NCBI GenBank assembly: GCA_937146765.1
Contig: CAKZRP010000068.1
Span: forward strand, 4,530-68,529
Length of the DNA: 64,000 nucleotides
Direction: 5' to 3'
Origin: an uncultured Rhodobacteraceae bacterium
GTDB taxonomy: Bacteria; Pseudomonadota; Alphaproteobacteria; Rhodobacterales; Rhodobacteraceae
Shown here: positions 1-64,000 of the stretch, in pieces
How the letters are laid out: every line of letters begins with the position of its first letter
Numbering within the stretch: position 1 is the stretch's first letter
Notes under the pieces: generated by a model
Databases searched by the model: none
What the model was told of the DNA's origin: nothing
What the model saw: only the letters and a program-made list of their open reading frames with translations
Translations under genes and position numbers: made by a program

Positions 1-722
1 TCTGTGCCGTCATCGGTGCGCTTGGCTTTGGCGGCTGGAAGGTCCTGCGCGAGGTGCAGCAGGTGACCTTTGCCCCTGTCGAGCAGACGCCCGAGGTGCT
101 GGCCGAACTGGATCCGCTCAGCGCCGCGCAGGTGCCTCTGACTGAGGGGGCGGAGGATCCCGCCGCCGAGGCGCTGGACCGTCTTTATCGCCCGCAGGCG
201 CTGGATGTGCCGGTGCTGATCGCTCGCGACGGTCCGATCTCGACACTGGACCCGCGCGGTCAGGGCAATTTCGCGGGCGCCGAGCAGCCCGCTCTGCTGC
301 TGGCGGAGGCAACGCAGACCGCCATCGAAACGGGCGAGCCGCAAGTGCCGCAGGTGCTGGAACCGGTTGCGCCGACCGTGGCGATGATCGCCGTGCGCCC
401 CTCCTGGGTGCAGGTCAAGGCGGTGGATGGGACAGTGATCTTCGAGACCATCATGGAGCCGGGCCAGACCTTCGAGGTGCCGCTCTCCGAGGACGCACCG
501 CGTCTGCGCACTGGCGAAAGCAGCGCGATCTATTTTGCGGTCAATGGCCAGCACTATGGGCCGGTGGGCGCGCGCGGTCAGGTGACCAAGAATATCGAAT
601 TGTCGCCCGACGCCCTGTCCGGTCGATTCCAGGTCGCGGACCTCGAGGCTGAACAGAACCAGGCGCTGGCCACCATGGTGGCGCAGCTGCGCAGCCAGCC
701 GACGGTGCCTGCCTCCGAATAG
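1..722 (+). CDS. 3' part of a RodZ-like cell-shape protein (DUF4115-type C-terminal domain); the 5' end lies upstream of the window
   Basis: The frame is open from base 3. It encodes a TM-like stretch (CAVIGALGFGGW), a Pro/Ala/Glu-rich linker and a beta-rich C-terminal domain (VRPSWVQVKAVDGTVIFETIMEPGQTFEVP...LRTGESSAIYFAVNG). It sits directly upstream of ispG, as rodZ does in many proteobacteria. Confidence 0.6.
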   Translation, partial: CAVIGALGFGGWKVLREVQQVTFAPVEQTPEVLAELDPLSAAQVPLTEGAEDPAAEALDRLYRPQALDVPVLIARDGPISTLDPRGQGNFAGAEQPALLLAEATQTAIETGEPQVPQVLEPVAPTVAMIAVRPSWVQVKAVDGTVIFETIMEPGQTFEVPLSEDAPRLRTGESSAIYFAVNGQHYGPVGARGQVTKNIELSPDALSGRFQVADLEAEQNQALATMVAQLRSQPTVPASE

Positions 723-833
723 GGCGTGACCCGCGCTGTGCGACTGCCCCTGACGCCCCGGACCGGCTTGCAGCCTCCGGGGTGTCGGCTTATCTAGGGG
801 GCGAAACGCGCGCCAAACAGGACGAGGCCTCCC

Positions 834-1964
834 ATGTCCCTGAACTCCATCCGCCCCTGGCGGAGCATCGAACGCCGCAAGAGCCGCCAGATCATGGTGG
901 GCAATGTGCCCGTGGGCGGCGATGCGCCCATCGCGGTGCAGACGATGACCAATACGCTGACCACCGATGTGAAGGCGACCGTGGCGCAGGTCATAGCGGC
1001 GGCAGAGGCGGGGGCGGATATCGTCCGGGTCTCGGTGCCGGACGAGGCGTCTTCGCGTGCGCTGAAGGAGATCGTGAAGGAAAGCCCGGTCCCCATCGTG
1101 GCCGACATCCATTTCCACTACAAACGCGGCATTGAATCGGCCGAGGCCGGGGCTGCCTGCCTGCGCATCAACCCCGGCAATATCGGCGACGAGAAACGCG
1201 TGGCCGAAGTGATCAAGGCCGCCCGTGACCACAATTGCTCGATCCGCATCGGCGTGAACGCCGGCAGCTTGGAAAAACATCTTCTGGAAAAATACGGGGA
1301 GCCGTGCCCCGACGCGATGGTCGAAAGCGGCATGGATCATATCAGGATCCTGCAGGACCACGATTTCCATAACTTCAAAATCTCTGTCAAAGCCTCGGAC
1401 GTTTTCATGTCCGCCGCCGCCTATCAGATGCTGGCGGAAGCGACCGACGCGCCGATCCACCTTGGCATCACCGAGGCGGGCGGGCTGATGTCCGGCACCA
1501 TCAAATCGGCGATCGGTCTCGGTCAGCTCCTGTGGATGGGGATCGGCGACACCCTGCGCGTCAGCCTCTCCGCCGACCCGGTGGAAGAGGTCAAAGTGGG
1601 CTTTGAAATCCTCAAGAGCCTGGGTCTGCGCCATCGCGGCGTCAATATCATCTCCTGCCCTTCCTGCGCGCGGCAGGGGTTTGACGTGATCAAGACCGTG
1701 GAATCGCTGGAAAAACGTCTGGAGCACATCAAGACCCCGATGAGCTTGTCGATCATCGGTTGCGTGGTGAACGGCCCAGGCGAAGCGTTGATGACCGATG
1801 TCGGCTTCACCGGCGGCGGCGCGGGCTCGGGCATGGTCTATCTGGCGGGCAAGGCCAGCCACAAGATGTCCAATGCCCAGATGATCGACCACATCGTCGA
1901 AGAGGTCGAAAAGAAGGCCGCCGCCTTGGATGCGGCGGCGGCGGCGGATCAGGCGGCAGAATAA
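834..1964 (+). CDS. ispG: 4-hydroxy-3-methylbut-2-en-1-yl diphosphate synthase (IspG/GcpE)
   Basis: 376-aa ORF with hallmark IspG segments: [42 protein letters not shown]. Confidence 0.95.
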
Positions 1965-1970
1965 CCTCTG

Positions 1971-1997
1971 CCCTTCATCTTTTCCTAAATATCCCGG
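1971..1997 (-). repeat. Copy of a dispersed 27-nt intergenic motif, in inverted orientation relative to the copy at 17674-17700
   Basis: cccttcatcttttcctaaatatcccgg is the reverse complement of ccgggatatttgggaaaagatgaaggg (17674-17700) with one mismatch. Both copies abut a GC-rich hairpin. Confidence 0.8.
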
Positions 1998-1999
1998 GG

Positions 2000-2022
2000 G
2001 TTTGGGGGCAGAGCCCCCAAAC
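2000..2022. terminator. Bidirectional hairpin between convergent ispG and the DsbA-family gene
   Basis: Perfect 10-bp stem GTTTGGGGGC / GCCCCCAAAC with a 3-nt loop, between the ispG stop (1964) and the minus-strand stop at 2030. Confidence 0.6.
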
Positions 2023-2029
2023 AAGGGTC

Positions 2030-2794
2030 TCAGCTGCGCGCGTCGCGGATCTCGTCAACCATGATCTGCAGCTGCTCTGCCGGCAGGTAACCGCGCAGCA
2101 TCTCCTCTTCCAGCACAAAGGTCGGCGTTCCCGAGATCGAGAGGGCCTGCGCCAGGGCGCGGGTGCGTTGCAGCTGCTCGGTCACCTCGGGGTCGGACAT
2201 GCGGGCGAGGATTGCCTCGCCGTCGAGCGAGAGCTCTTCCGCAACCCGGCGCAGCGCCACCTCGCTGGGCTCGCCCGGCAGGGCGATCAACGTGTCATGC
2301 ACCTGGGCATAGGCCGCGTCCCCGGCCACCAGCCGGGTGGCGATGGCAAAGCGCGCCGAGAGCACCGAGGCCTCGCCAAGGATCGGGAATTCCTTCACCA
2401 CCAGGCGGATATTGCCATCCGCCGCCAGCAGGGCCTCGATTTCCGGCGCCGCCTTGCGGCAATAGCCGCAGCGGTAGTCCATGAACTCCACCAGGGTCAC
2501 GTCGCCCTCGGGGTTGCCACCGACCCAGGAATAGCCGTCATTCTGCAGCTCTTCGAGATTGGCGATCACCAGCGCATCGTCGCGCGCCGCTTCGGCCTCC
2601 TGCTGCTTCTGTTCCAGCAGGTCCACCGCCTCGAGGATCACCTCGGGGTTCTCCAGCAGATAGTCGCGCACCGCCTCGCCAAAGGCGGCGCGTTCCTCGG
2701 GCGTCATCGCGCCGAGGTCCAGCGCCTGGACCGTGGGGGCGCCAAGCGCGAGCGCGCAGGTCGCGGCCAGGGCGATGCGTGTCAGGGCTGTCAT
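2030..2794 (-). CDS. DsbA-family periplasmic thiol:disulfide oxidoreductase
   Basis: Signal-peptide-like N-terminus and a thioredoxin-fold active site, DYRCGYCRK. The start overlaps the upstream M48 gene stop by 4 nt (ATGA). Confidence 0.85.
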   Translation of the reverse strand: MTALTRIALAATCALALGAPTVQALDLGAMTPEERAAFGEAVRDYLLENPEVILEAVDLLEQKQQEAEAARDDALVIANLEELQNDGYSWVGGNPEGDVTLVEFMDYRCGYCRKAAPEIEALLAADGNIRLVVKEFPILGEASVLSARFAIATRLVAGDAAYAQVHDTLIALPGEPSEVALRRVAEELSLDGEAILARMSDPEVTEQLQRTRALAQALSISGTPTFVLEEEMLRGYLPAEQLQIMVDEIRDARS

Positions 2795-4212
2795 TTCTTC
2801 TTCCTCTTCTCGTCTTGTTCAAATGCAATGAGCACATCTTCGGCGCGCCGCCAGGCGGGAGAGCCATTGGCAAGGAGCTGAACCGCCCGTTTTGCATGGG
2901 GGCCTGCATCCTTCAGCCGGCCCTGCAGCGCGTAGCGTTCGGCGGTGACCAGCGCCGCCATACCGGTTTGATTGGTCTGAGCATAGGCCAGAGACATGTC
3001 GCGCAACAGGATGGCGTTGCGGAAGTCCAGTCCGCGCGCCCGCTCCATCGTCTCCAGCGCCGCCTTGGGCTGGTCCGCGGCCAATTGTGCCCGTCCGAGG
3101 CTGGCCAGGATCAGCGGCTCCTTGGGCGCCAAGGAGGCGGCGCGGCCAAAGGCGGCCATGGCCTCGCTCCAGCGGCGGTTTTCATAAAGGATCTGGCCCC
3201 AGAGCTCATGATAATAGGCGTCCTGCGGGTGGGCCGCGAGCAGGGCCTGCATCTCCCGGGCCGCAGTGGCGAACTGGTTGCGGCGATGGGCGCTTACCGC
3301 CGCGCGCATCAGTTTCAGATCCGCATAGGTTTCCGAACTCAGGCGTTTTTCGGACCAGTTCGGCGCGCGCACAAAAGCCGACAGCTTGCCCTTCACCCGC
3401 GCCAGCCAATAGGCGGCCTCGGGGCGGGTCGCCGGACCTTCGCCGGCGCTGGCCACATAGGCCTCGGCGGCGCGGATCCGGTCCCGGGTCAGCGGGTGGG
3501 AGCGCATGTAGGGATCCTGCCGGGACGAGCCGATCAGCTCCTGTCCTGCAAAGATCTGGTGCAGCTCCAGCATCCCCTTCGGATTGATCCCGGCAAGGCT
3601 GAGCACGCCGATGGCGGTGCGATCGGCCGAGGCCTCCTCGGCTCTGGTGTGGGAGAGGAAATTGCGCAGGGCAGAGCTCTGGGTGCCAAAGGCGATGCCG
3701 GCCGCAGCCTCACCGGCGCCCGCTGCGGCCGCCAGCAAGGCCAGGGCGGTGCCGAACCCGGCCGCGGAATTGGCCGAGCGCAGGTTCTGGCCCCGGCGGC
3801 CGATATGGCCATTGGTGATATGGGCGGCCTCATGGGCGATCACCGCCTGCAGCATTTCCGGCGACTCGGCCTTCAGGATCAGCCCGTAGTTCACGAAGAT
3901 CGCGCGCTGGTCGATCACAAAGGCGTTAAAGCCGCTGTCATCCACCACCAGGATTGGCACCCGGGCGGGGTTGAGGCCGGAGGCGCTCAGCACCGGCCGT
4001 GCCAGTTCCGACAGCCCGTGTTCGATATCGGCATCGCGCAGGAGCCGCACCGATTGCGCCAAGGCGCCGAGCGGCCACAGGATCAGCGCCAGACAGACCG
4101 CGAGCAGGCCGAGGCGCAGCCGCACCTGGCCCCGGCTTCCCCTCTCGGAAAGAAGCGGCCAAAGCCCGAAGCCCGGGATTGACGCCGGAGAGGATACACG
4201 GTCAAAACGCAT
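2791..4212 (-). CDS. M48-family Zn metallopeptidase with C-terminal TPR-like region (BepA-like)
   Basis: HEAAH zinc motif (AHEAAHITNGH), an N-terminal signal/TM segment (LGLLAVCLALILWPLGALAQS) and a helical repeat-rich C-terminus. The start is taken at the internal Met (4212) preceding the signal peptide; the ORF is open to 4329. Confidence 0.8.
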   Translation of the reverse strand: MRFDRVSSPASIPGFGLWPLLSERGSRGQVRLRLGLLAVCLALILWPLGALAQSVRLLRDADIEHGLSELARPVLSASGLNPARVPILVVDDSGFNAFVIDQRAIFVNYGLILKAESPEMLQAVIAHEAAHITNGHIGRRGQNLRSANSAAGFGTALALLAAAAGAGEAAAGIAFGTQSSALRNFLSHTRAEEASADRTAIGVLSLAGINPKGMLELHQIFAGQELIGSSRQDPYMRSHPLTRDRIRAAEAYVASAGEGPATRPEAAYWLARVKGKLSAFVRAPNWSEKRLSSETYADLKLMRAAVSAHRRNQFATAAREMQALLAAHPQDAYYHELWGQILYENRRWSEAMAAFGRAASLAPKEPLILASLGRAQLAADQPKAALETMERARGLDFRNAILLRDMSLAYAQTNQTGMAALVTAERYALQGRLKDAGPHAKRAVQLLANGSPAWRRAEDVLIAFEQDEKRKKK

Positions 4213-4234
4213 GGCCGCACCATGGGAGATCAGC

Positions 4235-5380
4235 ATGCGAAACTCAAGCCGGTCCAACGTCGATCCCTTCATTGTGATGGATGTGATGGAGGCCGCCCGC
4301 AGGGCCGAGGAGGCCGGGCGCCACATCATCCATATGGAGGTGGGGCAACCCTCGACCGGGGCGCCCGAGGGCGCGCGGCGGGTGCTGGCGCAGGCGCTCG
4401 ATCAGGATGCGCTTGGCTATACGGTGGCGCTGGGTCTGCCGGCGCTGCGTCAGCGGATCGCAAGGCTCTACGGCGACTGGTACAATGTGGATCTGAACCC
4501 GGAGCGGGTGGTGATAACCCCCGGCTCCTCCGGCGCGTTCATCCTCAGCTTCACCGCGCTGTTTGACAGTGGCGACCGGGTTGGGATCGGCGCGCCGGGC
4601 TATCCCTCCTACCGGCAGATCCTGAAGGCCCTCGGCATGCAGCCGGTGGATATCGAGACCGCCCCGGAGAACCGCCTGCAGCCGGTGGCGGCGGATCTGC
4701 GGGGCCAGAATCTTGCCGGGCTGATGGTCGCGAGCCCCGCCAACCCCACCGGCACCATGCTGTCGAAACCGGCGCTCTCGGCCTTGATGGAGGCGGCGGC
4801 GGCGGAGGGTGCGAGCTTCATCTCCGACGAGATCTACCACGGGCTCGAATATGAGGCGAAGGCGGTCACCGCGCTGGAAATCTCGGACGAGGCCTATGTG
4901 ATCAATTCCTTCTCCAAGTATTTCTCGATGACCGGCTGGCGGGTCGGCTGGATGGTGGTGCCCGAGGATCACATCCGCACCGTCGAGCGCATCGCCCAGA
5001 ACATGTTCATCTGCGCCCCACACGCCAGTCAGGTGGCCGCGCTGGCGGCGATGGACTGCGAGGCGGAATTGCAGGGCAATCTCGCGGTCTATGCCAGGAA
5101 TCGCCAGCTGATGCTGGAGGGCTTGCCAAAGGCGGGTTTCAACAAGATCGCGCCGCCGGACGGTGCCTTTTATGTCTATGCCGATGTCTCCGACCTTACC
5201 CGGGACAGCCGGGCCTTTGCCGCCGAGATCCTCGAGAAGGCCGGAGTGGCGGTGACGCCGGGGCTCGATTTCGACCCGGCGCGCGGGGCCACCACGCTGC
5301 GGTTCTCCTATGCGCGCGCAACCGCGGATATCGAGGAAGGTCTGACCCGACTGGCCGCCTTCATGGCGGACCGGGCATGA
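4235..5380 (+). CDS. Class I/II pyridoxal-phosphate-dependent aminotransferase
   Basis: SFSKYFSMTGWRVGW (PLP-lysine motif) and a typical AAT-fold sequence throughout. The start is 4235 or 4211; the 5' extension of the listed ORF (from 3971) overlaps the M48 gene and is Arg/Ser-rich. Confidence 0.85.
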   Translation: MRNSSRSNVDPFIVMDVMEAARRAEEAGRHIIHMEVGQPSTGAPEGARRVLAQALDQDALGYTVALGLPALRQRIARLYGDWYNVDLNPERVVITPGSSGAFILSFTALFDSGDRVGIGAPGYPSYRQILKALGMQPVDIETAPENRLQPVAADLRGQNLAGLMVASPANPTGTMLSKPALSALMEAAAAEGASFISDEIYHGLEYEAKAVTALEISDEAYVINSFSKYFSMTGWRVGWMVVPEDHIRTVERIAQNMFICAPHASQVAALAAMDCEAELQGNLAVYARNRQLMLEGLPKAGFNKIAPPDGAFYVYADVSDLTRDSRAFAAEILEKAGVAVTPGLDFDPARGATTLRFSYARATADIEEGLTRLAAFMADRA

Positions 5381-6600
5381 GCGTGCTGCGCCTGATTGCG
5401 GCGCTCTGGCTGGTGCTGCTGCCGCTTGGCGCGCTGGCGCAGGGCTTTTCCGGCCTGGCGCGGGTGCTGCCCGACCAGAGCCAGCTCACCGACGCGGGCG
5501 AGGGGGCGGCGCTGGAGCTGACCCTGAGCCAGGGGGTGCCCTACCGGATCTTCACCCTGGATGAACCGCGCCGGGTGGTGCTGGACTTTCAGGAGGTGGA
5601 TTGGACCGGCTTTCGCGCCGAGGAGTTCCTTGAGACCGAGCAGGTGAGCGATATCCGCTTTGGCAGCTACGTGCCCGGCTGGTCCCGCATGGTGCTGGAG
5701 CTGGTGGAGCCGATGCAGGTGACCTCCGCCGCGATGGATATCGATGTGGTGACCGCAAACGCCCGGTTGCGGGTGCAGATGACTCCCGCCGATGAGGCGG
5801 ATTTTGCCGCCCTGGCCGGCGCACCCCATGATCCCCGCCTCGACCTGCCGCCACCGGCGGATGTGGAGGTTCGCGCGCCCAAGGATGTCGATGCGCCGCT
5901 GCTGGTGATGCTGGATCCCGGCCACGGTGGTCTTGATCCCGGCGCCGAAGCCGAAGGCGGCGTGGCGGAAAAGAACCTGATGCTGGAATTCGCCTATGAG
6001 CTGGGCGAACGCCTGATGCGCTCGGGGCGCTTTGAGGTGCTCTTGACCCGCGAGGGGGATTACTTCGTCTCGCTGGAGAGGCGGATTGCAATGGCGCATC
6101 AGCAGGGGGCGGATCTGTTCATCTCCCTGCACGCGGATGCGGTGACCGAGGGGCTTGCCCATGGCACCGTGGTCTATACGCTCTCGAATGCCGCCTCGGA
6201 TGCGGCTTCGGCCAAGCTGGCGGAGCGACATGATCGGGCCGATCTCCTGTCCGGCAGCGATTTGTCCAGCGCCGACGATGTGGTGACCGATGTGCTTCTG
6301 GACCTCGCGCGGCAGGAAACCCAGCCGCGCAGTCAGGCGCTGGCACAATCCGTTGTCGAGGCGCTGATGGAGCAGGGGGGGCCGGTGAACCGCCGCCCGC
6401 TGCGCTCGGCCGGCTTTTCGGTGCTGAAATCGGCGGATATCCCCTCGGTTCTGATCGAGCTTGGCTTCATGTCGAGCCCGCGAGACCTGGCCTTGCTGAT
6501 CGACGCGGAGTGGCGGGCCAAGGCGGCGGAGGGGATCGTACAGGGGATTCTGGACTGGCGTGAGCAGGACGCCGCCCGCCGGGCCCTGATCCGCCAGTGA
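5377..6600 (+). CDS. N-acetylmuramoyl-L-alanine amidase (AMIN domain + Amidase_3, AmiC-like)
   Basis: Signal peptide, an AMIN-like N-domain (YRIFTLDEPRRVVLDF) and the Amidase_3 core (LDPGHGGLDPGA...ISLHAD). The start overlaps the aminotransferase stop by 4 nt. Confidence 0.9.
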   Translation: MSVLRLIAALWLVLLPLGALAQGFSGLARVLPDQSQLTDAGEGAALELTLSQGVPYRIFTLDEPRRVVLDFQEVDWTGFRAEEFLETEQVSDIRFGSYVPGWSRMVLELVEPMQVTSAAMDIDVVTANARLRVQMTPADEADFAALAGAPHDPRLDLPPPADVEVRAPKDVDAPLLVMLDPGHGGLDPGAEAEGGVAEKNLMLEFAYELGERLMRSGRFEVLLTREGDYFVSLERRIAMAHQQGADLFISLHADAVTEGLAHGTVVYTLSNAASDAASAKLAERHDRADLLSGSDLSSADDVVTDVLLDLARQETQPRSQALAQSVVEALMEQGGPVNRRPLRSAGFSVLKSADIPSVLIELGFMSSPRDLALLIDAEWRAKAAEGIVQGILDWREQDAARRALIRQ

Positions 6601-6806
6601 CTCCCAAAGCCCTGCCCGAGGGCGGACCTGCCGGTTTCCGCCATCCGCAGACCATCCGCCAGATGTGAGGATACACACACCGGCGCATCTGGTAGGATGC
6701 GTCGGACTGTCACCAGGCGGCGTCCCGTCACGCCGCCCTATCTCGTTTTGACCCTTGCGACGCAGCGCCCTATATAGGGCGGATCCTGCGAGAGAGGCCC
6801 AAGCCC

Positions 6807-9314
6807 GTGTTACGATTCATCCTGTCCGCCTTCGGGGGCGTCTTTAGTGTCATCACCCTGGGAATCGGGGTGGGGGCGCTGTCCGTTGGCGCGATTTTCT
6901 GGGTCTATGGCCGCGACTTGCCGAGCCATGAATCGCTGGCGCAGTACCAGCCGCCGACGATCAGCCGGATCTATTCCGGCGAAGGTCAGCTGATCGACGA
7001 ATTCGCCAAGGAACGGCGCCTCTTCACCCCGTCGGACGAAATCCCCGATCTGGTGAAACAGGCCTTCATCTCGGCGGAGGACAAGAATTTCTACCACCAC
7101 GCCGGTTACGACGCGCGTGGTATCCTTGCCGCCGCCGTCGAGGCGGTGCAGTCGCGGGGCAAGAACGTGCGCGGCGCTTCCACCATCACCCAGCAGGTGA
7201 TGAAGAACTTCCTTCTGTCCGGCGACCGGCAGGCAGAGCGCAAGATCAAGGAGATCATCCTCGCCACCCGGCTGGAGGAAACGCTCTCCAAGGACAAGAT
7301 TCTTGAACTCTACCTGAACGAGATCTTCCTCGGGCAGAACTCCTATGGCGTCACCGCCGCCGCCCAGACCTATTTCAACAAGGGCCTGGGCGAGCTGGCC
7401 CCGCATGAGGCGGCGATGCTGGCCTCGATGCCGCAGGCGCCCGGGCGCTATCATCCGGTCAACTCCAAGGAACGCCTGACCCAGCGTCGCAATTACGTGC
7501 TGCGCGAGATGAAGGAGAACGGCTATATCTCCGAGGCGGTCTATGAGGTCGAGGTCGCTGAGCCGCTGCGCTCGGTGCAGAACGGCGATTTTGACGCCTT
7601 CCGCACCGCGTTGCCGCCGCGCGACTATTTCACCGACGAGATCCGCCGCCAGCTCTCGGTCGACTTTGGGGAGGGCGAGTTCTTCACCGGCGGTTTCACC
7701 ATCCGTGCCACCATCGACGAGGAAATGCAGGCCGAGGCGGCGCTGGCGATGCGCGCGGGGCTGGAGGAATTCGACCGCTCCATCGGCCGCTGGCATGGTC
7801 CCGTGGCAGAGATCCCGGCAGAGAAACTGCAGGAGGAAGCCAGCTGGCGCGAGGCGCTGAGTGCGGCGGAAATTGCCCGCGACATCCTGACCATGGAGGG
7901 CGCCTGGCTGCCTGCCGTAGTGCTCAAGGTTGAGGAAAACAGCCTCACCCTCGGCATCGAGAGCGTCGAGGGAACCGGCAGCGTGCCGCGCTCTGACATC
8001 AAATGGCTGAAGGGCGATTTCGCCGCCAATTTCAAACCCGGCGACGTCATCCACGCGATGGCGGTGCGGGAGGGCGACAGCATCAGTCATTGGTCGGTGC
8101 GCCAGGTGCCCGAGGTGCAGGGCGGCTTTGTCGCCATGGATGTGAACTCCGGCCGGGTGCTGGCGATGCAGGGGGGCTTCTCCTATCAGGATTCGGTCTT
8201 CAACCGTGCCACCCAGGCCCAGCGTCAGCCGGGGTCGAGCTTCAAACCCTTTGTCTATGCCGCCGCGCTGGACAGCGGTTACAGCCCCGCGACGATCGTG
8301 ATCGATGCGCCGATCGAGGTGAACACGCCGCAGGGGGTCTGGCGGCCGAAGAACTCCACCAACAAGTTCTATGGCCCCACCCCGCTTCGGACCGGCATCG
8401 AGATGAGCCGGAACCTGATGACCATCCGTCTGGCGCAGGAAGTCGGTATGCCGGTGATTGCGGGCTATGCCGAACGCTTTGGCGTCTATGACAACATGGG
8501 CACCTTCCTCGCCAATTCGCTGGGGGCGGAGGAAACCACGCTCTACAAGATGGTAGCGGCCTATGCGATGTTCGCCAATGGCGGCCAGCGGGTGGAACCT
8601 ACGCTGGTGGACCGGATCCAGGACCGCTATGGCCAGACCATCTATCGTCACGATGATCGCGATTGTGTCGACTGCAGCTATACAGACCTCGAAGCCGGAC
8701 GGGCGCCCAAGATCGTCACCAATCGCGAACAGGTGATGGATCCGATCACCGCCTATCAGCTCACCTCGATGCTGAAGGGCGTGGTGGATCGCGGCACCGC
8801 CTCCAGCGTCATCAAGCTGCCGGTGCCCACCGCGGGCAAGACCGGCACCACCAATGACGCGCGGGATGCCTGGTTTGTCGGCTTCACCTCCAACATCGTG
8901 GCCGGCTGCTATTTCGGCTACGACAACCCGCGCCCGATGCAGGGCGGCCGCGGCTACGGCGGTACCCTCTGCGGGCCGGTGTTCCAGCAGTTCATGGAAA
9001 AAGCGGTGGCGAAATACGGCGGCGGTCCGTTTGAGGTGCCCCCCGGTGGCCATTTCATCAAGATCGATCGCTATACCGGCTCCCGACTGCCGGATGAGGC
9101 CAGCGGTGCCTATGTGGTGGCGGAATACTTCCGCGACGGGGCCGAACCGATCTTTGGCCTGGCCTATGACGGCGGCTTTGCGATGGGGTCGAACCTGCCA
9201 CTGGTGGAAGAGGTCACCGAAGCCGGGCGCCAGGTCACCACCTCCAGTGGCGGCACCGCCGTGCTGGGGCCAAAGGCCACCTTTGGGGATGTATCGTCCG
9301 GCGGCCTCTACTGA
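6807..9314 (+). CDS. mrcA: Penicillin-binding protein 1A (bifunctional transglycosylase/transpeptidase)
   Basis: GT51 motifs (EDKNFYHH, RGASTITQQ), transpeptidase motifs SSFKP and KTGTT, and an N-terminal TM anchor. GTG start. Confidence 0.9.
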   Translation: MLRFILSAFGGVFSVITLGIGVGALSVGAIFWVYGRDLPSHESLAQYQPPTISRIYSGEGQLIDEFAKERRLFTPSDEIPDLVKQAFISAEDKNFYHHAGYDARGILAAAVEAVQSRGKNVRGASTITQQVMKNFLLSGDRQAERKIKEIILATRLEETLSKDKILELYLNEIFLGQNSYGVTAAAQTYFNKGLGELAPHEAAMLASMPQAPGRYHPVNSKERLTQRRNYVLREMKENGYISEAVYEVEVAEPLRSVQNGDFDAFRTALPPRDYFTDEIRRQLSVDFGEGEFFTGGFTIRATIDEEMQAEAALAMRAGLEEFDRSIGRWHGPVAEIPAEKLQEEASWREALSAAEIARDILTMEGAWLPAVVLKVEENSLTLGIESVEGTGSVPRSDIKWLKGDFAANFKPGDVIHAMAVREGDSISHWSVRQVPEVQGGFVAMDVNSGRVLAMQGGFSYQDSVFNRATQAQRQPGSSFKPFVYAAALDSGYSPATIVIDAPIEVNTPQGVWRPKNSTNKFYGPTPLRTGIEMSRNLMTIRLAQEVGMPVIAGYAERFGVYDNMGTFLANSLGAEETTLYKMVAAYAMFANGGQRVEPTLVDRIQDRYGQTIYRHDDRDCVDCSYTDLEAGRAPKIVTNREQVMDPITAYQLTSMLKGVVDRGTASSVIKLPVPTAGKTGTTNDARDAWFVGFTSNIVAGCYFGYDNPRPMQGGRGYGGTLCGPVFQQFMEKAVAKYGGGPFEVPPGGHFIKIDRYTGSRLPDEASGAYVVAEYFRDGAEPIFGLAYDGGFAMGSNLPLVEEVTEAGRQVTTSSGGTAVLGPKATFGDVSSGGLY

Positions 9315-9437
9315 GGCATAGGCAGGGTCCGAAGGGCGCAGAGGGCAGGCGGGCAGGCAGCCGGTCTGCCCTTGCTCTTGTCGCGGTCTCCCTCCTGCGG
9401 TATCACCCACACTCAAACCAGATTTCAAGGAAAGCTC

Positions 9438-10559
9438 ATGCGCGCCGAGATCCAGAACATCGTGGCCGAGATCGAAAAATCGCTCGACCTTCTTGCCCAG
9501 CGGATGAATTGGGAAACGGCGGAATTCCGGCTGGAAGAGTTCAATGCTCGGGTCGAGGATCCCAACCTCTGGGACGATCCGGCGGCGGCGCAGAAGCTGA
9601 TGCGCGAGCGTCAGATGCTGGTGGATGCCATCGACACCTACAAGTCGATCAAGCAGGAGCTGGTCGACAATATCGAGCTGATCGAGCTTGGCGAGATGGA
9701 AGAGGACTCAGAAGTCGTGGGGGAGGCGGAAAGTGCCCTCAAGGCCCTGCGCGACAAGGCCGCCCAGAAGGAACTGGAAGCGCTCCTGGATGGTGAGACC
9801 GACCCCAACGATGCCTTCCTCGAGATCAAGGCAGGCGCCGGCGGCACCGAGGCCTGCGACTGGGCCTCGATGCTGGCGCGGATGTATGTCCGTTGGGCTG
9901 AAAGCCGCGGCTATGAGGTCGACCTGCAGGAAGAGCAGGCCGGCGCCGAGGCCGGCATCAAATCGGTGACCTATCAGATCAAGGGGCACAACGCCTATGG
10001 CTGGCTGAAGTCCGAAAGCGGCACCCACCGTTTGGTGCGGATTTCGCCCTTCGGCAAGGGCACCCGCGAGACGTCTTTTGCGGCGGTGGGCGCCTATCCT
10101 GTGATCGACGACAATATCGAGGTGGTGGTGAACCCCGCCGAGATCCGCATCGACACCTATCGGTCGTCGGGCGCGGGCGGTCAGCACGTGAACACCACCG
10201 ACTCGGCGGTGCGGATCACCCATATCCCCACCGGCATCGTGGTGACCTCCTCGGAGAAATCGCAGCACCAGAACCGCGACATCGCGATGAAGGCGCTGAA
10301 ATCGCGCCTCTACCAGATGGAGCTCGACCGCCGCAACGCCGAGGTCAACGCGCTGCACGAGGCCAAGGGCGACGCAGGCTGGGGCAACCAGATCCGCTCC
10401 TATGTGATGCAGCCCTACCAGATGGTAAAGGACCTGCGCACCCAATACGAGACCGCCGACACCAAGGGCGTGCTGGATGGTGACCTTGACGGGTTCATGG
10501 CCGCAACGCTGGCGATGAAAGTGGCGGGCAAGTCCCGCGCCGACGCCCAGGGCGAGTAA
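9438..10559 (+). CDS. prfB: Peptide chain release factor 2, single uninterrupted frame
   Basis: SPF tripeptide (RISPFGKG), GGQ motif (SGAGGQHVNTTDSAV), and SD aaggaaag upstream of the ATG at 9438. Confidence 0.95.
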   Translation: MRAEIQNIVAEIEKSLDLLAQRMNWETAEFRLEEFNARVEDPNLWDDPAAAQKLMRERQMLVDAIDTYKSIKQELVDNIELIELGEMEEDSEVVGEAESALKALRDKAAQKELEALLDGETDPNDAFLEIKAGAGGTEACDWASMLARMYVRWAESRGYEVDLQEEQAGAEAGIKSVTYQIKGHNAYGWLKSESGTHRLVRISPFGKGTRETSFAAVGAYPVIDDNIEVVVNPAEIRIDTYRSSGAGGQHVNTTDSAVRITHIPTGIVVTSSEKSQHQNRDIAMKALKSRLYQMELDRRNAEVNALHEAKGDAGWGNQIRSYVMQPYQMVKDLRTQYETADTKGVLDGDLDGFMAATLAMKVAGKSRADAQGE

Positions 10560-10787
10560 GACCCTCTTGCAAGCTGGTCTGCCTCCCGCAGGGGGCGCGC
10601 CGAGGGCGGGGGCACTCCCGCCCCCGCAGCGGGCATCAAGGATGCCCTCGCGGCCTTGGGCCCGGCAGCCGCCCCTGCCGGGGCGGCTGGGCGCTCCCCA
10701 CACAGGTCGGCGCGAAGTTTCGGGCTTTTCAGATCGTTACCTGCGTCCTAGGCTCTGATCCGAAGATTTCGGAAAGGACGACCGCCC

Positions 10788-12164
10788 ATGACGCTCTCTG
10801 CCAGACCTGCCACCGACCTGACCTCTGACCTGCGGGCCGGGCGCCTCTCGGCGGAGGCGCTGATGGCGGCGAGCCTCGAGGTGATCGCGGCGCGCAATCC
10901 CGAATTGAACGCCATTGTCGCCCTGCGCGACAGCGATGCGCTGATGGCCGAAGCGCGGGCGGCGGATGCGGTGCCGCTCGGTGACCGAGGCGCGCTGCAC
11001 GGGCTGCCGATGGCGGTCAAGGATCTGGCCAACGCGCGCGGTCTCGTCTCGGCCCAGGGCTCGCCGATCTTTGCCGGGCAGGTCGCGCAGCAGGACGATC
11101 TCTTTGTGGCGCGGCTGCGGGCGGCGGGGGCGATCCTCATCGGCAAGACCAATACGCCCGAATTCGGCCTCGGCTCGCATACCTTCAACCCGGTCTATGG
11201 CGCCACCCGCAATGCGGTGGATCCCACCCGCTCCGCCGGGGGCTCCTCGGGCGGCTCCGCGGTGGCGCTGGCCGCGGGCATGGTGGCGCTGGCGGATGGC
11301 TCGGACATGATGGGCTCGCTGCGCAATCCGGCGGGCTGGAACGAGGTCTACGGGCTTCGCCCCACCTGGGGCTGGGTGCCGTCCGAGCCTGCGGGGGATG
11401 TCTTCCTGCACCCGCTCGCCACCAATGGCCCGATGGCGCGCAGCCCCGAGGATATCGCCCTCTTGCTCGACGTGATGTCAGGCGGTGATCCGCGTCTGCC
11501 GCTCAATCGCGGTGCCCGGGCGGTCTCGCCCCTGGCGGAGGCGAAACCGATGCGTCTTGGTTGGCTCGGCGACTGGGGCGGCGCCTATCCGATGGAGGAG
11601 GGCGTGATGGAGACCTGCGAGGCGGCGCTGGCCGCCTTCGAGGCGCTGGGGCATCGCGTCGACCACCTGCCGCCGCCCTTTCCGGCGGAGAAGATCTGGG
11701 AGTCCTGGATCACCCTGCGCTCCTTTGCGGTGGCGGCGGGGCTGCGGCCGCTGGTGGACCGGCGCGACCAGCTGAAGGACACCGCGATCTGGGAACTTGA
11801 CCGGGGGCTCGGCTTTTCCGGCGCCGAGATCCAGGCGGCGTCCGATCAGCGGTCGAACTGGATGCGGGCGGCGGCGCGGATGTTTGCCAGCTATGACGCG
11901 GTGCTGCTGCCGACCGCGCAATGCTGGCCCTTCCCGGTGGACTGGGACTATCCGCGCGAGATTGCCGGGGTGCAGATGGACACCTATCATCGCTGGATGG
12001 AAGTGGTGGTGCCCGCAAGCCTGCTGGGCCTGCCCGGGCTGGCGGTGCCTGCGGGTCGGGGCCACAACGGCCTCCCGATGGGGCTTCAGATCATCGGGGC
12101 ACATGGCCGCGACGGCGCGCTTCTCAGTCTCGGGCAAAGCTACCACCAGAGCCGCCTGAGCTGA
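10788..12164 (+). CDS. Amidase-signature family amidase
   Basis: Signature [14 protein letters not shown] and a conserved KD...Ser-cisSer-Lys context. 458 aa. Confidence 0.85.
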
Positions 12165-12195
12165 GGCGCGAGGCACCGCAGGGGAGGGCGGTCAG

Positions 12196-13002
12196 ATGGC
12201 AGAACAGATCCTGACAAAGGGCAACCCGCCCAGGGAGCGACCCCTTGGCGTTCCCGACCTGCGGCCGGTGACAGGTGCGATCCTGCGCCAGGCGCTGCGC
12301 GACGGGTGGCGGGACTATCAGGTCAAGCCGCTCTACGGGCTGATCTTTTCCGGGTTTTACGTGCTGGCGGGCTGGGTCATGGGCTGGATCACCCTCAAGA
12401 CCGAAACCAGCTACTGGCTGGTGCTCGCCGCCATCGGGTTTCCGCTGATCGGACCCTTTGCGGCCGTGGGCCTCTATGAGGTCTCGCATCGGCTGGAACA
12501 GGGGCGACGGCTGGACCCAGGCCGGATCTTCGGGGTGATCTTTGAACAGAGCCGCCGCCAGCTGCCCTCGATCTGCGCCATCATCATCGTGGTCTTCCTG
12601 TTCTGGTTCTTCCTCGGCCACATGATCTTTGCGCTCTTCCTCGGCCATATGCCGATGGTCAATGTCTCCACCTCGACAGAGGTTTTCCTGACCGCGCAGG
12701 GGCTGACCATGCTGGCGGTCGGCACTGTGGTCGGGGCAGGGTTTGCGCTGCTGATCTACATGATCACCGTGCTGGGGCTGCCGTTGCTGCTGGATCGCGA
12801 GATCGATTTCGTGACCGCAATGATCACCAGCTTCACCTATGTGCAGGCGCATCCCCTGCATATGTTCGCCTGGGCGGCGTTGGTGGCGACGCTCACCTTC
12901 CTCGCGCTCCTGCCGGGCTTTTTCGGCCTCCTGCTGGTGCTGCCCTGGCTGGGCCATTCCAGCTGGCATCTCTACCGGCTGATCCGTATCGAGGCGGGCT
13001 GA
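12196..13002 (+). CDS. DUF2189-type integral membrane protein
   Basis: Multiple TM helices and an N-terminal [12 protein letters not shown] segment like DUF2189 proteins (family recalled from memory). Confidence 0.65.
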
Positions 13003-13011
13003 ACCGCCCCC

Positions 13012-13812
13012 TCAGCGAAAGGGCGTGCCGAGCTGCAGCAACCGCTTGTGGAAAGGGATGATGTCGGGCGCATCGGTGAAGCCCTTGCCCCGCGCGGCGG
13101 CAATCGCCTTTTTTACATCGTTGCCGAGATACTCATAGACCATGCGCAGCACCCGCTCGCCGCTTTCGCTTTCGCGGATGGTGCGGGCGACATAGCCGGT
13201 CCAGAGGCTGTTTTCCGCCGCCGAGACCCGCGCAAGGTAATTGAAGGAATAGGTCAGCGTATTGCGGCGGCTGAGCACAAAGGCCACGCCATCCTCGTGA
13301 CAGGTCATATAGCCACGGTATTCCCGCGTCGGCCCGGAGGTGGAGAGCCCCTGAAACCGCATGCCGGCGCGTGGCTCATATCCTTTGACATAGGTGATCC
13401 CGTCCTGCCGGTGCACCCAGACAACGCCGACCACAAAACTGTCCTCGCTGATGAAGCTGCGGCGGGTGAACCGGTAAAAGCCGCTGGGAAAGACATCTTC
13501 GGTCACCCGGGTGATGCCGGTGTCGAAGAAATCCTTCAGATAGGGGCTATGCACCACATTGCCCTGCTGCCGTTCCAGCGTTTGCACCGGATCAAGCAGA
13601 ATGCGGGCATCAACACCAAAGAAACTGCAAATCCGGTCGAGCACATCGGGGCGGGGAAAACTCTCGCCCGAAAGATAGCGGTTGAATTGAGTCCGATTGA
13701 TCCCGAGCCGCCGCGACAATTCCGAAATCGAAGGGTAGTTGCGCGACAGGACGCGCAGATTATCCCCGAATACGGTCCTCAGTTCGGCGGGAGATCGACT
13801 GTGTTTCAACAT
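13012..13812 (-). CDS. XRE-family helix-turn-helix transcriptional regulator with an uncharacterised ~190-aa C-terminal domain
   Basis: N-terminal HTH (FGDNLRVLSRNYPSISELSRRLGINRTQFNRYLSGESFP). I do not recognise the C-terminal domain. The gene is visibly less GC-rich than its neighbours. Confidence 0.75.
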   Translation of the reverse strand: MLKHSRSPAELRTVFGDNLRVLSRNYPSISELSRRLGINRTQFNRYLSGESFPRPDVLDRICSFFGVDARILLDPVQTLERQQGNVVHSPYLKDFFDTGITRVTEDVFPSGFYRFTRRSFISEDSFVVGVVWVHRQDGITYVKGYEPRAGMRFQGLSTSGPTREYRGYMTCHEDGVAFVLSRRNTLTYSFNYLARVSAAENSLWTGYVARTIRESESGERVLRMVYEYLGNDVKKAIAAARGKGFTDAPDIIPFHKRLLQLGTPFR

Positions 13813-13877
13813 GTTTGTTCCACACCTGGAGAAGTACTGATCCTATAATGCATCACAAGCTGACGCAGAATGGCGAC

Positions 13878-13930
13878 AATTGCAATCTGAATGACGCTGG
13901 ACAGTATCAATGCAGACACAAATTGCAATT
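13878..13930. promoter_or_regulatory. Two palindromic operator-like sites in the divergent AT-rich promoter region
   Basis: AATTGCAATc at 13878-13887 and the perfect palindrome AATTGCAATT at 13921-13930, between divergent genes 13812(-) and 14006(+). The same 10-mer occurs at 51714-51723. Confidence 0.4.
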
Positions 13931-14005
13931 GCCTATTCAAGAGTTTGGGATGTTTGAAACGCGGCTTTTGACGCACAATGGAGGCGGGCAATAAAGAGGT
14001 CCGCT

Positions 14006-14428
14006 ATGATCGGGGTTGTCGTATGGGCCGATACCGCTCGCAACAAGGCGGTTATCTGGTGTGAAGATCAAAGAGATTTGGCCTATTATCTGCCATCGGC
14101 AGAAGCGCAGGCCGGGACCGCTCCTGGGAGGGGCGATCTTGTGGAATTCGACGCGCGCTACAAGGGGACGTTGCGCATCGCAGAGAATGTGACGGTTGTT
14201 GAAGCCAACAGCCGCACCGGTCTCGGGGATGCGTTGCGCGGCGGCTCGACCTGGGCAAGGCGCAGCAATATCCATCGAGGGGCGCAGGTGACGAGCCTCA
14301 GCATTCCGGACCGGGTCGAACAAGACCGCAACGCCGAGCGACCGGGCGATCGCCCTGCCGCGCGGCGGGATCGGGATGCCAAGGAAAGCGCCAAGATCCT
14401 GCCTTTCCCGGAGCTGATGCGCGCCTGA
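14006..14428 (+). CDS. Hypothetical protein: ~70-aa N-terminal folded domain plus Arg/Asp-rich tail
   Basis: ATG preceded by SD aagagg at about 7 nt. The N-terminus MIGVVVWADTARNKAVIWCEDQRDLAYY...GDLVEFDARYKG looks like a small beta domain. No family recognised. Confidence 0.5.
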   Translation: MIGVVVWADTARNKAVIWCEDQRDLAYYLPSAEAQAGTAPGRGDLVEFDARYKGTLRIAENVTVVEANSRTGLGDALRGGSTWARRSNIHRGAQVTSLSIPDRVEQDRNAERPGDRPAARRDRDAKESAKILPFPELMRA

Positions 14429-14448
14429 GCCGGAGGCGTGGCAGAGCA

Positions 14449-14466
14449 GGGGACCAAGCGGTCCCC
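14449..14466 (+). terminator. Possible terminator hairpin after the 140-aa ORF
   Basis: 7-bp stem GGGGACC / GGTCCCC with a 4-nt loop, 20 nt after the stop. The U-tail is weak (agcttt). Confidence 0.35.
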
Positions 14467-14781
14467 AGCTTTGGGCCGGTGAACTTCCAGGAGCTGTGGT
14501 TCCTCAGCCGAAGATGGATTGATGCGCCCCCGGTGGGCCGTCATCGGGCGGTGCAGGACTTTGTCACCGCCCTGCCTGAGCGCGGCGTGTTATCGGCATG
14601 AGAGTCCCGTCAGGTGGCTCAATCCGGCACGCCCGGCCTGTTGCGCCGTTTCGAGACCGTGGCCGTGCCATATGGCATTGTTCGTCGTCCGGAACTGTCC
14701 GTCGGCAATTCTCGTAGGATGGGCGGGGAGACATCTTCGTCACCCCCTGCCATGCGATCGCTGTGACCAATTCTATGCAGC

Positions 14782-14812
14782 AAAAAGGCGCCTCTTTCGG
14801 GAGGCGCCTTTT
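14782..14812 (-). terminator. Intrinsic terminator of ilvIH (bidirectional shape)
   Basis: 8-bp stem GGCGCCTC / GAGGCGCC flanked by an A-run and a T-run. It lies about 25 nt downstream of the ilvH stop on the minus strand. Confidence 0.7.
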
Positions 14813-14834
14813 CCTTGGGATCAGCAGGGCGCGA

Positions 14835-15395
14835 TCACTCGCCGCGCAGCAGGGCCGCGACGCCGGTGCGGGCGATCTTGGTCAGGCCAAGCGGGCGCAT
14901 CAGATCGGCAAAGGCATCAATCTTGTCCGGGGTGCCGGTGATCTCGAAGATGAAGCTGTGCAGCGTGGTATCCACCACCTTGGCGCGGAAGATCTCCGCC
15001 AGCCGCATCGCCTCCACCCGCTTGTCGCCCTGACCAACCACCTTCACGATGGCCAGTTCGCGCTCCACAAAGGGGCCTGCGACGGTGAGGTCGGTGACCT
15101 CATGCACGGGCACGATGCGCCCCAGCTGCGCCTTGATCTGCTCGATCACCTGCGGCGTGCCGGTGGTGACCACGGTGATGCGGCTGAGGTGACCGGTATG
15201 GTCGACCTCGGCCACGGTGAGGCTGTCGATGTTGTAGCCACGGCCCGAAAACAGACCGATGACGCGCGCCAGCACGCCCGGCTCGTTCTCGACCAGAACG
15301 GTGATGGTGTGACGCTCCTGCACGTCGGAGAAATTCGGACGCAGGTTATAGGCGGAGTGCTTGGTGGCACCTTTTTTGATGTGTAGGGCAGACAT
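14835..15395 (-). CDS. ilvH: Acetolactate synthase small (regulatory) subunit
   Basis: ACT-domain sequence HTITVLVENEPGVLARVIGLFSGRGYNIDSLTV. It sits directly downstream of the large subunit. The start is taken at the internal Met with an SD. Confidence 0.9.
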   Translation of the reverse strand: MSALHIKKGATKHSAYNLRPNFSDVQERHTITVLVENEPGVLARVIGLFSGRGYNIDSLTVAEVDHTGHLSRITVVTTGTPQVIEQIKAQLGRIVPVHEVTDLTVAGPFVERELAIVKVVGQGDKRVEAMRLAEIFRAKVVDTTLHSFIFEITGTPDKIDAFADLMRPLGLTKIARTGVAALLRGE

Positions 15396-15463
15396 GTCAG
15401 TCCCTTTCCTCGAACTATCGGGGCGAGGCGCGCGGGGGCGCCTCGCAAGCAAACCTCAGATGA

Positions 15464-17215
15464 TCAGACCAGAACCGCGCCGCCGGACTGGATCACGCCC
15501 TGCGTTTCGGCATTGCCGAGCAGCATCTCGTTATGGGCCTTGCCGGAGGGGATCATCGGGAAGCAGTTCTCGTGTTTCTCCACCAGGCAGTCGAAGATCA
15601 CCGGCCCGTCATAGTCGAGCATCTCCATGATCGCATCGTCGAGATCCTTGGGATCCGAGCAGCGGATGCCCTTGCCGCCAAAGGCCTCGGCGAGCTTCAC
15701 AAAATCGGGCAGCGCCTCGGACCAGCTCTGCGAATAGCGCTCGCCGTGCAACAGCTCCTGCCACTGGCGCACCATGCCGAGGCGTTCGTTGTTGAGGATG
15801 AACTGTTTCACCGGCAGGCGATACTGGGTCGCGGTGCCCATTTCCTGCATGTTCATCAGCCAGGAGGCCTCGCCGGCGACGTTGATCACCAGGGCCTCCG
15901 GATGCGCCACCTGCACGCCGATGGAGGCGGGCACGCCATAACCCATGGTGCCAAGCCCGCCGGAGGTCATCCAGCGGTTCGGATCCTCAAAGCCCAAGAA
16001 CTGCGCCGCCCACATCTGGTGTTGGCCCACCTCGGTGGTGATATAGCGGTTGTGGCCCTTGGTCAGCGCCTCCAGCCGTTCCAGCGCGTATTGCGGTTTG
16101 ATGACGGTCTCGGAGGGGGTGTAGGTGAGGCATTTCACGCTGCGCCATTCCGTGATCTTGCCCTGCCACTTGGCCAGCGCCTCGCGGTCGGTCTTGCGGC
16201 CCCGGCTCTTCCAGACCTTGAGGATATCCTCAAGCACATGGCCGACATCGCCGACGATGGGAATGTCGACCCGGATCACCTTGTTGATCGAGGAGGGGTC
16301 GATGTCGATATGGGCCTTCAGCGATTTCGGGCTGAAGGCGTCGATGCGGCCGGTGATGCGGTCGTCGAACCGCGCGCCGACATTGATCAGAAGATCGCAG
16401 TCGTGCATGGCCATATTGGCCTCGTAAAGACCGTGCATGCCGAGCATCCCCAGCCACTGCGGACCGGAGGCCGGATAGGCGCCGAGCCCCATCAGGGTCG
16501 AGGTGATCGGAAAGCCGGTGGCCTCCACCAGCTCGCGCAGGAGCTGGCTTGCGGCGGGGCCGGAGTTGATCACGCCGCCGCCGGTATAGAACACCGGACG
16601 TTTGGCGGTCTCGATGGCGGCGACCAGCTCGGTGATCTCCTCCATGTCGCCCTTGAGCCGCGGCTGGTAATGCGAGGCGGAGGGTTTCGGCGGCTGATAG
16701 GTGCCGGTGGCGAATTGAACGTCCTTGGGGATATCCACCAGCACCGGACCGGGACGGCCGGAGGTGGCGACATGGAAGGCCTCGTGAATGGTGGCGGACA
16801 GCTTTTCCGTATCCTTCACCAGCCAGTTGTGCTTGGTGCAGGGGCGGGTGATGCCCACGGTGTCGGCCTCCTGGAAGGCGTCCGAGCCGATCATGAAGGT
16901 GGGCACCTGGCCGGTGAGCACGATGATAGGGATCGAGTCCAAAAGTGCGTCGGTGAGGCCGGTCACCGCATTGGTGGCCCCCGGACCGGAGGTCACCAGC
17001 ACCACGCCGGGCTTGCCGGTGGAGCGGGCATAGCCCTCGGCGGCATGGACCGCGCCCTGTTCGTGACGGACCAGGATGTGGCGAATGTCATTCTGCAGGA
17101 AGATTTCATCGTAAATCGGCAGGACGGCCCCCCCGGGGTAGCCGAATACCGTGTCCACACCCTGGTCCTTGAGGGCTTGGATCACCATTTTTGCGCCGGT
17201 CATTTCACGTGTCAT
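15464..17215 (-). CDS. ilvI: Acetolactate synthase large (catalytic) subunit, ThDP-dependent
   Basis: 583 aa with typical AHAS motifs: GYPGGAVLPIYD, TSGPGATN, GGLGTMGYGVPA, and a ThDP-binding region. Confidence 0.95.
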   Translation of the reverse strand: MTREMTGAKMVIQALKDQGVDTVFGYPGGAVLPIYDEIFLQNDIRHILVRHEQGAVHAAEGYARSTGKPGVVLVTSGPGATNAVTGLTDALLDSIPIIVLTGQVPTFMIGSDAFQEADTVGITRPCTKHNWLVKDTEKLSATIHEAFHVATSGRPGPVLVDIPKDVQFATGTYQPPKPSASHYQPRLKGDMEEITELVAAIETAKRPVFYTGGGVINSGPAASQLLRELVEATGFPITSTLMGLGAYPASGPQWLGMLGMHGLYEANMAMHDCDLLINVGARFDDRITGRIDAFSPKSLKAHIDIDPSSINKVIRVDIPIVGDVGHVLEDILKVWKSRGRKTDREALAKWQGKITEWRSVKCLTYTPSETVIKPQYALERLEALTKGHNRYITTEVGQHQMWAAQFLGFEDPNRWMTSGGLGTMGYGVPASIGVQVAHPEALVINVAGEASWLMNMQEMGTATQYRLPVKQFILNNERLGMVRQWQELLHGERYSQSWSEALPDFVKLAEAFGGKGIRCSDPKDLDDAIMEMLDYDGPVIFDCLVEKHENCFPMIPSGKAHNEMLLGNAETQGVIQSGGAVLV

Positions 17216-17292
17216 CTGCTTTGCTCCAGTTCACGACATCGTCTTTCTTTGCGTCGGTCTTCAACTCAGTCTTCAACTCAACAGGTTTCGCA

Positions 17293-17324
17293 TAAAAAAG
17301 CCCCCGATTTTGAGGATCGGAGGC
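17293..17324 (-). terminator. Candidate attenuator terminator in the ilvIH leader
   Basis: On the minus strand, GCCTCCGAT-cctcaaa-ATCGGGGGC (9-bp stem including one G-U) is followed by TTTTTT. It lies about 78 nt upstream of the ilvI start and 25 nt downstream of the leader ORF stop. Confidence 0.6.
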
Positions 17325-17349
17325 GCATGGGGACGATTATGGTCTACCG

Positions 17350-17397
17350 TTACCGGCCCATGCGCGTGTGTCCTACAATTACGACTAGCCGTGCCAT
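17350..17397 (-). CDS. Candidate ilvIH leader peptide MARLVVIVGHTRMGR
   Basis: 15-codon ORF with SD aaggag upstream and a run of five consecutive Leu/Val/Ile codons (CTA GTC GTA ATT GTA). It is too short for the ORF track and was translated by hand. Confidence 0.5.
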   Translation of the reverse strand: MARLVVIVGHTRMGR

Positions 17398-17653
17398 CGA
17401 CGGGGTCTCCTTCATGCGTTGGGCCGGACATTATGGGCGGGCGCGGGGAGGGTCAACCGCAAAAATGCCTGTTTCTGGCGGGTGGGTGGAGTTTTATTTC
17501 TTCCTGGGGTCAGTTTGGGACATTTTTGAGAATATTGGCCGTGACTTTTGTAACGCTTCGCAGGGGCCCCGGCGTGGTTCTGTGTAAAAGGGGCGCCTAC
17601 GGCGCACAGGTCATGGCATCGCGCCTTTAGCGCGCTGCCGGTTGAAGGGATTT

Positions 17654-17700
17654 GCGAGGCGCTGCCTCGCGCTCCGGGATATTTGGGAAAAGATGAAGGG
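17654..17700 (+). repeat. Hairpin plus dispersed 27-nt motif; second copy of the element at 1971-2022
   Basis: GCGAGGC-gct-GCCTCGC hairpin followed by ccgggatatttgggaaaagatgaaggg. This has 26/27 identity to the reverse complement of 1971-1997, which is also hairpin-adjacent. Confidence 0.8.
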
Positions 17701-17811
17701 GCGGCGCGCGCTGCGCCGGGGCGTCAGCCTCGGCGCCGGGCCCAACGGGAGCGGATCGGGTCTCCCGATCCTTGCGACGGGCGGGAGGACCCCCGTCCTT
17801 GGCGCGCAGTC

Positions 17812-18465
17812 TCAGATGCCGCGACCGGTGCCTTGCAGAACGCCATGTTCCAGCGCGTAGCGGGTGAGGCCCGCAGTGGAGGAAATGCCGAGCTTGCGTT
17901 TGATGTTCTTGCGGTGGGTTTCCACCGTGCGCACGGAAATGTCGAGGGCGAGGGCGACTTCCTTGTTGGATTTGCCTTGGGCCAGTTCCAGGAGGATGGT
18001 CTGCTCGCGCCCGGTGAGCGCCTCGCGGGTCTCGCCGTCCTTTTGCGGCGACAGCGACAGGGCCGCCCCGGTGCAGAGGTAGCGTTCGCCGCGCATCACC
18101 GCGTCGATGGCGGTCTTGATCTCCTCGGGCTGCACGTCCTTCAGCACATAGCCCACCGCGCCATGGCTGAGGGCGGTGGAGATATATTCCGGGCTGTCAT
18201 GCATCGACAGGATCAGGATGCGGATGTCGGGGTGGCGTTCGAGGATGATCTCGGTGGCGCTAAGGCCGCCCACGTCCGGCATGTTGAGATCCATCAGGAT
18301 CACATCCGGCGCCAGCACCCCGGCCGCGCCGATGGCATCGCGGCCGCCGGAGACCGCGCCGACCACTTCGATGTCGGAGTAGCTCTCCAGGATGGACTGG
18401 ATGCCCTCGGCCACCATCGGGTGATCGTCGACGATCAGCACGCGGGTAATCTGGTCCATGCTCAT
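17812..18465 (-). CDS. NarL/FixJ-family response regulator (REC + LuxR-type HTH)
   Basis: REC domain (RVLIVDDHPMV...DVILMDLNMP) and a C-terminal LuxR HTH (LTGREQTILLELAQGKSNKEVALALDISVRTVETHRKNI). It starts 26 nt after the kinase stop. Confidence 0.85.
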   Translation of the reverse strand: MSMDQITRVLIVDDHPMVAEGIQSILESYSDIEVVGAVSGGRDAIGAAGVLAPDVILMDLNMPDVGGLSATEIILERHPDIRILILSMHDSPEYISTALSHGAVGYVLKDVQPEEIKTAIDAVMRGERYLCTGAALSLSPQKDGETREALTGREQTILLELAQGKSNKEVALALDISVRTVETHRKNIKRKLGISSTAGLTRYALEHGVLQGTGRGI

Positions 18466-18490
18466 GTTTCCCCGATCCGGTCGGCCTGCC

Positions 18491-19927
18491 TCAGGGCAGG
18501 CGATGTGGTCCAAGCTCGTCGCCGGGCGGCAACAGGTGGCTCAGCGGCAGGGTGGCCTCGATCACGGTACCGCTGCCCTTGCCGGTCTGTCCGGCGCCGC
18601 GAGATGACAGAATGCGCAGGGTGCCGTCAAGCTGTTCCATCCGCTCCTGCATGTTGCGCAGGCCGATGCCGGGGCCGCTGCGCGCCGGTTCCGGTGGCAG
18701 TCCGCTGCCGTTGTCGGTGATCCGCATGGTCGCCCCCTTGGCATGGCCGCGCAGGTCCATGGTGACCCGCGTGGCCCCGGAGTGGCGCTCGATGTTCATC
18801 AGCGCCTCCTGGGCGATGCGGTAGAGGGCGATCTTGGCCTCCTGGTCGAGCCGGTTGCGGAACACCACGGTGGTGAAATCGGTCTGGATCCCGGTGCGGG
18901 TGGCGAAATCGTCGGTCAGCGCCTTCAGCGCCGGGCCGAGGCCAAGGTCGTCGAGCACGCCGGGACGCAGGTCGCGACTGATCCGGCGCACCTCGGTGAT
19001 CGCGGTGGCCAGCCCGTTGACGCCCTTTTCCAGCGGCGCTGCAGCGCCTTCGTATTCGCCGCGCCCGATCCTCCGTTTCACCGTCTCCAGGGTGTAGCGC
19101 ACTCCCACCAGAAGCTGGCTGATGGAATCGTGCAATTCGCGCGCCACCCGGCCGCGCTCCTCCTCCTGGGCGTCGAACACCCGCTGGGTCAGCTCCTTCA
19201 GCTTGGCATCCGCCAGTCGCCGTTCGCGGATGTTGAGGATCATGCCGGAGGCAAAGACCAGTAGCAACGCCACCAGCGCGATCGCCCCGATATAGAGGAA
19301 GGTGCGGCGCACCCGCATCTCCACCTCCTTGCGCGAGGTGGCGATGGAGGCGATCACATCGTCGATGAAGACGCCGGTGCCCACGGCCCATTGCCAGTCC
19401 TGCAGGCCGACCACATAGGCGATCATCTGGGCCTCTTCGCCGGTTGAGGGCTTCTGCCACATGAAACTGTGCCACCCCGCCCCCTGGCGGGCAATCTCGA
19501 TGAAGGTGTCGACGATCGGCACGCCCTTGGCATCGGTGAGCCCGGCCCAGTTGCGGTTGATGAACTCGGTCTGGCGCGGGCTCACAAGGTTGGTGCCGTC
19601 GTAGTCATAGACAAAGAAGAACCCGTCCTTGCCATAGATCATCGCGCTCAGGGTCTGGGTCACCTGCTGCTTGGCCGCCTCGTCATCGGGGGCGGCGGGA
19701 CCATAGATATGCATGAAGCCGTTGCGGGCCTGGGTCACATAGTTGCGCAGCTCCGCCTTCTTGGCCTCGATCAGCTGTCGCTCCAGCACCTGGATCTCGC
19801 GCTCGGCCATGGCGCGGGACTGATAGGCCACCAGCGCGGCAATGGCGAGGCAGGCCACGATCAGCGGCAGGGTCGCCAGCAGCGAGAGTTTCTGGGCGTA
19901 GTTGGGTTTCAACAGCAGGCGGAGCAT
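18491..19927 (-). CDS. Sensor histidine kinase with periplasmic Cache-like domain and HisKA_3/HATPase core
   Basis: Two TM segments flank a Cache-like region (GFFFVYDYDGTNLVSPRQ). The H-box is ARELHDSISQLL and the ATPase motifs are DNGSGL and GIGLRNMQER. Confidence 0.85.
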   Translation of the reverse strand: MLRLLLKPNYAQKLSLLATLPLIVACLAIAALVAYQSRAMAEREIQVLERQLIEAKKAELRNYVTQARNGFMHIYGPAAPDDEAAKQQVTQTLSAMIYGKDGFFFVYDYDGTNLVSPRQTEFINRNWAGLTDAKGVPIVDTFIEIARQGAGWHSFMWQKPSTGEEAQMIAYVVGLQDWQWAVGTGVFIDDVIASIATSRKEVEMRVRRTFLYIGAIALVALLLVFASGMILNIRERRLADAKLKELTQRVFDAQEEERGRVARELHDSISQLLVGVRYTLETVKRRIGRGEYEGAAAPLEKGVNGLATAITEVRRISRDLRPGVLDDLGLGPALKALTDDFATRTGIQTDFTTVVFRNRLDQEAKIALYRIAQEALMNIERHSGATRVTMDLRGHAKGATMRITDNGSGLPPEPARSGPGIGLRNMQERMEQLDGTLRILSSRGAGQTGKGSGTVIEATLPLSHLLPPGDELGPHRLP

Positions 19928-20293
19928 CGCTTGGGTCCAGAAGGCAGGGCGGGAGCCGGCGGGGGCGCCGGTTGGGCAGGGCTGAAGGGCAAGGCAATCG
20001 GGCGATCGGGCGGGACAGGCGGCAGGTCCCGAATCGTTACGGCAAAGAGGGGGCGAATCAAACCCCCGAAACGGGAGGCCGCCGCCGCGGGAGGCAAGGG
20101 TCAGAGCCCCCGCAGGGACATTTTATTCACGGAATGCTTACGTTGCGGGCAAAAAACCATCAGCTCTACGCAGTAGTTGGTATTCACATGTTTCACCACC
20201 AGAGTAGGCTGGCCGAACTTCAAGAAGGCCGCGCGAGGAAAGATGCGCGAGAGGTGCATCGGGGCGGCCACCACGTTTTGGGAGGAATGGAAT

Positions 20294-21379
20294 ATGGATC
20301 GTCGATCCTTTCTGAAGACATCTGCACTGGGTGGCTCCGCCGCCGCCGCATCCGCTGCTCTGGCCGCTCCGGCCTATGCTCAGGGCAACCGCACCCTGAC
20401 CATGGTCACCACCTGGGGCCGTGGCCTCGCCGGCGTGCATGACTCCGCACAGCGTGTGGCCGACAACATCACCGCGATGACCGATGGCGCGCTGACCGTC
20501 GACCTCAAGGCCGCGGGCGAGCTCGTCGGTGCCTTCGAGGTCTTCGACGCCGTGACCGCTGGTCAGGCCGACATGTACCACGGTGCAGACTATTACTTCG
20601 TCGGTCAGCACCCGGCCTATGCCTTCTTCACCGCCGTGCCCTTCGGCATGACCGCGCAGGAACTGGCCAACTGGTACTACATGGACGGCGGCATGGAGCT
20701 GCACGACGAGCTGGGTCAGATCTTCGGTCTGAAATCCTTCCTCGGCGGCAACACCGGCGCGCAATCCGGTGGTTGGTTCTCCAAAGAGATCAACAGCCCC
20801 GATGACTTCAACGGTCTCAAGTTCCGGATGCCGGGTCTCGGCGGTAAAGCCCTGGGTAAACTCGGCGCCTCCGTGCAGAACATCCCCGGCTCCGAAGTGT
20901 ACCAGGCTCTGTCCTCCGGCGCCATCGACGGCACCGAGTGGATCGGCCCCTGGGCGGACGAAAAGGCGGGTTTCCAGGAAATCACCAAGACCTACTACAC
21001 CGCAGGCTTCCACGAGCCGGGTGCGGGTCTCTCTGTGGCGACCAACCGCGACGTCTTTGAAAGCCTGTCGCCGGCGCATCAGAAGATTGTCGAGATCGCC
21101 TCTGCGGAATGCCACCAGTGGAACCTGGCGCAATTCCTCTCCAACAACGGCGCGGCGCTGAGCCGTCTGCAGGCCGGCGGCGTCAAGCTGATGGAATTCC
21201 CGGATTCCGTCTGGGATGCCTTCGGCAAGGCCTCCATGGAAGTGCACCAGGAAAACATGGGCGACGAGCTCTACAAGAAGGTCTACGACAGCGCGATGGC
21301 GTCGATGAAGTCCTCCTCTGCCTGGATCAACACCTCCTCCGGCACCTACGTGGCGCAGCGCGACCGCGTTCTGGGCTAA
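20294..21379 (+). CDS. TRAP transporter substrate-binding protein (DctP-type, COG4663-like) with Tat signal
   Basis: MDRRSFLKTSALGGSAAAASAALAAPAYAQ twin-arginine signal, SD ggagga 7 nt upstream, and a DctP-fold sequence (GADYYFVG, WFSKEIN, KFRMPG). Confidence 0.85.
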   Translation: MDRRSFLKTSALGGSAAAASAALAAPAYAQGNRTLTMVTTWGRGLAGVHDSAQRVADNITAMTDGALTVDLKAAGELVGAFEVFDAVTAGQADMYHGADYYFVGQHPAYAFFTAVPFGMTAQELANWYYMDGGMELHDELGQIFGLKSFLGGNTGAQSGGWFSKEINSPDDFNGLKFRMPGLGGKALGKLGASVQNIPGSEVYQALSSGAIDGTEWIGPWADEKAGFQEITKTYYTAGFHEPGAGLSVATNRDVFESLSPAHQKIVEIASAECHQWNLAQFLSNNGAALSRLQAGGVKLMEFPDSVWDAFGKASMEVHQENMGDELYKKVYDSAMASMKSSSAWINTSSGTYVAQRDRVLG

Positions 21380-21526
21380 TCGTCCGCGACGGACTTGAAA
21401 CGGATCCCCCGCGTGTGGTGCGGGGGGTCTCTTTGCACTTGCGCACCTGCGGTCGTGATCCGCGTGTCTCCGGAAGCCTTCCGTTGCCAGACGCGCCCGA
21501 CCGCCTGCTGAACTTCCGGGGGAGCC

Positions 21527-22474
21527 ATGCAGGACGACATGAGTATTTCCTTTTTTGGCGCGATTGGCGGCTTCCTGTGGTGGCTGGTTTCCAATGTGTT
21601 TGGCGCCTTTTACAATCTTGGCTATGCCCTCACCCATCCCGAGCTCTGGCTCGACTGGATGAGCTGGGGCGCCACGGTGGAAGACAAGGAAAGCGTCATG
21701 CGCCTTGTCTATTACGGTGGCTCGGTCGAGTTCTTCTTCGTGGTCTTCACCGCCTTCCTGATCCTCACCGCCGCGGGCATGTATTTCCGCGGCTTCATGT
21801 GGGGCATGGTTCGCGCGCTTGAGGGCTTTGCCAATACCTGCGGGCGCTTCTTTGCCTGGGCGGGCTTGCTGATGGTGCTGCAACAGATCATCATCGTCTT
21901 CATGCAGCGCATCTTTGCCCGGCCGGACATGAGCTTCGGCCTCGGCATCGAACTGCAGATGGATGTCTCCTGGTTCGCCGAAGAGCTGAAGCTCTACAAC
22001 GCCCTCGTGGTCTGCCTCTGCGTCACCTACACCTTTGTGCAGGGCGGCCATGTGCGGGTGGACCTCGTCTATGCCGGCGTCTCCCATCGCACCAAGAAGC
22101 TGATCGACATGATCGGCGCGCTGATCTTCATGATGCCGGTGGCGGTGGTGACCTGGATGTACGGCTGGTACTTCCTGTGGCGTCACCTGATCGTGCCGAA
22201 CCCCTCGGCCTCCGATGCGCTGGACAAGCTGGTCATGAAGGCCCGCGCGATGCGCTGGAACATCGAGACCATCGGCTTCTCGCCCAATGGCTTCAACGGC
22301 TATTTCCTGTTCAAGATCCTGCTGGTCACCTTTGCCGCTCTGGTCTTCGTCCATGCGATCGCCTTCTTCTACCGCTCCTTCCTCGAATTCGTCGAAGGCG
22401 AGGCGTCGGAAGGGAAATACCTCGACAAGGATAGCCTTGGCGAAGGTGAAGAAGCCTATGAAGGCGCTCATTAA
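21527..22474 (+). CDS. TRAP transporter small permease (DctQ-type), enlarged to 315 aa
   Basis: Hydrophobic multi-TM protein between the P and M components. It has the DctQ-like core (GGHVRVDLVY) plus an extra N-terminal membrane region and an acidic C-tail. Confidence 0.75.
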   Translation: MQDDMSISFFGAIGGFLWWLVSNVFGAFYNLGYALTHPELWLDWMSWGATVEDKESVMRLVYYGGSVEFFFVVFTAFLILTAAGMYFRGFMWGMVRALEGFANTCGRFFAWAGLLMVLQQIIIVFMQRIFARPDMSFGLGIELQMDVSWFAEELKLYNALVVCLCVTYTFVQGGHVRVDLVYAGVSHRTKKLIDMIGALIFMMPVAVVTWMYGWYFLWRHLIVPNPSASDALDKLVMKARAMRWNIETIGFSPNGFNGYFLFKILLVTFAALVFVHAIAFFYRSFLEFVEGEASEGKYLDKDSLGEGEEAYEGAH

Positions 22475-22490
22475 CTAAGGGACAGCACTC

Positions 22491-24845
22491 ATGCTATTCG
22501 GACTTGATGGCGTCGAAATCGGCCTGATCATCGTCTTCCTCTGCCTCTTCGGGGGCATTCTCTCCGGCTTTCCGGTGGCCTTCGCCATCGGCGGGGCCGG
22601 CATTATCTCCTTCGGGATCATTGCGGCGCTCGACAGTGCCGGTCTGCTGGTGCACCAGGCCATCGACACCTCGAGCGAGGCCTATCGCGCGCTGGTCAAC
22701 ACCGGGGTGCGGCCGGATACGATCTCGGTCTTCCGCTACCCGGATTTGCCCCGCGCCGCCGAGCACGTGTTTGTGCAGGGCTGGGAAGTTGCGATGGACC
22801 GCAACGTCTCCTTCATCGTGAACCGGATCAACGAACGGGTTCTGGCCGGCGCCTCCATCGAGACGCTTCTCGCCGTGCTGATGTTCGTGCTGATGGGCAT
22901 CACGCTGGAACGCTCGAAGATCGCCAACGACCTCCTGACCACCATGGCGCGCGTCTTCGGCCCGCTGCCCGGCGGTCTGGCGGTCTCCATCGTGGTTGTG
23001 GGCGCCTTTCTGGCGGCGTCGACCGGCATCGTGGGCGCCACCGTGGTCACCATGGGTCTGCTGGCCCTGCCGACCATGCTGCGCAACAACTACTCGCCGG
23101 AACTGGCGACCGGTGTGATCGCCGCCTCGGGCACCCTGGGGCAGATCATTCCGCCCTCCATCGTGATCGTGCTTCTGGGCACGCTTGCGGGCGATCTCTA
23201 TTCCACCGCGCAGGAAACCCGCGCCAAGGAGGTGGGCTGCTCTGACGCTCTCACCTTCCTAGGCGAACCGGCGGTGGTCTCGGTCGGCACCCTGTTCCAG
23301 GCGGCGCTGTTGCCGGGCATCCTGCTGGCGCTTCTCTATGCGCTTTATGCCTTTGGCTATGCGCTGCTCAACCCGCACAAGGCCCCGGCCGTGCAGATGG
23401 GGGCGGCCAGCGAAGAGCCGATCACCCGCGGCGAAGGCCTGACCTGGTTCCTCGGCGTGCCGGCGGCGCTGATCGTGGGTGTGATCGCCCTCGGCAGCTT
23501 CAACGTGGTGGGCAGCCAGAACCTCACAGTTTCCGCCTTCTCGGATGCGGGCCAGACCGCAAGCCTGCGCACCAATGTCGGTGCGGAGTGCAAGGCCGCG
23601 ATGATCGATCTCCACGGTCAATCCGCCTGGGATGACGCGGTGGCGGAACAGGCGGCGATTGATGCGGCCGGTGGCGTGGAAGAGGCCCACAAGCTCTCGG
23701 CAGAAGAGCTGGTTGCAGCCCGCGAAGCCAAGATCGCCAATGCCGCGCCCATCGGTTCCGGTATCGCGACCATCATCGTGCTCCTGGGTCTGACCCTTGC
23801 GGTGGGCCGTGGCGTTGCGCCGTCGCGCGACGCCAAGCCCTTGATCCTCGGGGCCATCGGTCTGCTGCTTCTGGCGCTGGTCGATATCCTCGCCATCGGG
23901 CCGACCACCTCGGCCCTGGCGACCGTGGCGCTGATCGTGGCACCGGTGGCGCTGGCCCTCTATGGCTGCAAGACCGCAGCCGAACGCTGCGCCCGCAACG
24001 ACCTGATCCGGGTGGTTTTCCCGCCGCTGGTTCTGATCGTGGCGGTGCTTGGCTCGATCCTCGGTGGGATCACCAACCCGACGCCCGCTGCGGCGCTGGG
24101 GGCCGGTGGTGCCATCATGCTGGCGGCCTACCGCAAGCTGAAGGATCAGGGGCAGTCCGGCATGGTGATCATCTATGCCACCTTCGCGGTGGCCCTGGCG
24201 ATCCTCACCGGCATCAACTTCGACCTCAGGATCAACCAGGAAGTGGTCTCGGCAGAAAGCTACCTCGCCTTCTTCTTTGCCTATGCCTGCTACCTCTATG
24301 CGCTCTTCGGTCTGCTTTACGGCTGCTGGGTGCTGTTCAAGGGCGGGGTGCTGAGCCCGATCGTGCGGGAAACCGCCAAGGTGACCTCCATGGTCTTCAC
24401 CATCCTGATCGGCTCGCAGCTGCTCAATCTGGTGGTGATCTCCTTTGGCGGCGAGCATTACATCCAGGATTTCCTGAAGAGCTTCGACAGCGAGATGAAG
24501 GTTTTCCTCATCGTGATGCTGGTGCTCTTCATCCTCGGCTTCGTGCTCGACTTCCTCGAGATCATCTACATCGTGATCCCCATCGTGGGTCCGGTGATCT
24601 ACGGCGGGTCCTTTGACCCCAAGTGGGTGACCATCATGGTGGCGGTGAACCTGCAGACCTCCTTCCTGACGCCTCCCTTCGGCTTTGCGCTCTTCTATCT
24701 GCGCGGGGTGGCCCCGAAGGAAGTGACGACGGGTCATATCTATCGCGGGGTCGTGCCCTTCGTGCTGATCCAGGTGGCGGGTCTGGCGATCCTGTGGTTC
24801 TTCCCCTCGATCGTGACCATCGTTCCGGCCTTGATGCCGAACTGA
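22491..24845 (+). CDS. TRAP transporter large permease (DctM-type), enlarged to 784 aa
   Basis: DctM-like segments (GATVVTMGLLALPTML, ASGTLGQIIPPS, FGFALFYLRGVAP), with large insertions including a soluble ~100-aa Ala/Glu-rich loop. Confidence 0.85.
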   Translation: MLFGLDGVEIGLIIVFLCLFGGILSGFPVAFAIGGAGIISFGIIAALDSAGLLVHQAIDTSSEAYRALVNTGVRPDTISVFRYPDLPRAAEHVFVQGWEVAMDRNVSFIVNRINERVLAGASIETLLAVLMFVLMGITLERSKIANDLLTTMARVFGPLPGGLAVSIVVVGAFLAASTGIVGATVVTMGLLALPTMLRNNYSPELATGVIAASGTLGQIIPPSIVIVLLGTLAGDLYSTAQETRAKEVGCSDALTFLGEPAVVSVGTLFQAALLPGILLALLYALYAFGYALLNPHKAPAVQMGAASEEPITRGEGLTWFLGVPAALIVGVIALGSFNVVGSQNLTVSAFSDAGQTASLRTNVGAECKAAMIDLHGQSAWDDAVAEQAAIDAAGGVEEAHKLSAEELVAAREAKIANAAPIGSGIATIIVLLGLTLAVGRGVAPSRDAKPLILGAIGLLLLALVDILAIGPTTSALATVALIVAPVALALYGCKTAAERCARNDLIRVVFPPLVLIVAVLGSILGGITNPTPAAALGAGGAIMLAAYRKLKDQGQSGMVIIYATFAVALAILTGINFDLRINQEVVSAESYLAFFFAYACYLYALFGLLYGCWVLFKGGVLSPIVRETAKVTSMVFTILIGSQLLNLVVISFGGEHYIQDFLKSFDSEMKVFLIVMLVLFILGFVLDFLEIIYIVIPIVGPVIYGGSFDPKWVTIMVAVNLQTSFLTPPFGFALFYLRGVAPKEVTTGHIYRGVVPFVLIQVAGLAILWFFPSIVTIVPALMPN

Positions 24846-24876
24846 TCCGGTCCCCGAAAGACCGACCAAATGAAAA

Positions 24877-24903
24877 GGGCCCCGCACTGCGGGGCCCTTT
24901 GCT
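24877..24903 (+). terminator. Intrinsic terminator of the TRAP operon
   Basis: GGGCCCCGC-act-GCGGGGCCC (9-bp stem) followed by TTTGCTGTT, about 30 nt after the DctM stop. Confidence 0.7.
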
Positions 24904-25001
24904 GTTCCTGATCGGTGCCGTCTGTGACAGGAGGGCGAGAGGCGCTGCCGCTCTCGGCCCAAGGCCAAGGCCCCCGGGGATAGGGGCAAGCACCCGATGG
25001 C

Positions 25002-25397
25002 TCAGGCGAACTGGATCAGATCCCAACGGTTGCCAAAGGGATCTTGCCAGACGGCCACTGTGCCATAGGGCTCGATCCGCGGCTCCTCCTCGAAATGAAC
25101 CCCGGCGGAGAGCATCCGGGCATGGTCGCGAGAAAAATCATCGGTGGCGAGGAACAGGCCGACCCGACCGCCGAACTGGTTGCCGATGGCCGCCTGTTGG
25201 CGGGGTCCATCGGCGCGGGCGAGGATCAGGCTGGCGGCCTGTCCTGCGGTCTCGGCGCCGGGAGGGCAGATGCGCACCCAGCGTTTGGGACCGAGGTCGA
25301 GATCCTCGACCAGGGTCCAGCCGAGGGTCCCGCAATAAAAGGAGATGGCCGCGTCATAGTCATCTATGACGAGGGAAAACGCGTGCAGATGCGGCAT
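25002..25397 (-). CDS. VOC (glyoxalase/bleomycin-resistance/dioxygenase) family protein
   Basis: 131 aa with a typical VOC fold sequence (HAFSLVIDDYDAAISFYCGTLGW...DPFGNRWDLIQ). Confidence 0.8.
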   Translation of the reverse strand: MPHLHAFSLVIDDYDAAISFYCGTLGWTLVEDLDLGPKRWVRICPPGAETAGQAASLILARADGPRQQAAIGNQFGGRVGLFLATDDFSRDHARMLSAGVHFEEEPRIEPYGTVAVWQDPFGNRWDLIQFA

Positions 25398-25400
25398 GGG

Positions 25401-26264
25401 TTACCTTTTGCTGGGGTGTGACCCGCCGGGACCGGCGCCTTTGGGCTGCCCCGGGCTGGCCGATTGCGGCAGCTGGATATTGGCCACCTGTTCGGCAATC
25501 GGCGCGGTGGAGAGCGGGTGATGCTCGCGGGCAAAGGCGGCAGGGTCCTGCATCGGCATCCACTCGCCCCCGAAATAGATCTCCAGCCCGGAGAACTTCG
25601 CCTTGTAGCCCATCTTCTGGCTGCCGGGCACCCAATAGCCCAGATAGACATAGGGCAGCCCGGCCTCGCGGGCGATCTCGATATGGTCGAGCACCATGAA
25701 GGTGCCGAGCGAAAGCTGCGGCAGATCGGGATCGTAGAAGGAATAGACCATGCTCAGCCCGTCCTCCAGCACATCTGTCAGCGAAACAGCGGTGAGCGCA
25801 TGGCTCTCGGGGGCGACATATTCCACCACCCGGGTGCGGATCGGCGTTTCCTCGATCATCGCGGCATATTCGAAGACATCCATATCCGCCATGCCGCCAT
25901 CGGCGTGCCGCTGGTCGAGGTAACGACGGAACAGCGCGTATTGATCCTCGGTCGCCCAGGGCGAGGTCGCCCGGCGCTCCAGATGGCGGCTGCGGTTCAG
26001 GGTCTTGCGCTGGCCACGGGTGAGGGCAAAGCGGTTGACGTCGATCCGCGCCGACATGCAGGCGGAACATTCCGAACAGGACGGCCGGTAGAGCACGTTC
26101 TGCGAGCGTCGAAACCCCTGATGGCTCAGCGAATTGTTCAATTGCTCCACCCCGTCGCCCTGCAGCGCGGTGAACAGTTTGCGCTCCATCCGGCCCTCCA
26201 GATAGGGGCAGGGCTGCGGCGCGGTCACGTAGAACTGGGGGGCGATCGGAAGCGTATGGCGCAT
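25401..26264 (-). CDS. bpt: Arginyl/leucyl-tRNA--protein transferase (Bpt/ATE family)
   Basis: [49 protein letters not shown]. The start is taken at the internal Met 26264. Confidence 0.85.
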
Positions 26265-26458
26265 AAGTGGGGTCTGGGGCTCTTTCAAACAGGGGACGAT
26301 GGCAAACAAGGCCCAAGCTGAGGCGATGATACCAACCGTCCTGGGCCTGACAAGTGGGCTTATGAAAAATGGATTAACACAGCGCAAATCCCGCAGTCCG
26401 TGGGCTAGGGCTGCGGGACATTCCAGCTTTGGCGCGGTCTGCGGCGGGTGTCCGACGC

Positions 26459-26890
26459 TCAGGCGCGGGTCTTCAGCATCACGGTGCCGAGGAGATGATC
26501 GCTGAGGCCCTGGCCGCGGGCGGTGGTGAGCATCAGCAGGATCGAGATGATCTGCAGCACGAAGACCGCCATCGAGATGGTGTAGCCAACCGTGTGCAAC
26601 AGCGCGGTGCCGCCATCGAGACGGGCGCCGGAATATTCTCTGAGCTCGATGCCGCAGAAGCGCATGCCGAGTGTCGCGGAGCCGTTCGCCAGGGTGGCCA
26701 CCCGATAGACGAAGCCCACCGTCAGGTAGAGCGCGGGCCAGACCAGCAGCCCGAGAAAGGCGGTGAAGGGCACGATCAGCGCCGAGAGCGCAAAGATCAG
26801 CGCGGTGTCGATCACGAAGGCAAGCAGGCGCTTGGGCACCACGCCGGAATAGAACTCGGCCTGGATGTCAGGATCGGGAAGGGCGGTCAT
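26459..26890 (-). CDS. RDD-family membrane protein
   Basis: 143 aa with three TM segments and a [14 protein letters not shown] motif characteristic of RDD proteins. Confidence 0.7.
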
Positions 26891-26971
26891 TCGGGGCTCC
26901 GGGATCAGGGGAGGAGGAGATCCCCCGCAGCTTGTGCGGGGGAGGGGAGGCAGGTCTTCGAGCGGGCGGGC

Positions 26972-27415
26972 TCAGGTACGGGCGCGGTCCGCCTCGTCTT
27001 CGGCGTCATCCGCCGCGTCGGCATGGCGGGCGCGGTCATCCATGAACTGATCGAACTCCGCCTTGTCCTTGGCGGCGCGCAGCCGGGCGAGGAAGGCCTC
27101 AAAGTCGGTCTGTTCCTGCTCCAGACGCGCCAGGGTGTCGGCCTTGTAGGCGTCAAAGGCGCTGTTGCCGCTGGACTTCATCGCGCGAAAGCCGCGCTGC
27201 ATGTGGGAGGACCGGTGACTGCAGGACTTGCTGAACATGCGCTTGCTCCAGATCATATAGGCGAGAAGGCCAAGGCCGAGCGGCCAGAAGAAGACGAAAC
27301 CGAGGACCATGGCGGCAATCCAGGCGCCCTTGCCCTTGGCATCAAGCCAGGCCTCGCTCTTGGACAACCAGCCCTGATGGGGGGCGGGCGGCAGGTTGGT
27401 GGTATAACTTGTCAT
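26972..27415 (-). CDS. DUF2852-type membrane-anchored protein
   Basis: TM segment AWIAAMVLGFVFFWPLGLGLLAYMIWSKRM and a helical C-terminus (FDAYKADTLARLEQEQTDFEAFLARLRAAKDKAEFDQFM). SD ggagg precedes the ATG at 27415. Confidence 0.7.
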   Translation of the reverse strand: MTSYTTNLPPAPHQGWLSKSEAWLDAKGKGAWIAAMVLGFVFFWPLGLGLLAYMIWSKRMFSKSCSHRSSHMQRGFRAMKSSGNSAFDAYKADTLARLEQEQTDFEAFLARLRAAKDKAEFDQFMDDRARHADAADDAEDEADRART

Positions 27416-27640
27416 CTTTGGCCTCCACGGCGTTGGGGTGTATGTAAACATCATTTACATCACTGATATGTGGAGGTGGAGCCGCCCCTTCAAGATCTGA
27501 TGTAAAGGTTTTTCACATTCACTCTGATTTTGCGATGAGCCGATCGGATGCCAGCAGGACGATCCCGCCGCCGGAGCTGCGAGATCCCTGTGTTTCATAC
27601 CTGTTTTCAGAGTATTGGGCCGCAGCCGCAACGGGACGCC

Positions 27641-28147
27641 TCAACGGGACAGGGGCAGGCCCATGTCCCTGTGCATGGCATGAAATTGTGCCGTGACACT
27701 GTCGCCCGCAGTGAGGTTGTCGGTGCCAAAGGGGAACCAGGGGCCACTCATCCCGCCGGTGGTGGACCAAAGGTCGCCCGCGCCGTCGACGCGATAGCGG
27801 GTGCAGGTCTTGACCTCGCTTTCCTTCAGGCCGAAGTCCTGTTTCCAGACCCAATGCGCCTCGTAACACATGCGCCCGGCGGTGGTGGCATACCAGCGGC
27901 CGAAACCGATGCTCTGTTCACTGGAATTGACCGCATAGAAGGTGCCCTTGGGATCCCAATAGGCGTAGGAGCCGCCCCCCCAATCGGCGGATTTGCCGGC
28001 GAAGATGCGGTAGACATAGTCAGCAGCCGGCTGTCTGGAACTTGCAGGCACCGGACCCGCAGCCTGCGCGGGGCTTGGTGCCGACAGACCAGAGAGGCCC
28101 GCCGCCACCAGCAGGGAGGCGACACGGATTTGACCAGAAACACTCAT
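27641..28147 (-). CDS. Secreted hypothetical protein (DUF995-like)
   Basis: Signal peptide (VASLLVAAGLSGLSAPSPAQA) and SD ggagga before the ATG at 28147. The family assignment is from memory only. Confidence 0.5.
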   Translation of the reverse strand: MSVSGQIRVASLLVAAGLSGLSAPSPAQAAGPVPASSRQPAADYVYRIFAGKSADWGGGSYAYWDPKGTFYAVNSSEQSIGFGRWYATTAGRMCYEAHWVWKQDFGLKESEVKTCTRYRVDGAGDLWSTTGGMSGPWFPFGTDNLTAGDSVTAQFHAMHRDMGLPLSR

Positions 28148-28410
28148 TAACAATCCTCCAAAACACGCCTGTATGGGTATTTGAAGTTGCACCTTATTGA
28201 GATCGCGCACCCTCGCCCGGGGGGCACGACAGGACGCGGAACCTGCCCGTTCCGCCCGCACCAGAGGGCGCCCGCCCCGGTTGATTTGAGGGGTGGATCT
28301 GGCCAGTGCTGATAGAAAAAGGCTGCCATAAAAAGAGCATCAAAGCAACCATAACCATCTGAAAACAATCATCAGATTTGGAATTGTCTCGCCGCGCTGC
28401 AGCAGGCTCC

Positions 28411-28445
28411 GGGGCCGGGGCCGGGGCTGGGGCTGGGGCCGGGGG
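28411..28445. repeat. Hexanucleotide microsatellite (GGGGCY), about 5.8 units
   Basis: ggggcc ggggcc ggggct ggggct ggggcc ggggg, read directly. It ends 5 nt before the minus-strand stop codon at 28451-28453. Confidence 0.9.
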
Positions 28446-28450
28446 CGACC

Positions 28451-29386
28451 TCAGTCCAGCGCCGAGAGCCGTGGGCCGCGGCGCGAGATCGCCTGCACAA
28501 AGGCCTCGCCCACCGGGGTGGGGCGCAGGGCGTCATCGACGAGGTTGATCTGCGGCACCTGCCCCTGCCAGGAATAGGGGTTGGCGGCGAACCAGGCGTA
28601 GCGCTCGACAAAGGGCAGGGCGTCCATCATGCGGATCGCCTCGCGGGCGAAACGGGCATTGGCCGCATAGGTGGCCCCTCCGGGGCGGCGCCAGTCGATA
28701 TAGGCGAATTCGGTGACCCAGATCGGCCGACGATAGGTGCGGTGCACCTCGCTCAGCCAGCGGCGGAAGGCCTCCACATCGCCATCGGTGGAGTAGTAAT
28801 GTACCGCCATGAAATCGACCCTGAGGCCACGCGCCTCCACCTCGGTCATGAACCGCTGCTGCCAGCTGCCGGCGCCCAGGGTCTGGCTCTGGGTGGTGGC
28901 CGGGCTGCCGAGCCGCAGACCGTGGCGCTCCAGTTTCGGCCAGAGGGCGACCGCCTTGGCGACGCTCAGGCTGGATTGATGGCCGCCGCTGCCGCCATCA
29001 GGCTCGTTGAAGCCAAGGAGGGCCCGCGGGCGTCGGGCGCTCTCGATCTTGTCGTTGACGTTTTTGGCGCCATGGATCATCGGCACGAATTCGACCGAGC
29101 GGCGGGCGGCCTTGGGCACCCACATATGGTCCATGCGCCAATTGTAGTACCAGTCAAGCCCCGGCTGATCCTCGATCCAGCCGAGCATGGTGTAATCGGG
29201 ATTTTCCCAGGCACCGATCCCCGCCTGCTGGGCGCGCGCGGGCAGGGCGGCGATGAGCAGGGCGAGACAGGTGCAGATCAGGCCCAGAGAGGCCGCCGTG
29301 CCATGACGGCGCGACCGATCCTCGGCCCGATGGGTGCAGAAGGACAGTACCGGGGCTGCGGCCCGGATCCAGTGAAATGCCGACAT
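28451..29386 (-). CDS. Secreted clan GH-A glycoside hydrolase (Glyco_hydro_cc/PF11790-like), last gene of the polysaccharide operon
   Basis: Signal/TM N-terminus, then LLGFNEPD and IWVTEFAY motifs (acid/base and nucleophile Glu of (beta/alpha)8 glycanases). Confidence 0.7.
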   Translation of the reverse strand: MSAFHWIRAAAPVLSFCTHRAEDRSRRHGTAASLGLICTCLALLIAALPARAQQAGIGAWENPDYTMLGWIEDQPGLDWYYNWRMDHMWVPKAARRSVEFVPMIHGAKNVNDKIESARRPRALLGFNEPDGGSGGHQSSLSVAKAVALWPKLERHGLRLGSPATTQSQTLGAGSWQQRFMTEVEARGLRVDFMAVHYYSTDGDVEAFRRWLSEVHRTYRRPIWVTEFAYIDWRRPGGATYAANARFAREAIRMMDALPFVERYAWFAANPYSWQGQVPQINLVDDALRPTPVGEAFVQAISRRGPRLSALD

Positions 29387-29423
29387 AAGAGCCGATCCGC
29401 CGCGCGGGGCGGATCCTCAGCGG

Positions 29424-29705
29424 TCAGTTGGCGTAGCAGCGCGAGCGCTGCCCGAAACCGGACGCGGAGCAGATAAAACTGCCCGACCCTACCTGACGCA
29501 CCCGCTGAACGCGGCGTTCCGGCTTGGGCGCCGGGGTCTGCAGCAGGTTCAGCCCGGAGGAGGCGGAAGTCAGCCGCACATCACGGCTCTTGTCCTGACC
29601 CGCAGAGGCTGCGCCCGCCGCCAGAAGGCCGCAGGTCAACAGGCTCACAAAGGAGAGTTTCAAGGAAGAAAGGCGCGCTGCCCGCGCGTTGTTACACATT
29701 GTCAT
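29424..29705 (-). CDS. Small secreted protein (93 aa) with two C-terminal Cys
   Basis: Signal peptide (LSFVSLLTCGLLAAGAASA). It lies between the two glycanase genes on the same strand. No family recognised. Confidence 0.5.
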   Translation of the reverse strand: MTMCNNARAARLSSLKLSFVSLLTCGLLAAGAASAGQDKSRDVRLTSASSGLNLLQTPAPKPERRVQRVRQVGSGSFICSASGFGQRSRCYAN

Positions 29706-29983
29706 GATCACTGCCTCGTTCACCCTGTTGAAGGGCTGGTTCACTCTTGAAGGGGGCGATCCCTTGGGGCGAACCCTACCAAAAAGCTGTCAAAGCGACA
29801 AAGTGATTGTCCCCGCAGTGGCCTAATATTGCCTTAACCGAATTTGGCATGGGCCGGGTCGCGCGGGGATCGAGGGCGGCGAAAAGCGGTAAGTGACTGA
29901 AAGAAAGGGGCCCGCCAGCGGCGGGCCCCGATCAGAATTGCCTGTCAAGTTTTAGGCGGATTGTCGCCAAAATGGCGACAATC

Positions 29984-30916
29984 TCAGTCCGAAAGCCGCG
30001 CCTCGCGCGGTTCCAGCGTGTTCTGCGGGAATTGCCAATCCGGCAGTCCAAAGTCGTCGGGCCAGGGGTAGACCTCCTGTTGGTTGAAATAGAGAACCGC
30101 GCGCAACTCGGGGTATTCGCTGATCCGGCTGCGCACCGCCTGATTCCATTTTTCCACATAGGCGGCATCGCCGACATAGCCGAGCTCCGCGATCACCACC
30201 GGCAGGCCAAACTCCAGCGCCCGCTGGTATCGCGGGGCAAAGATGTCGTCAAAGCTCTGCTCGCCGCCGAGGATCTTCTGTTCCCAGTCCTGCAGGCCAA
30301 AGACCGACAGGCCCACCACATCGACATAGTCGTCGCCGGGATAGAACTGCGCCATGGTCTCGAAGCCCAGCGGCGACCACATGTAGTCGAACTGGTCCGA
30401 TTCCGCCCGGCAGATGTCCACCACCCGCCGATAGGCGGCGACATAGGTCTCCGGGTTCCACTGCGCCCAGATGAACTGGCCGGAGGTATCGTCCATCTCC
30501 TGGGCCCAACGGATGGTCACCGGCGACTTGAACCCGGCGAGGGTCTTGCAGATCTCGCGCATATTGGCGTCGTAGGTGCCGTTGAAGATGCCTTCGATCA
30601 GGGTCGCGGAGGTGTTGCGCTCGTTGCGGGTCCAGGTCCAGGGCTCGATTGTCACCAGCACGTTGCGCCGCCGCTCCTGGGCGTATTCATCCGCCTGCAG
30701 CAGCGAGGGCAGGAAAACATCCTCCCAGGGCAGGAACAGATGTTCGATCTGCACGTCGCGGTCGTCGGTGAAGCCGCCGTTTGGATCATAGACGCCAAAG
30801 GGCAGGGCCCCCGGCGGCGCCGCCAGAGCGAGGCTGGTGAAAAGCGCGAACCAGGTCAACGTGCCTGTGGCAAACAGGACGGTGCCGGGATCGGAGCGGG
30901 TCAGTGTCAGGGTCAT
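29984..30916 (-). CDS. Glycoside hydrolase, GH26/COG4124-like endo-glycanase
   Basis: N-terminal signal/TM, a (beta/alpha)8-like sequence with candidate catalytic Glu in RWAQEMDD and VVIAELGY. It starts 19 nt downstream of the GT2 synthase gene. Confidence 0.6.
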   Translation of the reverse strand: MTLTLTRSDPGTVLFATGTLTWFALFTSLALAAPPGALPFGVYDPNGGFTDDRDVQIEHLFLPWEDVFLPSLLQADEYAQERRRNVLVTIEPWTWTRNERNTSATLIEGIFNGTYDANMREICKTLAGFKSPVTIRWAQEMDDTSGQFIWAQWNPETYVAAYRRVVDICRAESDQFDYMWSPLGFETMAQFYPGDDYVDVVGLSVFGLQDWEQKILGGEQSFDDIFAPRYQRALEFGLPVVIAELGYVGDAAYVEKWNQAVRSRISEYPELRAVLYFNQQEVYPWPDDFGLPDWQFPQNTLEPREARLSD

Positions 30917-30935
30917 GATGTCCTCCCGGGTTCAG

Positions 30936-32780
30936 TCATGGGGTGCGTCCGGTCCGATGGGGCTCAAAGGACAGGACCGTCTTGCCGGGCCCGCCAAGGC
31001 CCGCGCCAGCAACAGTGTATTGCGTCTTGATCAGCGCATAGGGTTCGATCCCCTGCGACAGGGCATAAAGGCTCTCCAGCCCGCGCCCGCTGAGACCGGT
31101 GACCAGCACCAGGGCGAGGGCACCGGGCAGGAGCATCTTGCCGGCATCGCCGAGGCGCAGCCGCGCCGGGGTGGCGGTCGCGCTGCGGGACCGGTCCTGT
31201 CGGCGCAGGTGATCGGCCACGATCACCGCAAGAATGATAACATAGATCAGACCGTTTATCGCCGAGAGAATGTAAAATCCCTGTGCGTGGACCAATCCGT
31301 CGCAGAGCAGAACCGGCAGCAGGCATCCCAGCGCCAGAAGGCCGTAGACCGCAAGGATCCGGGTCGGCAACACCGCCCGCGCCGCCTCGCCCTTGGGGGT
31401 GATGCGGAAATCGACAAAGCCGCCGGCGATGCGGTCGCGCAAGGCCATCACGCAGCCCCAGAGCACCCAGGGCCATTGCAGCACCAGGAACAGCGCCTTC
31501 TCCCAGGCGATGACACGGCCGTCGGCGGGCCGCAGGTAGCCATCGGCCTTCATAGCGTAGACCAGCAGCGTCAGCACCACGGCCTGCGGCAGCAGATGGC
31601 CGAGGAAGGCGGGAAAGCTGACATCGGCGTAGCGCATGTCGAACACCAGCGCGAGCACCGGCAGCAGGTAGAACAGCGCCATGAAACCCGCCAGCAACGG
31701 ATAGAGCAGCTGGCAGAACAGGAACAGCGCCCGGAGCCGCAGCGGCAGCCGGGCGAGGTAGCGCGGGGTATATTGCAGCAACAGGGTCACCAGGCTGCGC
31801 GACCACTGGAACTCCTGCGTGCACAGATCGGTGATATTGGCCGGCCCGTCGCCATGGGCGATGGCGTCAAAGGCATGGACCCCGCGCCATCCGCCTGCAT
31901 TCATCAGGAGGGTGGTGGAATGGTCCTCCGCCAGTTCCGGCCCGAGCCCGCCGACCTCGCGCAGGGCGCTGGTGCGCACCGCATAATGCGAGCCGATGCA
32001 CATAGGCGCCAGGAGTGCGGCATAGCCGCATTGGAAGACACCATGAAAGCTCGCCTCGGTATAAAGCCGCGCCCGCGCCGCCCAGGACTGGTGGGCATTG
32101 CGCGAACAGATGCTCGGCGCGCTGACATAGCCTACCCGCGGATCGGCAAAGCCGCGCAGGATCTCGGCCAGATAGGTCGGCTCCGGCACATGATCGGCAT
32201 CGAGCTGGGAGACGAAGTCATAGCGGGCATAGCCGTAGTGATCGTAGAAATACGCGAGGTTGCCCTCCTTGCAGCGGGTGCGCCGGGGCCAGGTCTTCTG
32301 GTGATACTCCGGGCAGTTCTGCCGGGTGGAGATCCGCACCCCATGGGCCGCGCACCAGGCGCGGGTCTCGGCATCCGGTGCCTCATCCGCCAGCCAGGTG
32401 TCATGCGGATAGCTCTGGTTCAGCATCGCCGAGAGGGTGGGGATCAGCACCGAGAGCGGCTCGGAGGGGGTCTTGGTCACGATCATCGCCACCCGCGTGC
32501 GATTGGGATCCGGCGGCGGGGCAGCGGGTTTGCGGGCATGGGGAAAGACCGCCATGAAAAAGCACTGCAGGAACAGCAGCCACCCCAGCGCCAGCGTGGC
32601 GAGCCAGTATTGCGGCCCGGCCAGCCGATGCTCCGGTGCCAACCACCAGTGCCAGAAATAGAGCGCGGCCAGCCCCCAGAGCAGGATCAGCAGGCGATTG
32701 CGCCAGCGCTGGCGCGGGCTCCAGATCGAGCGCAGCCAGCGCCCGTCGCCCGAGGGCGGCAGATCAGGCCACAATGTCAT
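30936..32780 (-). CDS. Processive family-2 glycosyltransferase (cellulose-synthase-like polysaccharide synthase)
   Basis: TM helices flank a GT2 core with QLDADHV (DxD) and QEFQWSRS (QxxRW) motifs, followed by a multi-TM C-terminus. I recognised no PilZ-like segment. The start overlaps the epimerase gene by 17 nt. Confidence 0.85.
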   Translation of the reverse strand: MTLWPDLPPSGDGRWLRSIWSPRQRWRNRLLILLWGLAALYFWHWWLAPEHRLAGPQYWLATLALGWLLFLQCFFMAVFPHARKPAAPPPDPNRTRVAMIVTKTPSEPLSVLIPTLSAMLNQSYPHDTWLADEAPDAETRAWCAAHGVRISTRQNCPEYHQKTWPRRTRCKEGNLAYFYDHYGYARYDFVSQLDADHVPEPTYLAEILRGFADPRVGYVSAPSICSRNAHQSWAARARLYTEASFHGVFQCGYAALLAPMCIGSHYAVRTSALREVGGLGPELAEDHSTTLLMNAGGWRGVHAFDAIAHGDGPANITDLCTQEFQWSRSLVTLLLQYTPRYLARLPLRLRALFLFCQLLYPLLAGFMALFYLLPVLALVFDMRYADVSFPAFLGHLLPQAVVLTLLVYAMKADGYLRPADGRVIAWEKALFLVLQWPWVLWGCVMALRDRIAGGFVDFRITPKGEAARAVLPTRILAVYGLLALGCLLPVLLCDGLVHAQGFYILSAINGLIYVIILAVIVADHLRRQDRSRSATATPARLRLGDAGKMLLPGALALVLVTGLSGRGLESLYALSQGIEPYALIKTQYTVAGAGLGGPGKTVLSFEPHRTGRTP

Positions 32781-33810
32781 GTCCCACCTCCCCGGTCCTG
32801 TCCGTCGCAGCGGTCTCTTGGTGCGGGGCCTCGCGCAGCGGCAGGCCAAAGGTCGGCGCCGCGTGGCGCAGGATGGTGTCCAGATCCGAGAGCCGGGGCC
32901 GGAATCCCAGCGTGGTGCGCGCCAGATGGGTATCGGCCACCAGTTCAGGCGGATCACCGGGACGGCGCGGCGCCGGATCCCAGCGCGGCGCCAGCCCGGT
33001 CACCTGTTCCACCGCCCGCAGGATCTCCAGGTTGGAGAGGCCACGTCCGGTGCCGAGATTGACCGCCAGGTTCTCCTGCCCGGCCAGAATGTAGCGCAGC
33101 GCGCGCACATGGGCCTCGGCCAGGTCGCTGACATGCACGTAGTCACGGATGCAGCTGCCGTCCGGCGTGGCGTAATCGGTGCCGAAGAGCTTGAGCCGTG
33201 GCCCGTCGCCCAGGGCCGACATCAGCGCCAGCGGGATCAGATGGGTCTCCGGGTCGTGGCGCTCGCGCAGGCTGCCCTCGGGATCGGCGCCGCAGGCGTT
33301 GAAATAGCGCAGCATCGCATAGCCGAGACCGCTGGCCCTGGCGGCATCGCGGATGATCTCCTCGCACCACAGCTTGCTGCGGCCGTAGGGCGTGATCGGG
33401 CGCTGCGGGGTGACCTCGCGGATCGGCTGGCTCTCGGGGATGCCATAGGTGGCACAGCTCGACGAGAAGACGATCCGGTTGACGCCGCAATTCCGCATCG
33501 CGCTGAGCAGCGAGATGGTGCCGCTGACGTTGTTGTCATAATAAAACAGCGGCTTTTCGACGGATTCCCCCACATAGGCCGCGGCAGCGAAATGCATCAC
33601 CACCCGGATGTGATGGCGGCGCATCACCTCCTCGACCGCGCTGCGGTCGCGGATATCGGCCACTTCCAGCGGTCCCCATTTCACCGCGTCGCGATGACCG
33701 GTGCGCAGGTTGTCGAGGCTGACGGGCAGGAAACCTGCGCGCGCCAGCGCCTTGCAGCTGTGGCTGCCAATAAAGCCGGCACCGCCGGTCACAAGCACGG
33801 AGACTGTCAT
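32764..33810 (-). CDS. UDP-sugar 4-epimerase (GalE family; possibly UDP-xylose 4-epimerase)
   Basis: VLVTGGAGFIGSH Rossmann motif and a YGRSK catalytic YxxxK. The start is 1 nt after the stop of the upstream decarboxylase gene. Confidence 0.85.
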   Translation of the reverse strand: MTVSVLVTGGAGFIGSHSCKALARAGFLPVSLDNLRTGHRDAVKWGPLEVADIRDRSAVEEVMRRHHIRVVMHFAAAAYVGESVEKPLFYYDNNVSGTISLLSAMRNCGVNRIVFSSSCATYGIPESQPIREVTPQRPITPYGRSKLWCEEIIRDAARASGLGYAMLRYFNACGADPEGSLRERHDPETHLIPLALMSALGDGPRLKLFGTDYATPDGSCIRDYVHVSDLAEAHVRALRYILAGQENLAVNLGTGRGLSNLEILRAVEQVTGLAPRWDPAPRRPGDPPELVADTHLARTTLGFRPRLSDLDTILRHAAPTFGLPLREAPHQETAATDRTGEVGHDIVA

Positions 33811-33811
33811 C

Positions 33812-34876
33812 TCACACCGCCTGCGCCGGGGCCCGAAGGCTCCTTTGGCCGCCATGGGCACCACTGGCCCCGATCTCGGTTGCGAAATAGGCGATGGTCG
33901 CCTCCAGCCCCCGATCGAGGTTCACCGTCGGCTCCCAGCCCAGCTCCTGCCGCGCGGAAGTGATGTCGGGCCGACGCTGACGCGGATCGTCCTGCGGCAG
34001 CGGATGATAGCTGAGCAGCGAGGTGGAGCCGGTCATCGCGAGCACCTTCTGCGCCAGTTCGGCAATGGTGAACTCGCCCGGGTTGCCGATATTGACCGGC
34101 TCGCTCAGATCGCGGTCGCTGTGCATGAGCCGCATCAGCCCCTCGACCAGATCGTCACGGTAGCAGAAGGAGCGGGTCTGGCTGCCATCGCCATAGATGG
34201 TGATGGGCGCGCCTTTCAACGCCTGGATGATGAAATTCGACACCACCCGCCCGTCCAGCGGATCCATCCCCGGCCCGTAGGTGTTGAAGATGCGCGCAAT
34301 ACGCACATCGACGCCCCGACAGATGTGATAGTCGTGGAACAGCGTCTCCGCCGCCCGCTTGCCCTCGTCATAGCAGGACCGCGGCCCCACGGTATTGACA
34401 TTGCCGTGGTAGCTCTCGCGCTGCGGGCTGATCGCGGGGTCACCATAGACCTCCGAGGTGGAGGCCTGCAGGATCCGCGCCCCATGCAGGCTGGCCAGCT
34501 CCAATAGATTGAGCGCGCCCGAGACATTTGTGCGCAGCGTATGGATCGGATCGATCTGATATCGCGGCGGCGAGGCCGGGCAGGCCATATTGTAAATCAG
34601 CGAGACCGGACCGGGCAGGCTAATCGGATGGACTACATCATGTTTAATAAAAACGAATTGCGGCAAGCGCAGCAATTCGCCGAGATTGCTCAGCCGACCA
34701 GTCGAAAGGTCATCGAGGCAATAGACCCGATATCCCATCTCGATATAGCGGTGACACAGCCAGGAACCGAGAAAACCGGCTCCGCCCGCGATCAGCACGG
34801 CCCTGGCTGACCAGAGTGACTGCGGCTCGTCACGCTGCGGAAAGTGATTCAATTTGACGTCGTTCACATAGTTCAC
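33812..34876 (-). CDS. UDP-glucuronate decarboxylase (UDP-xylose synthase family)
   Basis: [12 protein letters not shown] and YDEGKRAAE (YxxxK), with overall UXS-like sequence. GTG start with SD gaggag 8 nt upstream. Confidence 0.85.
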
Positions 34877-35978
34877 AACGGTTGCTCCTCTTTGCGAGGG
34901 CGGTATTCGTCATGCGCTACTCGATTTGGCTGTCTATGGTCTTGAAAAATGCCACGCTTCAGCCGCACGGCGAGGGCTCAATGCCCTAGTATACTCTTTG
35001 ATCGCCCACTCTTTACGCGACGACTGAAAATTCTGATCAGGAAATCATCGTCTAACGTCAATTGTCGTAATTTAACTAAAGAGTAGTCAAGTATATCGAA
35101 AGTTTTGTTTAAATTTTTCAATCCTTGGCAGTGTGAATTTTTCGTGTCAGCACCTTTGGGTTGCCGGGATGGTGGTTTGGCACCGGTCTGACGCCGGGCG
35201 TGGAAGCAATTCCGAATATTCCGACAGAATCTCTTCGCTTTTTCGGAGCTTTTGCGATGGGGCATTCCCGGCGGGTCTTCGTGCGAGGCGATCGAGGCAG
35301 GGGAGTCGCAGGTCGGCTATGACCTCCCGGGCCGCCCGAACCTGTCCGGGCTGCCTCGGTCAGCGGATCTCTTCCCGCTCCGCCGGGCAGATCTGCCGAC
35401 GTGGCAGGCGGGATCGTGTCCCGCCATGGGACGCCGGAGCGGGTGGGATCAGGGAAAATCCCGGCGTTTCAAGGCATCTTGAGGCAGAAAAGAGGGGAAA
35501 AGGCAGGCGCGGTCCAGACAGCACAGGATTGCGAGACAGACCAGGTGGGAGAGTGAAAACGGTGCGGTCACGCTCCCAAACCACGTGTCTTAACACTTAA
35601 CTGTCCCGGCCTTGCAGCCGGCGCTGCCTTTGGGTGCGCTCGGCACCGGGCAACGAACTGGTACCCTGGATCACTCGGTCCCCGAAACGGGAACGCGACC
35701 GCAATTCCTTGATATCGCAACAACAGCATCTGTGGAAGTGGGCATAGCGGGGAAAACGGATAGGATTTGCACCCTTTTGCGCAATTTTCTTAGAGATGCG
35801 CGCCGATGTCGCAGGGATGCCTGCGCGAACTTGCGCGGAATTGATTTCATTTTGTGAAAGATTTGCGATATTGTTGCGCAGTCACCACAGGGTTTTACGG
35901 ATCTCCTCCGATCGATCCTGCGCGGCGCGGGATGAGTTTGGCATTGACGCTCCCGATTGGGCAAATCAGTCTCCCCGC

Positions 35979-38846
35979 ATGAGCCAAGATCCTGCCAGCC
36001 TCCGGCCGCACGCCACACCTTTGTTCCCGCCCGCCGCCTCAGGGCTGGTGCTCCGGCGCTGCCCGCGCCCCTATGACGCCAGTCTCGGACAGGAGGCCAG
36101 CGCGCCCCTGTCGCATTTGCCCGCCGATTGGCGGCAGCTGCTGGTCGGCACCGCCGGCAGCAGCCCTTACCTGATGTCGCTTGTCACCTCGGAACGGAAC
36201 TGGCTGGAAGAGGCGCTGAGCGGCCCCGAAGCCGCGCGCGAGGCCCTGTTCCAGAGCTGCCGTGCCTGTGCGCCCGATCAGCTCAAGTCGCATTTGCGCG
36301 CCGCCAAGCGCCGCATCGCGCTCCTCTGCGCGCTTTGCGACCTCGCCGGTCATTGGCCGCTTGAGGAGGTCACCGGCACCCTCACCCGCTTTGGCGAACT
36401 GGCGGTGGATCTGGCGCTGAAGGCGGAGATCGCGCTGCTGTTGAAACGCGGCAAGCTGCCCGGAATGGGCGAGGAAGACCTTGCCACCGCCGCCGGCATG
36501 GCCGTCTTTGCCATGGGCAAGATGGGCGCCTACGAGCTCAACTACAGTTCCGACATCGACCTGATCTGCCTCTTTGACGAGACGCGTTATGATCCGGCGG
36601 ATTTCATGGAGGCGCGGCAGGCCCTCGTGCGCGCCACCCGCAACATGAGCGCCGCGCTCAACGACCGCACGGCAGAGGGCTATGTCTTCCGCACCGACCT
36701 GCGGCTGCGACCCGACCCTTCGGTGACCCCGGTGGCGCTGGCGATGGAGGCGGCGGAACGCTATTACGAGAGCCTCGGGCGCACCTGGGAACGCGCCGCC
36801 TATATCAAGGCCCGTGCCTGCGCCGGCGACATCGCCGCGGGCGAGAAGTTTCTCAAGACCCTCACGCCCTTTGTCTGGCGGCGGCACCTGGATTTCGCCG
36901 CCATCGAGGACGCCCACAACATGCGGCTCAGGATCCGCGAGAACAAGGGCACCGGCGGCCCGCTTTCGGTGCTGGGCCATGACATGAAGCTCGGGCGCGG
37001 TGGCATCCGCGAGATCGAGTTCTTCACCCAGACCCGTCAGCTGATCGCCGGCGGGCGGGACCTGTCGCTGCGGGTGCGCGGCACGGTGGAGGGGCTGGAG
37101 GCGCTCGCGGCGGCGGGCTGGATTACGTCGGAGGTGACAGAAACCCTGTCGCGGCGCTACCGACAGCACCGCGAGGTGGAGCACCGCATCCAGATGGTAC
37201 ATGACGCCCAGACCCACAAGATGCCCACCACCGAGGAGGGGCTGGCCCGGGTGGCCTGCCTGATGGATCAGGATCCCGAGGTGTTGCTGGCCACCCTGCG
37301 CGACCGGCTGGAGGAGGTGCACCGGCTGACCGAGGATTTCTTTGTCCCCGGTGCGCCTGCGGTCAAACCCGCTGCCGCCCCGCTGCCCGAGCTGCTGGAT
37401 CCGGCGGTGATCGGGCGCTGGTGCACCTATCCGGCGCTGCGCTCGGACCGCGCGGCGCGGATCTTCGAGCGACTGAAGCCGGAGCTTCTGGGACGGCTCT
37501 CGCGCGCGGCCAACCCGGGCGAGGCGCTTCTGGCGCTGGATGGTTTCCTTGCGGGGATGCCGGCCGGGGTGCAGATCTTCTCGCTCTTCGAGGCCAACCC
37601 GCAGCTTATCGACCTCTTGGTGGATATTGTCGGCACCTCGCCGGCGCTGGCCAATTACCTGTCGCGCAACGCCGGTGTCTTCGATGCGGTGCTGGATGGC
37701 GGCTTCTTTGCGCAATGGCCGGGGCGGACAGCGCTGACGGCGGAGCTGAGCACGGCGCTGGCGGCCGAGGGCGATTATGAGCGCCAGCTCGATCTTGCCC
37801 GGCGCTGGCACAAGGAATGGCATTTCCGCACCGGGGTGCATCACCTGCGCGGGCTGATCGACGCCACCGAGGCCGGGGTGCAATACGCCGAGCTGGCCGA
37901 TGCGGTGATCGCGGCGCTCTTGCCGCAGGTTGTGGCGCAGTTTGCCGCCAAGCACGGGCCGATGCCCGGACGTGGCTGCGTCATCCTCGGCATGGGATCG
38001 CTTGGGGCAGGGCGGCTCAGCGCCACCTCTGACCTCGATCTGATCATGATCTATGACCCGCTGGCAGCGGAAATGTCCGAGGGCAAGCGCCCGCTGGCAG
38101 TGCGGCCCTATTATGCCCGCCTGACCCAGGCCATGGTCACCGCCCTCACCGCGCCGATGGCCGAGGGGCGGCTTTACGAGGTCGACATGCGCCTGCGGCC
38201 CTCGGGCAATCAGGGGCCGGTGGCCACCAGCTGGGCCAGTTTTACCCAGTATCAGCAGAGCGATGCCTGGGTCTGGGAACATCTTGCCCTGACCCGTGCC
38301 CGGGTGGTGGCCGGAGAGGCGCGCCTCGGCCAGGATGTAGAGGCCTTTCGCAGTGGTTTCCTGGCCGCGCCGCGCGACAGGGAGGTGGTGCTGGGCGAGG
38401 TGGCCGAGATGCGCGCACGGCTGGCGGCGGCCAAGACCCCCGAGGGGCCCTGGGATGCCAAGACCGGGCCGGGGCGGATGCTCGACATCGAACTCGCCGC
38501 GCAGGCAGGCACCTTGCTGGCAGGGCAGCCCAGCCGCTCGGTGCCCGAGGGGCTCGCCGCCGGTGTCGCCGCAGGCTGGCTGAGTGACGCGGATGCGCAG
38601 GCGCTGGCCGCCGCCTACCGCCTATATTGGTCGGTGCAGAGCGCCGCGCGGCTGGTGTCCGGCCGGGGCGCCGGCGAGGCGATGCGCGGCGAGGGGGGGG
38701 CGGCTTTCCTGTTGCGCAGTACCGGCCAGTCGACGGTGCGGGCTCTGGAAGGCGAATTGATGCAGGCCTACGCGGCCTCTGCCGCGCGGATCGACGCGGC
38801 GGTGGGGCCAGTGCGGCAAAAGGAGGAAGCGGGTGACACCGGGTGA
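35979..38846 (+). CDS. glnE: Bifunctional glutamine synthetase adenylyltransferase/adenylyl-removing enzyme
   Basis: About 950 aa with two nucleotidyltransferase halves (GKMGAYELNYSSDIDLI and GMGSLGAGRLSATSDLDLI). The start is uncertain; it is the first in-frame ATG after the AT-richer gap. Confidence 0.9.
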   Translation: MSQDPASLRPHATPLFPPAASGLVLRRCPRPYDASLGQEASAPLSHLPADWRQLLVGTAGSSPYLMSLVTSERNWLEEALSGPEAAREALFQSCRACAPDQLKSHLRAAKRRIALLCALCDLAGHWPLEEVTGTLTRFGELAVDLALKAEIALLLKRGKLPGMGEEDLATAAGMAVFAMGKMGAYELNYSSDIDLICLFDETRYDPADFMEARQALVRATRNMSAALNDRTAEGYVFRTDLRLRPDPSVTPVALAMEAAERYYESLGRTWERAAYIKARACAGDIAAGEKFLKTLTPFVWRRHLDFAAIEDAHNMRLRIRENKGTGGPLSVLGHDMKLGRGGIREIEFFTQTRQLIAGGRDLSLRVRGTVEGLEALAAAGWITSEVTETLSRRYRQHREVEHRIQMVHDAQTHKMPTTEEGLARVACLMDQDPEVLLATLRDRLEEVHRLTEDFFVPGAPAVKPAAAPLPELLDPAVIGRWCTYPALRSDRAARIFERLKPELLGRLSRAANPGEALLALDGFLAGMPAGVQIFSLFEANPQLIDLLVDIVGTSPALANYLSRNAGVFDAVLDGGFFAQWPGRTALTAELSTALAAEGDYERQLDLARRWHKEWHFRTGVHHLRGLIDATEAGVQYAELADAVIAALLPQVVAQFAAKHGPMPGRGCVILGMGSLGAGRLSATSDLDLIMIYDPLAAEMSEGKRPLAVRPYYARLTQAMVTALTAPMAEGRLYEVDMRLRPSGNQGPVATSWASFTQYQQSDAWVWEHLALTRARVVAGEARLGQDVEAFRSGFLAAPRDREVVLGEVAEMRARLAAAKTPEGPWDAKTGPGRMLDIELAAQAGTLLAGQPSRSVPEGLAAGVAAGWLSDADAQALAAAYRLYWSVQSAARLVSGRGAGEAMRGEGGAAFLLRSTGQSTVRALEGELMQAYAASAARIDAAVGPVRQKEEAGDTG

Positions 38847-39114
38847 GGAACGGCTGGCGGAGGACCCCAAGGGGCTGATCAGGGAATCCTATCGCATCGA
38901 GGGCATAGACGCGGGCCAATGCCGCAGCATCTTTCTCGACTGGGCGCTCTCGGTCCCGGCGGATCGCAGTGCCGCCGATCTGATGCGCGCCCTGCTGGAG
39001 CGCTACGGCACCGCACACCCGGACCACCCGATGACCGAAGTGCTGCGCCAGGGTCTCGCCGCCAGCCCGCAGCCCCGTCGCAGGGGCGGCTGGCGCAGCC
39101 GTCCGCGCGGATGA
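38833..39114 (+). CDS. Small hypothetical protein overlapping the glnE 3' end by 14 nt
   Basis: 93-aa ORF (LIRESYRIEGIDAGQCRSIFLDWALSVP). The overlap suggests coupling to glnE. No family recognised. Confidence 0.4.
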   Translation: MTPGEERLAEDPKGLIRESYRIEGIDAGQCRSIFLDWALSVPADRSAADLMRALLERYGTAHPDHPMTEVLRQGLAASPQPRRRGGWRSRPRG

Positions 39115-39190
39115 AGGCTCGCCTCGGAGCCCGTCGGCACTTATTGTTTTAGATCTTGGGGCCGTGTCAGACTCGCTGTATGTGAGGCCC

Positions 39191-40423
39191 ATGACAGACA
39201 CAGATCTCACCCCGCCAGCCTCTCCCGTCTCCACGCGTCCGCGCGTGAAGATGAAACCCAAGTCGAATGCCCGCGCGATCCGCCACGGCTTTCCCTGGGT
39301 CTATGCCAATGAGCTGGTCACCGACCGGCGCACCAAGAAACTCGCCCCCGGCAGCCTTGCGGTGCTGGAGGATGAGACCGGCCAGAGCCTTGGCCTGGTG
39401 GCGGTGAACCCGGAAAGCAAGATCATTGCCCGGATGCTGGACCGCGACGCGCAGGCCGAGATCGATGTCGCCTGGTTCGTGAGACGGTTGGAGCGGGCGC
39501 AGGCGCTGCGCAGCCAGCTGTATAACGCCCCGTTTTATCGTCTTGTTCATGCGGAATCCGATGGTCTGCCCGGTGTGGTGATCGACCGCTTTGGCGCGGC
39601 CTGCGTGGTGCAGCCGAACGCCGCTTGGGCCGAGGCGCATCTGGCGGCGCTGACCGAGGCGCTGGCGCAGGTGACCGGCTGCGAGGTGATCCTGAAAAAT
39701 GCCGCTGGCCGCACCCGCAGCCTTGAAGGGCTGGATGATCAGAACGCGGTGCTGAAAGGCACGGCCCCCGAGGCCCCCGTACCGGTCACGATGAATGGCG
39801 CGACCTATATGGCCGACCTCACCGGCGGGCAAAAGACCGGCCTGTTCTATGACCAGCGCGACAACCACGCTTTTGCCGCTCGTCTGGTGGCGCCGGGGGC
39901 TGAGGTTTTGGATGTGTTCTCTCACGTCGGCGGCTTTGGTCTGGCGATGCTGGCTGCCGGTGCGGGGCGCGCGACCTGCGTCGATGGCTCCGCTGCCGCG
40001 CTTGAGCTTGCCTCAGCGGGCGCCGCGGCCTCCGGCCACGGCGACAGGTTTGAAGCCCGTCAAGGCGATGCCTTTGACGTGCTGGCCGCGCTGGCCACCG
40101 AGGGCGTGCAATACGACGTGGTGATCTGTGACCCGCCGGCCTTTGCGCCTACGAAACAAGCGCTGGAGGCCGGTTTGCGGGCCTATGAGCGGGTGGCGAA
40201 ACTGGCAGCCCCCCTGGTGAAGCCGGGCGGTTATCTGGGCCTGTGTTCCTGCTCGCATGCGGTGGACCTCACGCTGTTCCGCAATGCCTCGGCGCGGGGC
40301 ATCGGGCGCGGTGGTCGGCGCGGGCAGCTCTTGCACACCGGCTATGCCGGGGCGGACCATCCGCAGCTGCCGCAGCTGGCCGAGAGTGGCTATCTGAAGG
40401 CGGTGTTCTTCCGGCTCGACTGA
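39191..40423 (+). CDS. Class I SAM-dependent RNA methyltransferase, RlmI-like (PUA-like N-domain + methyltransferase)
   Basis: HGFPWVYANEL N-terminal motif, GLPGVVIDRFG, KTGLFYDQRDN, DVVICDPPAF. The start is 39191 or 39164. Confidence 0.8.
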   Translation: MTDTDLTPPASPVSTRPRVKMKPKSNARAIRHGFPWVYANELVTDRRTKKLAPGSLAVLEDETGQSLGLVAVNPESKIIARMLDRDAQAEIDVAWFVRRLERAQALRSQLYNAPFYRLVHAESDGLPGVVIDRFGAACVVQPNAAWAEAHLAALTEALAQVTGCEVILKNAAGRTRSLEGLDDQNAVLKGTAPEAPVPVTMNGATYMADLTGGQKTGLFYDQRDNHAFAARLVAPGAEVLDVFSHVGGFGLAMLAAGAGRATCVDGSAAALELASAGAAASGHGDRFEARQGDAFDVLAALATEGVQYDVVICDPPAFAPTKQALEAGLRAYERVAKLAAPLVKPGGYLGLCSCSHAVDLTLFRNASARGIGRGGRRGQLLHTGYAGADHPQLPQLAESGYLKAVFFRLD

Positions 40424-40438
40424 CGGAGCGCGCGCGCC

Positions 40439-40978
40439 ATGAAGCTGCTGCTGGATACCTGTGTGCTTTACCCGACGGTGATGCGTGAGATGCTGTTGGG
40501 CGCGGCGCGTGCGGGGCATGTCCAGCCTTTGTGGTCGGCGCGTATCCTTGGCGAATGGGAGCGGGCGGCGCTGAAGCTCGGCCCAATTGGCGCGGCGCAG
40601 GCCAAGGCGGAGATCGCCCTGCTGCGGGCCGCTTGGCCCATGGCAGAGGTCGCGGTGAGCGAGGGTCTTGCCGCGCGGCTCTGGTTGCCGGATGTGAACG
40701 ATGTGCATGTGCTGGCGGCGGCGATTGCGGGCCATGCGGATGCGATTGTCACGATGAATATCAAGGACTTCCCCCGCCATACTCTGGCGGAGGAGGGCTT
40801 GCAGCGGCTTGGGCCGGATGAGCTGCTTTATGACCTCTGGCTGGCAGACCCCGAAAGCATCAACGCGGTGGGCCAAGCGGTTTGGGCCGAGGCCAATCGC
40901 CTGTCGAGCGAGGTCTGGGAGATGCGGGCCCTGTTGAAAAAGGCGCGACTGCCCCGGATTGCCAAGGCGCTGGGGTAA
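40439..40978 (+). CDS. PIN-domain protein with no recognisable cognate antitoxin gene
   Basis: LLLDTCVLYP (first acidic PIN residue), DVNDVHVLAAAIAGHADAIVTMNIKDF. It starts 15 nt after the methyltransferase stop. Confidence 0.75.
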   Translation: MKLLLDTCVLYPTVMREMLLGAARAGHVQPLWSARILGEWERAALKLGPIGAAQAKAEIALLRAAWPMAEVAVSEGLAARLWLPDVNDVHVLAAAIAGHADAIVTMNIKDFPRHTLAEEGLQRLGPDELLYDLWLADPESINAVGQAVWAEANRLSSEVWEMRALLKKARLPRIAKALG

Positions 40979-41009
40979 GGATTGTATAGCCTGACCGTTA
41001 GGTCTGGCA

Positions 41010-41068
41010 GCGCCCGTCCCGCCCCCCACGGGGCGGGCGCTTCGCTTCCACCCCGCCGGGACGGGCGC
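41010..41068. terminator. GC-rich nested inverted repeats between convergent genes
   Basis: Outer 12-bp arms GCGCCCGTCCCG (41010-41021) / CGGGACGGGCGC (41057-41068), and an inner CCCGCCCC / GGGGCGGG hairpin. No clear U-tract. Confidence 0.4.
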
Positions 41069-41081
41069 AGCCCTCGGCGCC

Positions 41082-42068
41082 TTACCCCGCGCGCAAAATC
41101 TCCGCTGCGATCTCAAACGAGCGCAACCGCGCGGCGTGGTCGTGGATCTGGCCGGTCAGGATGACCTCATCCGGCTGGTAGGTCTCGATCAGACGCGCCA
41201 GATCGGCGCGCACCGTCTCCTTGGACCCCACCGCAGAAATGCTCAGCGCTTGGTTGACGCCGGCGAGGATTTCCTGCGCCAGCACCGCGTGGATGTCATC
41301 GACCGGGGCGGGCAGCTTGCCGGGGGTGCCGAGGCGCAGCCGGGCAAAGGCCTGCTGCATGGTGGTGCGCAGGCGAATGCCCTCGGCGTCGGTCTCGGCG
41401 GCAAAGACGTTGATCGCCAGCATGGCGCGCGGCTCGGACAGGGTCTCCGAGGGGCGGAACTGGCGGCGATAGACCTCAAAGGCCTGTTCCAAGGCCTGCG
41501 GCGCGAAATGCGAGGCAAAGGCATAAGGCAGCCCCAGCATGGCGGCGAGCTGCGCGCCATAAAGGCTGGAGCCGAGCATCCAGACCGGCACATGGGTGCC
41601 CTCGCCGGGGATGGCGCGCAGGTTGCTGCCCTCAACCCGCGGCCCGAGGAAGGCGATCAGTTCCTGCACGTCCTGCGGAAAACGGTCGCCCGCCTCATGT
41701 AGCCCGCGCCGCATCGCACGCATGGCTGGCATGTCGGTGCCGGGTGCGCGCCCAAGGCCGAGGTCGATGCGGGGGCCGTGGATTTCGGCCAGGGTGCCAA
41801 AGGCTTCGGCGACCATATAGGGCGCGTGGTTGGGCAGCATGATACCGCCGGCGCCGACCCGAATGGTCGAGGTGGCCTGCGCGATATGGCCGATCATCAC
41901 CGCCGTCGCCGCGCTGGCGATGCCGGGCATGTTATGATGCTCCGCCAGCCAATAACGGTGATAGCCCCAGCCCTCGGCATGGCGGGCGAGGTCGGCGCTG
42001 TTCTGCAAGGCCTGCGCCGTGGTGGAACCCTCCGGGACGGGGGCGAGATCGAGGACGGAATAGCGCAT
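41082..42068 (-). CDS. LLM-class (luciferase-like) flavin-dependent oxidoreductase
   Basis: [11 protein letters not shown]...[21 protein letters not shown] is typical of the YhbW-like LLM subfamily. Confidence 0.85.
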
Positions 42069-42160
42069 GAACCTTCTCCTTGCTGGAGGGTTTACCTGTG
42101 GCTTCCGGCGGTGAAGTTCAAGGGGGCGGGGAGAGAAACCCGCGCGTCAAGCAAGAGAGA

Positions 42161-42847
42161 TCACTCGGTGCCCCATTTCGCCTCAAGCCGTTCGAGCGTG
42201 GCGATGCGCTCCTCGGTCTTGGGGTGGCTCATCAGCCAGGCGGGGGCCATGCCGGCGCGCGACTGGGTGAGCGCCTCAAGCTTGGTGAAGAGGCTTTTCT
42301 GCGGGGCAACGCCGATCCCGGCCTTGGCAAGCAGGGCGGCGGCATATTCATCGGCCTCGTATTCATCGCCGCGCGACAGGCGGGCCGCGATCAGGCTGGT
42401 CAGCATATTGGCCACCCAGGGGCCAATCACCGGGACATAGCGCCCCAGCACCATCATCAGTACCGTGCGCAGCGCGTTCTGACCGGAAAAATCCACGATC
42501 CGCCGTCTGGCATGACCCAGCGCCACATGGCCCAGCTCATGAGCGATCACCGAAGCCATCTCCTCGGCGGTGACCTCGCCGGACTGGAACTTGCGGTAGA
42601 ACCCGCGGGTGATGAAGATGCGCCCATCCGGCGCGGCCAGACCGTTCACCGGGTCGATCTCGTAGATATAGACCGGGATGCGCGGCAGTTCGAGCGCGGC
42701 GGCAAGCCGATCTACCACCCGTTTGAGATGAGGATCGGCCAGCTCGGTCGAGCGTGCGTCCAGCTCCCGGTGGGTGCGCCAGACCGAGAGGCGGTACATC
42801 ACGAGGCCGTAGAGCACGGCAAGGAGGATCGGGGTCAATCTCAGCAT
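42161..42847 (-). CDS. M48-family Zn metallopeptidase, membrane-anchored
   Basis: N-terminal TM and the HELGH zinc motif (IAHELGHVALGH), followed by a downstream Glu (GDEYEADEY). Confidence 0.8.
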   Translation of the reverse strand: MLRLTPILLAVLYGLVMYRLSVWRTHRELDARSTELADPHLKRVVDRLAAALELPRIPVYIYEIDPVNGLAAPDGRIFITRGFYRKFQSGEVTAEEMASVIAHELGHVALGHARRRIVDFSGQNALRTVLMMVLGRYVPVIGPWVANMLTSLIAARLSRGDEYEADEYAAALLAKAGIGVAPQKSLFTKLEALTQSRAGMAPAWLMSHPKTEERIATLERLEAKWGTE

Positions 42848-42960
42848 CTGCGTGATATGGGCGAAATTCGCGGCTTCGGCAAGGGTTGGACGGTTTTCAC
42901 GTCCTGGAGCACAGGGCCCGTGTTACTCTGCCGATGGACCCCGGCACAGGAGGACATGGG

Positions 42961-44109
42961 ATGGTGACGGTTCTGGTGGGTACGACAAAGGGCGCATTCC
43001 TGATCGAAGGGGGCGCGGAGCGGACAGGCTGGCAGGTGCGCGGGCCGTTTTGCGACGGCTGGGTGATCAACCACGTGAAGGGCGACCCCGAGACCGGGCA
43101 GCTCTGGGCCGGGGGCGGCGGCGTGTGGACCGGGGCGGGGATCTGGCGGTCGCGCGATGGCGGCGAGAGCTGGCAGGTGGCGCGCCTGACCCGTGGCACG
43201 ATGGACGACTGGGCGGAAAAGGACGAAGACTTCGCCAAGATGGTGGGCTGGACGCCACAAGAACTGCCCTTTGGGGCGGAGTTCCAGCAGATCTGGTCGC
43301 TGGGGCTCGGCGCGGATGCGCTTTATGCGGGGACGAAGCCTGCAAACCTGTTGAAAAGCGTGGATGGCGGCGAAAGCTGGCAGCGGGTGGAGGGGCTGAC
43401 CAACCATCCTTCGGCCGGAAGCTGGACCCCGGGTGGCGCGGGGCTGGTGCTGCATACGATCCTGACCGACCCTGAGCGCCCCGGCCATCTGTGGTGCGGG
43501 ATTTCCGCCGCCGGGGTCTTTGCAAGCGAGGACGGGGGCGAGACCTGGGAGCGGCGCAATCGGCTCTCCAATGCGGAGGCCTGCGCCCACCACGACCACC
43601 CTGCCGCGCCGCGCGATGGGGAGCTCGGGCATTGTGTGCACAACATGATGCGGGCACCGGGCGGCGGCGAGGTGATCTATCAGCAGAACCACCACGGGGT
43701 CTGGCGCTCGCCCGATGGGGGGCGCAGCTGGGAGGATATCACGGCGGGGCTGCCCTCGACCTTTGGTTTTCCGATCCAGGTGCATCCGCGTGATGCGAAT
43801 ACGCTCTGGACCTTGCCGTTGAATGGCGACAGCCAGGGGCGGTTTCCGCCCGATGCGGCGGCGGCGGTCTGGCGGTCGCGCGATGGCGGGCAAAGCTGGC
43901 AAGCCTGTCGCGAGGGGCTGCCGCAGGTGGCCTGTTTCTTCACCGTGCTGCGACAGGCGATGGCGGGTGATGGCCAGGAGCCCGCGGGGGTCTATTTCGG
44001 TACCAATTCCGGCTCGGTCTTTGCCTCGGTGGATGAGGGCGACAGCTGGGTCGAGATCGCGCGGCATTTGCCGACGGTGCTGGCGGTCGAGGTGCTGGAC
44101 CGCGCCTGA
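42961..44109 (+). CDS. BNR/Asp-box repeat beta-propeller protein (sialidase-fold, function unknown)
   Basis: Six SxDxGxxW boxes: SRDGGESW, SVDGGESW, SEDGGETW, SPDGGRSW, SRDGGQSW, SVDEGDSW. SD aggagga lies 6 nt before the ATG at 42961. Confidence 0.7.
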   Translation: MVTVLVGTTKGAFLIEGGAERTGWQVRGPFCDGWVINHVKGDPETGQLWAGGGGVWTGAGIWRSRDGGESWQVARLTRGTMDDWAEKDEDFAKMVGWTPQELPFGAEFQQIWSLGLGADALYAGTKPANLLKSVDGGESWQRVEGLTNHPSAGSWTPGGAGLVLHTILTDPERPGHLWCGISAAGVFASEDGGETWERRNRLSNAEACAHHDHPAAPRDGELGHCVHNMMRAPGGGEVIYQQNHHGVWRSPDGGRSWEDITAGLPSTFGFPIQVHPRDANTLWTLPLNGDSQGRFPPDAAAAVWRSRDGGQSWQACREGLPQVACFFTVLRQAMAGDGQEPAGVYFGTNSGSVFASVDEGDSWVEIARHLPTVLAVEVLDRA

Positions 44110-44175
44110 GGTCACGGTGCCGTGGTTGCAAAACGGGCGCAGCCCTGCGGGCCGCGACAGGTTTGAAAGAGGGCA

Positions 44176-44264
44176 CTGCGCTTCGCGCATTTGCTTTTGA
44201 GGGTTTGCGCTGCGCTTCGCGCATCGCGGGGGGGGCGTGGCCGCGCCTTTGGCGCGGCCACGCC
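44176..44264. repeat. Intergenic direct repeat pair plus 14-bp-stem palindrome
   Basis: ctgcgcttcgcgcat at 44176-44190 and again at 44210-44224. GGCGTGGCCGCGCC-ttt-GGCGCGGCCACGCC at 44234-44264. Confidence 0.8.
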
Positions 44265-44486
44265 GGGCCCAAGGCTTTTGGGGGTGGCTTTGCCGCACCC
44301 ATAAAGGGGCGGGAGCCCCCCCCGTCGCGCGGCAGGACAATAGGTCAGCGCAGCTGACCTGTTGTTTCGCGTGCGAAGCAATGGGGCAGAAGAGGTGATA
44401 CTTTTTGTAGCGGCGTGGCCAGACGGGCCTACCGGATGCGGGTTGCGTCCAGGGCGCGCGGATAGGTTATTGAAATATAACCAAAT

Positions 44487-45671
44487 TCACCGCGTCAGCT
44501 GACGCATTCCCCGCTCCAGCCCATCCAGCGTCATCGGGACCATGCGGTCCTCGAAGATCTCGCGGATCATCTGGATCGAATGGGTATGGGCCCAGTATTT
44601 CTCTGGCAGCGGGTTGATCCAGAGGTTCGCGCCCCACTGCGCCCTTGCCCGCTCCAGCCAGACCTGACCGGACTCGGCGTTCCAATGTTCATTGGCGCCG
44701 CCCGCATAGGCGATCTCATAGGGGCTCATCGAGGCATCGCCCACGAAGATGCATTTGTAATCCGGCCCATAGGTCCGCAGCACCTCATGGGTCGGGGTCT
44801 GCGCGTCCCAGCGGCGGCGGTTGTCGCGCCAGACCCCTTCGTAGAGGCAATTGTGGAAGTAGAAATACTCCAGATGCTTGAACTCGGAGCGCGCGGCGGA
44901 GAACAGCTCCTCCACCACTTTGATATGCGGGTCCATCGAGCCGCCCACGTCGAGAAACAGCAGCACTTTCACCGCATTATGGCGCTCTGGCCTCGTTTTT
45001 ACATCGAGGTAGCCGTGTTCGGCGGTGGCGCGGATGGTGCCGTCGAGATCGAGCTCTTCCGCCGCCCCTTCGCGTACCCAGCGGCGCAGGCGTTTCAGAG
45101 CGACCTTGATGTTGCGGGTGCCAAGTTCCACCTCACCATCGAGGTTTTTGAACTCGCGCTTGTCCCAGACCTTGACCGCGCGCTGGTGGCGGCTTTCCTG
45201 CTGGCCGATCCGCACCCCTTCGGGGTTGTAGCCATAGGCGCCAAAGGGCGAGGTGCCGGCGGTGCCGATCCATTTGTTGCCGCCCTGATGGCGGCCTTGC
45301 TGCTCCTTCAGGCGCTGTTGCAGGGTCTCCATCAGCTTGTCAAAGCCGCCCAGAGCCTCGATCTCGGCGCGTTCTTCGGCGCTGAGGTGCTTTTCGGCCA
45401 TCTTGCGCAGCCACTCTTCGGGGATGTCGACCGCCTCCATCACGGCGGAGGCCGGGATCTGGTCGAGCCCTTCAAAGGTCGCCGCAAAAGCGCGGTCGAA
45501 TTTGTCGAGGTTGCGCTCGTCCTTCACCATCACCACGCGGGCGAGGTAGTAAAAGGCTTCCACGTCATAGGTGGCGAGCCCGGCCTTCAGCCCCTCGAGA
45601 AAGGCGAGATATTCGCGCAGGGAGACCGGCACCGCGGCGGCGCGCAGATTCTCGAAAAAGGGTTGGAACAT
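44487..45671 (-). CDS. VWA-domain protein (CoxE-like)
   Basis: N-terminal LREYLAFLEGLKAG segment and a C-terminal VWA with MIDAS-like LFLDVGGSM. It shares an operon with a MoxR ATPase. Confidence 0.8.
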   Translation of the reverse strand: MFQPFFENLRAAAVPVSLREYLAFLEGLKAGLATYDVEAFYYLARVVMVKDERNLDKFDRAFAATFEGLDQIPASAVMEAVDIPEEWLRKMAEKHLSAEERAEIEALGGFDKLMETLQQRLKEQQGRHQGGNKWIGTAGTSPFGAYGYNPEGVRIGQQESRHQRAVKVWDKREFKNLDGEVELGTRNIKVALKRLRRWVREGAAEELDLDGTIRATAEHGYLDVKTRPERHNAVKVLLFLDVGGSMDPHIKVVEELFSAARSEFKHLEYFYFHNCLYEGVWRDNRRRWDAQTPTHEVLRTYGPDYKCIFVGDASMSPYEIAYAGGANEHWNAESGQVWLERARAQWGANLWINPLPEKYWAHTHSIQMIREIFEDRMVPMTLDGLERGMRQLTR

Positions 45672-45716
45672 CTTAACCTCCGAAGGGGCGAGCCGCGCCC
45701 GCCGTCAGAGCAGCCG

Positions 45717-45884
45717 TCAGAGCATCATCCGGTGGGTCACGATGGTCGCGATGAGGCCGATCATACCAAAGATGATCGCGTAGACAGCCCCGTATTGCAG
45801 CATATCGGCGAGATTGCCGCCACGTTTGCGGGCGGTAAAGGCGCCGAGGGCCGCGCCAAAGAGCAATGCGAAGATGACGATCAT
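45717..45884 (-). CDS. Unlisted 55-aa two-TM micro-protein MIVIFALLFGAALGAFTARKRGGNLADMLQYGAVYAIIFGMIGLIATIVTHRMML
   Basis: Hand-translated; it falls below the ORF-track cutoff. It has two hydrophobic helices separated by a basic loop and lies between the lipoprotein and VWA genes on the same strand. The SD is weak. Confidence 0.45.
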   Translation of the reverse strand: MIVIFALLFGAALGAFTARKRGGNLADMLQYGAVYAIIFGMIGLIATIVTHRMML

Positions 45885-45988
45885 AGGGGGAGTTTCCGCT
45901 TCCTGTGGCCTTGCGCGCCGCCCGGGTCCGACAGAAGGGGCGCGGTGTTGACCCTGCCTATAGCGCGCCGCGCCCGCGAGTGCAAAGG

Positions 45989-47452
45989 TCAGCGCATGAG
46001 GCCGCCGCTCCCTGCGGCAACCTCACGCAGCTGACTGTCCACCGTGGCCTCGGTGCCCATGCCGTAGAGCGCCCAGCCGATGCTGTCCGAGCGCAGCACG
46101 GCGGCCTCGCGCGAGAGGCCGCGCAGATCGGCGAGATGGGATTTCAGCATCAGCAAGGTCGACAGCAGGGCGGCGTTCTGCCCGGTTTCCGCCGCAGGGA
46201 TGGCGCGGGCCAGAAGCGCCTCGGCCCGGTCGAGGTCCCCTGCGGTCAGCGCGGCGGCGGCAAGGCGCGACTGGATCAGCGCCCGGTGACCGGCAAGGTC
46301 GCGGCCTGCGCCGAGATAGGACAGCGCGGTGCGGAAATGGGCCTGGGCAAGGGCGGGATTGCCCGCCTGCTGCGCGCGCCCGAGGAGGAAATGGCCAAAG
46401 GCGCGGCGGTGATCCTTCCAGCCTTCGTCGCGGGCGATGCGGGCGGCGGCATGGGCGGCGCGCAGCCTCTCGCTGTCGTTGGCGGTGGGGCCGAGCGCGG
46501 TCTCCACCGCCTTGATCCAGGCGCGCGGGGTCTCGGGCAGGGGCGCGGGTGTGCGCCCCTCGCCACCTGGGTTGAGTCGGGCCAGCAGGGCGGGCAGGCG
46601 GGCGGCCACCTCGGCGCGGCTCAGGCCGGTGCGCAGGGCAGGATCATAGGTGGCACGCAGGATCAACATATCAAAGCCGGTGAGCACCGCATGGACATTG
46701 TCGTCGTTGAAGACCGAGTCGGGCAGGCGGTAGAGGTCGTTCAGCGGCCCAAGCGCCTGCGCCAGTTCCTCGTGCAAACAGTCGCGCAGTTCCTGTGGGC
46801 TGACGTCATTGGGCACGAAGATCGCCAGCCGGTCGCGGCTGCGCAGCGCCTTCCAGTCGGTCTGGGCGGCGTTGCGGTTGTGGCGGTATTCTTCAAGAGA
46901 GCTGACATTGGGCACCACGAAACAGGCGGCCTGCGGCAGCACGCGCTGGATGCGGTCGCGGCTCACCGCCTCGATGGTGATGGCGCCGGGGGTGCCGGTG
47001 GCGGCAAGGCGGATGTCGATCCCCGCCTCGCCGCGCAGCCGTGCCAGCAGCGATTCGAGATCCGGGCGCAGGGTCGGGGTTACCGCCCCGGTGAGCGCCA
47101 CGGTCACTGGGGTTTCGAACCGGGTCAGCACCGGCAGGGTGCTGCCGCCCTCCATGCGGAAATGCAGGTCGAGGAAATCGCGCGCGATATCGGCATTGGC
47201 GCGCAGCGGCGGGGCGGCGGGGCGGGTCGGGAAGGTTCGGATCGGCGGCAGGGCTACCGTCACCGTGGCGGCGGCGCGCGAGGGCGGCGGACTCGACGGG
47301 CTGCACCCGGCAAGCAGGAGGGCCATCACCAGAGCCATCACTGAGGCCAATACAGGGGCAAGCCAGAGGGCGACCGGCCGGGGGGCGGGGGCAGAGGATC
47401 TGACAAACCGGGTCAGGGGCCCGGGCCCAAACGAAAGTGTCTTCAAACGCAC
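45989..47452 (-). CDS. Lipoprotein with DUF2927-like N-domain and helical (TPR-like) C-terminal half
   Basis: Lipobox LLLAGCSPS. The central segment HEELAQALGPLND resembles DUF2927 proteins (from memory). The C-terminal half is Ala/Leu/Arg-rich and helical. Confidence 0.55.
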   Translation of the reverse strand: MRLKTLSFGPGPLTRFVRSSAPAPRPVALWLAPVLASVMALVMALLLAGCSPSSPPPSRAAATVTVALPPIRTFPTRPAAPPLRANADIARDFLDLHFRMEGGSTLPVLTRFETPVTVALTGAVTPTLRPDLESLLARLRGEAGIDIRLAATGTPGAITIEAVSRDRIQRVLPQAACFVVPNVSSLEEYRHNRNAAQTDWKALRSRDRLAIFVPNDVSPQELRDCLHEELAQALGPLNDLYRLPDSVFNDDNVHAVLTGFDMLILRATYDPALRTGLSRAEVAARLPALLARLNPGGEGRTPAPLPETPRAWIKAVETALGPTANDSERLRAAHAAARIARDEGWKDHRRAFGHFLLGRAQQAGNPALAQAHFRTALSYLGAGRDLAGHRALIQSRLAAAALTAGDLDRAEALLARAIPAAETGQNAALLSTLLMLKSHLADLRGLSREAAVLRSDSIGWALYGMGTEATVDSQLREVAAGSGGLMR

Positions 47453-47661
47453 AAGTCCTGCAAACCCGGCCCGGAGGCGGCCGGTGTTTCGCTTCAGAAT
47501 ACTTCAATCAAACGAGCTTGCGGCAAGGTTTTGAACAAATCCTTGCCGCAAGCGGTGTTTCTGCCACGCGGGGCGCGCTGGTCCGGCTCTGCGGGGGCGG
47601 AAATTGCCCCCGGTTCCCCCGCTTCCCCAAGAGTGCCCAGGGCCGGAGCGCAAAAGCCCCT

Positions 47662-48501
47662 TTAGCGGCCGCGGCGGGCCATGAAGGCGAGCCGTTCAAA
47701 CAGATGCACGTCCTGTTCGTTCTTCAGCAGAGCGCCATGCAATTTCGGCAGCGCATTGGCGCCATCGCGTTTCAGATCCTCGGGCGACAGATCCTCGGCC
47801 AGCAGCAGCTTCAGCCAGTCGATCACCTCGGAGGTGGAGGGTTTCTTCTTCAAGCCTTGAGTCTCGCGGATCTCATAGAACTGGGTCAGCGCGGCACTCA
47901 GCAGGTCGGGCTTGATATGGGGGTGATGCACCTCGACGATCTTCTTCATCGTCTCGGCATCGGGAAAGCGGATGTAATGGAAGAAACAGCGGCGCAGAAA
48001 GGCGTCGGGCAGTTCCTTTTCATTGTTGGAAGTGATGATCATCACCGGGCGGTGACGTGCCTTGATGGTCTCGCCCGTCTCGTAGACGTGGAACTCCATC
48101 TTGTCGAGCTCCTGCAACAGGTCGTTGGGGAACTCGATATCCGCCTTGTCGATCTCGTCGATCAGCAGCACCACCTTCTCGTCCGCTTCAAAGGCCTCCC
48201 AGAGCTTGCCTTTCTTGATGTAGTTCTTCACCTCATGCACGCGCTCTTCGCCAAGCTGGCTGTCGCGCAGGCGGGAGACCGCATCGTATTCGTAAAGCCC
48301 TTGCTGGGCGCGGGTTGTGGACTTCACGTTCCACTCGATCATCCGCAGGCCAAGCGCCTCGGCCACCTGTTTGGCGAGCTCGGTCTTGCCGGTGCCGGGC
48401 TCGCCCTTGACGAGCAAAGGACGCTCCAGCGTGACGGCGGCATTGACCGCGATCTTCAGGTCCTCGGTGGCGACATAATCCTTAGTGCCCTGAAACTGCA
48501 T
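47662..48501 (-). CDS. MoxR-family AAA+ ATPase (CoxD-like)
   Basis: Walker A GEPGTGKT, Walker B VVLLIDEIDKA, 279 aa. Confidence 0.9.
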   Translation of the reverse strand: MQFQGTKDYVATEDLKIAVNAAVTLERPLLVKGEPGTGKTELAKQVAEALGLRMIEWNVKSTTRAQQGLYEYDAVSRLRDSQLGEERVHEVKNYIKKGKLWEAFEADEKVVLLIDEIDKADIEFPNDLLQELDKMEFHVYETGETIKARHRPVMIITSNNEKELPDAFLRRCFFHYIRFPDAETMKKIVEVHHPHIKPDLLSAALTQFYEIRETQGLKKKPSTSEVIDWLKLLLAEDLSPEDLKRDGANALPKLHGALLKNEQDVHLFERLAFMARRGR

Positions 48502-48634
48502 GATCTCTCCTCTGGGCCCCGCCCTAATATTGCCGAATTGATATGCCAGGGTCCGGTTTAATCATAGCGCGGCTCTATTGTGTAGTGACATTCGGGACGC
48601 ATGGGATTAAACGCTGCGGCATGGGGGAGCCAAG

Positions 48635-49111
48635 ATGCTTGGAAATGCAGACATGACCAAGACGATGGGCCAGACCGAAGGAGCCGAAATGAAGCAGGAC
48701 GTGTTTCTGCCGGAGGACTATCGCCCGGCCGAGGACGAGCCGTTTATGAATGAACGGCAAATGGAATATTTCCGACGCAAGTTGTTGAATTGGAAGGCCG
48801 AGCTGCTGGACGACAGCCGCGACACAATTGAAGGCCTGCAGGAAAATACCCGCAACATTCCCGATGTCGCCGACCGCGCCAGCGAAGAGACCGACCGGGC
48901 CTTGGAACTGCGCACGCGCGACCGTCAGCGCAAGCTGGTGGCCAAGATCGACGCTGCGATCCGCCGCATCGACGAAGGCGAGTATGGCTATTGCGACGTG
49001 ACCGGCGAGCCGATCTCGCTCAAGCGTCTGGACGCGCGTCCGATCGCCACCATGAGCCTTGAGGCTCAGGAGCGTCACGAGCGCCGCGAGCGGGTGCACC
49101 GCGACGATTGA
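48635..49111 (+). CDS. dksA: RNA-polymerase-binding transcription factor DksA, Cys4 zinc finger degenerate
   Basis: Coiled-coil with a DxxDxA tip (DVADRASEETD) and the C-terminal region YGYCDVTGEPISLKRLDARPIATMSLEAQ. The start is ambiguous among Met codons at 48635-48689. Confidence 0.85.
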   Translation: MLGNADMTKTMGQTEGAEMKQDVFLPEDYRPAEDEPFMNERQMEYFRRKLLNWKAELLDDSRDTIEGLQENTRNIPDVADRASEETDRALELRTRDRQRKLVAKIDAAIRRIDEGEYGYCDVTGEPISLKRLDARPIATMSLEAQERHERRERVHRDD

Positions 49112-49189
49112 GCCGGTGCCGCTGTCATCGCCATTGCGCGGGGCAGCAACCGGGCCGGGAAAAAACTCGGCCCATCCACAAGTTTATGA

Positions 49190-49221
49190 AGCGCCGGGCC
49201 TTTTGCTCCGGCGCTTTTTTG
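49190..49221 (+). terminator. Intrinsic terminator after dksA
   Basis: AGCGCCGG-(10 nt)-CCGGCGCT stem followed by TTTTTTG. Confidence 0.65.
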
Positions 49222-49283
49222 TTATGAGCTTCGGATAAGGGCAGGAACCGGGCTGACAGCACGCAAGGGCAGGCAAGGGGCTG

Positions 49284-50453
49284 ATGAACTTGAAGGATAT
49301 CAGGGTAACGGTGATCGGTGCCGGGATCGGCGGTCTGGCGGTGGCCATGCTGCTGCGGCAGCGTGGCGCGCAGGTGACCGTGCTGGAGCAGGCCGAGGAG
49401 ATCTCCGAGGTAGGCGCCGGCCTGCAGGTCACCCCCAACGGGGTGGCGGTGCTGCGGGCGATGGGGCTGGCCGATGACCTCGCCTGGTGTGCGCAGCGGG
49501 CCCGCGCCGTGGTGCTGCGCCATCACGCCGAGGGGCGCGAGGTGCTGCGGCTCGATCTCGACCAATATGCCCACGACCTGCGCTACTACTTCGTGCATCG
49601 CGCCGATCTGATCGCGCTGCTGGCGGATGCGGTGCGTCGGGCCGGGGCCCAGGTGTTGCTGTTGCAGAAGGTGAGCTCGGTGGTGCGCGGGGCGCGCCCG
49701 GTGGTGCATCTGGCCAATGGCGCCTCCTGCACCGCGGATCTGGTGATCGGTGCCGACGGGCTGCATTCGCGGGTGCGCCCGGCCCTGAACCCGGTCTCGG
49801 CGCCGCGGTTCACCGGCCAGGTGGCCTGGCGGGCGACGGTGCCCAATGTGCTGGACCTGCCGCCGGAGGCGCAGGTCTTCATGGGGCCGGGGCGGCATCT
49901 GGTGGCCTATCCGCTGAAGGACGGCTCGCTGGTCAATCTGGTGGCGGCACAGGAGCGCAAGGGCTGGGCGGAGGAGAGCTGGAGCCTCGGCGACGATCCG
50001 GCCAACCTGCGGCGCGCCTTCCGCCAGTTCGGCGGTGCGGCCCGGACCCTGCTGCAACAGGTCGAGATGGTGAAGCTCTGGGGGCTGTTCCGCCATCCCG
50101 TTGCCCAGACCTGGGGCGGCGACGGTATTGCGCTTTTGGGCGATGCCGCGCATCCGACCCTGCCTTTCATGGCGCAGGGGGCCAATCTGGCACTGGAAGA
50201 TGCCTTTGCCCTGGCCGACAGCCTGGACCGCTGCGGGGACATCGCTGCGGCGCTGCGCGCCTATCAGGACCGTCGCCGCGCCCGCGCGGTGAAGGTGGTG
50301 GAGGCGGCCAATGGCAATGCCTGGAAATACCACCTGCGCGCGCCGCTGAGCTGGCCGGCACATCAGGCGCTGCGGCTTGCCGGCACGCTCGCGCCGGGGC
50401 GCATGGTGCGGCAGTTCGACTGGATCTACAGGCACGACGAAACTGCGCCCTGA
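49284..50453 (+). CDS. FAD-dependent aromatic-ring monooxygenase (salicylate hydroxylase/UbiH-like)
   Basis: VTVIGAGIGGLAVA dinucleotide fold, DLVIGADGLHSRVR, LLGDAAHPTLPFMAQGANLALED. Confidence 0.85.
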   Translation: MNLKDIRVTVIGAGIGGLAVAMLLRQRGAQVTVLEQAEEISEVGAGLQVTPNGVAVLRAMGLADDLAWCAQRARAVVLRHHAEGREVLRLDLDQYAHDLRYYFVHRADLIALLADAVRRAGAQVLLLQKVSSVVRGARPVVHLANGASCTADLVIGADGLHSRVRPALNPVSAPRFTGQVAWRATVPNVLDLPPEAQVFMGPGRHLVAYPLKDGSLVNLVAAQERKGWAEESWSLGDDPANLRRAFRQFGGAARTLLQQVEMVKLWGLFRHPVAQTWGGDGIALLGDAAHPTLPFMAQGANLALEDAFALADSLDRCGDIAAALRAYQDRRRARAVKVVEAANGNAWKYHLRAPLSWPAHQALRLAGTLAPGRMVRQFDWIYRHDETAP

Positions 50454-50498
50454 CGTCGACCGCGCCGTTTGAACGGCTGCCCGGAAGATTGAGAGAGG

Positions 50499-50564
50499 TT
50501 TCGCTTCGGGCCTTGCCCGAAGCGACTGGCGCCGCGCGCGCCCCTGCGGGGCGCGCGCGGCGCC
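50499..50564. terminator. Two perfect GC-rich hairpins between convergent genes
   Basis: TCGCTTCGGG-ccttg-CCCGAAGCGA (50499-50523) and a 17-bp stem GGCGCCGCGCGCGCCCC-tgc-GGGGCGCGCGCGGCGCC (50528-50564). Confidence 0.55.
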
Positions 50565-50615
50565 TCGCTCCCGTGATGGGATCCGGTGAATGAACCCTGG
50601 TGCGGGGGCGCGGGC

Positions 50616-51422
50616 TCAGAGGTCGAGGTCGACCCAGATCGGCACGTGGTCGGAGGGTTTCTCGCGGCCACGGATCTCCTTGTCGATCTGGCAATCGCGC
50701 AGCAGGTCCGCCGCCTGAGGGGTCAGCAGAACATGGTCGATGCGGATGCCGTCATCGCGGTTCCAGGCTCCGGCCTGATAGTCCCAGAAGGTATAGTGCC
50801 CCGGCCCGAGGGTGCGGCTGCGGAAGGCCTCGGTGAAGCCCAGGTTGACGATGCGCTGGAAGGCGGCGCGGCTCTCGGGGCGGTGGAGTGCATCCTCGCG
50901 CCAGGCCTCGGGGCGTTTGGCATCCTCCGCCTGCGGGATGATGTTGTAATCTCCCGCCATCAGCGCCGGCATCTCCTCCGCCAGCAGTTCTGCCGCGCGC
51001 GCCTTCAGGCGTTCCATCCAGGCCAGCTTGTAGGCGTATTTGCCGCCCGCTACCGGCACGCCCGTCTCGGTGAGCTCCACCGGGTTGCCGTTGGGCAGGT
51101 AGAGACCGCAGATGCGCAAGGCCTGCTTGCCCACCACTGTGGCCTCGATCCAGCGGGCCTGTTCGTCGCTGTCGTCGCCAGGCAGGCCGCGGCGCACATC
51201 CTCCAGCGGCAGTTTTGAAAGGATCGCCACCCCGTTGAAGCTCTTCTGGCCGTGGGTCTCCACATTGTAGCCCCGCTCCTCGAAGAGCTCGCGCGGGAAG
51301 GCCTCGTCCACCGACTTGATCTCCTGCAGCACCACCACATCGGGCTGTGCCTCGTCGAGCCAGTCACAGAGCGCGGTGACGCGGGCCTTGATGCCGTTGA
51401 TGTTGAAGCTGGCGATCTTCAT
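50616..51422 (-). CDS. xthA: Exodeoxyribonuclease III
   Basis: MKIASFNINGIKAR, VVVLQEIK and the C-terminal SDHVPIWVDL. The start is taken at the internal Met 51422. Confidence 0.9.
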   Translation of the reverse strand: MKIASFNINGIKARVTALCDWLDEAQPDVVVLQEIKSVDEAFPRELFEERGYNVETHGQKSFNGVAILSKLPLEDVRRGLPGDDSDEQARWIEATVVGKQALRICGLYLPNGNPVELTETGVPVAGGKYAYKLAWMERLKARAAELLAEEMPALMAGDYNIIPQAEDAKRPEAWREDALHRPESRAAFQRIVNLGFTEAFRSRTLGPGHYTFWDYQAGAWNRDDGIRIDHVLLTPQAADLLRDCQIDKEIRGREKPSDHVPIWVDLDL

Positions 51423-51713
51423 GGCGGTCTCCTTCGCGGGGGCTTGGCCGGGGTCTTGCAGGTCTATCGCGCAAAACGCCTGGTGCCGCAAGCCGGGTGG
51501 CCGCGCGGGTGGGGGCGAGGACGCGCGGGAGGGCGAGGCTGGTGGCCACGGAATCCGAAGTTGCCAACCCGCCGCCCTTGGCACGCGGAGCGAGCAGAGA
51601 ATCACCATTCTGCAACCCTCCGGCATCCTTGCAGGGAAGTTATTCAATTCCATAATGGCGCTTTGCAATAATGGATGTGTGAATAAATTTGTGGATTTCC
51701 TGTGGGCAACTTG

Positions 51714-51723
51714 AATTGCAATT
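51714..51723. promoter_or_regulatory. AATTGCAATT palindrome in the AT-rich region upstream of the repeat-peptide ORF
   Basis: Perfect 10-bp palindrome, identical to 13921-13930. It lies about 136 nt upstream of the ATG at 51859, within a strongly AT-rich tract (about 51640-51860). Confidence 0.4.
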
Positions 51724-51858
51724 AAATATCAATTTATTATTAATCAATATTAAGGTAAGGTTTATTGTTTAAATCAGATTGGCGATCACAATTCGCTTGA
51801 ATTATTTTCTGTGGATGGCAGGTTTTGGGTATCGAATTTTTAGACAGGGAGAAATGTC

Positions 51859-52089
51859 ATGGTTGCACTGAAAGAATCCGCCCAGGTTTCCGACGCAAAC
51901 CTTGCGGCTGGCGGCGACGCCTTCGCAGGTGAGCATGTGGGGCTGTTCAGCTCCACCTGTCTTGGCGGCGAACATGCAGGAGAGCAGGTATCTCTTTACA
52001 GTTCCACATGTATTTCTGCGGAACACCGCGATATGCATACCGGTGACGCCACCTTCATGGTTTCGTCGACCTGCCTGAAGGGCCTCTGA
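51859..52089 (+). CDS. 76-aa peptide with three (G/A)EH...(F/Y/V)SSTC(L/I) units; candidate multi-core precursor peptide
   Basis: The sequence is MVALKESAQVSDANLAAGGDAFA-GEHVGLFSSTCLG-GEHAGEQVSLYSSTCIS-AEHRDMHTGDATFMVSSTCLKGL. SD agggag lies 7 nt upstream. The three SSTC motifs use different codons (AGC TCC ACC TGT / AGT TCC ACA TGT / TCG TCG ACC TGC), so the nucleotide differences are synonymous only in this frame. The antisense frame reads TGGA/TCGT/AGRR. Confidence 0.55.
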   Translation: MVALKESAQVSDANLAAGGDAFAGEHVGLFSSTCLGGEHAGEQVSLYSSTCISAEHRDMHTGDATFMVSSTCLKGL

Positions 52090-52127
52090 CATCCGGCTGC
52101 GGCCACGGCTGTCAGGATGCAAAATCA

Positions 52128-52155
52128 CGGGATCCGGATAGGTTTTCGGATCCCG
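52128..52155 (+). promoter_or_regulatory. Perfect 9-bp-stem hairpin between the peptide ORF and the downstream gene
   Basis: CGGGATCCG-gataggtttt-CGGATCCCG, located 39 nt after the peptide stop and 24 nt before the next start. No U-tract follows. Confidence 0.5.
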
Positions 52156-52178
52156 AAATTGGATTTCAAAAAGAGTGA

Positions 52179-53282
52179 ATGGGGGTGAAGTCTCAAATGG
52201 GGCAAGTGCTTTCTTTCGCGGCCGCGCGGCGGCAGGAACCGACCTCCCGCTTTCGGGGATTGATCGAGAGTTTCGGCTCCTGTCGAAAGGACAGGCTGGA
52301 TGTTCTGTGGATGAAAGAAAACGCGGAACTGCTGAATGTTTTTGAAACCTCTGGTTGTAAAATCAGCGAGTCGGAGCTTGATCCGCTGGTGCCCTTTTAC
52401 GAGGGCAGCCTGCGTCATTTGAATTTCTTCCGTCAATACTACAGGTTCATCCTCTCGATCAGCCTTGATCTGGAGGATCTGGGCCTGCCCGGCGACCGGG
52501 GCGAGGTGATGGCGCAGTGGGTGGCGCAACAGGATGTGATCGGCAGTGAGCTGTCGGATCTGCAACGGGCAGAGGGGCGTCGGTTGCTGGCGCGGCGCGG
52601 CGTGTCGATCCCCGCGGGGGCGCGGCATCGAGGGGCGGACGCGGGGTTGGATGACCGCCTGCGGGCCTTTCTGCGCCGCAGTGCGACCTTTGCGGTGCCC
52701 AACCGCAAGGCGGCCTATGAATTGACCCATGTGATCTTCTACCTGACCGAATATGGGCGTCGTCCGTTGTGTCTCGAGGCGGAGGAGCGGCAGAGCCTGA
52801 TGTTTGCCGGTCTGGTGGCCTATCTGGACCAGGACCTCGACCTGCTGGCGGAGATCTGCATTTCCCTGCGCTTCTGTGACGCGCCGGTTCCGGCGAGTTG
52901 GCAAGCCTGGTTGAGCCGTGGGGCCGGAGCGTTTCGGATCATTCCGACGCAGGGGCGGGTGGGGGCCGATGACTACCATCCGTATTTCATGAGCAATTGG
53001 TTTCAACTTCTGGTTGGACGCGAAGCCTTTTCTGGGGCAGACTTGCGCGGGTCAGTTGTGATTGAAGGGCCGCGTGGCCCAGGTGCGTTGAGAGGAGTGT
53101 CCATGGCCCTCTATACCTTGCTGGACCAGATGCCGGGCCACTGGAGCCGGTTGCGCGATCCTCTCTATCTGGCCCTGAGCGAGGAAGACGGCGCGCTTTT
53201 GCATGAGGTCGAGACCAGCACGCCGGTCTTTGAAGCTTTCTTTGAGAATTTTGCCCGGTTTGGCCAGGTGGGCGTCGCATGA
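52179..53282 (+). CDS. 367-aa cytoplasmic protein of unknown family, partner of the repeat peptide
   Basis: Long ORF with SD aagag before the ATG at 52179 (alternative ATG at 52197). No signal peptide or TM. I recognise no domain. It contains ExxH/DxxH-type motifs (YELTHVIFYLTEYG, ADDYHPYF). Confidence 0.65.
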   Translation: MGVKSQMGQVLSFAAARRQEPTSRFRGLIESFGSCRKDRLDVLWMKENAELLNVFETSGCKISESELDPLVPFYEGSLRHLNFFRQYYRFILSISLDLEDLGLPGDRGEVMAQWVAQQDVIGSELSDLQRAEGRRLLARRGVSIPAGARHRGADAGLDDRLRAFLRRSATFAVPNRKAAYELTHVIFYLTEYGRRPLCLEAEERQSLMFAGLVAYLDQDLDLLAEICISLRFCDAPVPASWQAWLSRGAGAFRIIPTQGRVGADDYHPYFMSNWFQLLVGREAFSGADLRGSVVIEGPRGPGALRGVSMALYTLLDQMPGHWSRLRDPLYLALSEEDGALLHEVETSTPVFEAFFENFARFGQVGVA

Positions 53283-54250
53283 GCCCGCTGGTGACAGGGG
53301 TGATGGCCGTGCTGGTCTATACCGGGCTGATCGCTACGGCGGATGGCATCACCAAGATGATGGCCTCCGCCTTTGCGCCTGCGCAGCTCTTTGCGGTCTC
53401 GGGTCTGCTGGTGGCAGGCTTCTGCGTTCTGGCCAGCAAGATGCGGCCGGTCGCGACCGGGCTGGGCACCCTCTGTCCGCGCGCGATGGCGGTTCGCTCC
53501 CTCGCCACGGTTCTGGCCTGTACCTGTTTCTTTTATGCCTTCCGGGCGCTGGAACTGGCGGAAGTCTTTGTCTTTGTTGCCCTGATGCCGGTGATGGCCG
53601 CGCTGTTGTCGGCACTGATCCTGAAGGAAAGCGTGCGGCCTGCGGTCTGGCTGGCCATCGCACTCGGGGCGGTTGGGCTTTTGGTGATGCAGCCGGCCCT
53701 CGCGGTGGGAGACACCATGGGCTCCTTTCTGGCGCTTGGGGGTGTCTGCTTCGGCACCCTGTCCATCGTGATGGCGCGCTACATCAGCCGGTTCGAGAGC
53801 AATGTGCTGGCGCAGGTCTTTTATCCCAATCTGACGCTGGGACTGGTCATGCTCTGCGTGCTGCCCTTTGTCTGGGAGCCGATGGCGGCGATGGATATGG
53901 GCTGGGTCGGCATCTATGCGGTGGTGCTGTTCGGCGCGCGATGGTTGCTGGTCACGGCGCTGCGTCACCTGCCGGCCTGGACAGTGACGCCGCTCTTGAA
54001 TCTTCAATTTGTCTGGATGGCCTTGATCGGACTGCTGATCTTTGGCGAGGTGCCGGCGCTGGCAACCTGTCTCGGCATGGCGGTGATCGCGGCCTCGGGG
54101 GTCTTCTTGGTCTGGGATCAGGCCCAGGGTCGGGACCGGCTTGCCGCGCCCGCAGGTGGCTGGCCGCCGCGGCGGGGTCGGCTTCCAGCCCGCAGCTTTC
54201 CGGAAAACGAGGCGCTGCGGTCGCGCACCAGTCTGCGGATGCGGCGTTGA
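53279..54250 (+). CDS. DMT-superfamily (EamA-like) transporter
   Basis: About ten hydrophobic helices in two EamA-like halves. The ATG overlaps the preceding stop (ATGA). The Arg-rich C-terminal tail may be over-extended. Confidence 0.8.
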   Translation: MSPLVTGVMAVLVYTGLIATADGITKMMASAFAPAQLFAVSGLLVAGFCVLASKMRPVATGLGTLCPRAMAVRSLATVLACTCFFYAFRALELAEVFVFVALMPVMAALLSALILKESVRPAVWLAIALGAVGLLVMQPALAVGDTMGSFLALGGVCFGTLSIVMARYISRFESNVLAQVFYPNLTLGLVMLCVLPFVWEPMAAMDMGWVGIYAVVLFGARWLLVTALRHLPAWTVTPLLNLQFVWMALIGLLIFGEVPALATCLGMAVIAASGVFLVWDQAQGRDRLAAPAGGWPPRRGRLPARSFPENEALRSRTSLRMRR

Positions 54251-54410
54251 CAGGGCGGTTGTCTGGCGGATTGCACGGTGGGAGGAAAGGCCGACTGACG
54301 GGCCAGCTGACGAGCCGACCGACAGGGCGTGACGGGCGCGAGGCGCATCGGGTGCCCCTATAAGGGGCGCCCCGGCAGGTCGGCTGGTTTAAGCCTTCAG
54401 ATAGACCCCG

Positions 54411-54734
54411 TTACATGGAAAACGACGTGCCGCAGCCGCAGCTCGAACTGGCATTGGGGTTGTCGATGGTGAAACGGGCGCCGATCAGCTCTTCGGTGAA
54501 ATCGATTACCGCGTTTTCGAGGAAGGGCAGCGAAATCTCGTCCACCACCACCTTCTGGCCGAGGCCCTCCAGCACGAGGTCGTCGGATTTCGGCTCGTCC
54601 AGCGCGATTTCATACTGAAAGCCGGAGCAGCCCCCGCCCTCGACGGCGATGCGCAGGGCGCGGCCCTGTTCGGCGGCGCCAATCTCGGCCAGCCTCTCAA
54701 AGGCGCGCGCAGTGACTTTTGGCGGCAGTTGCAT
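54411..54734 (-). CDS. HesB/IscA-family iron-sulfur cluster insertion protein (ErpA-like)
   Basis: GGGCSGFQY and the C-terminal CGCGTSF motif. 107 aa from the internal Met. Confidence 0.85.
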   Translation of the reverse strand: MQLPPKVTARAFERLAEIGAAEQGRALRIAVEGGGCSGFQYEIALDEPKSDDLVLEGLGQKVVVDEISLPFLENAVIDFTEELIGARFTIDNPNASSSCGCGTSFSM

Positions 54735-54834
54735 GCTCGTTTTCTCCGATGGCGTGTTGCAGCGTCCTGACAAATATAGAAAGGTGCGGACAAGGCGGCA
54801 AGATTGCCGGACGAGAATTCCCGAGGACGACACC

Positions 54835-55977
54835 ATGTACGCGCCCTATGCCACCCTGCCGGACCGCTCGCGCGGGCGCCAGATCGACGAGGAAGAGAGC
54901 AGCTTCCGCTCTCCCTTTCAGCGCGACCGGGACCGCATCATCCACGCCAGCGCCTTTCGGCGGCTGAAGCACAAGACCCAGGTCTTTGTCGAGCATGAGG
55001 GCGACAACTACCGCACCCGTCTGACCCATTCGATCGAGGTGGCGCAGGTGGGGCGCACCCTCGCCGGGGCTTTGGGGCTGAACCAGGAGTTGACCGAGGC
55101 GGTGGCGCTGGCGCATGACTTAGGCCACACCCCCTTTGGCCATACCGGCGAGGATGCGCTGCACGAGATGATGGCGCCCTATGGCGGCTTTGATCACAAT
55201 GCCCAGGCGCTCCGGATCGTGATGATGCTGGAAAAACATTATGCGGAATTCGACGGGCTGAACCTCACCTGGGAGACGTTGGAGGCGATTGCCAAGCACA
55301 ACGGGCCGGTTGTCGGCGATCTCCCCTGGGCGCTCAGGGCCTGCAACGCAAAGATCGATCTAGAGCTCCATACATATGCCAGTGCCGAGGCGCAGGTGGC
55401 GGCGATTTCGGACGATGTGGCCTATAACAACCACGACCTGCATGACGGGCTGCGGGCCGGGTTGTTTGACGATGACGACATCTGCAGCTTGTCGCTGATC
55501 GCACCGGCCTATGCGGCGGTGGATGCGAAATACCCCGGTCTCGACGCCAACCGGCGCCGCCACGAGGCGCTGCGTCGGGTCTTTGGCGTGATGGTGAGCG
55601 ATGTGATCGACACCTCACGTGCGAGGCTTGCCGCTGCCGGGGCGCAGTCGGTCGAGGAGATCCGCGCGCTCGACCATTCGGTGGTCACTTTCTCGGACGA
55701 TCTCTGGGTGCAACTGAAGGAACTGCGGGCCTTCCTCTTTACCCGCATGTATCGCGCGCCCTCTGTCATGGTGGTGCGCGAGCGGGTGGCGCATGTGGTC
55801 AAGGCGCTCTTTGCTTACTACCTCGACAATACGATGGGGATGCCGGACCGCTGGCATGCGGAGATCCGCGCCACCAACAGCGAGCTGGAGCGGGCGCGCA
55901 TCGTCTCCGACTATATTGCCGGCATGACGGATCGGTTTGCCCTGCAGCTCTATGATCGGCTGGCGCTGGAGGGATAG
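54835..55977 (+). CDS. dgt: dGTP triphosphohydrolase-like HD-domain protein
   Basis: FQRDRDRIIHASAFRRLKHKTQVF, RLTHSIEVAQVGR, AHDLGHTPFGH. Confidence 0.9.
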   Translation: MYAPYATLPDRSRGRQIDEEESSFRSPFQRDRDRIIHASAFRRLKHKTQVFVEHEGDNYRTRLTHSIEVAQVGRTLAGALGLNQELTEAVALAHDLGHTPFGHTGEDALHEMMAPYGGFDHNAQALRIVMMLEKHYAEFDGLNLTWETLEAIAKHNGPVVGDLPWALRACNAKIDLELHTYASAEAQVAAISDDVAYNNHDLHDGLRAGLFDDDDICSLSLIAPAYAAVDAKYPGLDANRRRHEALRRVFGVMVSDVIDTSRARLAAAGAQSVEEIRALDHSVVTFSDDLWVQLKELRAFLFTRMYRAPSVMVVRERVAHVVKALFAYYLDNTMGMPDRWHAEIRATNSELERARIVSDYIAGMTDRFALQLYDRLALEG

Positions 55978-56089
55978 GGCAGGGACGTGGTACCGGAGCA
56001 CCGGGGGCGGCGTGAACCCCAGCTTCTCTGGTTGACCCTGAGCGCGGCCCTCGGTATCCGCTTGGATTGATACCTATGGGACGCCAGAC

Positions 56090-57832
56090 ATGAACCTCTT
56101 TACCGATATCCGTACGCTTGTGATCGACAGCCTTGCGGCCATGACGGCCGAAGGGGCGCTGCCCGAAGGGCTGGATTTTGCCAATGTGGCAGTGGAGCCG
56201 CCGCGCGATGCGGCCCATGGCGACATGGCGACCAATGCGGCGATGGTGCTAGCAAAGCCTGCGGGTCTGAAGCCGCGTGACATTGCCGAGGCTCTGGCGT
56301 CCCGATTGGCGGCGGATGCGCGGGTGAGTCTGGCCGAGGTGGCCGGACCGGGCTTTTTGAACCTGCGGCTTGATGCCTCCGTCTGGCAGGGCGTGCCAGC
56401 ACGGGTGCTGGCCGAGGGCGAGGGCTTTGGCCGCTCCGACATGGGGCAGGGCAAGCGGGTCAACGTGGAGTATGTCTCTGCCAACCCGACCGGGCCTTTG
56501 CACGTTGGTCATACCCGTGGCGCGGTGTTTGGCGATGCGCTGGCGAGCCTCCTTGCCTATGCCGGCTATGACGTGACCCGCGAGTATTACATCAACGATG
56601 GCGGCGCCCAGGTCGACGTGCTCGCACGCTCGGCCTATCTGCGCTATCTCGAAGCTCATGGGCAGGAGGTCGTATTTCCCGATGGCACCTATCCGGGCGA
56701 GTACCTGAAGGATGTCGGCGCGGCATTGATGGCCGAGTTCGGCGACCGCTTCGTGGATCAGCCCGAGGATATCTGGCTGGAAGCGGTGCGCAATTTCGCC
56801 ACCGACATGATGATGGATCTGATCCGCGAGGATCTGGCGCTTCTGGGGGTGAAGATGGATGTCTTCTACTCGGAAAAATCCCTCTATGGGACTGGCCTGA
56901 TCGAGGCGGCGCTCAAGAGCCTTGAGAGCAAAGGTCTGATCTACGAGGGCGTGCTGGAGCCGCCGAAGGGCAAGAAGCCCGAGGATTGGGAGCCGCGCGT
57001 CCAGACCCTGTTCAAATCCACCGATCACGGTGATGACGTGGATCGGCCGGTGAAGAAATCCGATGGTGCCTGGACCTATTTCGCGCCCGATATCGCCTAT
57101 CACTACGACAAGGTCTCTCGCGGTTTTGATATGCTGATCGACGTCTTTGGCGCCGATCATGGCGGTTATGTGAAACGGATGAAGGCGGCGGTCTCGGCCC
57201 TGTCGGACGGCACCGTGCCGCTCGATGTCAAGCTCTGCCAGCTGGTGAAGCTGTTCAAGGACGGGCAGGAATTCAAGATGTCCAAGCGGGCAGGGACCTT
57301 TGTCACCCTGCGCGACGTGGTCGATGCGGTGGGCGCCGATGTGACCCGCTTCATGCTTTTGACCCGCAAGAACGACCAGGGCTTTGACTTCGACCTCGAC
57401 AAGGCGCTGGAACAGTCCAAGGACAACCCGGTCTTTTACGTGCAATATGCCAATGCGCGGATCCATTCGACCCTGCGCAAGGCTGCAGAGAGCGGAATCG
57501 CCGTCGACGATGCCACGCTTGGCCGCGCCAACCTCGGGTTGCTGGCGCATGAGGCGCAGCTCGCGGTTGCGCGAAAGCTCGCCGAATGGCCGCGCCAGGT
57601 GGAGATCGCCGCCCGCACCAACGAGCCGCATCGGATCGCCTTTTTCCTTTACGATCTGGCCTCGGATCTGCACGGGCTTTATCACCTCGGGAAATCCGAA
57701 GATGGCCTGCGATTTGTTAACGAGAGCAGCGAAACGGCAACACAGGCCAATTTGGCTCTGGCCCGTGCTGTTTCCATTGTCATTTCCGCAGGGCTTGGTA
57801 TCTTGGGCGTGACACCGGCGCAGGAGATGTGA
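56090..57832 (+). CDS. argS: Arginine--tRNA ligase
   Basis: 580 aa with HIGH-type motif ([11 protein letters not shown]), the class I core and an anticodon-binding C-terminus. Confidence 0.95.
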
Positions 57833-57942
57833 CAGCAAAGTCACCCGAACCGCCGGTCTGAGGCAGACCAAGAGACCCGAAGCACACCCTGTTCCGCCCT
57901 CGGCGGTGCGGGGCTGATGCAAAAGCGGGCAGTGAGGCGGAT

Positions 57943-59337
57943 ATGGCATATTTTGCACAGGTGGGCGCAGCCGCGCCCTCTTCCAGTGGTGATGGTGAGA
58001 GCGGTGGCTCCGCCTTCGACCCGTTTTCCTCTCATAAGTATTCCCGGGCTTCCGCGCAGGAGCCTGTTGCTGCCCCGGCGGCAGAATCGAGCTATCCCAA
58101 TTTCGGCCTCAATCCGGCCCAGGCGATGATGCAGCCGGTGAAGGTCGCCACCTTCTCCGGTCAACCCTATAGCGGTGCCTCCACCGGCGGCTATGGGCAA
58201 TCCGCCAACCATGCCTATGATCATTCCACCGCTGGCAGCCCCTACGCCGGCTATGGCGATGCGGGCTATGAAGAGGTCGGCGACTACGGCGACGGTTATG
58301 AGTCGGATGAGGATGAACTCTTTGCCGCGCCGCCCGTGCGGGGAGAGCTTGGCCGGCTGGCTGCCATGCTCGGGGCGGCGGCCTCGATCGCGCTGGTGGT
58401 TGGCATCGGCGTCTGGGGCTACAAGCTTATCATGCGCGACGTATCCGGCGTGCCGGTGGTGAGCGCGGTGGCCGGTCCGATGCGCGTTGCCCCCGAAGAG
58501 CCCGGTGGCGAAACCGCCGATCATCAGGGCCTGGCCGTGAATGCGGTGGCGGCAACCGGTATTGCCGAGGATCCGGCGGATACCCTTCAGCTGGCACCGC
58601 AGGCGATTGCCCTCACCGAAGACGACCAGCCGATTCCCGCGTTGACCGAGGCGGCGGAGGCCGAAGCCGCACTTGAGGCCGAAGCCGACGCCGAATTCGC
58701 GCGCGCCGATGCCGGGGTGGTCGCGGAGACGCCGGTCGAGGAGCTGACGCCGCTTGAGCAGCGCGGCAATGATATCGACGCGCTGGTGGCCTCGCTGACC
58801 GAAGGGGCGGTGCCGCTGGAAGACCTGCGCGAGACCTCTGCGGCCATCGTGCAGCCAGAGCCGCTGGGAGAAGATGCACTGGTGGCTTCGGTTGCGGCGG
58901 TCAGCGTTCCGGCCGCGATTCTGAATGCCCCGGGTGTGCGCGAGACCAAACGACCCTTGACGCGCCCGGCCCGCTTTGCCCCGGCTCCGTCGCGGACCGA
59001 GGCTGTCGCTGCCGGTGCGGCCACCGCCGCCGCGCCTGCCGCTGCGGTTGTCGCCACCGCGGAGATCGCGCCCGAGAGCCTTGAGGTCGGCACCCGTCTG
59101 GCCCAGCTGGGCGCCTATGAGAGCGCCGAAGTGGCGCGCAGCGAATGGACCCGGATCAGTGCCAAGTTCGGCGGTTACTTCGACGACAAGCAGCGGGTGA
59201 TCCAGCGCGCCGAGAGCGGCGGGCGGATCTTCTACCGCCTGCGGGCGCATGGGTTCGAGGATCTTTCGGATGCGCGCCGCTTCTGCTCGGCGCTGGTGGC
59301 GGGCAATGCGGATTGTATCCCCGTGACGATGCGCTGA
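57943..59337 (+). CDS. SPOR-domain protein with low-complexity N-terminal region and one TM
   Basis: TM (LAAMLGAAASIALVVGIGVWGY), an Ala/Glu/Pro-rich linker and a C-terminal SPOR fold (LAQLGAYESAEVARSEW...GRIFYRLRAHGF). Confidence 0.75.
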   Translation: MAYFAQVGAAAPSSSGDGESGGSAFDPFSSHKYSRASAQEPVAAPAAESSYPNFGLNPAQAMMQPVKVATFSGQPYSGASTGGYGQSANHAYDHSTAGSPYAGYGDAGYEEVGDYGDGYESDEDELFAAPPVRGELGRLAAMLGAAASIALVVGIGVWGYKLIMRDVSGVPVVSAVAGPMRVAPEEPGGETADHQGLAVNAVAATGIAEDPADTLQLAPQAIALTEDDQPIPALTEAAEAEAALEAEADAEFARADAGVVAETPVEELTPLEQRGNDIDALVASLTEGAVPLEDLRETSAAIVQPEPLGEDALVASVAAVSVPAAILNAPGVRETKRPLTRPARFAPAPSRTEAVAAGAATAAAPAAAVVATAEIAPESLEVGTRLAQLGAYESAEVARSEWTRISAKFGGYFDDKQRVIQRAESGGRIFYRLRAHGFEDLSDARRFCSALVAGNADCIPVTMR

Positions 59338-59341
59338 CCCG

Positions 59342-60451
59342 ATGCGCTACGGAGCCACGATTCTCGACGCGGAAGGCCTGCGTCTGACCGCTGATGAAAA
59401 GGCGCTGTTCCGCGAGGCAGCGCCTTTCGGTTTCATCCTTTTTGCCCGCAATATCGACACCGCCGATCAGGTGCGTGCGCTCTGTGACGAGTTTCGCGAG
59501 GCGGCGGGGCATGACTGTCTGATCACCGTCGATCAGGAGGGCGGGCGGGTGCAGCGCCTGCGCGCACCTTTGGCGCGGGAGTGGCGCCCGGCGCTCGATC
59601 ACGTCGAGGCGGCCAGCGATCCGGTCCGGGCGATGTATCTGCGGGCGCGGCTGATCGCGGCGGAGCTGCGCGCCCTTGGCATCGACAGCAATTGCGCGCC
59701 GCTAGCGGATGTGGCCAGCGAGGCCACCCATCCTTTCCTGCGCAACCGGTGCTATGGCAGCGACGCCGCCACGGTGGCAGCGCGGGCGCGGGCCTGTGCC
59801 GAGGGCCATCTCGACGGCGGCGTGGTGCCGGTGATGAAGCATATCCCCGGCCATGGGCGCTCCACCATGGACAGCCACCACGACCTGCCGCATGTGACGG
59901 CCCCCGCGGAGGTGCTGCGGGCGGAGGATTTCGCGGCCTTTGCGGCGCTGAAAGACCTGCCGATGGCAATGACCGCGCATCTGGTCTACGACGCCTTTGA
60001 TGCGCGCCCCGCGACCCTGTCGCCGGTGGTGATGCACCTGATCCGCGAAGAGCTGGGCTATGACGGTCTGGTGATGACGGATGATATCTCGATGAAGGCC
60101 CTGTGGGCGCCCGAGATTTTACACCAAGGTCAGCGCCCGAACCTGGACGGGGGCAAGGTGCCCTCCCGGGGGGAGGGCCCGGCGCTGTCAGGCCTGCGGC
60201 CAGACGAAACAGCGCATATTGCCGGTGTGATCGCCAGAGCTTCGCTCGACGCGGGCTGCGATGTCGCTCTCTTTTGCAACGCCCCCTTGGCGGAGCGCGC
60301 GGCGGTGGCCGAGGCGGCGGGCGGGATGACGGATGCGGCCCAACGGCGCGCCGAGGCGGCGCTGGCCTGCCGCAAATCCCCTGCCGCGCTTGACACTGCC
60401 GGTGCCGAAGCGGAACTATCTGCCCTCATGGGCGGACAGGTATATGGCTGA
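59342..60451 (+). CDS. nagZ: Beta-N-acetylhexosaminidase (GH3, NagZ)
   Basis: ITVDQEGGRVQRL, KHIPGHG, VMTDDISM. It has an apparent extra segment between the DDISM and SLDAGCD regions. Confidence 0.85.
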   Translation: MRYGATILDAEGLRLTADEKALFREAAPFGFILFARNIDTADQVRALCDEFREAAGHDCLITVDQEGGRVQRLRAPLAREWRPALDHVEAASDPVRAMYLRARLIAAELRALGIDSNCAPLADVASEATHPFLRNRCYGSDAATVAARARACAEGHLDGGVVPVMKHIPGHGRSTMDSHHDLPHVTAPAEVLRAEDFAAFAALKDLPMAMTAHLVYDAFDARPATLSPVVMHLIREELGYDGLVMTDDISMKALWAPEILHQGQRPNLDGGKVPSRGEGPALSGLRPDETAHIAGVIARASLDAGCDVALFCNAPLAERAAVAEAAGGMTDAAQRRAEAALACRKSPAALDTAGAEAELSALMGGQVYG

Positions 60452-61244
60452 CGAGGACACGCTCTTTCCGGAGGAACTGCAGCTTTCGGTCGAGGAACGC
60501 CTCGAGGCCGAGGCGCTGATTGTTGACGTCCACGGTTTTGAAGGGCCGCTGGACCTGTTGCTGATGCTCTCGCGCACCCAGAAGGTCGACCTGCGGCGGA
60601 TCTCGGTCTACGAGTTGGCGCGGCAATATCTGACCTTTGTCGAACGCGCCAAGGAGCTGCGGATCGAGCTGGCGGCGGATTACCTGGTGATGGCGGCCTG
60701 GCTGGCCTACCTCAAGTCCCGCCTGCTTCTGCCGCCCGACCCGGAGGAGGAAGGTCCCTCGGGTGAGGAACTGGCCGCGCATCTGGCCTTTCAGCTTGAA
60801 CGGCTGCAGGCGATGCGCGATGCCGCCGCCCGGTTGATGGGGCGCGACCAGCTGGGGCGCGACTTCTTTGCGCGCGGGCAGGGCGAGGATGTGCAGCGGA
60901 TCAAGACGGTGACCTATACGGCCAACCTTCTCGACCTGATGCAGGGCTATGCCCGCATCCGCACCAAGGACGAATTTCGCCCCTTCGTGATGGACCGCGA
61001 CAGCGTCTTCACCATGGAGGAGGCGCTGGAACGGATGCGCGGCCTTATCGGGTTCACCGGCAGCTGGACCGACATGCTGAGCTACCTGCCGGACGGCTGG
61101 CACAGTGATCCGGTCAAGCGCCGTTCCGCCACCGCCGCCACATTTGCCGCCTCGTTGCAGCTGGTCAAGGAGGGCAAGATGGAGATCCGCCAGACGGAGA
61201 GTTTTGCCCCGATCCAGTTGCGCACCCGGCCAGAGGACCATTGA
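60444..61244 (+). CDS. scpA: Segregation and condensation protein A
   Basis: FEGPLDLLLMLSRTQKVDLRRISV, AADYLVMAAWLAYLKSRLLLP. It overlaps the nagZ end by 8 nt. Confidence 0.85.
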   Translation: MADEDTLFPEELQLSVEERLEAEALIVDVHGFEGPLDLLLMLSRTQKVDLRRISVYELARQYLTFVERAKELRIELAADYLVMAAWLAYLKSRLLLPPDPEEEGPSGEELAAHLAFQLERLQAMRDAAARLMGRDQLGRDFFARGQGEDVQRIKTVTYTANLLDLMQGYARIRTKDEFRPFVMDRDSVFTMEEALERMRGLIGFTGSWTDMLSYLPDGWHSDPVKRRSATAATFAASLQLVKEGKMEIRQTESFAPIQLRTRPEDH

Positions 61245-61930
61245 TGGACGAGTATCAGAGCCATATTTCCGAAGAGGACCACCCCCGCCGCCGCCAGAGC
61301 GACAGCCTGTTTGACGCGCCGCCGATGGCGGAACAGGAGCGCATGGTGGAGGCGGTGCTCTTTGCCAGCGCCGACCCGGTGACGATCCGCGATCTGGAAG
61401 CGCGGATGCCGCATGGGTGCAACCCCGGCGAGGCGATGGAATATCTGCGCAAGCGCTACGAGGGGCGCGGGGTGCGGGTGGTGCAGGTGGGAGAAGCCTG
61501 GGCGCTGCGCACCGCGCCCGACCTCGGCTTTCTGATGCAGAAGGAAACGGTGGAGACCAAGAAACTGTCGCGTGCCGCGATCGAGACGCTGGCGATCATC
61601 GCCTATCACCAGCCGGTGACCCGGGCCGAGATCGAAGAGATCCGCGGCGTTTCGGTCTCGCGCGGTACCATCGACCAGCTGCTGGAGATGGAGTGGATCC
61701 GCTTCGGGCGCCGCAAGATGACTCCGGGGCGGCCGGTGACCTTTGTGGTGACGCCGGTCTTCCTCGACCATTTCGGCCTGGAGAGCGCGCGCGACCTGCC
61801 CGGGCTGAAGGAGTTGCGCGCCGCAGGTCTGCTGGAAAACCGGCCGCCGCCGGGGGCCTTCCCCATCGGTCAGGGCGACAGCGAGGACGAGCGCCGCGAC
61901 GAGGAACAGGCGGAATTGTTCGAAGACTAG
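61241..61930 (+). CDS. scpB: Segregation and condensation protein B
   Basis: EAVLFASADPVTIRDL, LSRAAIETLAIIAYHQPVTRAEIEEIRGV, PGRPVTFVVT. It has a 4-nt overlap with scpA. Confidence 0.85.
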   Translation: MMDEYQSHISEEDHPRRRQSDSLFDAPPMAEQERMVEAVLFASADPVTIRDLEARMPHGCNPGEAMEYLRKRYEGRGVRVVQVGEAWALRTAPDLGFLMQKETVETKKLSRAAIETLAIIAYHQPVTRAEIEEIRGVSVSRGTIDQLLEMEWIRFGRRKMTPGRPVTFVVTPVFLDHFGLESARDLPGLKELRAAGLLENRPPPGAFPIGQGDSEDERRDEEQAELFED

Positions 61931-62006
61931 GCAATTTTGCCCGGAAATCGCCCCACTCCGCCCCTATATGGGCTGGGGAGTGAAGTTGAGACAGGGAGCC
62001 GAAATC

Positions 62007-62222
62007 ATGGGATTTGACCGGATCGTGAACATGATCCTGCGTCGCCTGCTGATGCGGGCGGTCAATTCCGGCGTTGATGCCGGGATCAATGCGCTGGCCC
62101 GGCGGGGCGGGGGAAAGCGGGACAGCCGGGCCTCTTCCGAGGAAGAGGCCGAGCGGGCGCGGATCCGCGCGATCAGGCAGGAACGTCGGGCGCAGCGGCA
62201 GGCGCGCCCGGATGAGGACTGA
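62007..62222 (+). CDS. Small basic hypothetical protein (71 aa)
   Basis: ATG at 62007 with SD agggag 8 nt upstream. Helical Arg-rich sequence. Its 3' end overlaps the convergent MFS gene by about 50 nt. Confidence 0.4.
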   Translation: MGFDRIVNMILRRLLMRAVNSGVDAGINALARRGGGKRDSRASSEEEAERARIRAIRQERRAQRQARPDED

Positions 62223-63366
62223 CACTGCGGCGCAGGCTCAGGCCCTCGATGGCGGCGAGGGCGGTGAGGCTGGCGGAAATCAGCACACAGCCCAGAAGGC
62301 CAAAGGCGCGAAAGCCGAAGCCGCCGACAAAGGGCGCCGCAAAGACGCAGATATAGGTGGTGGTGGAATAGATCCCCATGATGGCGCCGCGCTGACGCGG
62401 ATCCAATGAGGTGAGACGGGCCACCAGCAGGTTCAGCGCAAAATGCTGGAAGATCCCCCACAGCAAGGCAATGCCGAGGAAGACCGCGTAGCTGTCCCCC
62501 AGCAGACCCATTGCGAGGTAGATCGCCGTCGCCATGACAAACACCGGCGAGGTCGCCCGGGCAAGGCCGATGCGGTCCAGGATCGGATCCAGCAGCACTG
62601 CCGAGCCGAAGCCCAGCCCGTAGAACAGCGGTAGCAGCCCGGCCTGTCCAGTGGAGAGGCCGAGGCTGATGGTGGCATGGGCGCCGGTATAGGAATAGGT
62701 CACGTAAAAGCTGAGCATCAGCCCAATGGTGGCGCAGATGCCGCGGGTCATGCCGCGCACCCGCAGCGCGCTGAGCGGCGAGGTTGCAACCTGTTCCGGC
62801 TGATCGAGACGCGCCAATGGGGCCGTCAGGAGCCAGACCAACGCGCAGAGACCGGCCAGGGTGCCATAGACCATGCGCCAGCCGATCAGCTCGGCGCTCC
62901 AGGCTGCGAGGCTGACACCGAGCACCAACGAGAGCGTCCAGCCGGTGAGCACCGCGCCCACCGTGCGCGCCTCGCGCCCCTTGGGCGAGATCACCGCCGC
63001 CATCGTGTAGATCGAGGGCAGCGCCGCGCCGCCGGCGATGCCGCAGAGCGCCTGCGCCGCGATCAGTAGCATAAGGCTTGGGGCCAGGGCGCTGGCGACA
63101 AAGCCGAGGGTCAGCCCCGCAAGCGCCATCCGCAGGAGCCTGCCGCTGCCGATCCGATCCCCCAGAGGCGCCAGCAACAGCGCCGCCGCCGCCACGCCGA
63201 GGCCGTAGCCGCTGGAGGCCCAGAGCACCTGGCTCGGGGTGGCGGAAAGCGCTGCCCCCACCGGCTGCACCAAGGGTGACAGCAGCAGCGCATTGGTGCC
63301 GACGATGGCAATGGCGCACATCAGCGTGGCGATGGAGATCCAGAGCGGCGGAGCATTGGTCGGCAT
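62173..63366 (-). CDS. MFS transporter (12-TM)
   Basis: 397 aa with twelve hydrophobic segments and an MFS-like loop motif (LGDRIGSGRLL). It is divergent from an Lrp-family regulator. Confidence 0.8.
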   Translation of the reverse strand: MPTNAPPLWISIATLMCAIAIVGTNALLLSPLVQPVGAALSATPSQVLWASSGYGLGVAAAALLLAPLGDRIGSGRLLRMALAGLTLGFVASALAPSLMLLIAAQALCGIAGGAALPSIYTMAAVISPKGREARTVGAVLTGWTLSLVLGVSLAAWSAELIGWRMVYGTLAGLCALVWLLTAPLARLDQPEQVATSPLSALRVRGMTRGICATIGLMLSFYVTYSYTGAHATISLGLSTGQAGLLPLFYGLGFGSAVLLDPILDRIGLARATSPVFVMATAIYLAMGLLGDSYAVFLGIALLWGIFQHFALNLLVARLTSLDPRQRGAIMGIYSTTTYICVFAAPFVGGFGFRAFGLLGCVLISASLTALAAIEGLSLRRSVSPHPGAPAAAPDVPA

Positions 63367-63451
63367 GTGTCTCTCGGGTCGGGTTGAATTTCATTCGGCA
63401 GTTTGGCTTAATCGGCGAAGCTCATTCTGTGAAGCCTGAAGCGAGACCTCG

Positions 63452-63976
63452 ATGGAAAAACCAGAGAACATTCCGTCCGCCCCCCGGATGGCCCGCAGCC
63501 TCGATGCGCTGGACCGAAGAATATTAGGTGCGCTTTGCCGCGATGCCTCGCAATCCTACGCCGCGATCAGCGAACAGGTCGGCCTGTCGGCACCTGCGGT
63601 GCATGAGCGGGTCAAGCGGCTGAAGGCCTCCGGTGCGATCAAGGCGACGGTAGCACAGATTGACGGCGCGCAGGTGGGCAAACCGATCCTTGCCTTTGTG
63701 CATGTGGACACCATCGGCTGGGGCAAAACCCACGAGATCATGGCGCTGGAGCAATTCCCCGAGGTGGAGGAGATCCATTCCACCACCGGCGACACCTGCC
63801 TGATCATGAAGGTGCGTGTCGCCAGCCCCCATGCGCTGGAAGGGCTGTTGTCGAAGATCTACGATATCGAAGGGGTGCGCGGCACCAGCACCTATTTGAC
63901 TCTGTCGACGGTGCTCGAACGCTCCGCCCAGGCGGAGGTGACGACGGAGCTGGAGAAGGTAAGCTACCCGCGCTGA
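63452..63976 (+). CDS. Lrp/AsnC-family transcriptional regulator
   Basis: LDALDRRILGALCRDASQSYAAISEQVGLSAPAVHERVKRL HTH and a C-terminal RAM/ACT-like domain. The start may instead be the Met at 63488. Confidence 0.9.
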   Translation: MEKPENIPSAPRMARSLDALDRRILGALCRDASQSYAAISEQVGLSAPAVHERVKRLKASGAIKATVAQIDGAQVGKPILAFVHVDTIGWGKTHEIMALEQFPEVEEIHSTTGDTCLIMKVRVASPHALEGLLSKIYDIEGVRGTSTYLTLSTVLERSAQAEVTTELEKVSYPR

Positions 63977-64000
63977 AGCGCGCTCAGCGCGGGCTGCGGA

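Follow-up and report, generated by a model that had tools for sequence, protein, structure and literature searches.

A tandem-repeat peptide gene beside DUF6902 in Rhodobacterales: a candidate multi-core RiPP-like substrate-enzyme pair

Introduction

What is the role of a short open reading frame that encodes three near-identical SSTC repeats and stands directly ahead of a gene of the DUF6902 family? The question is raised by a stretch of DNA of 64,000 nucleotides (hereafter the window) from an uncultured Rhodobacteraceae bacterium (contig CAKZRP010000068.1 of assembly GCA_937146765.1, positions 4,530 to 68,529). An earlier note on this DNA, made from its letters, had seen in the small frame either a multi-core peptide precursor or a Cu/Zn-chelating peptide, and had suspected a foreign origin. 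Here we weigh these proposals, together with other explanations, against homologous loci of Rhodobacterales and against more distant members of the DUF6902 family.

The small open reading frame

The features on which the argument draws are as follows, all on the + strand.

51669-51858, +, AT-rich intergenic promoter/regulatory region, 190 nt, GC 0.32 vs 0.65 for the window
51846-51851, +, Shine-Dalgarno sequence agggag, 7 nt 5' of the ATG
51859-52089, +, repeat-peptide gene, 76 aa: 23-aa N-terminal leader-like part (MVALKE...), three units, tail LKGL
51928-51960, +, unit 1, GEHVGLFSSTC, residues 24-34, register from 242 aligned units
51979-52011, +, unit 2, GEQVSLYSSTC, residues 41-51, same register
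52042-52074, +, unit 3, GDATFMVSSTC, residues 62-72, same register
52086-52155, +, two stem-loops between the peptide gene and DUF6902: one at 52086-52115, one with an 11-bp stem at 52128-52155
52179-53282, +, DUF6902 protein, 367 aa, full-length Pfam DUF6902 match, E = 7.6e-121
53279-54250, +, EamA/DMT-family transporter, 323 aa, Pfam EamA E = 3e-15; its start overlaps the DUF6902 stop (ATGA)

The 76-aa product of the frame at 51859-52089 (+) is MVALKESAQVSDANLAAGGDAFAGEHVGLFSSTCLGGEHAGEQVSLYSSTCISAEHRDMHTGDATFMVSSTCLKGL. On recomputation, the coordinates, the length and the three SSTC blocks (51949-51960, 52000-52011 and 52063-52074) were all as first described, as were the synonymous codons of the blocks (AGC TCC ACC TGT, AGT TCC ACA TGT and TCG TCG ACC TGC) and their antisense readings (TGGA, TCGT and AGRR). 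The agggag ahead of the ATG and the count of G/C third positions were also reproduced exactly, the latter being 46 of 76 (GC3 0.61) vs 0.71 in DUF6902 and 0.75-0.87 in the adjoining genes. Homologous frames have a GGAG-type Shine-Dalgarno sequence ahead of the start wherever the start can be placed, and the N-terminus M-[TVS]-A-L-x-K is kept in many clades of the repeat peptide.

All three SSTC blocks are invariant in nine database homologues (68-76 aa, 58-93% identity). Across 10 orthologous loci (70 aligned codons), codon positions 1, 2 and 3 held 32, 34 and 62 variable sites, respectively; mean pS was 0.62 and mean pN 0.21, and omega was ~0.1-0.4 where dS was unsaturated. Judged by these substitutions, the frame is under purifying selection in the + direction over the whole peptide, and the earlier claim that conservation acts at the peptide level in this frame holds: the nine homologues keep SSTC, and third positions vary most among the 10 orthologues. 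The Shine-Dalgarno sequence and ATG, the codon-position pattern and the excess of pS over pN together argue for a constrained coding frame, so that by comparative criteria the small open reading frame is a real gene, predicted to be translated and constrained far beyond a chance frame. A non-coding or antisense explanation was discarded on the grounds of the codon-position constraint in the + frame and of the Rfam search, which gave zero matches at gathering score over the whole window.

Family databases say little about the peptide. Scanned against Pfam, the window peptide and five to six further small frames, homologous or distant, returned no meaningful family, and NCBIfam gave no family for the window peptide at E <= 1 and no relevant one for five homologues at E <= 10. 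The peptide of Tritonibacter horizontis, 68% identical to that of the window, is named 'DUF6749 family protein' by NCBI, a label that was not reproduced with the Pfam copy searched.

The region upstream of the peptide gene holds sequence blocks conserved among the 10 orthologous loci. It includes one weak sigma-70-like match (51711-51740), the count of such matches being no higher than in shuffles. A palindrome, TTAAT-N5-ATTAA, lies upstream of the gene in the close clade; family-wide it was found at 3 of 64 loci, with start placement unreliable in about one-third of loci.

A repeat unit with variable cores

Alignment of 242 units from 61 loci, anchored solely by 3-mer recurrence, gave the family consensus G-x-x-[VT]-x-[LM]-[FY]-[ST]-[ST]-x-x, for which AFAGEHVGLFSSTCLGG is an example from the window peptide. 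The Gly is present in 233/239 units, [VT] in 204/241, [LM] in 228/242, [FY] in 199/242 and the near-invariant Ser/Thr in 236/242. After the Gly comes mostly [EDA], after the aromatic residue (Val or Ser in some units) comes [ST] or Pro, and the last position is [SACL], often followed by Ala-Pro; the spacers between units are variable. The earlier note had let each unit open with (G/A)-E-H. Its count of three units was right, but the real openings are G-[ED], at G24, G41 and G62. Because this is the conserved opening, the third unit starts at G62-D63, and A54-E55-H56 is spacer.

Peptides carry from 3 to 14 units across Rhodobacterales loci, and their cores differ between clades. The window's clade has three ...SSTC units, and other clades have FSSGS (three to seven times), FSSGA (three to five), FTSGS (four), FTTSC (three), FTTGL (three) or FLSHA (five), with FTSGC, FSSGC, FPSGS, FTSSS, FSSWS and FFSCS as further variants. 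Gemmobacter cores read LSPSC, six to eight times, and Salipiger thiooxidans has FTSAA 14 times in a frame of 298 residues, with recent two-unit duplications. Core types may also be mixed within one peptide, for example FSSGS with FTTSC. The majority of peptides terminate exactly after the final unit; those of the window's clade have 2-5 extra residues, and in the window peptide the last unit (M-V-S-S-T-C) is followed by LKGL. Conservation of the repeats at the protein level, on which the earlier note had made its proposal depend, therefore extends across homologues, as the 242-unit profile from 61 loci shows.

This variety bears on whether the Cys, His and Glu of the units, modified or not, serve to chelate Cu or Zn. 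Within the window's clade, C34, C51, C72 and H39 do not vary and H60 hardly does, and erpA, a gene for Fe-S cluster insertion, comes next after the transporter gene. Most members of the family, however, are without Cys or His, having cores such as FSSGS, FSSGA, FTSAA, FTTGL and FPSGS, and erpA stands there as part of a housekeeping gene order in which dgt and argS follow. In three syntenic genomes, the neighbourhood holds no DUF692/MbnB, MbnC or metal-regulator gene. Since Cys and His are both conserved only in the window's clade, chelation fails as a property of the family, and we consider it most unlikely that metal binding accounts for the locus.

A fixed position among housekeeping genes

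A genome scan with the DUF6902 protein yielded 63 loci in Roseobacteraceae and Paracoccaceae at 38-72% identity, among them loci of Tritonibacter, Epibacterium, Phaeobacter, Pseudophaeobacter, Sulfitobacter, Planktotalea, Salipiger, Lutimaribacter, Cribrihabitans and Gemmobacter. Wherever the contig reaches, the gene order is xthA(-), small ORF(+), DUF6902(+), [EamA(+)], erpA(-), dgt(+), argS(+). A repeat-peptide frame lies directly upstream of DUF6902, on the same strand, in 63/63 fetched Rhodobacterales genomes, so the pairing is strict. The search for such frames beside homologues of the 367-aa gene, which the earlier note had suggested as a check, thus came out in its favour, with a unit number that varies as given above.

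The slot between xthA and erpA is the same in 63/63 genomes, from Tritonibacter and Sulfitobacter to Gemmobacter. The module is therefore inherited vertically and is no foreign island; this fixed position across the fetched Rhodobacterales gives no support to the foreign origin that had been suspected from base composition. The lower GC3 of the peptide gene relative to its flanks (0.61 vs 0.75-0.87) is real, but it is a conserved trait of the module, as DUF6902 likewise has a GC3 below its flanks in 53/63 genomes. Biosynthetic clusters seldom have such a fixed, vertically inherited place among housekeeping genes. Mean identity to the window is 47% for DUF6902 vs 74-84% for XthA, ErpA, Dgt and ArgS, and on this comparison the peptide-DUF6902 module is changing faster than the genes around it.

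The neighbourhood was surveyed by precomputed Pfam matches for all genes within ~8 kb in three syntenic genomes. These were VWA_CoxE, DUF2927, AAA (MoxR-like), DksA, FAD_binding_3, Exo_endo_phos, Fe-S_biosyn, HD, ArgRS, SPOR and GH3, with a faint BNR/Sortilin match in a truncated gene, a truncated Peptidase_M48 on the edge of one locus and some small frames lacking a Pfam match. None was PatA/G, ATP-grasp, LanB/C/M/KC/L, YcaO, DUF692/MbnB or radical SAM, which bears out the earlier remark that no enzyme defining a known RiPP class is near. The locus itself has no peptidase, RRE domain or peptide-type ABC exporter, and a lasso cyclase and a leader peptidase/RRE are absent from both the window locus and the syntenic loci. 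PADLOC gave no match for the window DUF6902, for two distant DUF6902 proteins, for the small frames or for EamA, and a PHROGs search gave zero matches.

EamA/DMT carriers usually transport small metabolites, and some of them export cysteine, O-acetylserine or threonine. The EamA gene is directly downstream of DUF6902 in 29/63 genomes and absent in 34/63. Between the peptide gene and DUF6902, the two stem-loops have a minimum free energy of -37.6 kcal/mol (z = -3.2), and a strong hairpin occurs at the same intergenic place in 10/10 close orthologues (z -2.4 to -5.4), with different sequences. A terminator-like match (52144-52158) overlaps the 3' side of the stem-loops, which are possibly a partial terminator or an mRNA-stabilising structure.

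Could the small frame then be a regulatory leader peptide, attenuating DUF6902 and EamA according to the charging of Ser-, Thr- or Cys-tRNA? The layout is as expected, with a small frame whose units abound in Ser, Thr and Cys and with stable hairpins and a terminator-like site between it and DUF6902, and a transporter exporting cysteine, O-acetylserine or threonine would suit such a scheme. Attenuation would, however, leave unexplained why the 11-residue units conserve Gly, Val/Thr, Leu/Met and Phe, which are not the regulatory amino acids, why peptides reach 298 aa and 14 units, and why cores such as FLSHA and FTSAA exist. Purifying selection covers the entire peptide, and EamA is lacking in 34/63 loci. 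We rejected the attenuator on these five points and regard it as very improbable.

The DUF6902 protein

The window protein scores 403.7 bits against the DUF6902 model; its conserved start is probably M7, at 52197. It also matches the DUF6895 model (E = 1.5e-18, 67.6 bits vs a cut-off of 23.8) over residues 79-246, a segment that holds most of the family-invariant residues, and ten distant DUF6902 members are likewise above the DUF6895 gathering score over ~160 residues. Because the DUF6902 model scores far higher, the window protein belongs to a sister family and not to DUF6895 proper. Shi et al. (ACS Catal 2026, 16:1757), cited in PMC13352647 and PMC13453073, describe DUF6895 in their title as a lasso-peptide epimerase. 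Among 1.84 billion representative proteins, a profile search picked out 211 DUF6902-related clusters only, so the family is small. We found no paper on DUF6902 or DUF6749 in the literature, and nothing relevant on the core motifs or on multi-core RiPPs of Rhodobacterales.

An AlphaFold2 model from a 42-sequence alignment (pLDDT 91.6, pTM 0.90) is all-alpha, with 21 helices. Foldseek against the PDB revealed no relative (best E = 0.3, TM <= 0.26), nor did PDB and BFVD together give anything better than E = 0.3 and TM 0.31, and the sequence profile had no real match in the PDB. At the top of the Foldseek matches, though insignificant, stand peptide-binding solenoids of armadillo, HEAT or TPR-like type.

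In 18 sequences, down to 21% identity, R89, Y180, T183, H184, F187, G193, A214, D221, L222, L223, E225, W241 and H267 are invariant, and K46, E50, E132 and Y266 nearly so. The ionisable residues among those that are invariant would fit an active site, possibly a metal site. No cofactor motif, catalytic motif or catalytic fold was recognised in DUF6902 by Pfam, NCBIfam, PDB profile or Foldseek searches.

These searches also bear on a pro-hormone, in which DUF6902 would be a processing peptidase that cuts after each F-x-S-x-x and releases unmodified short units, for example as signals. Because the last unit forms the C-terminus in most homologues and internal units usually precede Ala-Pro, all units could yield the same C-terminus after cleavage, and an exporter is the only other gene in the module. 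Against such a peptidase, Pfam, NCBIfam and Foldseek showed neither an HExxH motif nor a Ser, Cys or Asp protease family, and the peptides of the window's clade run 2-5 residues past the last unit. We therefore hold a simple pro-hormone to be improbable.

Distant members and loss of the peptide

At two Donghicola-type loci (L074 and L075) the DUF6902 frame is kept in the xthA-erpA slot and the repeat-peptide frame is absent. The DUF6902 proteins of both have lost R89, Y180, T183, H184, D221, E225 and H267; to judge from these residues, DUF6902 decays where the peptide is lost.

Outside the Rhodobacterales, DUF6902 genes follow frames of 61-64 aa at distances of 0-24 nt. In Scandinavium sp. (Enterobacteriaceae) and a second sample, the DUF6902 gene begins 24 nt after a 61-aa frame; in Scandinavium a P2-like prophage carries the pair, between its tail gene gpS and its baseplate gene gpV. 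On a set of metagenomic contigs, the DUF6902 gene overlaps the stop of a 64-aa frame, a 61-aa paralogue of which lies just upstream in two of the three contigs shown, and the pair adjoins reverse-transcriptase, Mrr-type nuclease and resolvase genes. These distant small frames are related to one another and are not repeats, from which it seems that the pairing of DUF6902 with an upstream small frame is older than the repeat architecture. Comparison by eye of the Rhodobacterales unit with the C-terminal TPS... segment of the enterobacterial small frames gave no common register, and therefore we claim no homology between them. Searches for the distant DUF6902 proteins by tblastn against phage and plasmid collections, by IMG/VR scans and by blastn against complete E. 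coli genomes returned no match.

Such surroundings invite a non-catalytic explanation, namely that a disordered, multivalent peptide ligand is bound by an all-alpha DUF6902 acting as a chaperone, as a sequestering or regulatory partner, or within a toxin-antitoxin or conflict module, the units being docking motifs. Conflict systems are common in P2-like prophages and beside reverse-transcriptase, Mrr and resolvase genes; the solenoids that head the insignificant structural matches bind peptides, and no cofactor or catalytic motif was recognised. On the other hand, most of the invariant residues have polar or ionisable side chains (R89, Y180, T183, H184, D221, E225 and H267), which looks more like an active site than a binding groove, and DUF6902 is homologous to DUF6895, a family reported, by the title cited above, as an enzyme. 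Moreover, PADLOC and PHROGs were silent, the Rhodobacterales locus is not in a defence island, and a translationally coupled exporter is present in 29/63 loci. We thus regard a purely binding role as unlikely, while giving it some weight.

A candidate substrate-enzyme pair

We consider that the peptide and DUF6902 form a multi-core RiPP-like substrate-enzyme pair of a new type, with a probability slightly better than even (roughly 0.55). The proposal of a multi-core precursor made in the earlier note fared well, in that repeat frames stand beside homologues of the 367-aa gene in all 63 genomes, with 3-14 units and conservation at the protein level. As aligned here, the peptide has a multi-core architecture, with tandem cores, conserved recognition flanks and a core number that varies between species. 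Because a repeat frame adjoins DUF6902 in every intact copy examined, the locus is a strong candidate for an undescribed ribosomal peptide-modification pathway.

In weighing the substrate-enzyme reading, we counted for it the co-decay in L074 and L075, the homology with DUF6895, the conserved hairpin, the ATGA overlap, the occurrence of distant DUF6902 genes after small frames, and the faster change of the module relative to its flanks. We counted against it the absence of a catalytic fold or cofactor motif and of a peptidase, RRE or peptide-type ABC exporter, the lack of EamA in 34/63 loci, the housekeeping slot, and the distant small frames, which are non-repeat and unalignable.

The pathway might work as follows. 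The small frame would give a ribosomal precursor with a leader-like N-terminus and three units in tandem, all of which end in [LM]-[FYV]-S-S-T-C. Cytoplasmic DUF6902 would be the dedicated modifying enzyme, acting on each unit, and its most likely target would be the near-invariant Ser/Thr two positions after the aromatic residue, or its neighbours. By homology with DUF6895, the epimerase of the title cited above, the peptide might be changed without a shift in mass, for example by epimerisation. That assignment to DUF6902 is a homology-based guess, and our confidence in any specific chemistry is much lower than in the enzyme-substrate reading itself. Proteolysis would then release processed products of unit size, which, where the translationally coupled EamA transporter is present, may be exported through it.

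More speculatively, and at somewhat less than even odds, the peptide and DUF6902 may be the minimal genes of a new ribosomal peptide class ancestral to the Roseobacter group. An enzyme with an all-alpha fold not seen before would iterate over 3-14 tandem [FY]-x-[ST]-x-x cores, perhaps epimerising a motif that contains Ser/Thr, either without a cofactor or with the help of a metal, and the short modified peptides would serve as a signal or metabolite and not as an antibiotic; its relatives, with single-core small frames, would be found on a P2-like prophage and among mobile-element genes (resolvase, reverse transcriptase).

Bacteria of the Roseobacter group belong to the most abundant heterotrophs of the sea, and much work is devoted to their chemical signalling with algae and with one another. 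Every fetched genome of the group holds a vertically inherited peptide-enzyme module, with cores that diversify fast in sequence and number, for which no function has been described. If the substrate-enzyme reading is true, it would add a RiPP-like class and an enzyme fold, and would give a function to DUF6902 and to the peptide family that NCBI labels DUF6749. It would also extend the DUF6895 peptide-epimerase chemistry, newly reported by title, to a far larger and ecologically important set of genomes. As the module consists of only two or three genes, it is directly testable by co-expression.

Comparison with known systems

Two database names, Pfam DUF6902 and 'DUF6749', touch on the pair; both are without function, and we found no link between the two families. 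The DUF6895 lasso epimerase, reported under the title cited above, resembles the present system in that DUF6902 proteins match the DUF6895 model and that both are encoded beside a ribosomal-peptide gene. It differs in that the best family here is DUF6902 (404 vs 68 bits), that the locus is without a lasso cyclase or leader peptidase, and that the candidate substrate is a tandem-repeat peptide and not a lasso precursor.

The FxSxx-COOH peptides of Actinobacteria (TIGR04268) are associated with the FxsB radical-SAM/SPASM maturase and an HExxH protein (PMC7159879). Like the Rhodobacterales peptides they are small and fast-diverging, and their conserved part is an aromatic-x-Ser-x-x motif at the carboxyl end, a pattern found in most Rhodobacterales homologues, which end in ...F-S-S-G-S, ...F-T-T-S-C, ...F-L-S-H-A or ...F-T-S-A-A. 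Yet no NCBIfam model matches the six peptides tested, and neither the window locus nor its syntenic counterparts have a radical-SAM/SPASM or HExxH gene next to the pair. The motif here is also tandem, its aromatic residue is sometimes Val or Ser, and in the window's clade a short tail follows it.

Similar in architecture are the multi-core RiPP precursors, namely cyanobactin PatE, multi-core microviridins/graspetides and the repeat precursors of plants and fungi. The PatA/PatG proteases, ATP-grasp ligases, BURP and DUF3328 of those systems have no counterpart among the Pfam matches of the three syntenic genomes, and the partner here is DUF6902, a protein without a solved structural relative. 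What the Rhodobacterales peptides share with them is the arrangement itself: several near-identical cores, a conserved flanking recognition sequence and variable spacers, with a core number that changes from species to species (3-14 here) and, in the present family, cores that are hypervariable between clades.

Gene boundaries and upstream region

The DUF6902 gene and the exodeoxyribonuclease III gene (xthA), which lie on either side of the repeat-peptide gene, both appear to be shorter than their listed reading frames. Called mechanically, the DUF6902 ORF begins at 52179; the conserved start shared by 41 homologues, however, aligns with M7, an ATG at 52197 preceded by gggggtga, so the protein is probably 361 aa long, starting at M7. 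The listed xthA frame is the following:

50616-51668, minus strand: XthA ORF, 350 aa, TTG start

The conserved XthA protein has 268 aa and begins at an ATG at 51422 (MKIASFNING...), well inside this frame, whose additional N-terminal stretch is probably not translated. With xthA starting at 51422, the true intergenic region 5' of the peptide gene would extend over approximately 436 nt.

The 190 nt between the listed frames (51669-51858) have a GC content of 32%, as against 65% for the window overall. Several blocks within them are conserved among 10 orthologous loci, namely TTTGCA...GTGTGAAT...TGTGG...TGTGGGCAA, then AATCAATTTATT, together with TTAAT-N5-ATTAAKG and CTTGA...TGGCAG, and this conservation suggests regulator binding sites. 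Conservation of the palindrome TTAAT-N5-ATTAA is absent across the wider family.

Variation among DUF6902 loci

Variants of the module were found at the following loci carrying DUF6902 homologues (L-numbers):

L032 3022-3918, Salipiger thiooxidans DSM 10146: peptide homologue reading frame, 298 residues, 14 FTSAA units
L074 6673-8005, Donghicola sp.: intact, highly divergent DUF6902 ORF in the xthA-erpA slot
L075 2129-3462: the same, also in the xthA-erpA slot
L070 6791-8029, Scandinavium sp. (GCA_044900545.1): distant DUF6902 with a 61-aa upstream ORF (...VTPSSVICDSDHYCFVVR)
L071 5229-8747, and likewise L072 and L073, Logan metagenome contigs: distant DUF6902 locus

In Salipiger, A and B units alternate and are nearly identical, which shows that blocks of two units were recently duplicated in tandem. 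No repeat-peptide ORF lies 5' of DUF6902 in L074 or L075, and the family-invariant residues are gone from both proteins; because the two copies resemble each other, they may represent a gene with a changed role and not a pseudogene.

The pair in L070, found also at L076, is an AT-rich two-gene cargo of a P2-like prophage, flanked by the tail gene gpS and the baseplate gene gpV, with zero matches in PADLOC, PHROG, INPHARED, IMG/VR and E. coli. In the metagenome contigs the DUF6902 gene and the stop codon of a 64-aa ORF overlap, and in L072 and L073 that ORF is directly preceded by a 61-aa paralogue of it. The adjoining genes encode a 293-aa reverse transcriptase (RVT_1), a 411-aa protein without a domain, an SH3_3 protein, an Mrr_cat nuclease and a resolvase, surroundings that look like a mobile or defence-island context.

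Comparison with actinobacterial peptide systems

A conserved block lies a few kb upstream of the peptide module:

44487-48501, minus strand: VWA_CoxE gene, small ORF, DUF2927 gene and MoxR-type AAA ATPase (Pfam from syntenic loci)

Actinobacterial FxSxx-COOH peptide systems (small peptides with an aromatic-x-Ser-x-x C-terminus) are linked with vWA-MoxR systems (PMC7159879). In the window, genes for DksA, a FAD monooxygenase and XthA separate the block from the peptide gene, so this closeness may be coincidence.

Follow-up and report, generated by a model that had tools for sequence, protein, structure and literature searches.

The gene for a repeat peptide and the gene for a DUF6902 protein, which are neighbours in the DNA analysed here (the window, a stretch of 64,000 nucleotides), most likely form an undescribed system of a peptide and its modifying enzyme, because DUF6902, an uncharacterised family, sits behind a repeat-peptide gene in every marine Rhodobacterales genome examined. 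The two-gene unit occupies the same chromosomal place in every Rhodobacterales relative examined. Although bacteria of the Roseobacter group rank with the most abundant and most thoroughly studied heterotrophs of the sea, no paper was found for the unit by family name or motif, and a literature search for DUF6902, the peptide motifs and Roseobacter RiPPs returned no relevant paper.

If this reading is correct, a whole Pfam DUF would gain a substrate and a testable function, the newly discovered peptide-epimerase superfamily would extend from lasso peptides to linear, multi-copy precursors, and a ribosomal peptide product would show the conservation of a housekeeping trait, something rarely seen in RiPPs. 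The hypothesis is directly testable because this is a small system of one peptide and one enzyme that occurs in genera with tractable strains; DUF6902 relatives are found in genera including Phaeobacter and Tritonibacter, which include genetically tractable strains.

Gene order and signals at the locus

The module comprises the following features in the window.

51640..51858, + strand: promoter/regulatory region of the peptide gene, AT-rich (sequence, promoter scan and orthologue alignment)
51859..52089, + strand: repeat-peptide gene (ORF list), 76 aa, putative multi-core precursor that starts MVALKE and continues with three repeat units
51943..51960, + strand: repeat motif 1, LFSSTC (aa 29-34), preceded by conserved G-E-H-V-G
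51994..52011, + strand: repeat motif 2, LYSSTC (aa 46-51)
52057..52074, + strand: repeat motif 3, MVSSTC (aa 67-72), with 4 residues (LKGL) remaining before the stop
52128..52155, + strand: intercistronic stem-loop from the peptide gene to the DUF6902 gene, 11-bp stem and 6-nt loop
52179..53282, + strand: DUF6902 gene, 367 aa, putative peptide-modifying enzyme (PF21843, PF21836, AF2, hhalign)
53279..54250, + strand: EamA/DMT transporter gene, 323 aa (PF00892), a lineage-variable accessory of the module
54351..54371, no strand: GC-rich inverted repeat of 9 bp, GGTGCCCCT ATA AGGGGCGCC, read from the sequence between the convergent DMT and erpA genes

The ORFs, coordinates, ATGA overlap, upstream 76-aa peptide gene and hairpin reported in the initial annotation all agree with the sequence and the ORF list. 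A ribosome-binding site (GGGAGA, 51847-51852) lies upstream of the 76-aa ORF. The DUF6902 and DMT reading frames share an ATGA at 53279-53282 (ATG at 53279-53281, TGA at 53280-53282), and through this overlap the transporter is translationally coupled to DUF6902 in the window. The true start of DUF6902 may be Met7 (52197), which would give a protein of 361 aa, because the closest homologues are 354 aa long and mostly align from residue 7 (two align from residue 3). The inverted repeat at the distal end is probably a bidirectional terminator that closes the operon.

The window flanks are xthA (− strand), erpA (− strand), dgt and argS. This synteny (xthA, peptide, DUF6902, DMT where present, erpA, dgt) is fixed across Rhodobacterales, with argS beyond, where the retrieved DNA extends. 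The module had been described as flanked by unrelated core genes; the flanking genes xthA, erpA and dgt are as named, but the picture of an island among unrelated genes does not hold, as the order is conserved across Rhodobacterales. The module is inherited vertically and is not an inserted island. In this it is unlike multi-core RiPP clusters, which are patchy and mobile. RiPP clusters seldom show such strict vertical inheritance at a housekeeping locus, which counts against assigning the locus to them.

Three degenerate, DnaA-box-like direct repeats of the TGTG(A/G)nnnAA type begin at 51678, 51690 and 51701, and a promoter scan places a σ70-like −35/−10 pair at 51711-51740. The TGTG blocks are conserved in an alignment of 9 orthologous upstream regions, and TGTGGA(T/C)AA is enriched ~550-fold within 300 nt upstream of the peptide gene (64 loci). 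The DnaA-box-like repeats prompted us to consider the xthA-peptide spacer as a replication origin, which we rejected on the positive GC skew throughout the window.

The region between the peptide and enzyme genes (52086-52180) folds with −37.4 kcal/mol (z = −3.79), and 0 of 200 shuffled sequences were equally stable. Of 60 orthologous intercistronic regions, 37 contain a perfect stem of 9 bp or more, compared with 5% of shuffles and 6 of 60 coding controls; the structure is conserved and the sequence is not. The stem-loop lacks a clean U-tract, and a search of Rfam gave no match for an RNA. The hairpin likely acts as a partial terminator or stabilises the mRNA, thereby setting the ratio of precursor to enzyme.

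The downstream ORF (53279-54250) matches PF00892 in two stretches (57.2 bits, cut-off 28.2) and has the two-domain architecture of EamA/DMT exporters. It differs from characterised members in falling below every NCBIfam equivalog cut-off, the best being TIGR00950 (39.5 bits, cut-off 230). The transporter is present at 30 of the 61 assessable Rhodobacterales loci, the other 31 lack the space for it, and 3 further loci fall outside this count; none was found at the seven non-Rhodobacterales DUF6902 loci examined. It is co-inherited with DUF6902: across loci, sequence identity to the copy in the window follows DUF6902 identity (r = 0.975). An exporter had been proposed as part of the layout, and the coupling in the window bears this out, but with 30 of 61 loci it is not a fixed part of the module. 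RiPP exporters are typically ABC transporters, and DMTs are not the usual choice; their atypical character and the absence of the gene from half of the lineages count against a RiPP pathway.

The repeat peptide and its counterparts in relatives

A repeat-peptide ORF lies between xthA and DUF6902 at 64 of 64 Rhodobacterales loci. These ORFs encode 65-295 aa with 3-14 copies of a repeat whose consensus is G-[ED]-G-[VT]-x-[LM]-[FY]-[ST]-[ST]-x-x and whose period is mostly 20-21 aa. Among 249 repeats, Gly occupies position −5 in 228, position 0 is L/M and position 1 is F/Y; position 3 is Ser/Thr in all captured repeats, a residue that the search pattern itself demanded. The stop codon directly follows the final motif in 34 of the 64 ORFs. 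The ORFs begin with a conserved M-x-A-L-[RK]-K and have hypervariable spacers, and the 4-residue tail behind the recognition stretch varies (SSGS, TTGL, SSTC, LSHA, SSWS and others). Small Cys/Ser/Thr-rich partner ORFs had been anticipated; Cys is not a family trait, as it is missing from most precursors, the majority of which carry SSGS, TTGL or SSGA motifs.

Because the median dN/dS of 0.19 (45 pairs, 10 orthologues) shows purifying selection, we take the peptide ORF to be a real gene. Tandem Repeats Finder detected no DNA-level tandem repeats in it, and a recent tandem duplication of DNA was rejected as the origin of the repeats; from this result and the dN/dS we conclude that the repeats are protein-level features. 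Neither Pfam, NCBIfam nor PADLOC gave a match for the repeat peptide. The precursor combines a conserved recognition part with a variable core, as is general among RiPPs, the stretch G-[ED]-G-[VT]-x-[LM]-[FY] standing beside the variable tail.

Small upstream ORFs recur in relatives. Distant DUF6902 members (22-32% identity) in unrelated genomic contexts have one at 7 of 7 loci examined, and at three places (L064/L065, L067 and L071) it overlaps the start of the enzyme gene by 4 nt. The C-termini of these distant partners read VYDDDKYFAVMK or carry two FTSQG-type repeats, the partner ORFs are not Ser-rich, and in clade A the partner peptides carry just one C-terminal motif, with no Ser/Thr. 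In DUF6895, too, a small ORF lies upstream of the gene at 40 or more of 62 loci; these ORFs share a conserved motif at the N-terminus and are hypervariable at the C-terminus, a combination that is the hallmark of a RiPP precursor. The peptide, hairpin and cytoplasmic protein had been suggested to belong together as in a natural-product cluster, and a comparison of homologous neighbourhoods had been called for; the recurrence in Rhodobacterales (64/64), at distant DUF6902 loci (7/7) and at many DUF6895 loci (at least 40/62) supports a conserved unit and not a coincidence. These counts also place a small, co-conserved precursor gene beside the enzyme gene, as in RiPP systems generally.

Two features of the partner ORFs count against a RiPP system: Rhodobacterales peptides are without the N-terminal leader motif found in other partner ORFs, and the upstream ORFs at L069 and L072 have Sec-like signal peptides, which suit a cytoplasmic enzyme less well. 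No Pfam or NCBIfam match to a Nif11- or NHLP-like leader was obtained for the partner peptides.

The architecture resembles that of multi-core RiPP precursors (cyanobactin PatE-type, thiovarsolin, multi-core microviridins and fungal dikaritins such as UstA) in its tandem short core beside a conserved recognition stretch, in a copy number that varies among species (3-14 here) and in its hypervariable spacers. Those systems encode dedicated proteases, macrocyclases, YcaO, ATP-grasp or oxidases, whereas this locus has one DUF enzyme and no protease. No Pfam domain for an RRE/PqqD-like domain, a dedicated protease or an ABC exporter was found in DUF6902 or its neighbours, and these are not obligatory for RiPPs; the lack of an encoded RRE/PqqD-like domain and protease nevertheless counts against the assignment. 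The context of a lasso cluster (cyclase, leader peptidase, RRE) is also absent: the window neighbours are xthA, the peptide, DMT, erpA and dgt, and no lasso cyclase, protease or RRE gene is among the genes mapped or called at the DUF6902 loci examined.

DUF6902 is related to the DUF6895 family

The initial annotation could not assign the 367-aa protein to a family. It is a full-length DUF6902 protein (PF21843; E = 7.6e-121, 403.7 bits, cut-off 27), matched over residues 7-360 and model positions 1-350 of 351; NCBIfam gave no match. A second, partial match is to DUF6895 (PF21836; E = 1.5e-18, 67.6 bits) over residues 79-246 and model positions 75-242 of 289, and hhalign relates the two families with a probability of 96.9% (E = 1.4e-10). 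As the best family is DUF6902 and the DUF6895 match is not full-length, sequence comparison indicates a sister family of DUF6895 and not a member.

The homology covers a central core of ~190 residues. The two families share seven invariant residues (Y180, H184, D221, E225, W241, Y266 and H267; 38 sequences, 14-71% identity), which lie within Y-x-x-T-H-x-V-F-Y-L-T-x-[FY]-G, D-L-x-A-E, W and Y-H. The DUF6895 invariants (P0273 numbering) are E42, H146, Y175, H179, D220, E224, W244, Y284 and H285, of which 7 of 9 are kept in DUF6902; for E42 and H146, whose invariance rests on 21 aligned DUF6895 sequences, no invariant counterpart was identified, which counts against the RiPP-type reading given below. 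Like DUF6902 genes, DUF6895 genes usually lie directly behind a small ORF. The two differ in that DUF6902, a separate Pfam family, adds ~90 N-terminal and ~80 C-terminal residues with invariant residues of their own (K46, E50, R89 and D127).

The AF2 model of DUF6902 (pLDDT 92.8) is all-alpha, and the protein is without transmembrane or signal segments, in keeping with the earlier prediction that it is soluble and helical. Foldseek found no match to the model in the PDB at E ≤ 0.001 (best TM-score 0.35), so the structure search that had been proposed gave no significant relative. Its top matches were peptide-binding ARM repeats, none significant, and that it found no enzyme-like fold counts against the RiPP-type reading. 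The DUF6902 profile retrieved from PDB sequences at E ≤ 10 only one chance antibody match (E = 0.96), Pfam detected no cofactor-binding domain in DUF6902, and PADLOC (anti-phage defence, toxin-antitoxin) gave no match for DUF6902 or the DMT.

Proposed mechanism and competing readings

We give an even chance to the reading that the locus is a RiPP-type module, with a multi-core precursor, one dedicated modifying enzyme and an exporter added in about half of the lineages. We think it likely that DUF6902 has the peptide as its substrate or partner, and we lean towards DUF6902 being catalytic. In this scheme the AT-rich promoter drives an operon of the peptide gene, hairpin, DUF6902 and DMT, with the hairpin probably holding peptide mRNA above enzyme mRNA. 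Cytoplasmic DUF6902 would recognise each repeat of ~20-21 residues through the conserved G-[ED]-G-[VT]-x-[LM]-[FY] and modify the adjoining [ST]-[ST]-x-x tail. General peptidases might then release the units, because the locus encodes no protease; at the C-terminal end of the last unit, cleavage would usually be unnecessary, as the stop codon follows the motif. Lineages that have the co-translated EamA/DMT protein would use it to export the product.

For the chemical step we tentatively propose C-alpha epimerisation, the likeliest single reaction by analogy with DUF6895. One DUF6895 member was reported in 2026 (Shi et al., 16:1757) as a lasso-peptide epimerase, according to the reference lists that cite it (PMC13352647, ref 371; PMC13453073, ref 13). 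The putative DUF6902 substrate would be a linear multi-repeat peptide, unlike that of the lasso epimerase. By the same analogy, His184/His267 and Tyr180/Tyr266 could serve in acid/base catalysis, in which Asp221/Glu225 might assist or bind a metal. Given the two invariant His and the invariant Asp and Glu, the mechanism may be metal-dependent. A possible functional analogue is MslH, a metal-dependent C-terminal epimerase of lasso peptides (PMC10406935). Like the enzyme proposed here, MslH is a cofactor-free acid/base epimerase whose site of action is close to the C-terminal end of a ribosomally made precursor; the motifs of DUF6902 partner peptides are likewise C-terminal in most precursors. 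The fold of MslH is metallophosphoesterase-like and unrelated, and the DUF6902 model has no significant match to a PDB structure.

The same pair could carry out other chemistry, with DUF6902 cutting the polyprotein into units of ~20 residues, or cyclising or dehydrating the Ser/Thr-rich tail; we consider this unlikely. The repeat design implies release of units, yet the locus has no protease gene, and cleavage could fall, for example, beside the motif Ser/Thr, position 3 Ser/Thr being the most conserved core residue under a pattern that required it. The invariant His/His/Asp/Glu set fits the earlier metal idea, and H146 of DUF6895 is not conserved in DUF6902, so that the chemistry may have diverged. 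However, epimerase activity is the sole functional information on the superfamily in the citing sources, the family as a whole conserves neither HExxH nor a Ser/His/Asp protease signature, the Ser/Thr-free single motif of clade-A partners offers no such residue, and dehydration usually depends on ATP or glutamyl-tRNA domains, none of which is present here.

Two His, two Tyr, an Asp, a Glu and a Trp that stay invariant down to 14% identity look like an active site and unlike a binding groove. They speak, together with the RiPP-core-like hypervariability of the partner C-termini and the enzyme that the homologous family is cited as including, against the quite improbable reading that DUF6902 does no chemistry. 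DUF6902 would then be a helical-repeat binder (scaffold, chaperone or regulator) docking onto the motifs of a disordered repeat protein, in a cellular role that is possibly cell-cycle-linked. The all-alpha fold, the non-significant ARM-repeat matches, the lack of a detected cofactor-binding domain, the dispensable DMT, and the housekeeping locus with its vertical inheritance and DnaA-box-like promoter motifs would suit such a binder.

Returning to the modifying-enzyme reading, its widest form is possible though doubtful: a new RiPP class that the Roseobacter group and Rhodobacterales related to it carry in their core genome, with 3-14 units of ~20 residues and a single enzyme without a solved fold relative that probably installs D-residues. 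The promoter carries conserved DnaA-box-like sites. The product would fill a physiological role that is itself conserved and possibly cell-cycle-linked, such as that of a signal, a cofactor or a peptide that binds metal, and not that of a strain-specific antibiotic.

We rejected as very improbable a regulatory leader peptide, in which stalling on the Ser/Thr/Gly/Cys-rich repeats together with the hairpin would attenuate DUF6902 and a DMT amino-acid exporter: a strong hairpin does stand between a Ser-rich ORF and the start of the genes, and amino acids and derivatives of them are common export substrates of EamA-type transporters, but the ORFs are 65-295 aa long and not 15-30 aa, non-Ser positions (Gly −5, L/M, F/Y) are conserved as amino acids under the low dN/dS, the hairpin lies at least 39 nt past the stop with no alternative pairing with the ORF, distant partner ORFs are not Ser-rich and half of the loci lack the transporter.

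The suggestion of a heme-oxygenase-like di-iron oxidase, here acting on a Cys/Ser/Thr-rich core, fares equally poorly. It had drawn on three His motifs, of which two persist: an ExxH-like E181-x-x-H184 and a DxxH-like D264-x-x-H267 are conserved in Rhodobacterales (E181/T183/H184 and D264/Y266/H267), whereas His79 of SLRHLNFF is not conserved. The Foldseek search of the PDB produced no such structure, only two His are invariant where three His and three carboxylates are needed, E181 and D264 vary in the wider family, and most precursors have no Cys; we rejected it on the missing structural match and the too few conserved ligands.

A LanC-like cyclase acting on the SSTC motif was also rejected, since most precursors have no Cys, no zinc site is conserved and no dehydratase is present; the combination of an alpha/alpha toroid with a Cys-Cys-His zinc site was not seen. 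C227 is invariant only within Rhodobacterales. Among the matches listed by Foldseek, the alpha/alpha toroids A2ML1 (0.35) and the type II diterpene synthase Tpn2 (0.34) had the highest query-normalised TM-scores, with E of at least 1.2.

Gene order and the repeat peptide

The module comprises the following features.
51847–51852 (+), ribosome-binding site GGGAGA of the 76-aa ORF
51859–52089 (+), repeat-peptide ORF, 76 aa, upstream of the DUF6902 ORF
52128–52155, stem-loop with an 11-bp stem, between the 76-aa and DUF6902 ORFs
52179–53282 (+), DUF6902 ORF, 367 aa (ORF list, sequence)
53279–54250 (+), two-domain EamA/DMT transporter ORF, 323 aa (ORF list, sequence)
54351–54371, 9-bp GC-rich inverted repeat separating the converging DMT and erpA genes

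The coordinates of the 367-aa and DMT ORFs, coupled by an ATGA overlap (53279–53282) behind the peptide and hairpin, were confirmed as described in the initial annotation. xthA flanks one side of the module and erpA, dgt and argS the other. The closest homologues of the 367-aa protein are 354 aa long and align mostly from residue 7 (residue 3 in two), and pLDDT is low over its first 20 residues; the true start may thus be Met7 (52197), 6 codons downstream of the annotated 52179. The inverted repeat is probably a bidirectional terminator. Long ORFs at 52125–53006 (−), 53165–54007 (−) and 53203–54363 (+) run across the DUF6902 and DMT genes, antisense or out of frame; we regard them as shadow ORFs, which GC-rich DNA typically shows, rather than as genes.

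We mapped the window's nine proteins onto 63 genomic loci fetched from various Rhodobacterales species. The order dksA, FAD monooxygenase, xthA (−), a 400–1100 bp gap, DUF6902 (+), optional DMT (+), erpA (−), dgt, argS holds from Tritonibacter to Gemmobacter and Neogemmobacter, so the module, initially viewed as an island between unrelated core genes, belongs stably to this neighborhood and is inherited vertically with it. The proposed precursor, enzyme and exporter layout held for the first two elements: the xthA–DUF6902 gap contains a plus-strand ORF (65–295 aa, 3–14 repeats) in 64/64 loci, window included. The exporter is optional, being present in 30 loci (window included), undetermined in 3 and without room in 31, where erpA ends 2–284 bp past DUF6902. 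Identity of the DMT to the window's copy tracks DUF6902 identity in DMT-bearing loci (r = 0.975), which suggests from sequence comparison that the DMT is ancestral and was lost repeatedly.

The peptide ORFs typically start M-[TSV]-A-L-[RK]-K, and we aligned 249 repeats on their motif.

Residues at aligned repeat positions (n = 249)
−5: Gly (228/249)
−4: E/A/D
−3: G/A
−2: V/T
0: L/M
1: F/Y
2: S/T/P
3: Ser/Thr in all repeats captured, as demanded by the search pattern
4: G/T/C/S
5: S/A/C/L
6–7: often A-P

The repeat tail varies by lineage (SSGS, TSGS, SSGA, TTGL, TTSC, PSGS, SSWS, LSHA, FSCS, SPSCA; SSTC in the window's clade), and a single variant is usually common to all repeats of one peptide. 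Motif starts are mostly 20–21 residues apart, and the stop codon directly follows the last motif in 34/64 ORFs. The initial proposal was to look for small Cys/Ser/Thr-rich ORFs beside homologues; a repeat ORF is there in all 64 loci, but Cys is not a feature of the family. The peptide gene has no DNA-level tandem repeats, its median dN/dS in the window's clade is 0.19 (purifying selection), and the peptides match nothing in Pfam, NCBIfam or PADLOC. Copy number varies widely among species, with an extreme precursor of 295 aa and 14 MFTSAA repeats in Salipiger thiooxidans (L026, 3031–3918) and 10 FASGS repeats in a 207-aa ORF of L068.

Hairpin and upstream boxes

The region 52086–52180 folds at −37.4 kcal/mol (z = −3.79). 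In 37/60 loci the interval from peptide stop to DUF6902 start contains a perfect stem of 9 bp or more, compared with 5% of shuffles and 6/60 equal-length coding controls; its sequence differs among species while the structure is conserved. The window's stem has no clean U-tract after it. We infer that the hairpin is a partial terminator or stabilizer raising precursor mRNA above enzyme mRNA.

Across the window and the 63 loci, the 300-nt stretches ahead of the peptide gene (19.2 kb in all) hold 40 perfect DnaA-box-like motifs, TGTGGA(T/C)AA (the reverse complement of TTATCCACA), versus 2 in the other 530 kb (~550-fold enrichment). Relative to the peptide start, the boxes lie at about −185 and −110 to −120, and 39/40 share one fixed orientation; the window carries three degenerate copies 11–12 bp apart (51678–51709). 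DnaA, or another factor, may control the peptide operon or the divergent xthA through them. A replication origin at these motifs was ruled out by GC skew.

The DUF6902 family and its relation to DUF6895

The 367-aa protein, initially left without a family, is a full-length member of PF21843 (DUF6902; Pfam, E = 7.6e-121), with a partial second match to PF21836 (DUF6895) at residues 79–246 (E = 1.5e-18) and no NCBIfam model. The nearest homologue is 98% identical and the next ~70%; those homologues listed with an organism name are from Rhodobacterales (Phaeobacter, Leisingera, Tritonibacter, Shimia, Roseovarius, Sulfitobacter and others) or from unclassified marine MAGs. The family is small and narrow: searched exhaustively with a profile, 1.84 billion cluster representatives yielded only 211 proteins at E ≤ 0.001.

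The predicted helical character was borne out by a confident AlphaFold2 model (all-alpha, 22 helices, pLDDT 92.8, pTM 0.90). Foldseek, one of the checks proposed initially, gave no PDB match at E ≤ 0.001: ARM-repeat proteins have the lowest E-values (0.28 and above), and the highest query-normalized TM-scores among the matches listed (0.34–0.35) to alpha/alpha toroids (type II diterpene synthase Tpn2, A2ML1). A profile search of PDB sequences also found nothing; the fold thus has no detectable solved relative.

Profile-profile comparison with 21 DUF6895 members, seeded by the bona fide member P0273, matched DUF6902 residues 92–285 (probability 96.9%, E = 1.4e-10). The joint alignment (38 sequences, 14–71% identity) has exactly seven invariant columns: Y180, H184, D221, E225, W241, Y266 and H267 (window numbering). 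In the model, Y180 and H184 lie inside helix 176–189, and D221, W241 and Y266/H267 at the starts of helices 220–232, 239–249 and 266–278, respectively, a placement that would fit one pocket.

Small ORFs also precede DUF6895 genes (L073, L074, L075, L076), and in a metagenome sample ~31/62 assessable DUF6895 loci have an upstream ORF of 60–100 aa with a conserved N-terminal motif, ...L..L(K/Q).(S/A)(G/K)(I/L/V)(I/L/V)..., whereas its C-terminus is hypervariable and two-strand-like. A conserved N-terminus and hypervariable C-terminus beside a conserved enzyme is the classic RiPP precursor signature. A further 8–10 loci have a TAT-signal small protein upstream. Such a small protein, with the conserved stretch ...EILRRLGLRPDVP.DAWLVIV.CGSNASAL... 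and in most copies a twin-arginine signal, precedes DUF6895 in nine loci (L075, L076, L081, L082, L087, L089, L096, L097, L155); this subgroup is a different, likewise undescribed cluster type. In the two of these loci with gene calls, L075 (4153–6906) and L076 (4012–6978), a ~500-aa radical SAM gene lies just upstream.

Proposed function and divergent pairs

The evidence best supports a precursor/enzyme pair in which a multi-core ribosomal peptide would have each repeat modified by DUF6902, with a DMT exporter added in some lineages. The initial layout idea is right, and much stronger than could then be known. We regard the unit as a RiPP-type module whose enzyme family is uncharacterized and whose precursors are multi-core; its core-genome conservation is unusual. 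We consider it likely that the peptide is a substrate or partner of DUF6902. Literature searches on DUF6902, the peptide motifs and Roseobacter RiPPs found nothing relevant, and DUF6895 appeared there only in reference lists of citing papers (PMC13352647, PMC13453073), through the title of a 2026 lasso-peptide epimerase paper. Our leading, tentative guess for the reaction is epimerization, since no other activity is known in the superfamily and the invariant residues would suit acid/base catalysis. The shared two His, two Tyr, Asp and Glu could perform such catalysis with or without a metal, and DUF6902 may instead act on this substrate by another reaction, or be a non-catalytic binding protein. 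That the small ORF ahead of the hairpin is a leader peptide for attenuation is unlikely, as is a di-iron oxidase: the heme-oxygenase-like fold first suggested finds no structural support in the PDB (Foldseek, E ≤ 0.001).

The precursor/enzyme pairing extends to divergent DUF6902 proteins (22–32% identity) that still match PF21843, each gene preceded by a small ORF in unrelated genomic contexts. Small ORFs of L064, L066, L067 and L071 end in ...(I/V)VYDDDKYFA(V/I)(M/V)K or ...KYVFIIK, and all of these except L066 overlap the enzyme gene start by 4 nt. The partner ORFs of clade A, the divergent group with a single C-terminal motif, share the N-terminal motif of the DUF6895 small ORFs. The L070 ORF has two FTSQG-type repeats. 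In L069 (1931–3917) and L072 (2042–3990), DUF6902 lies behind a small ORF whose product has a Sec-like signal peptide, and ahead of that ORF comes a 531–541-aa ToxR/CadC-like protein (winged-helix, transmembrane segment); such signal peptides sit poorly with an enzyme and substrate that are both purely cytoplasmic. The pair in L071 (2229–5747) sits between reverse-transcriptase and resolvase genes, so outside Rhodobacterales it can reside in mobile DNA.
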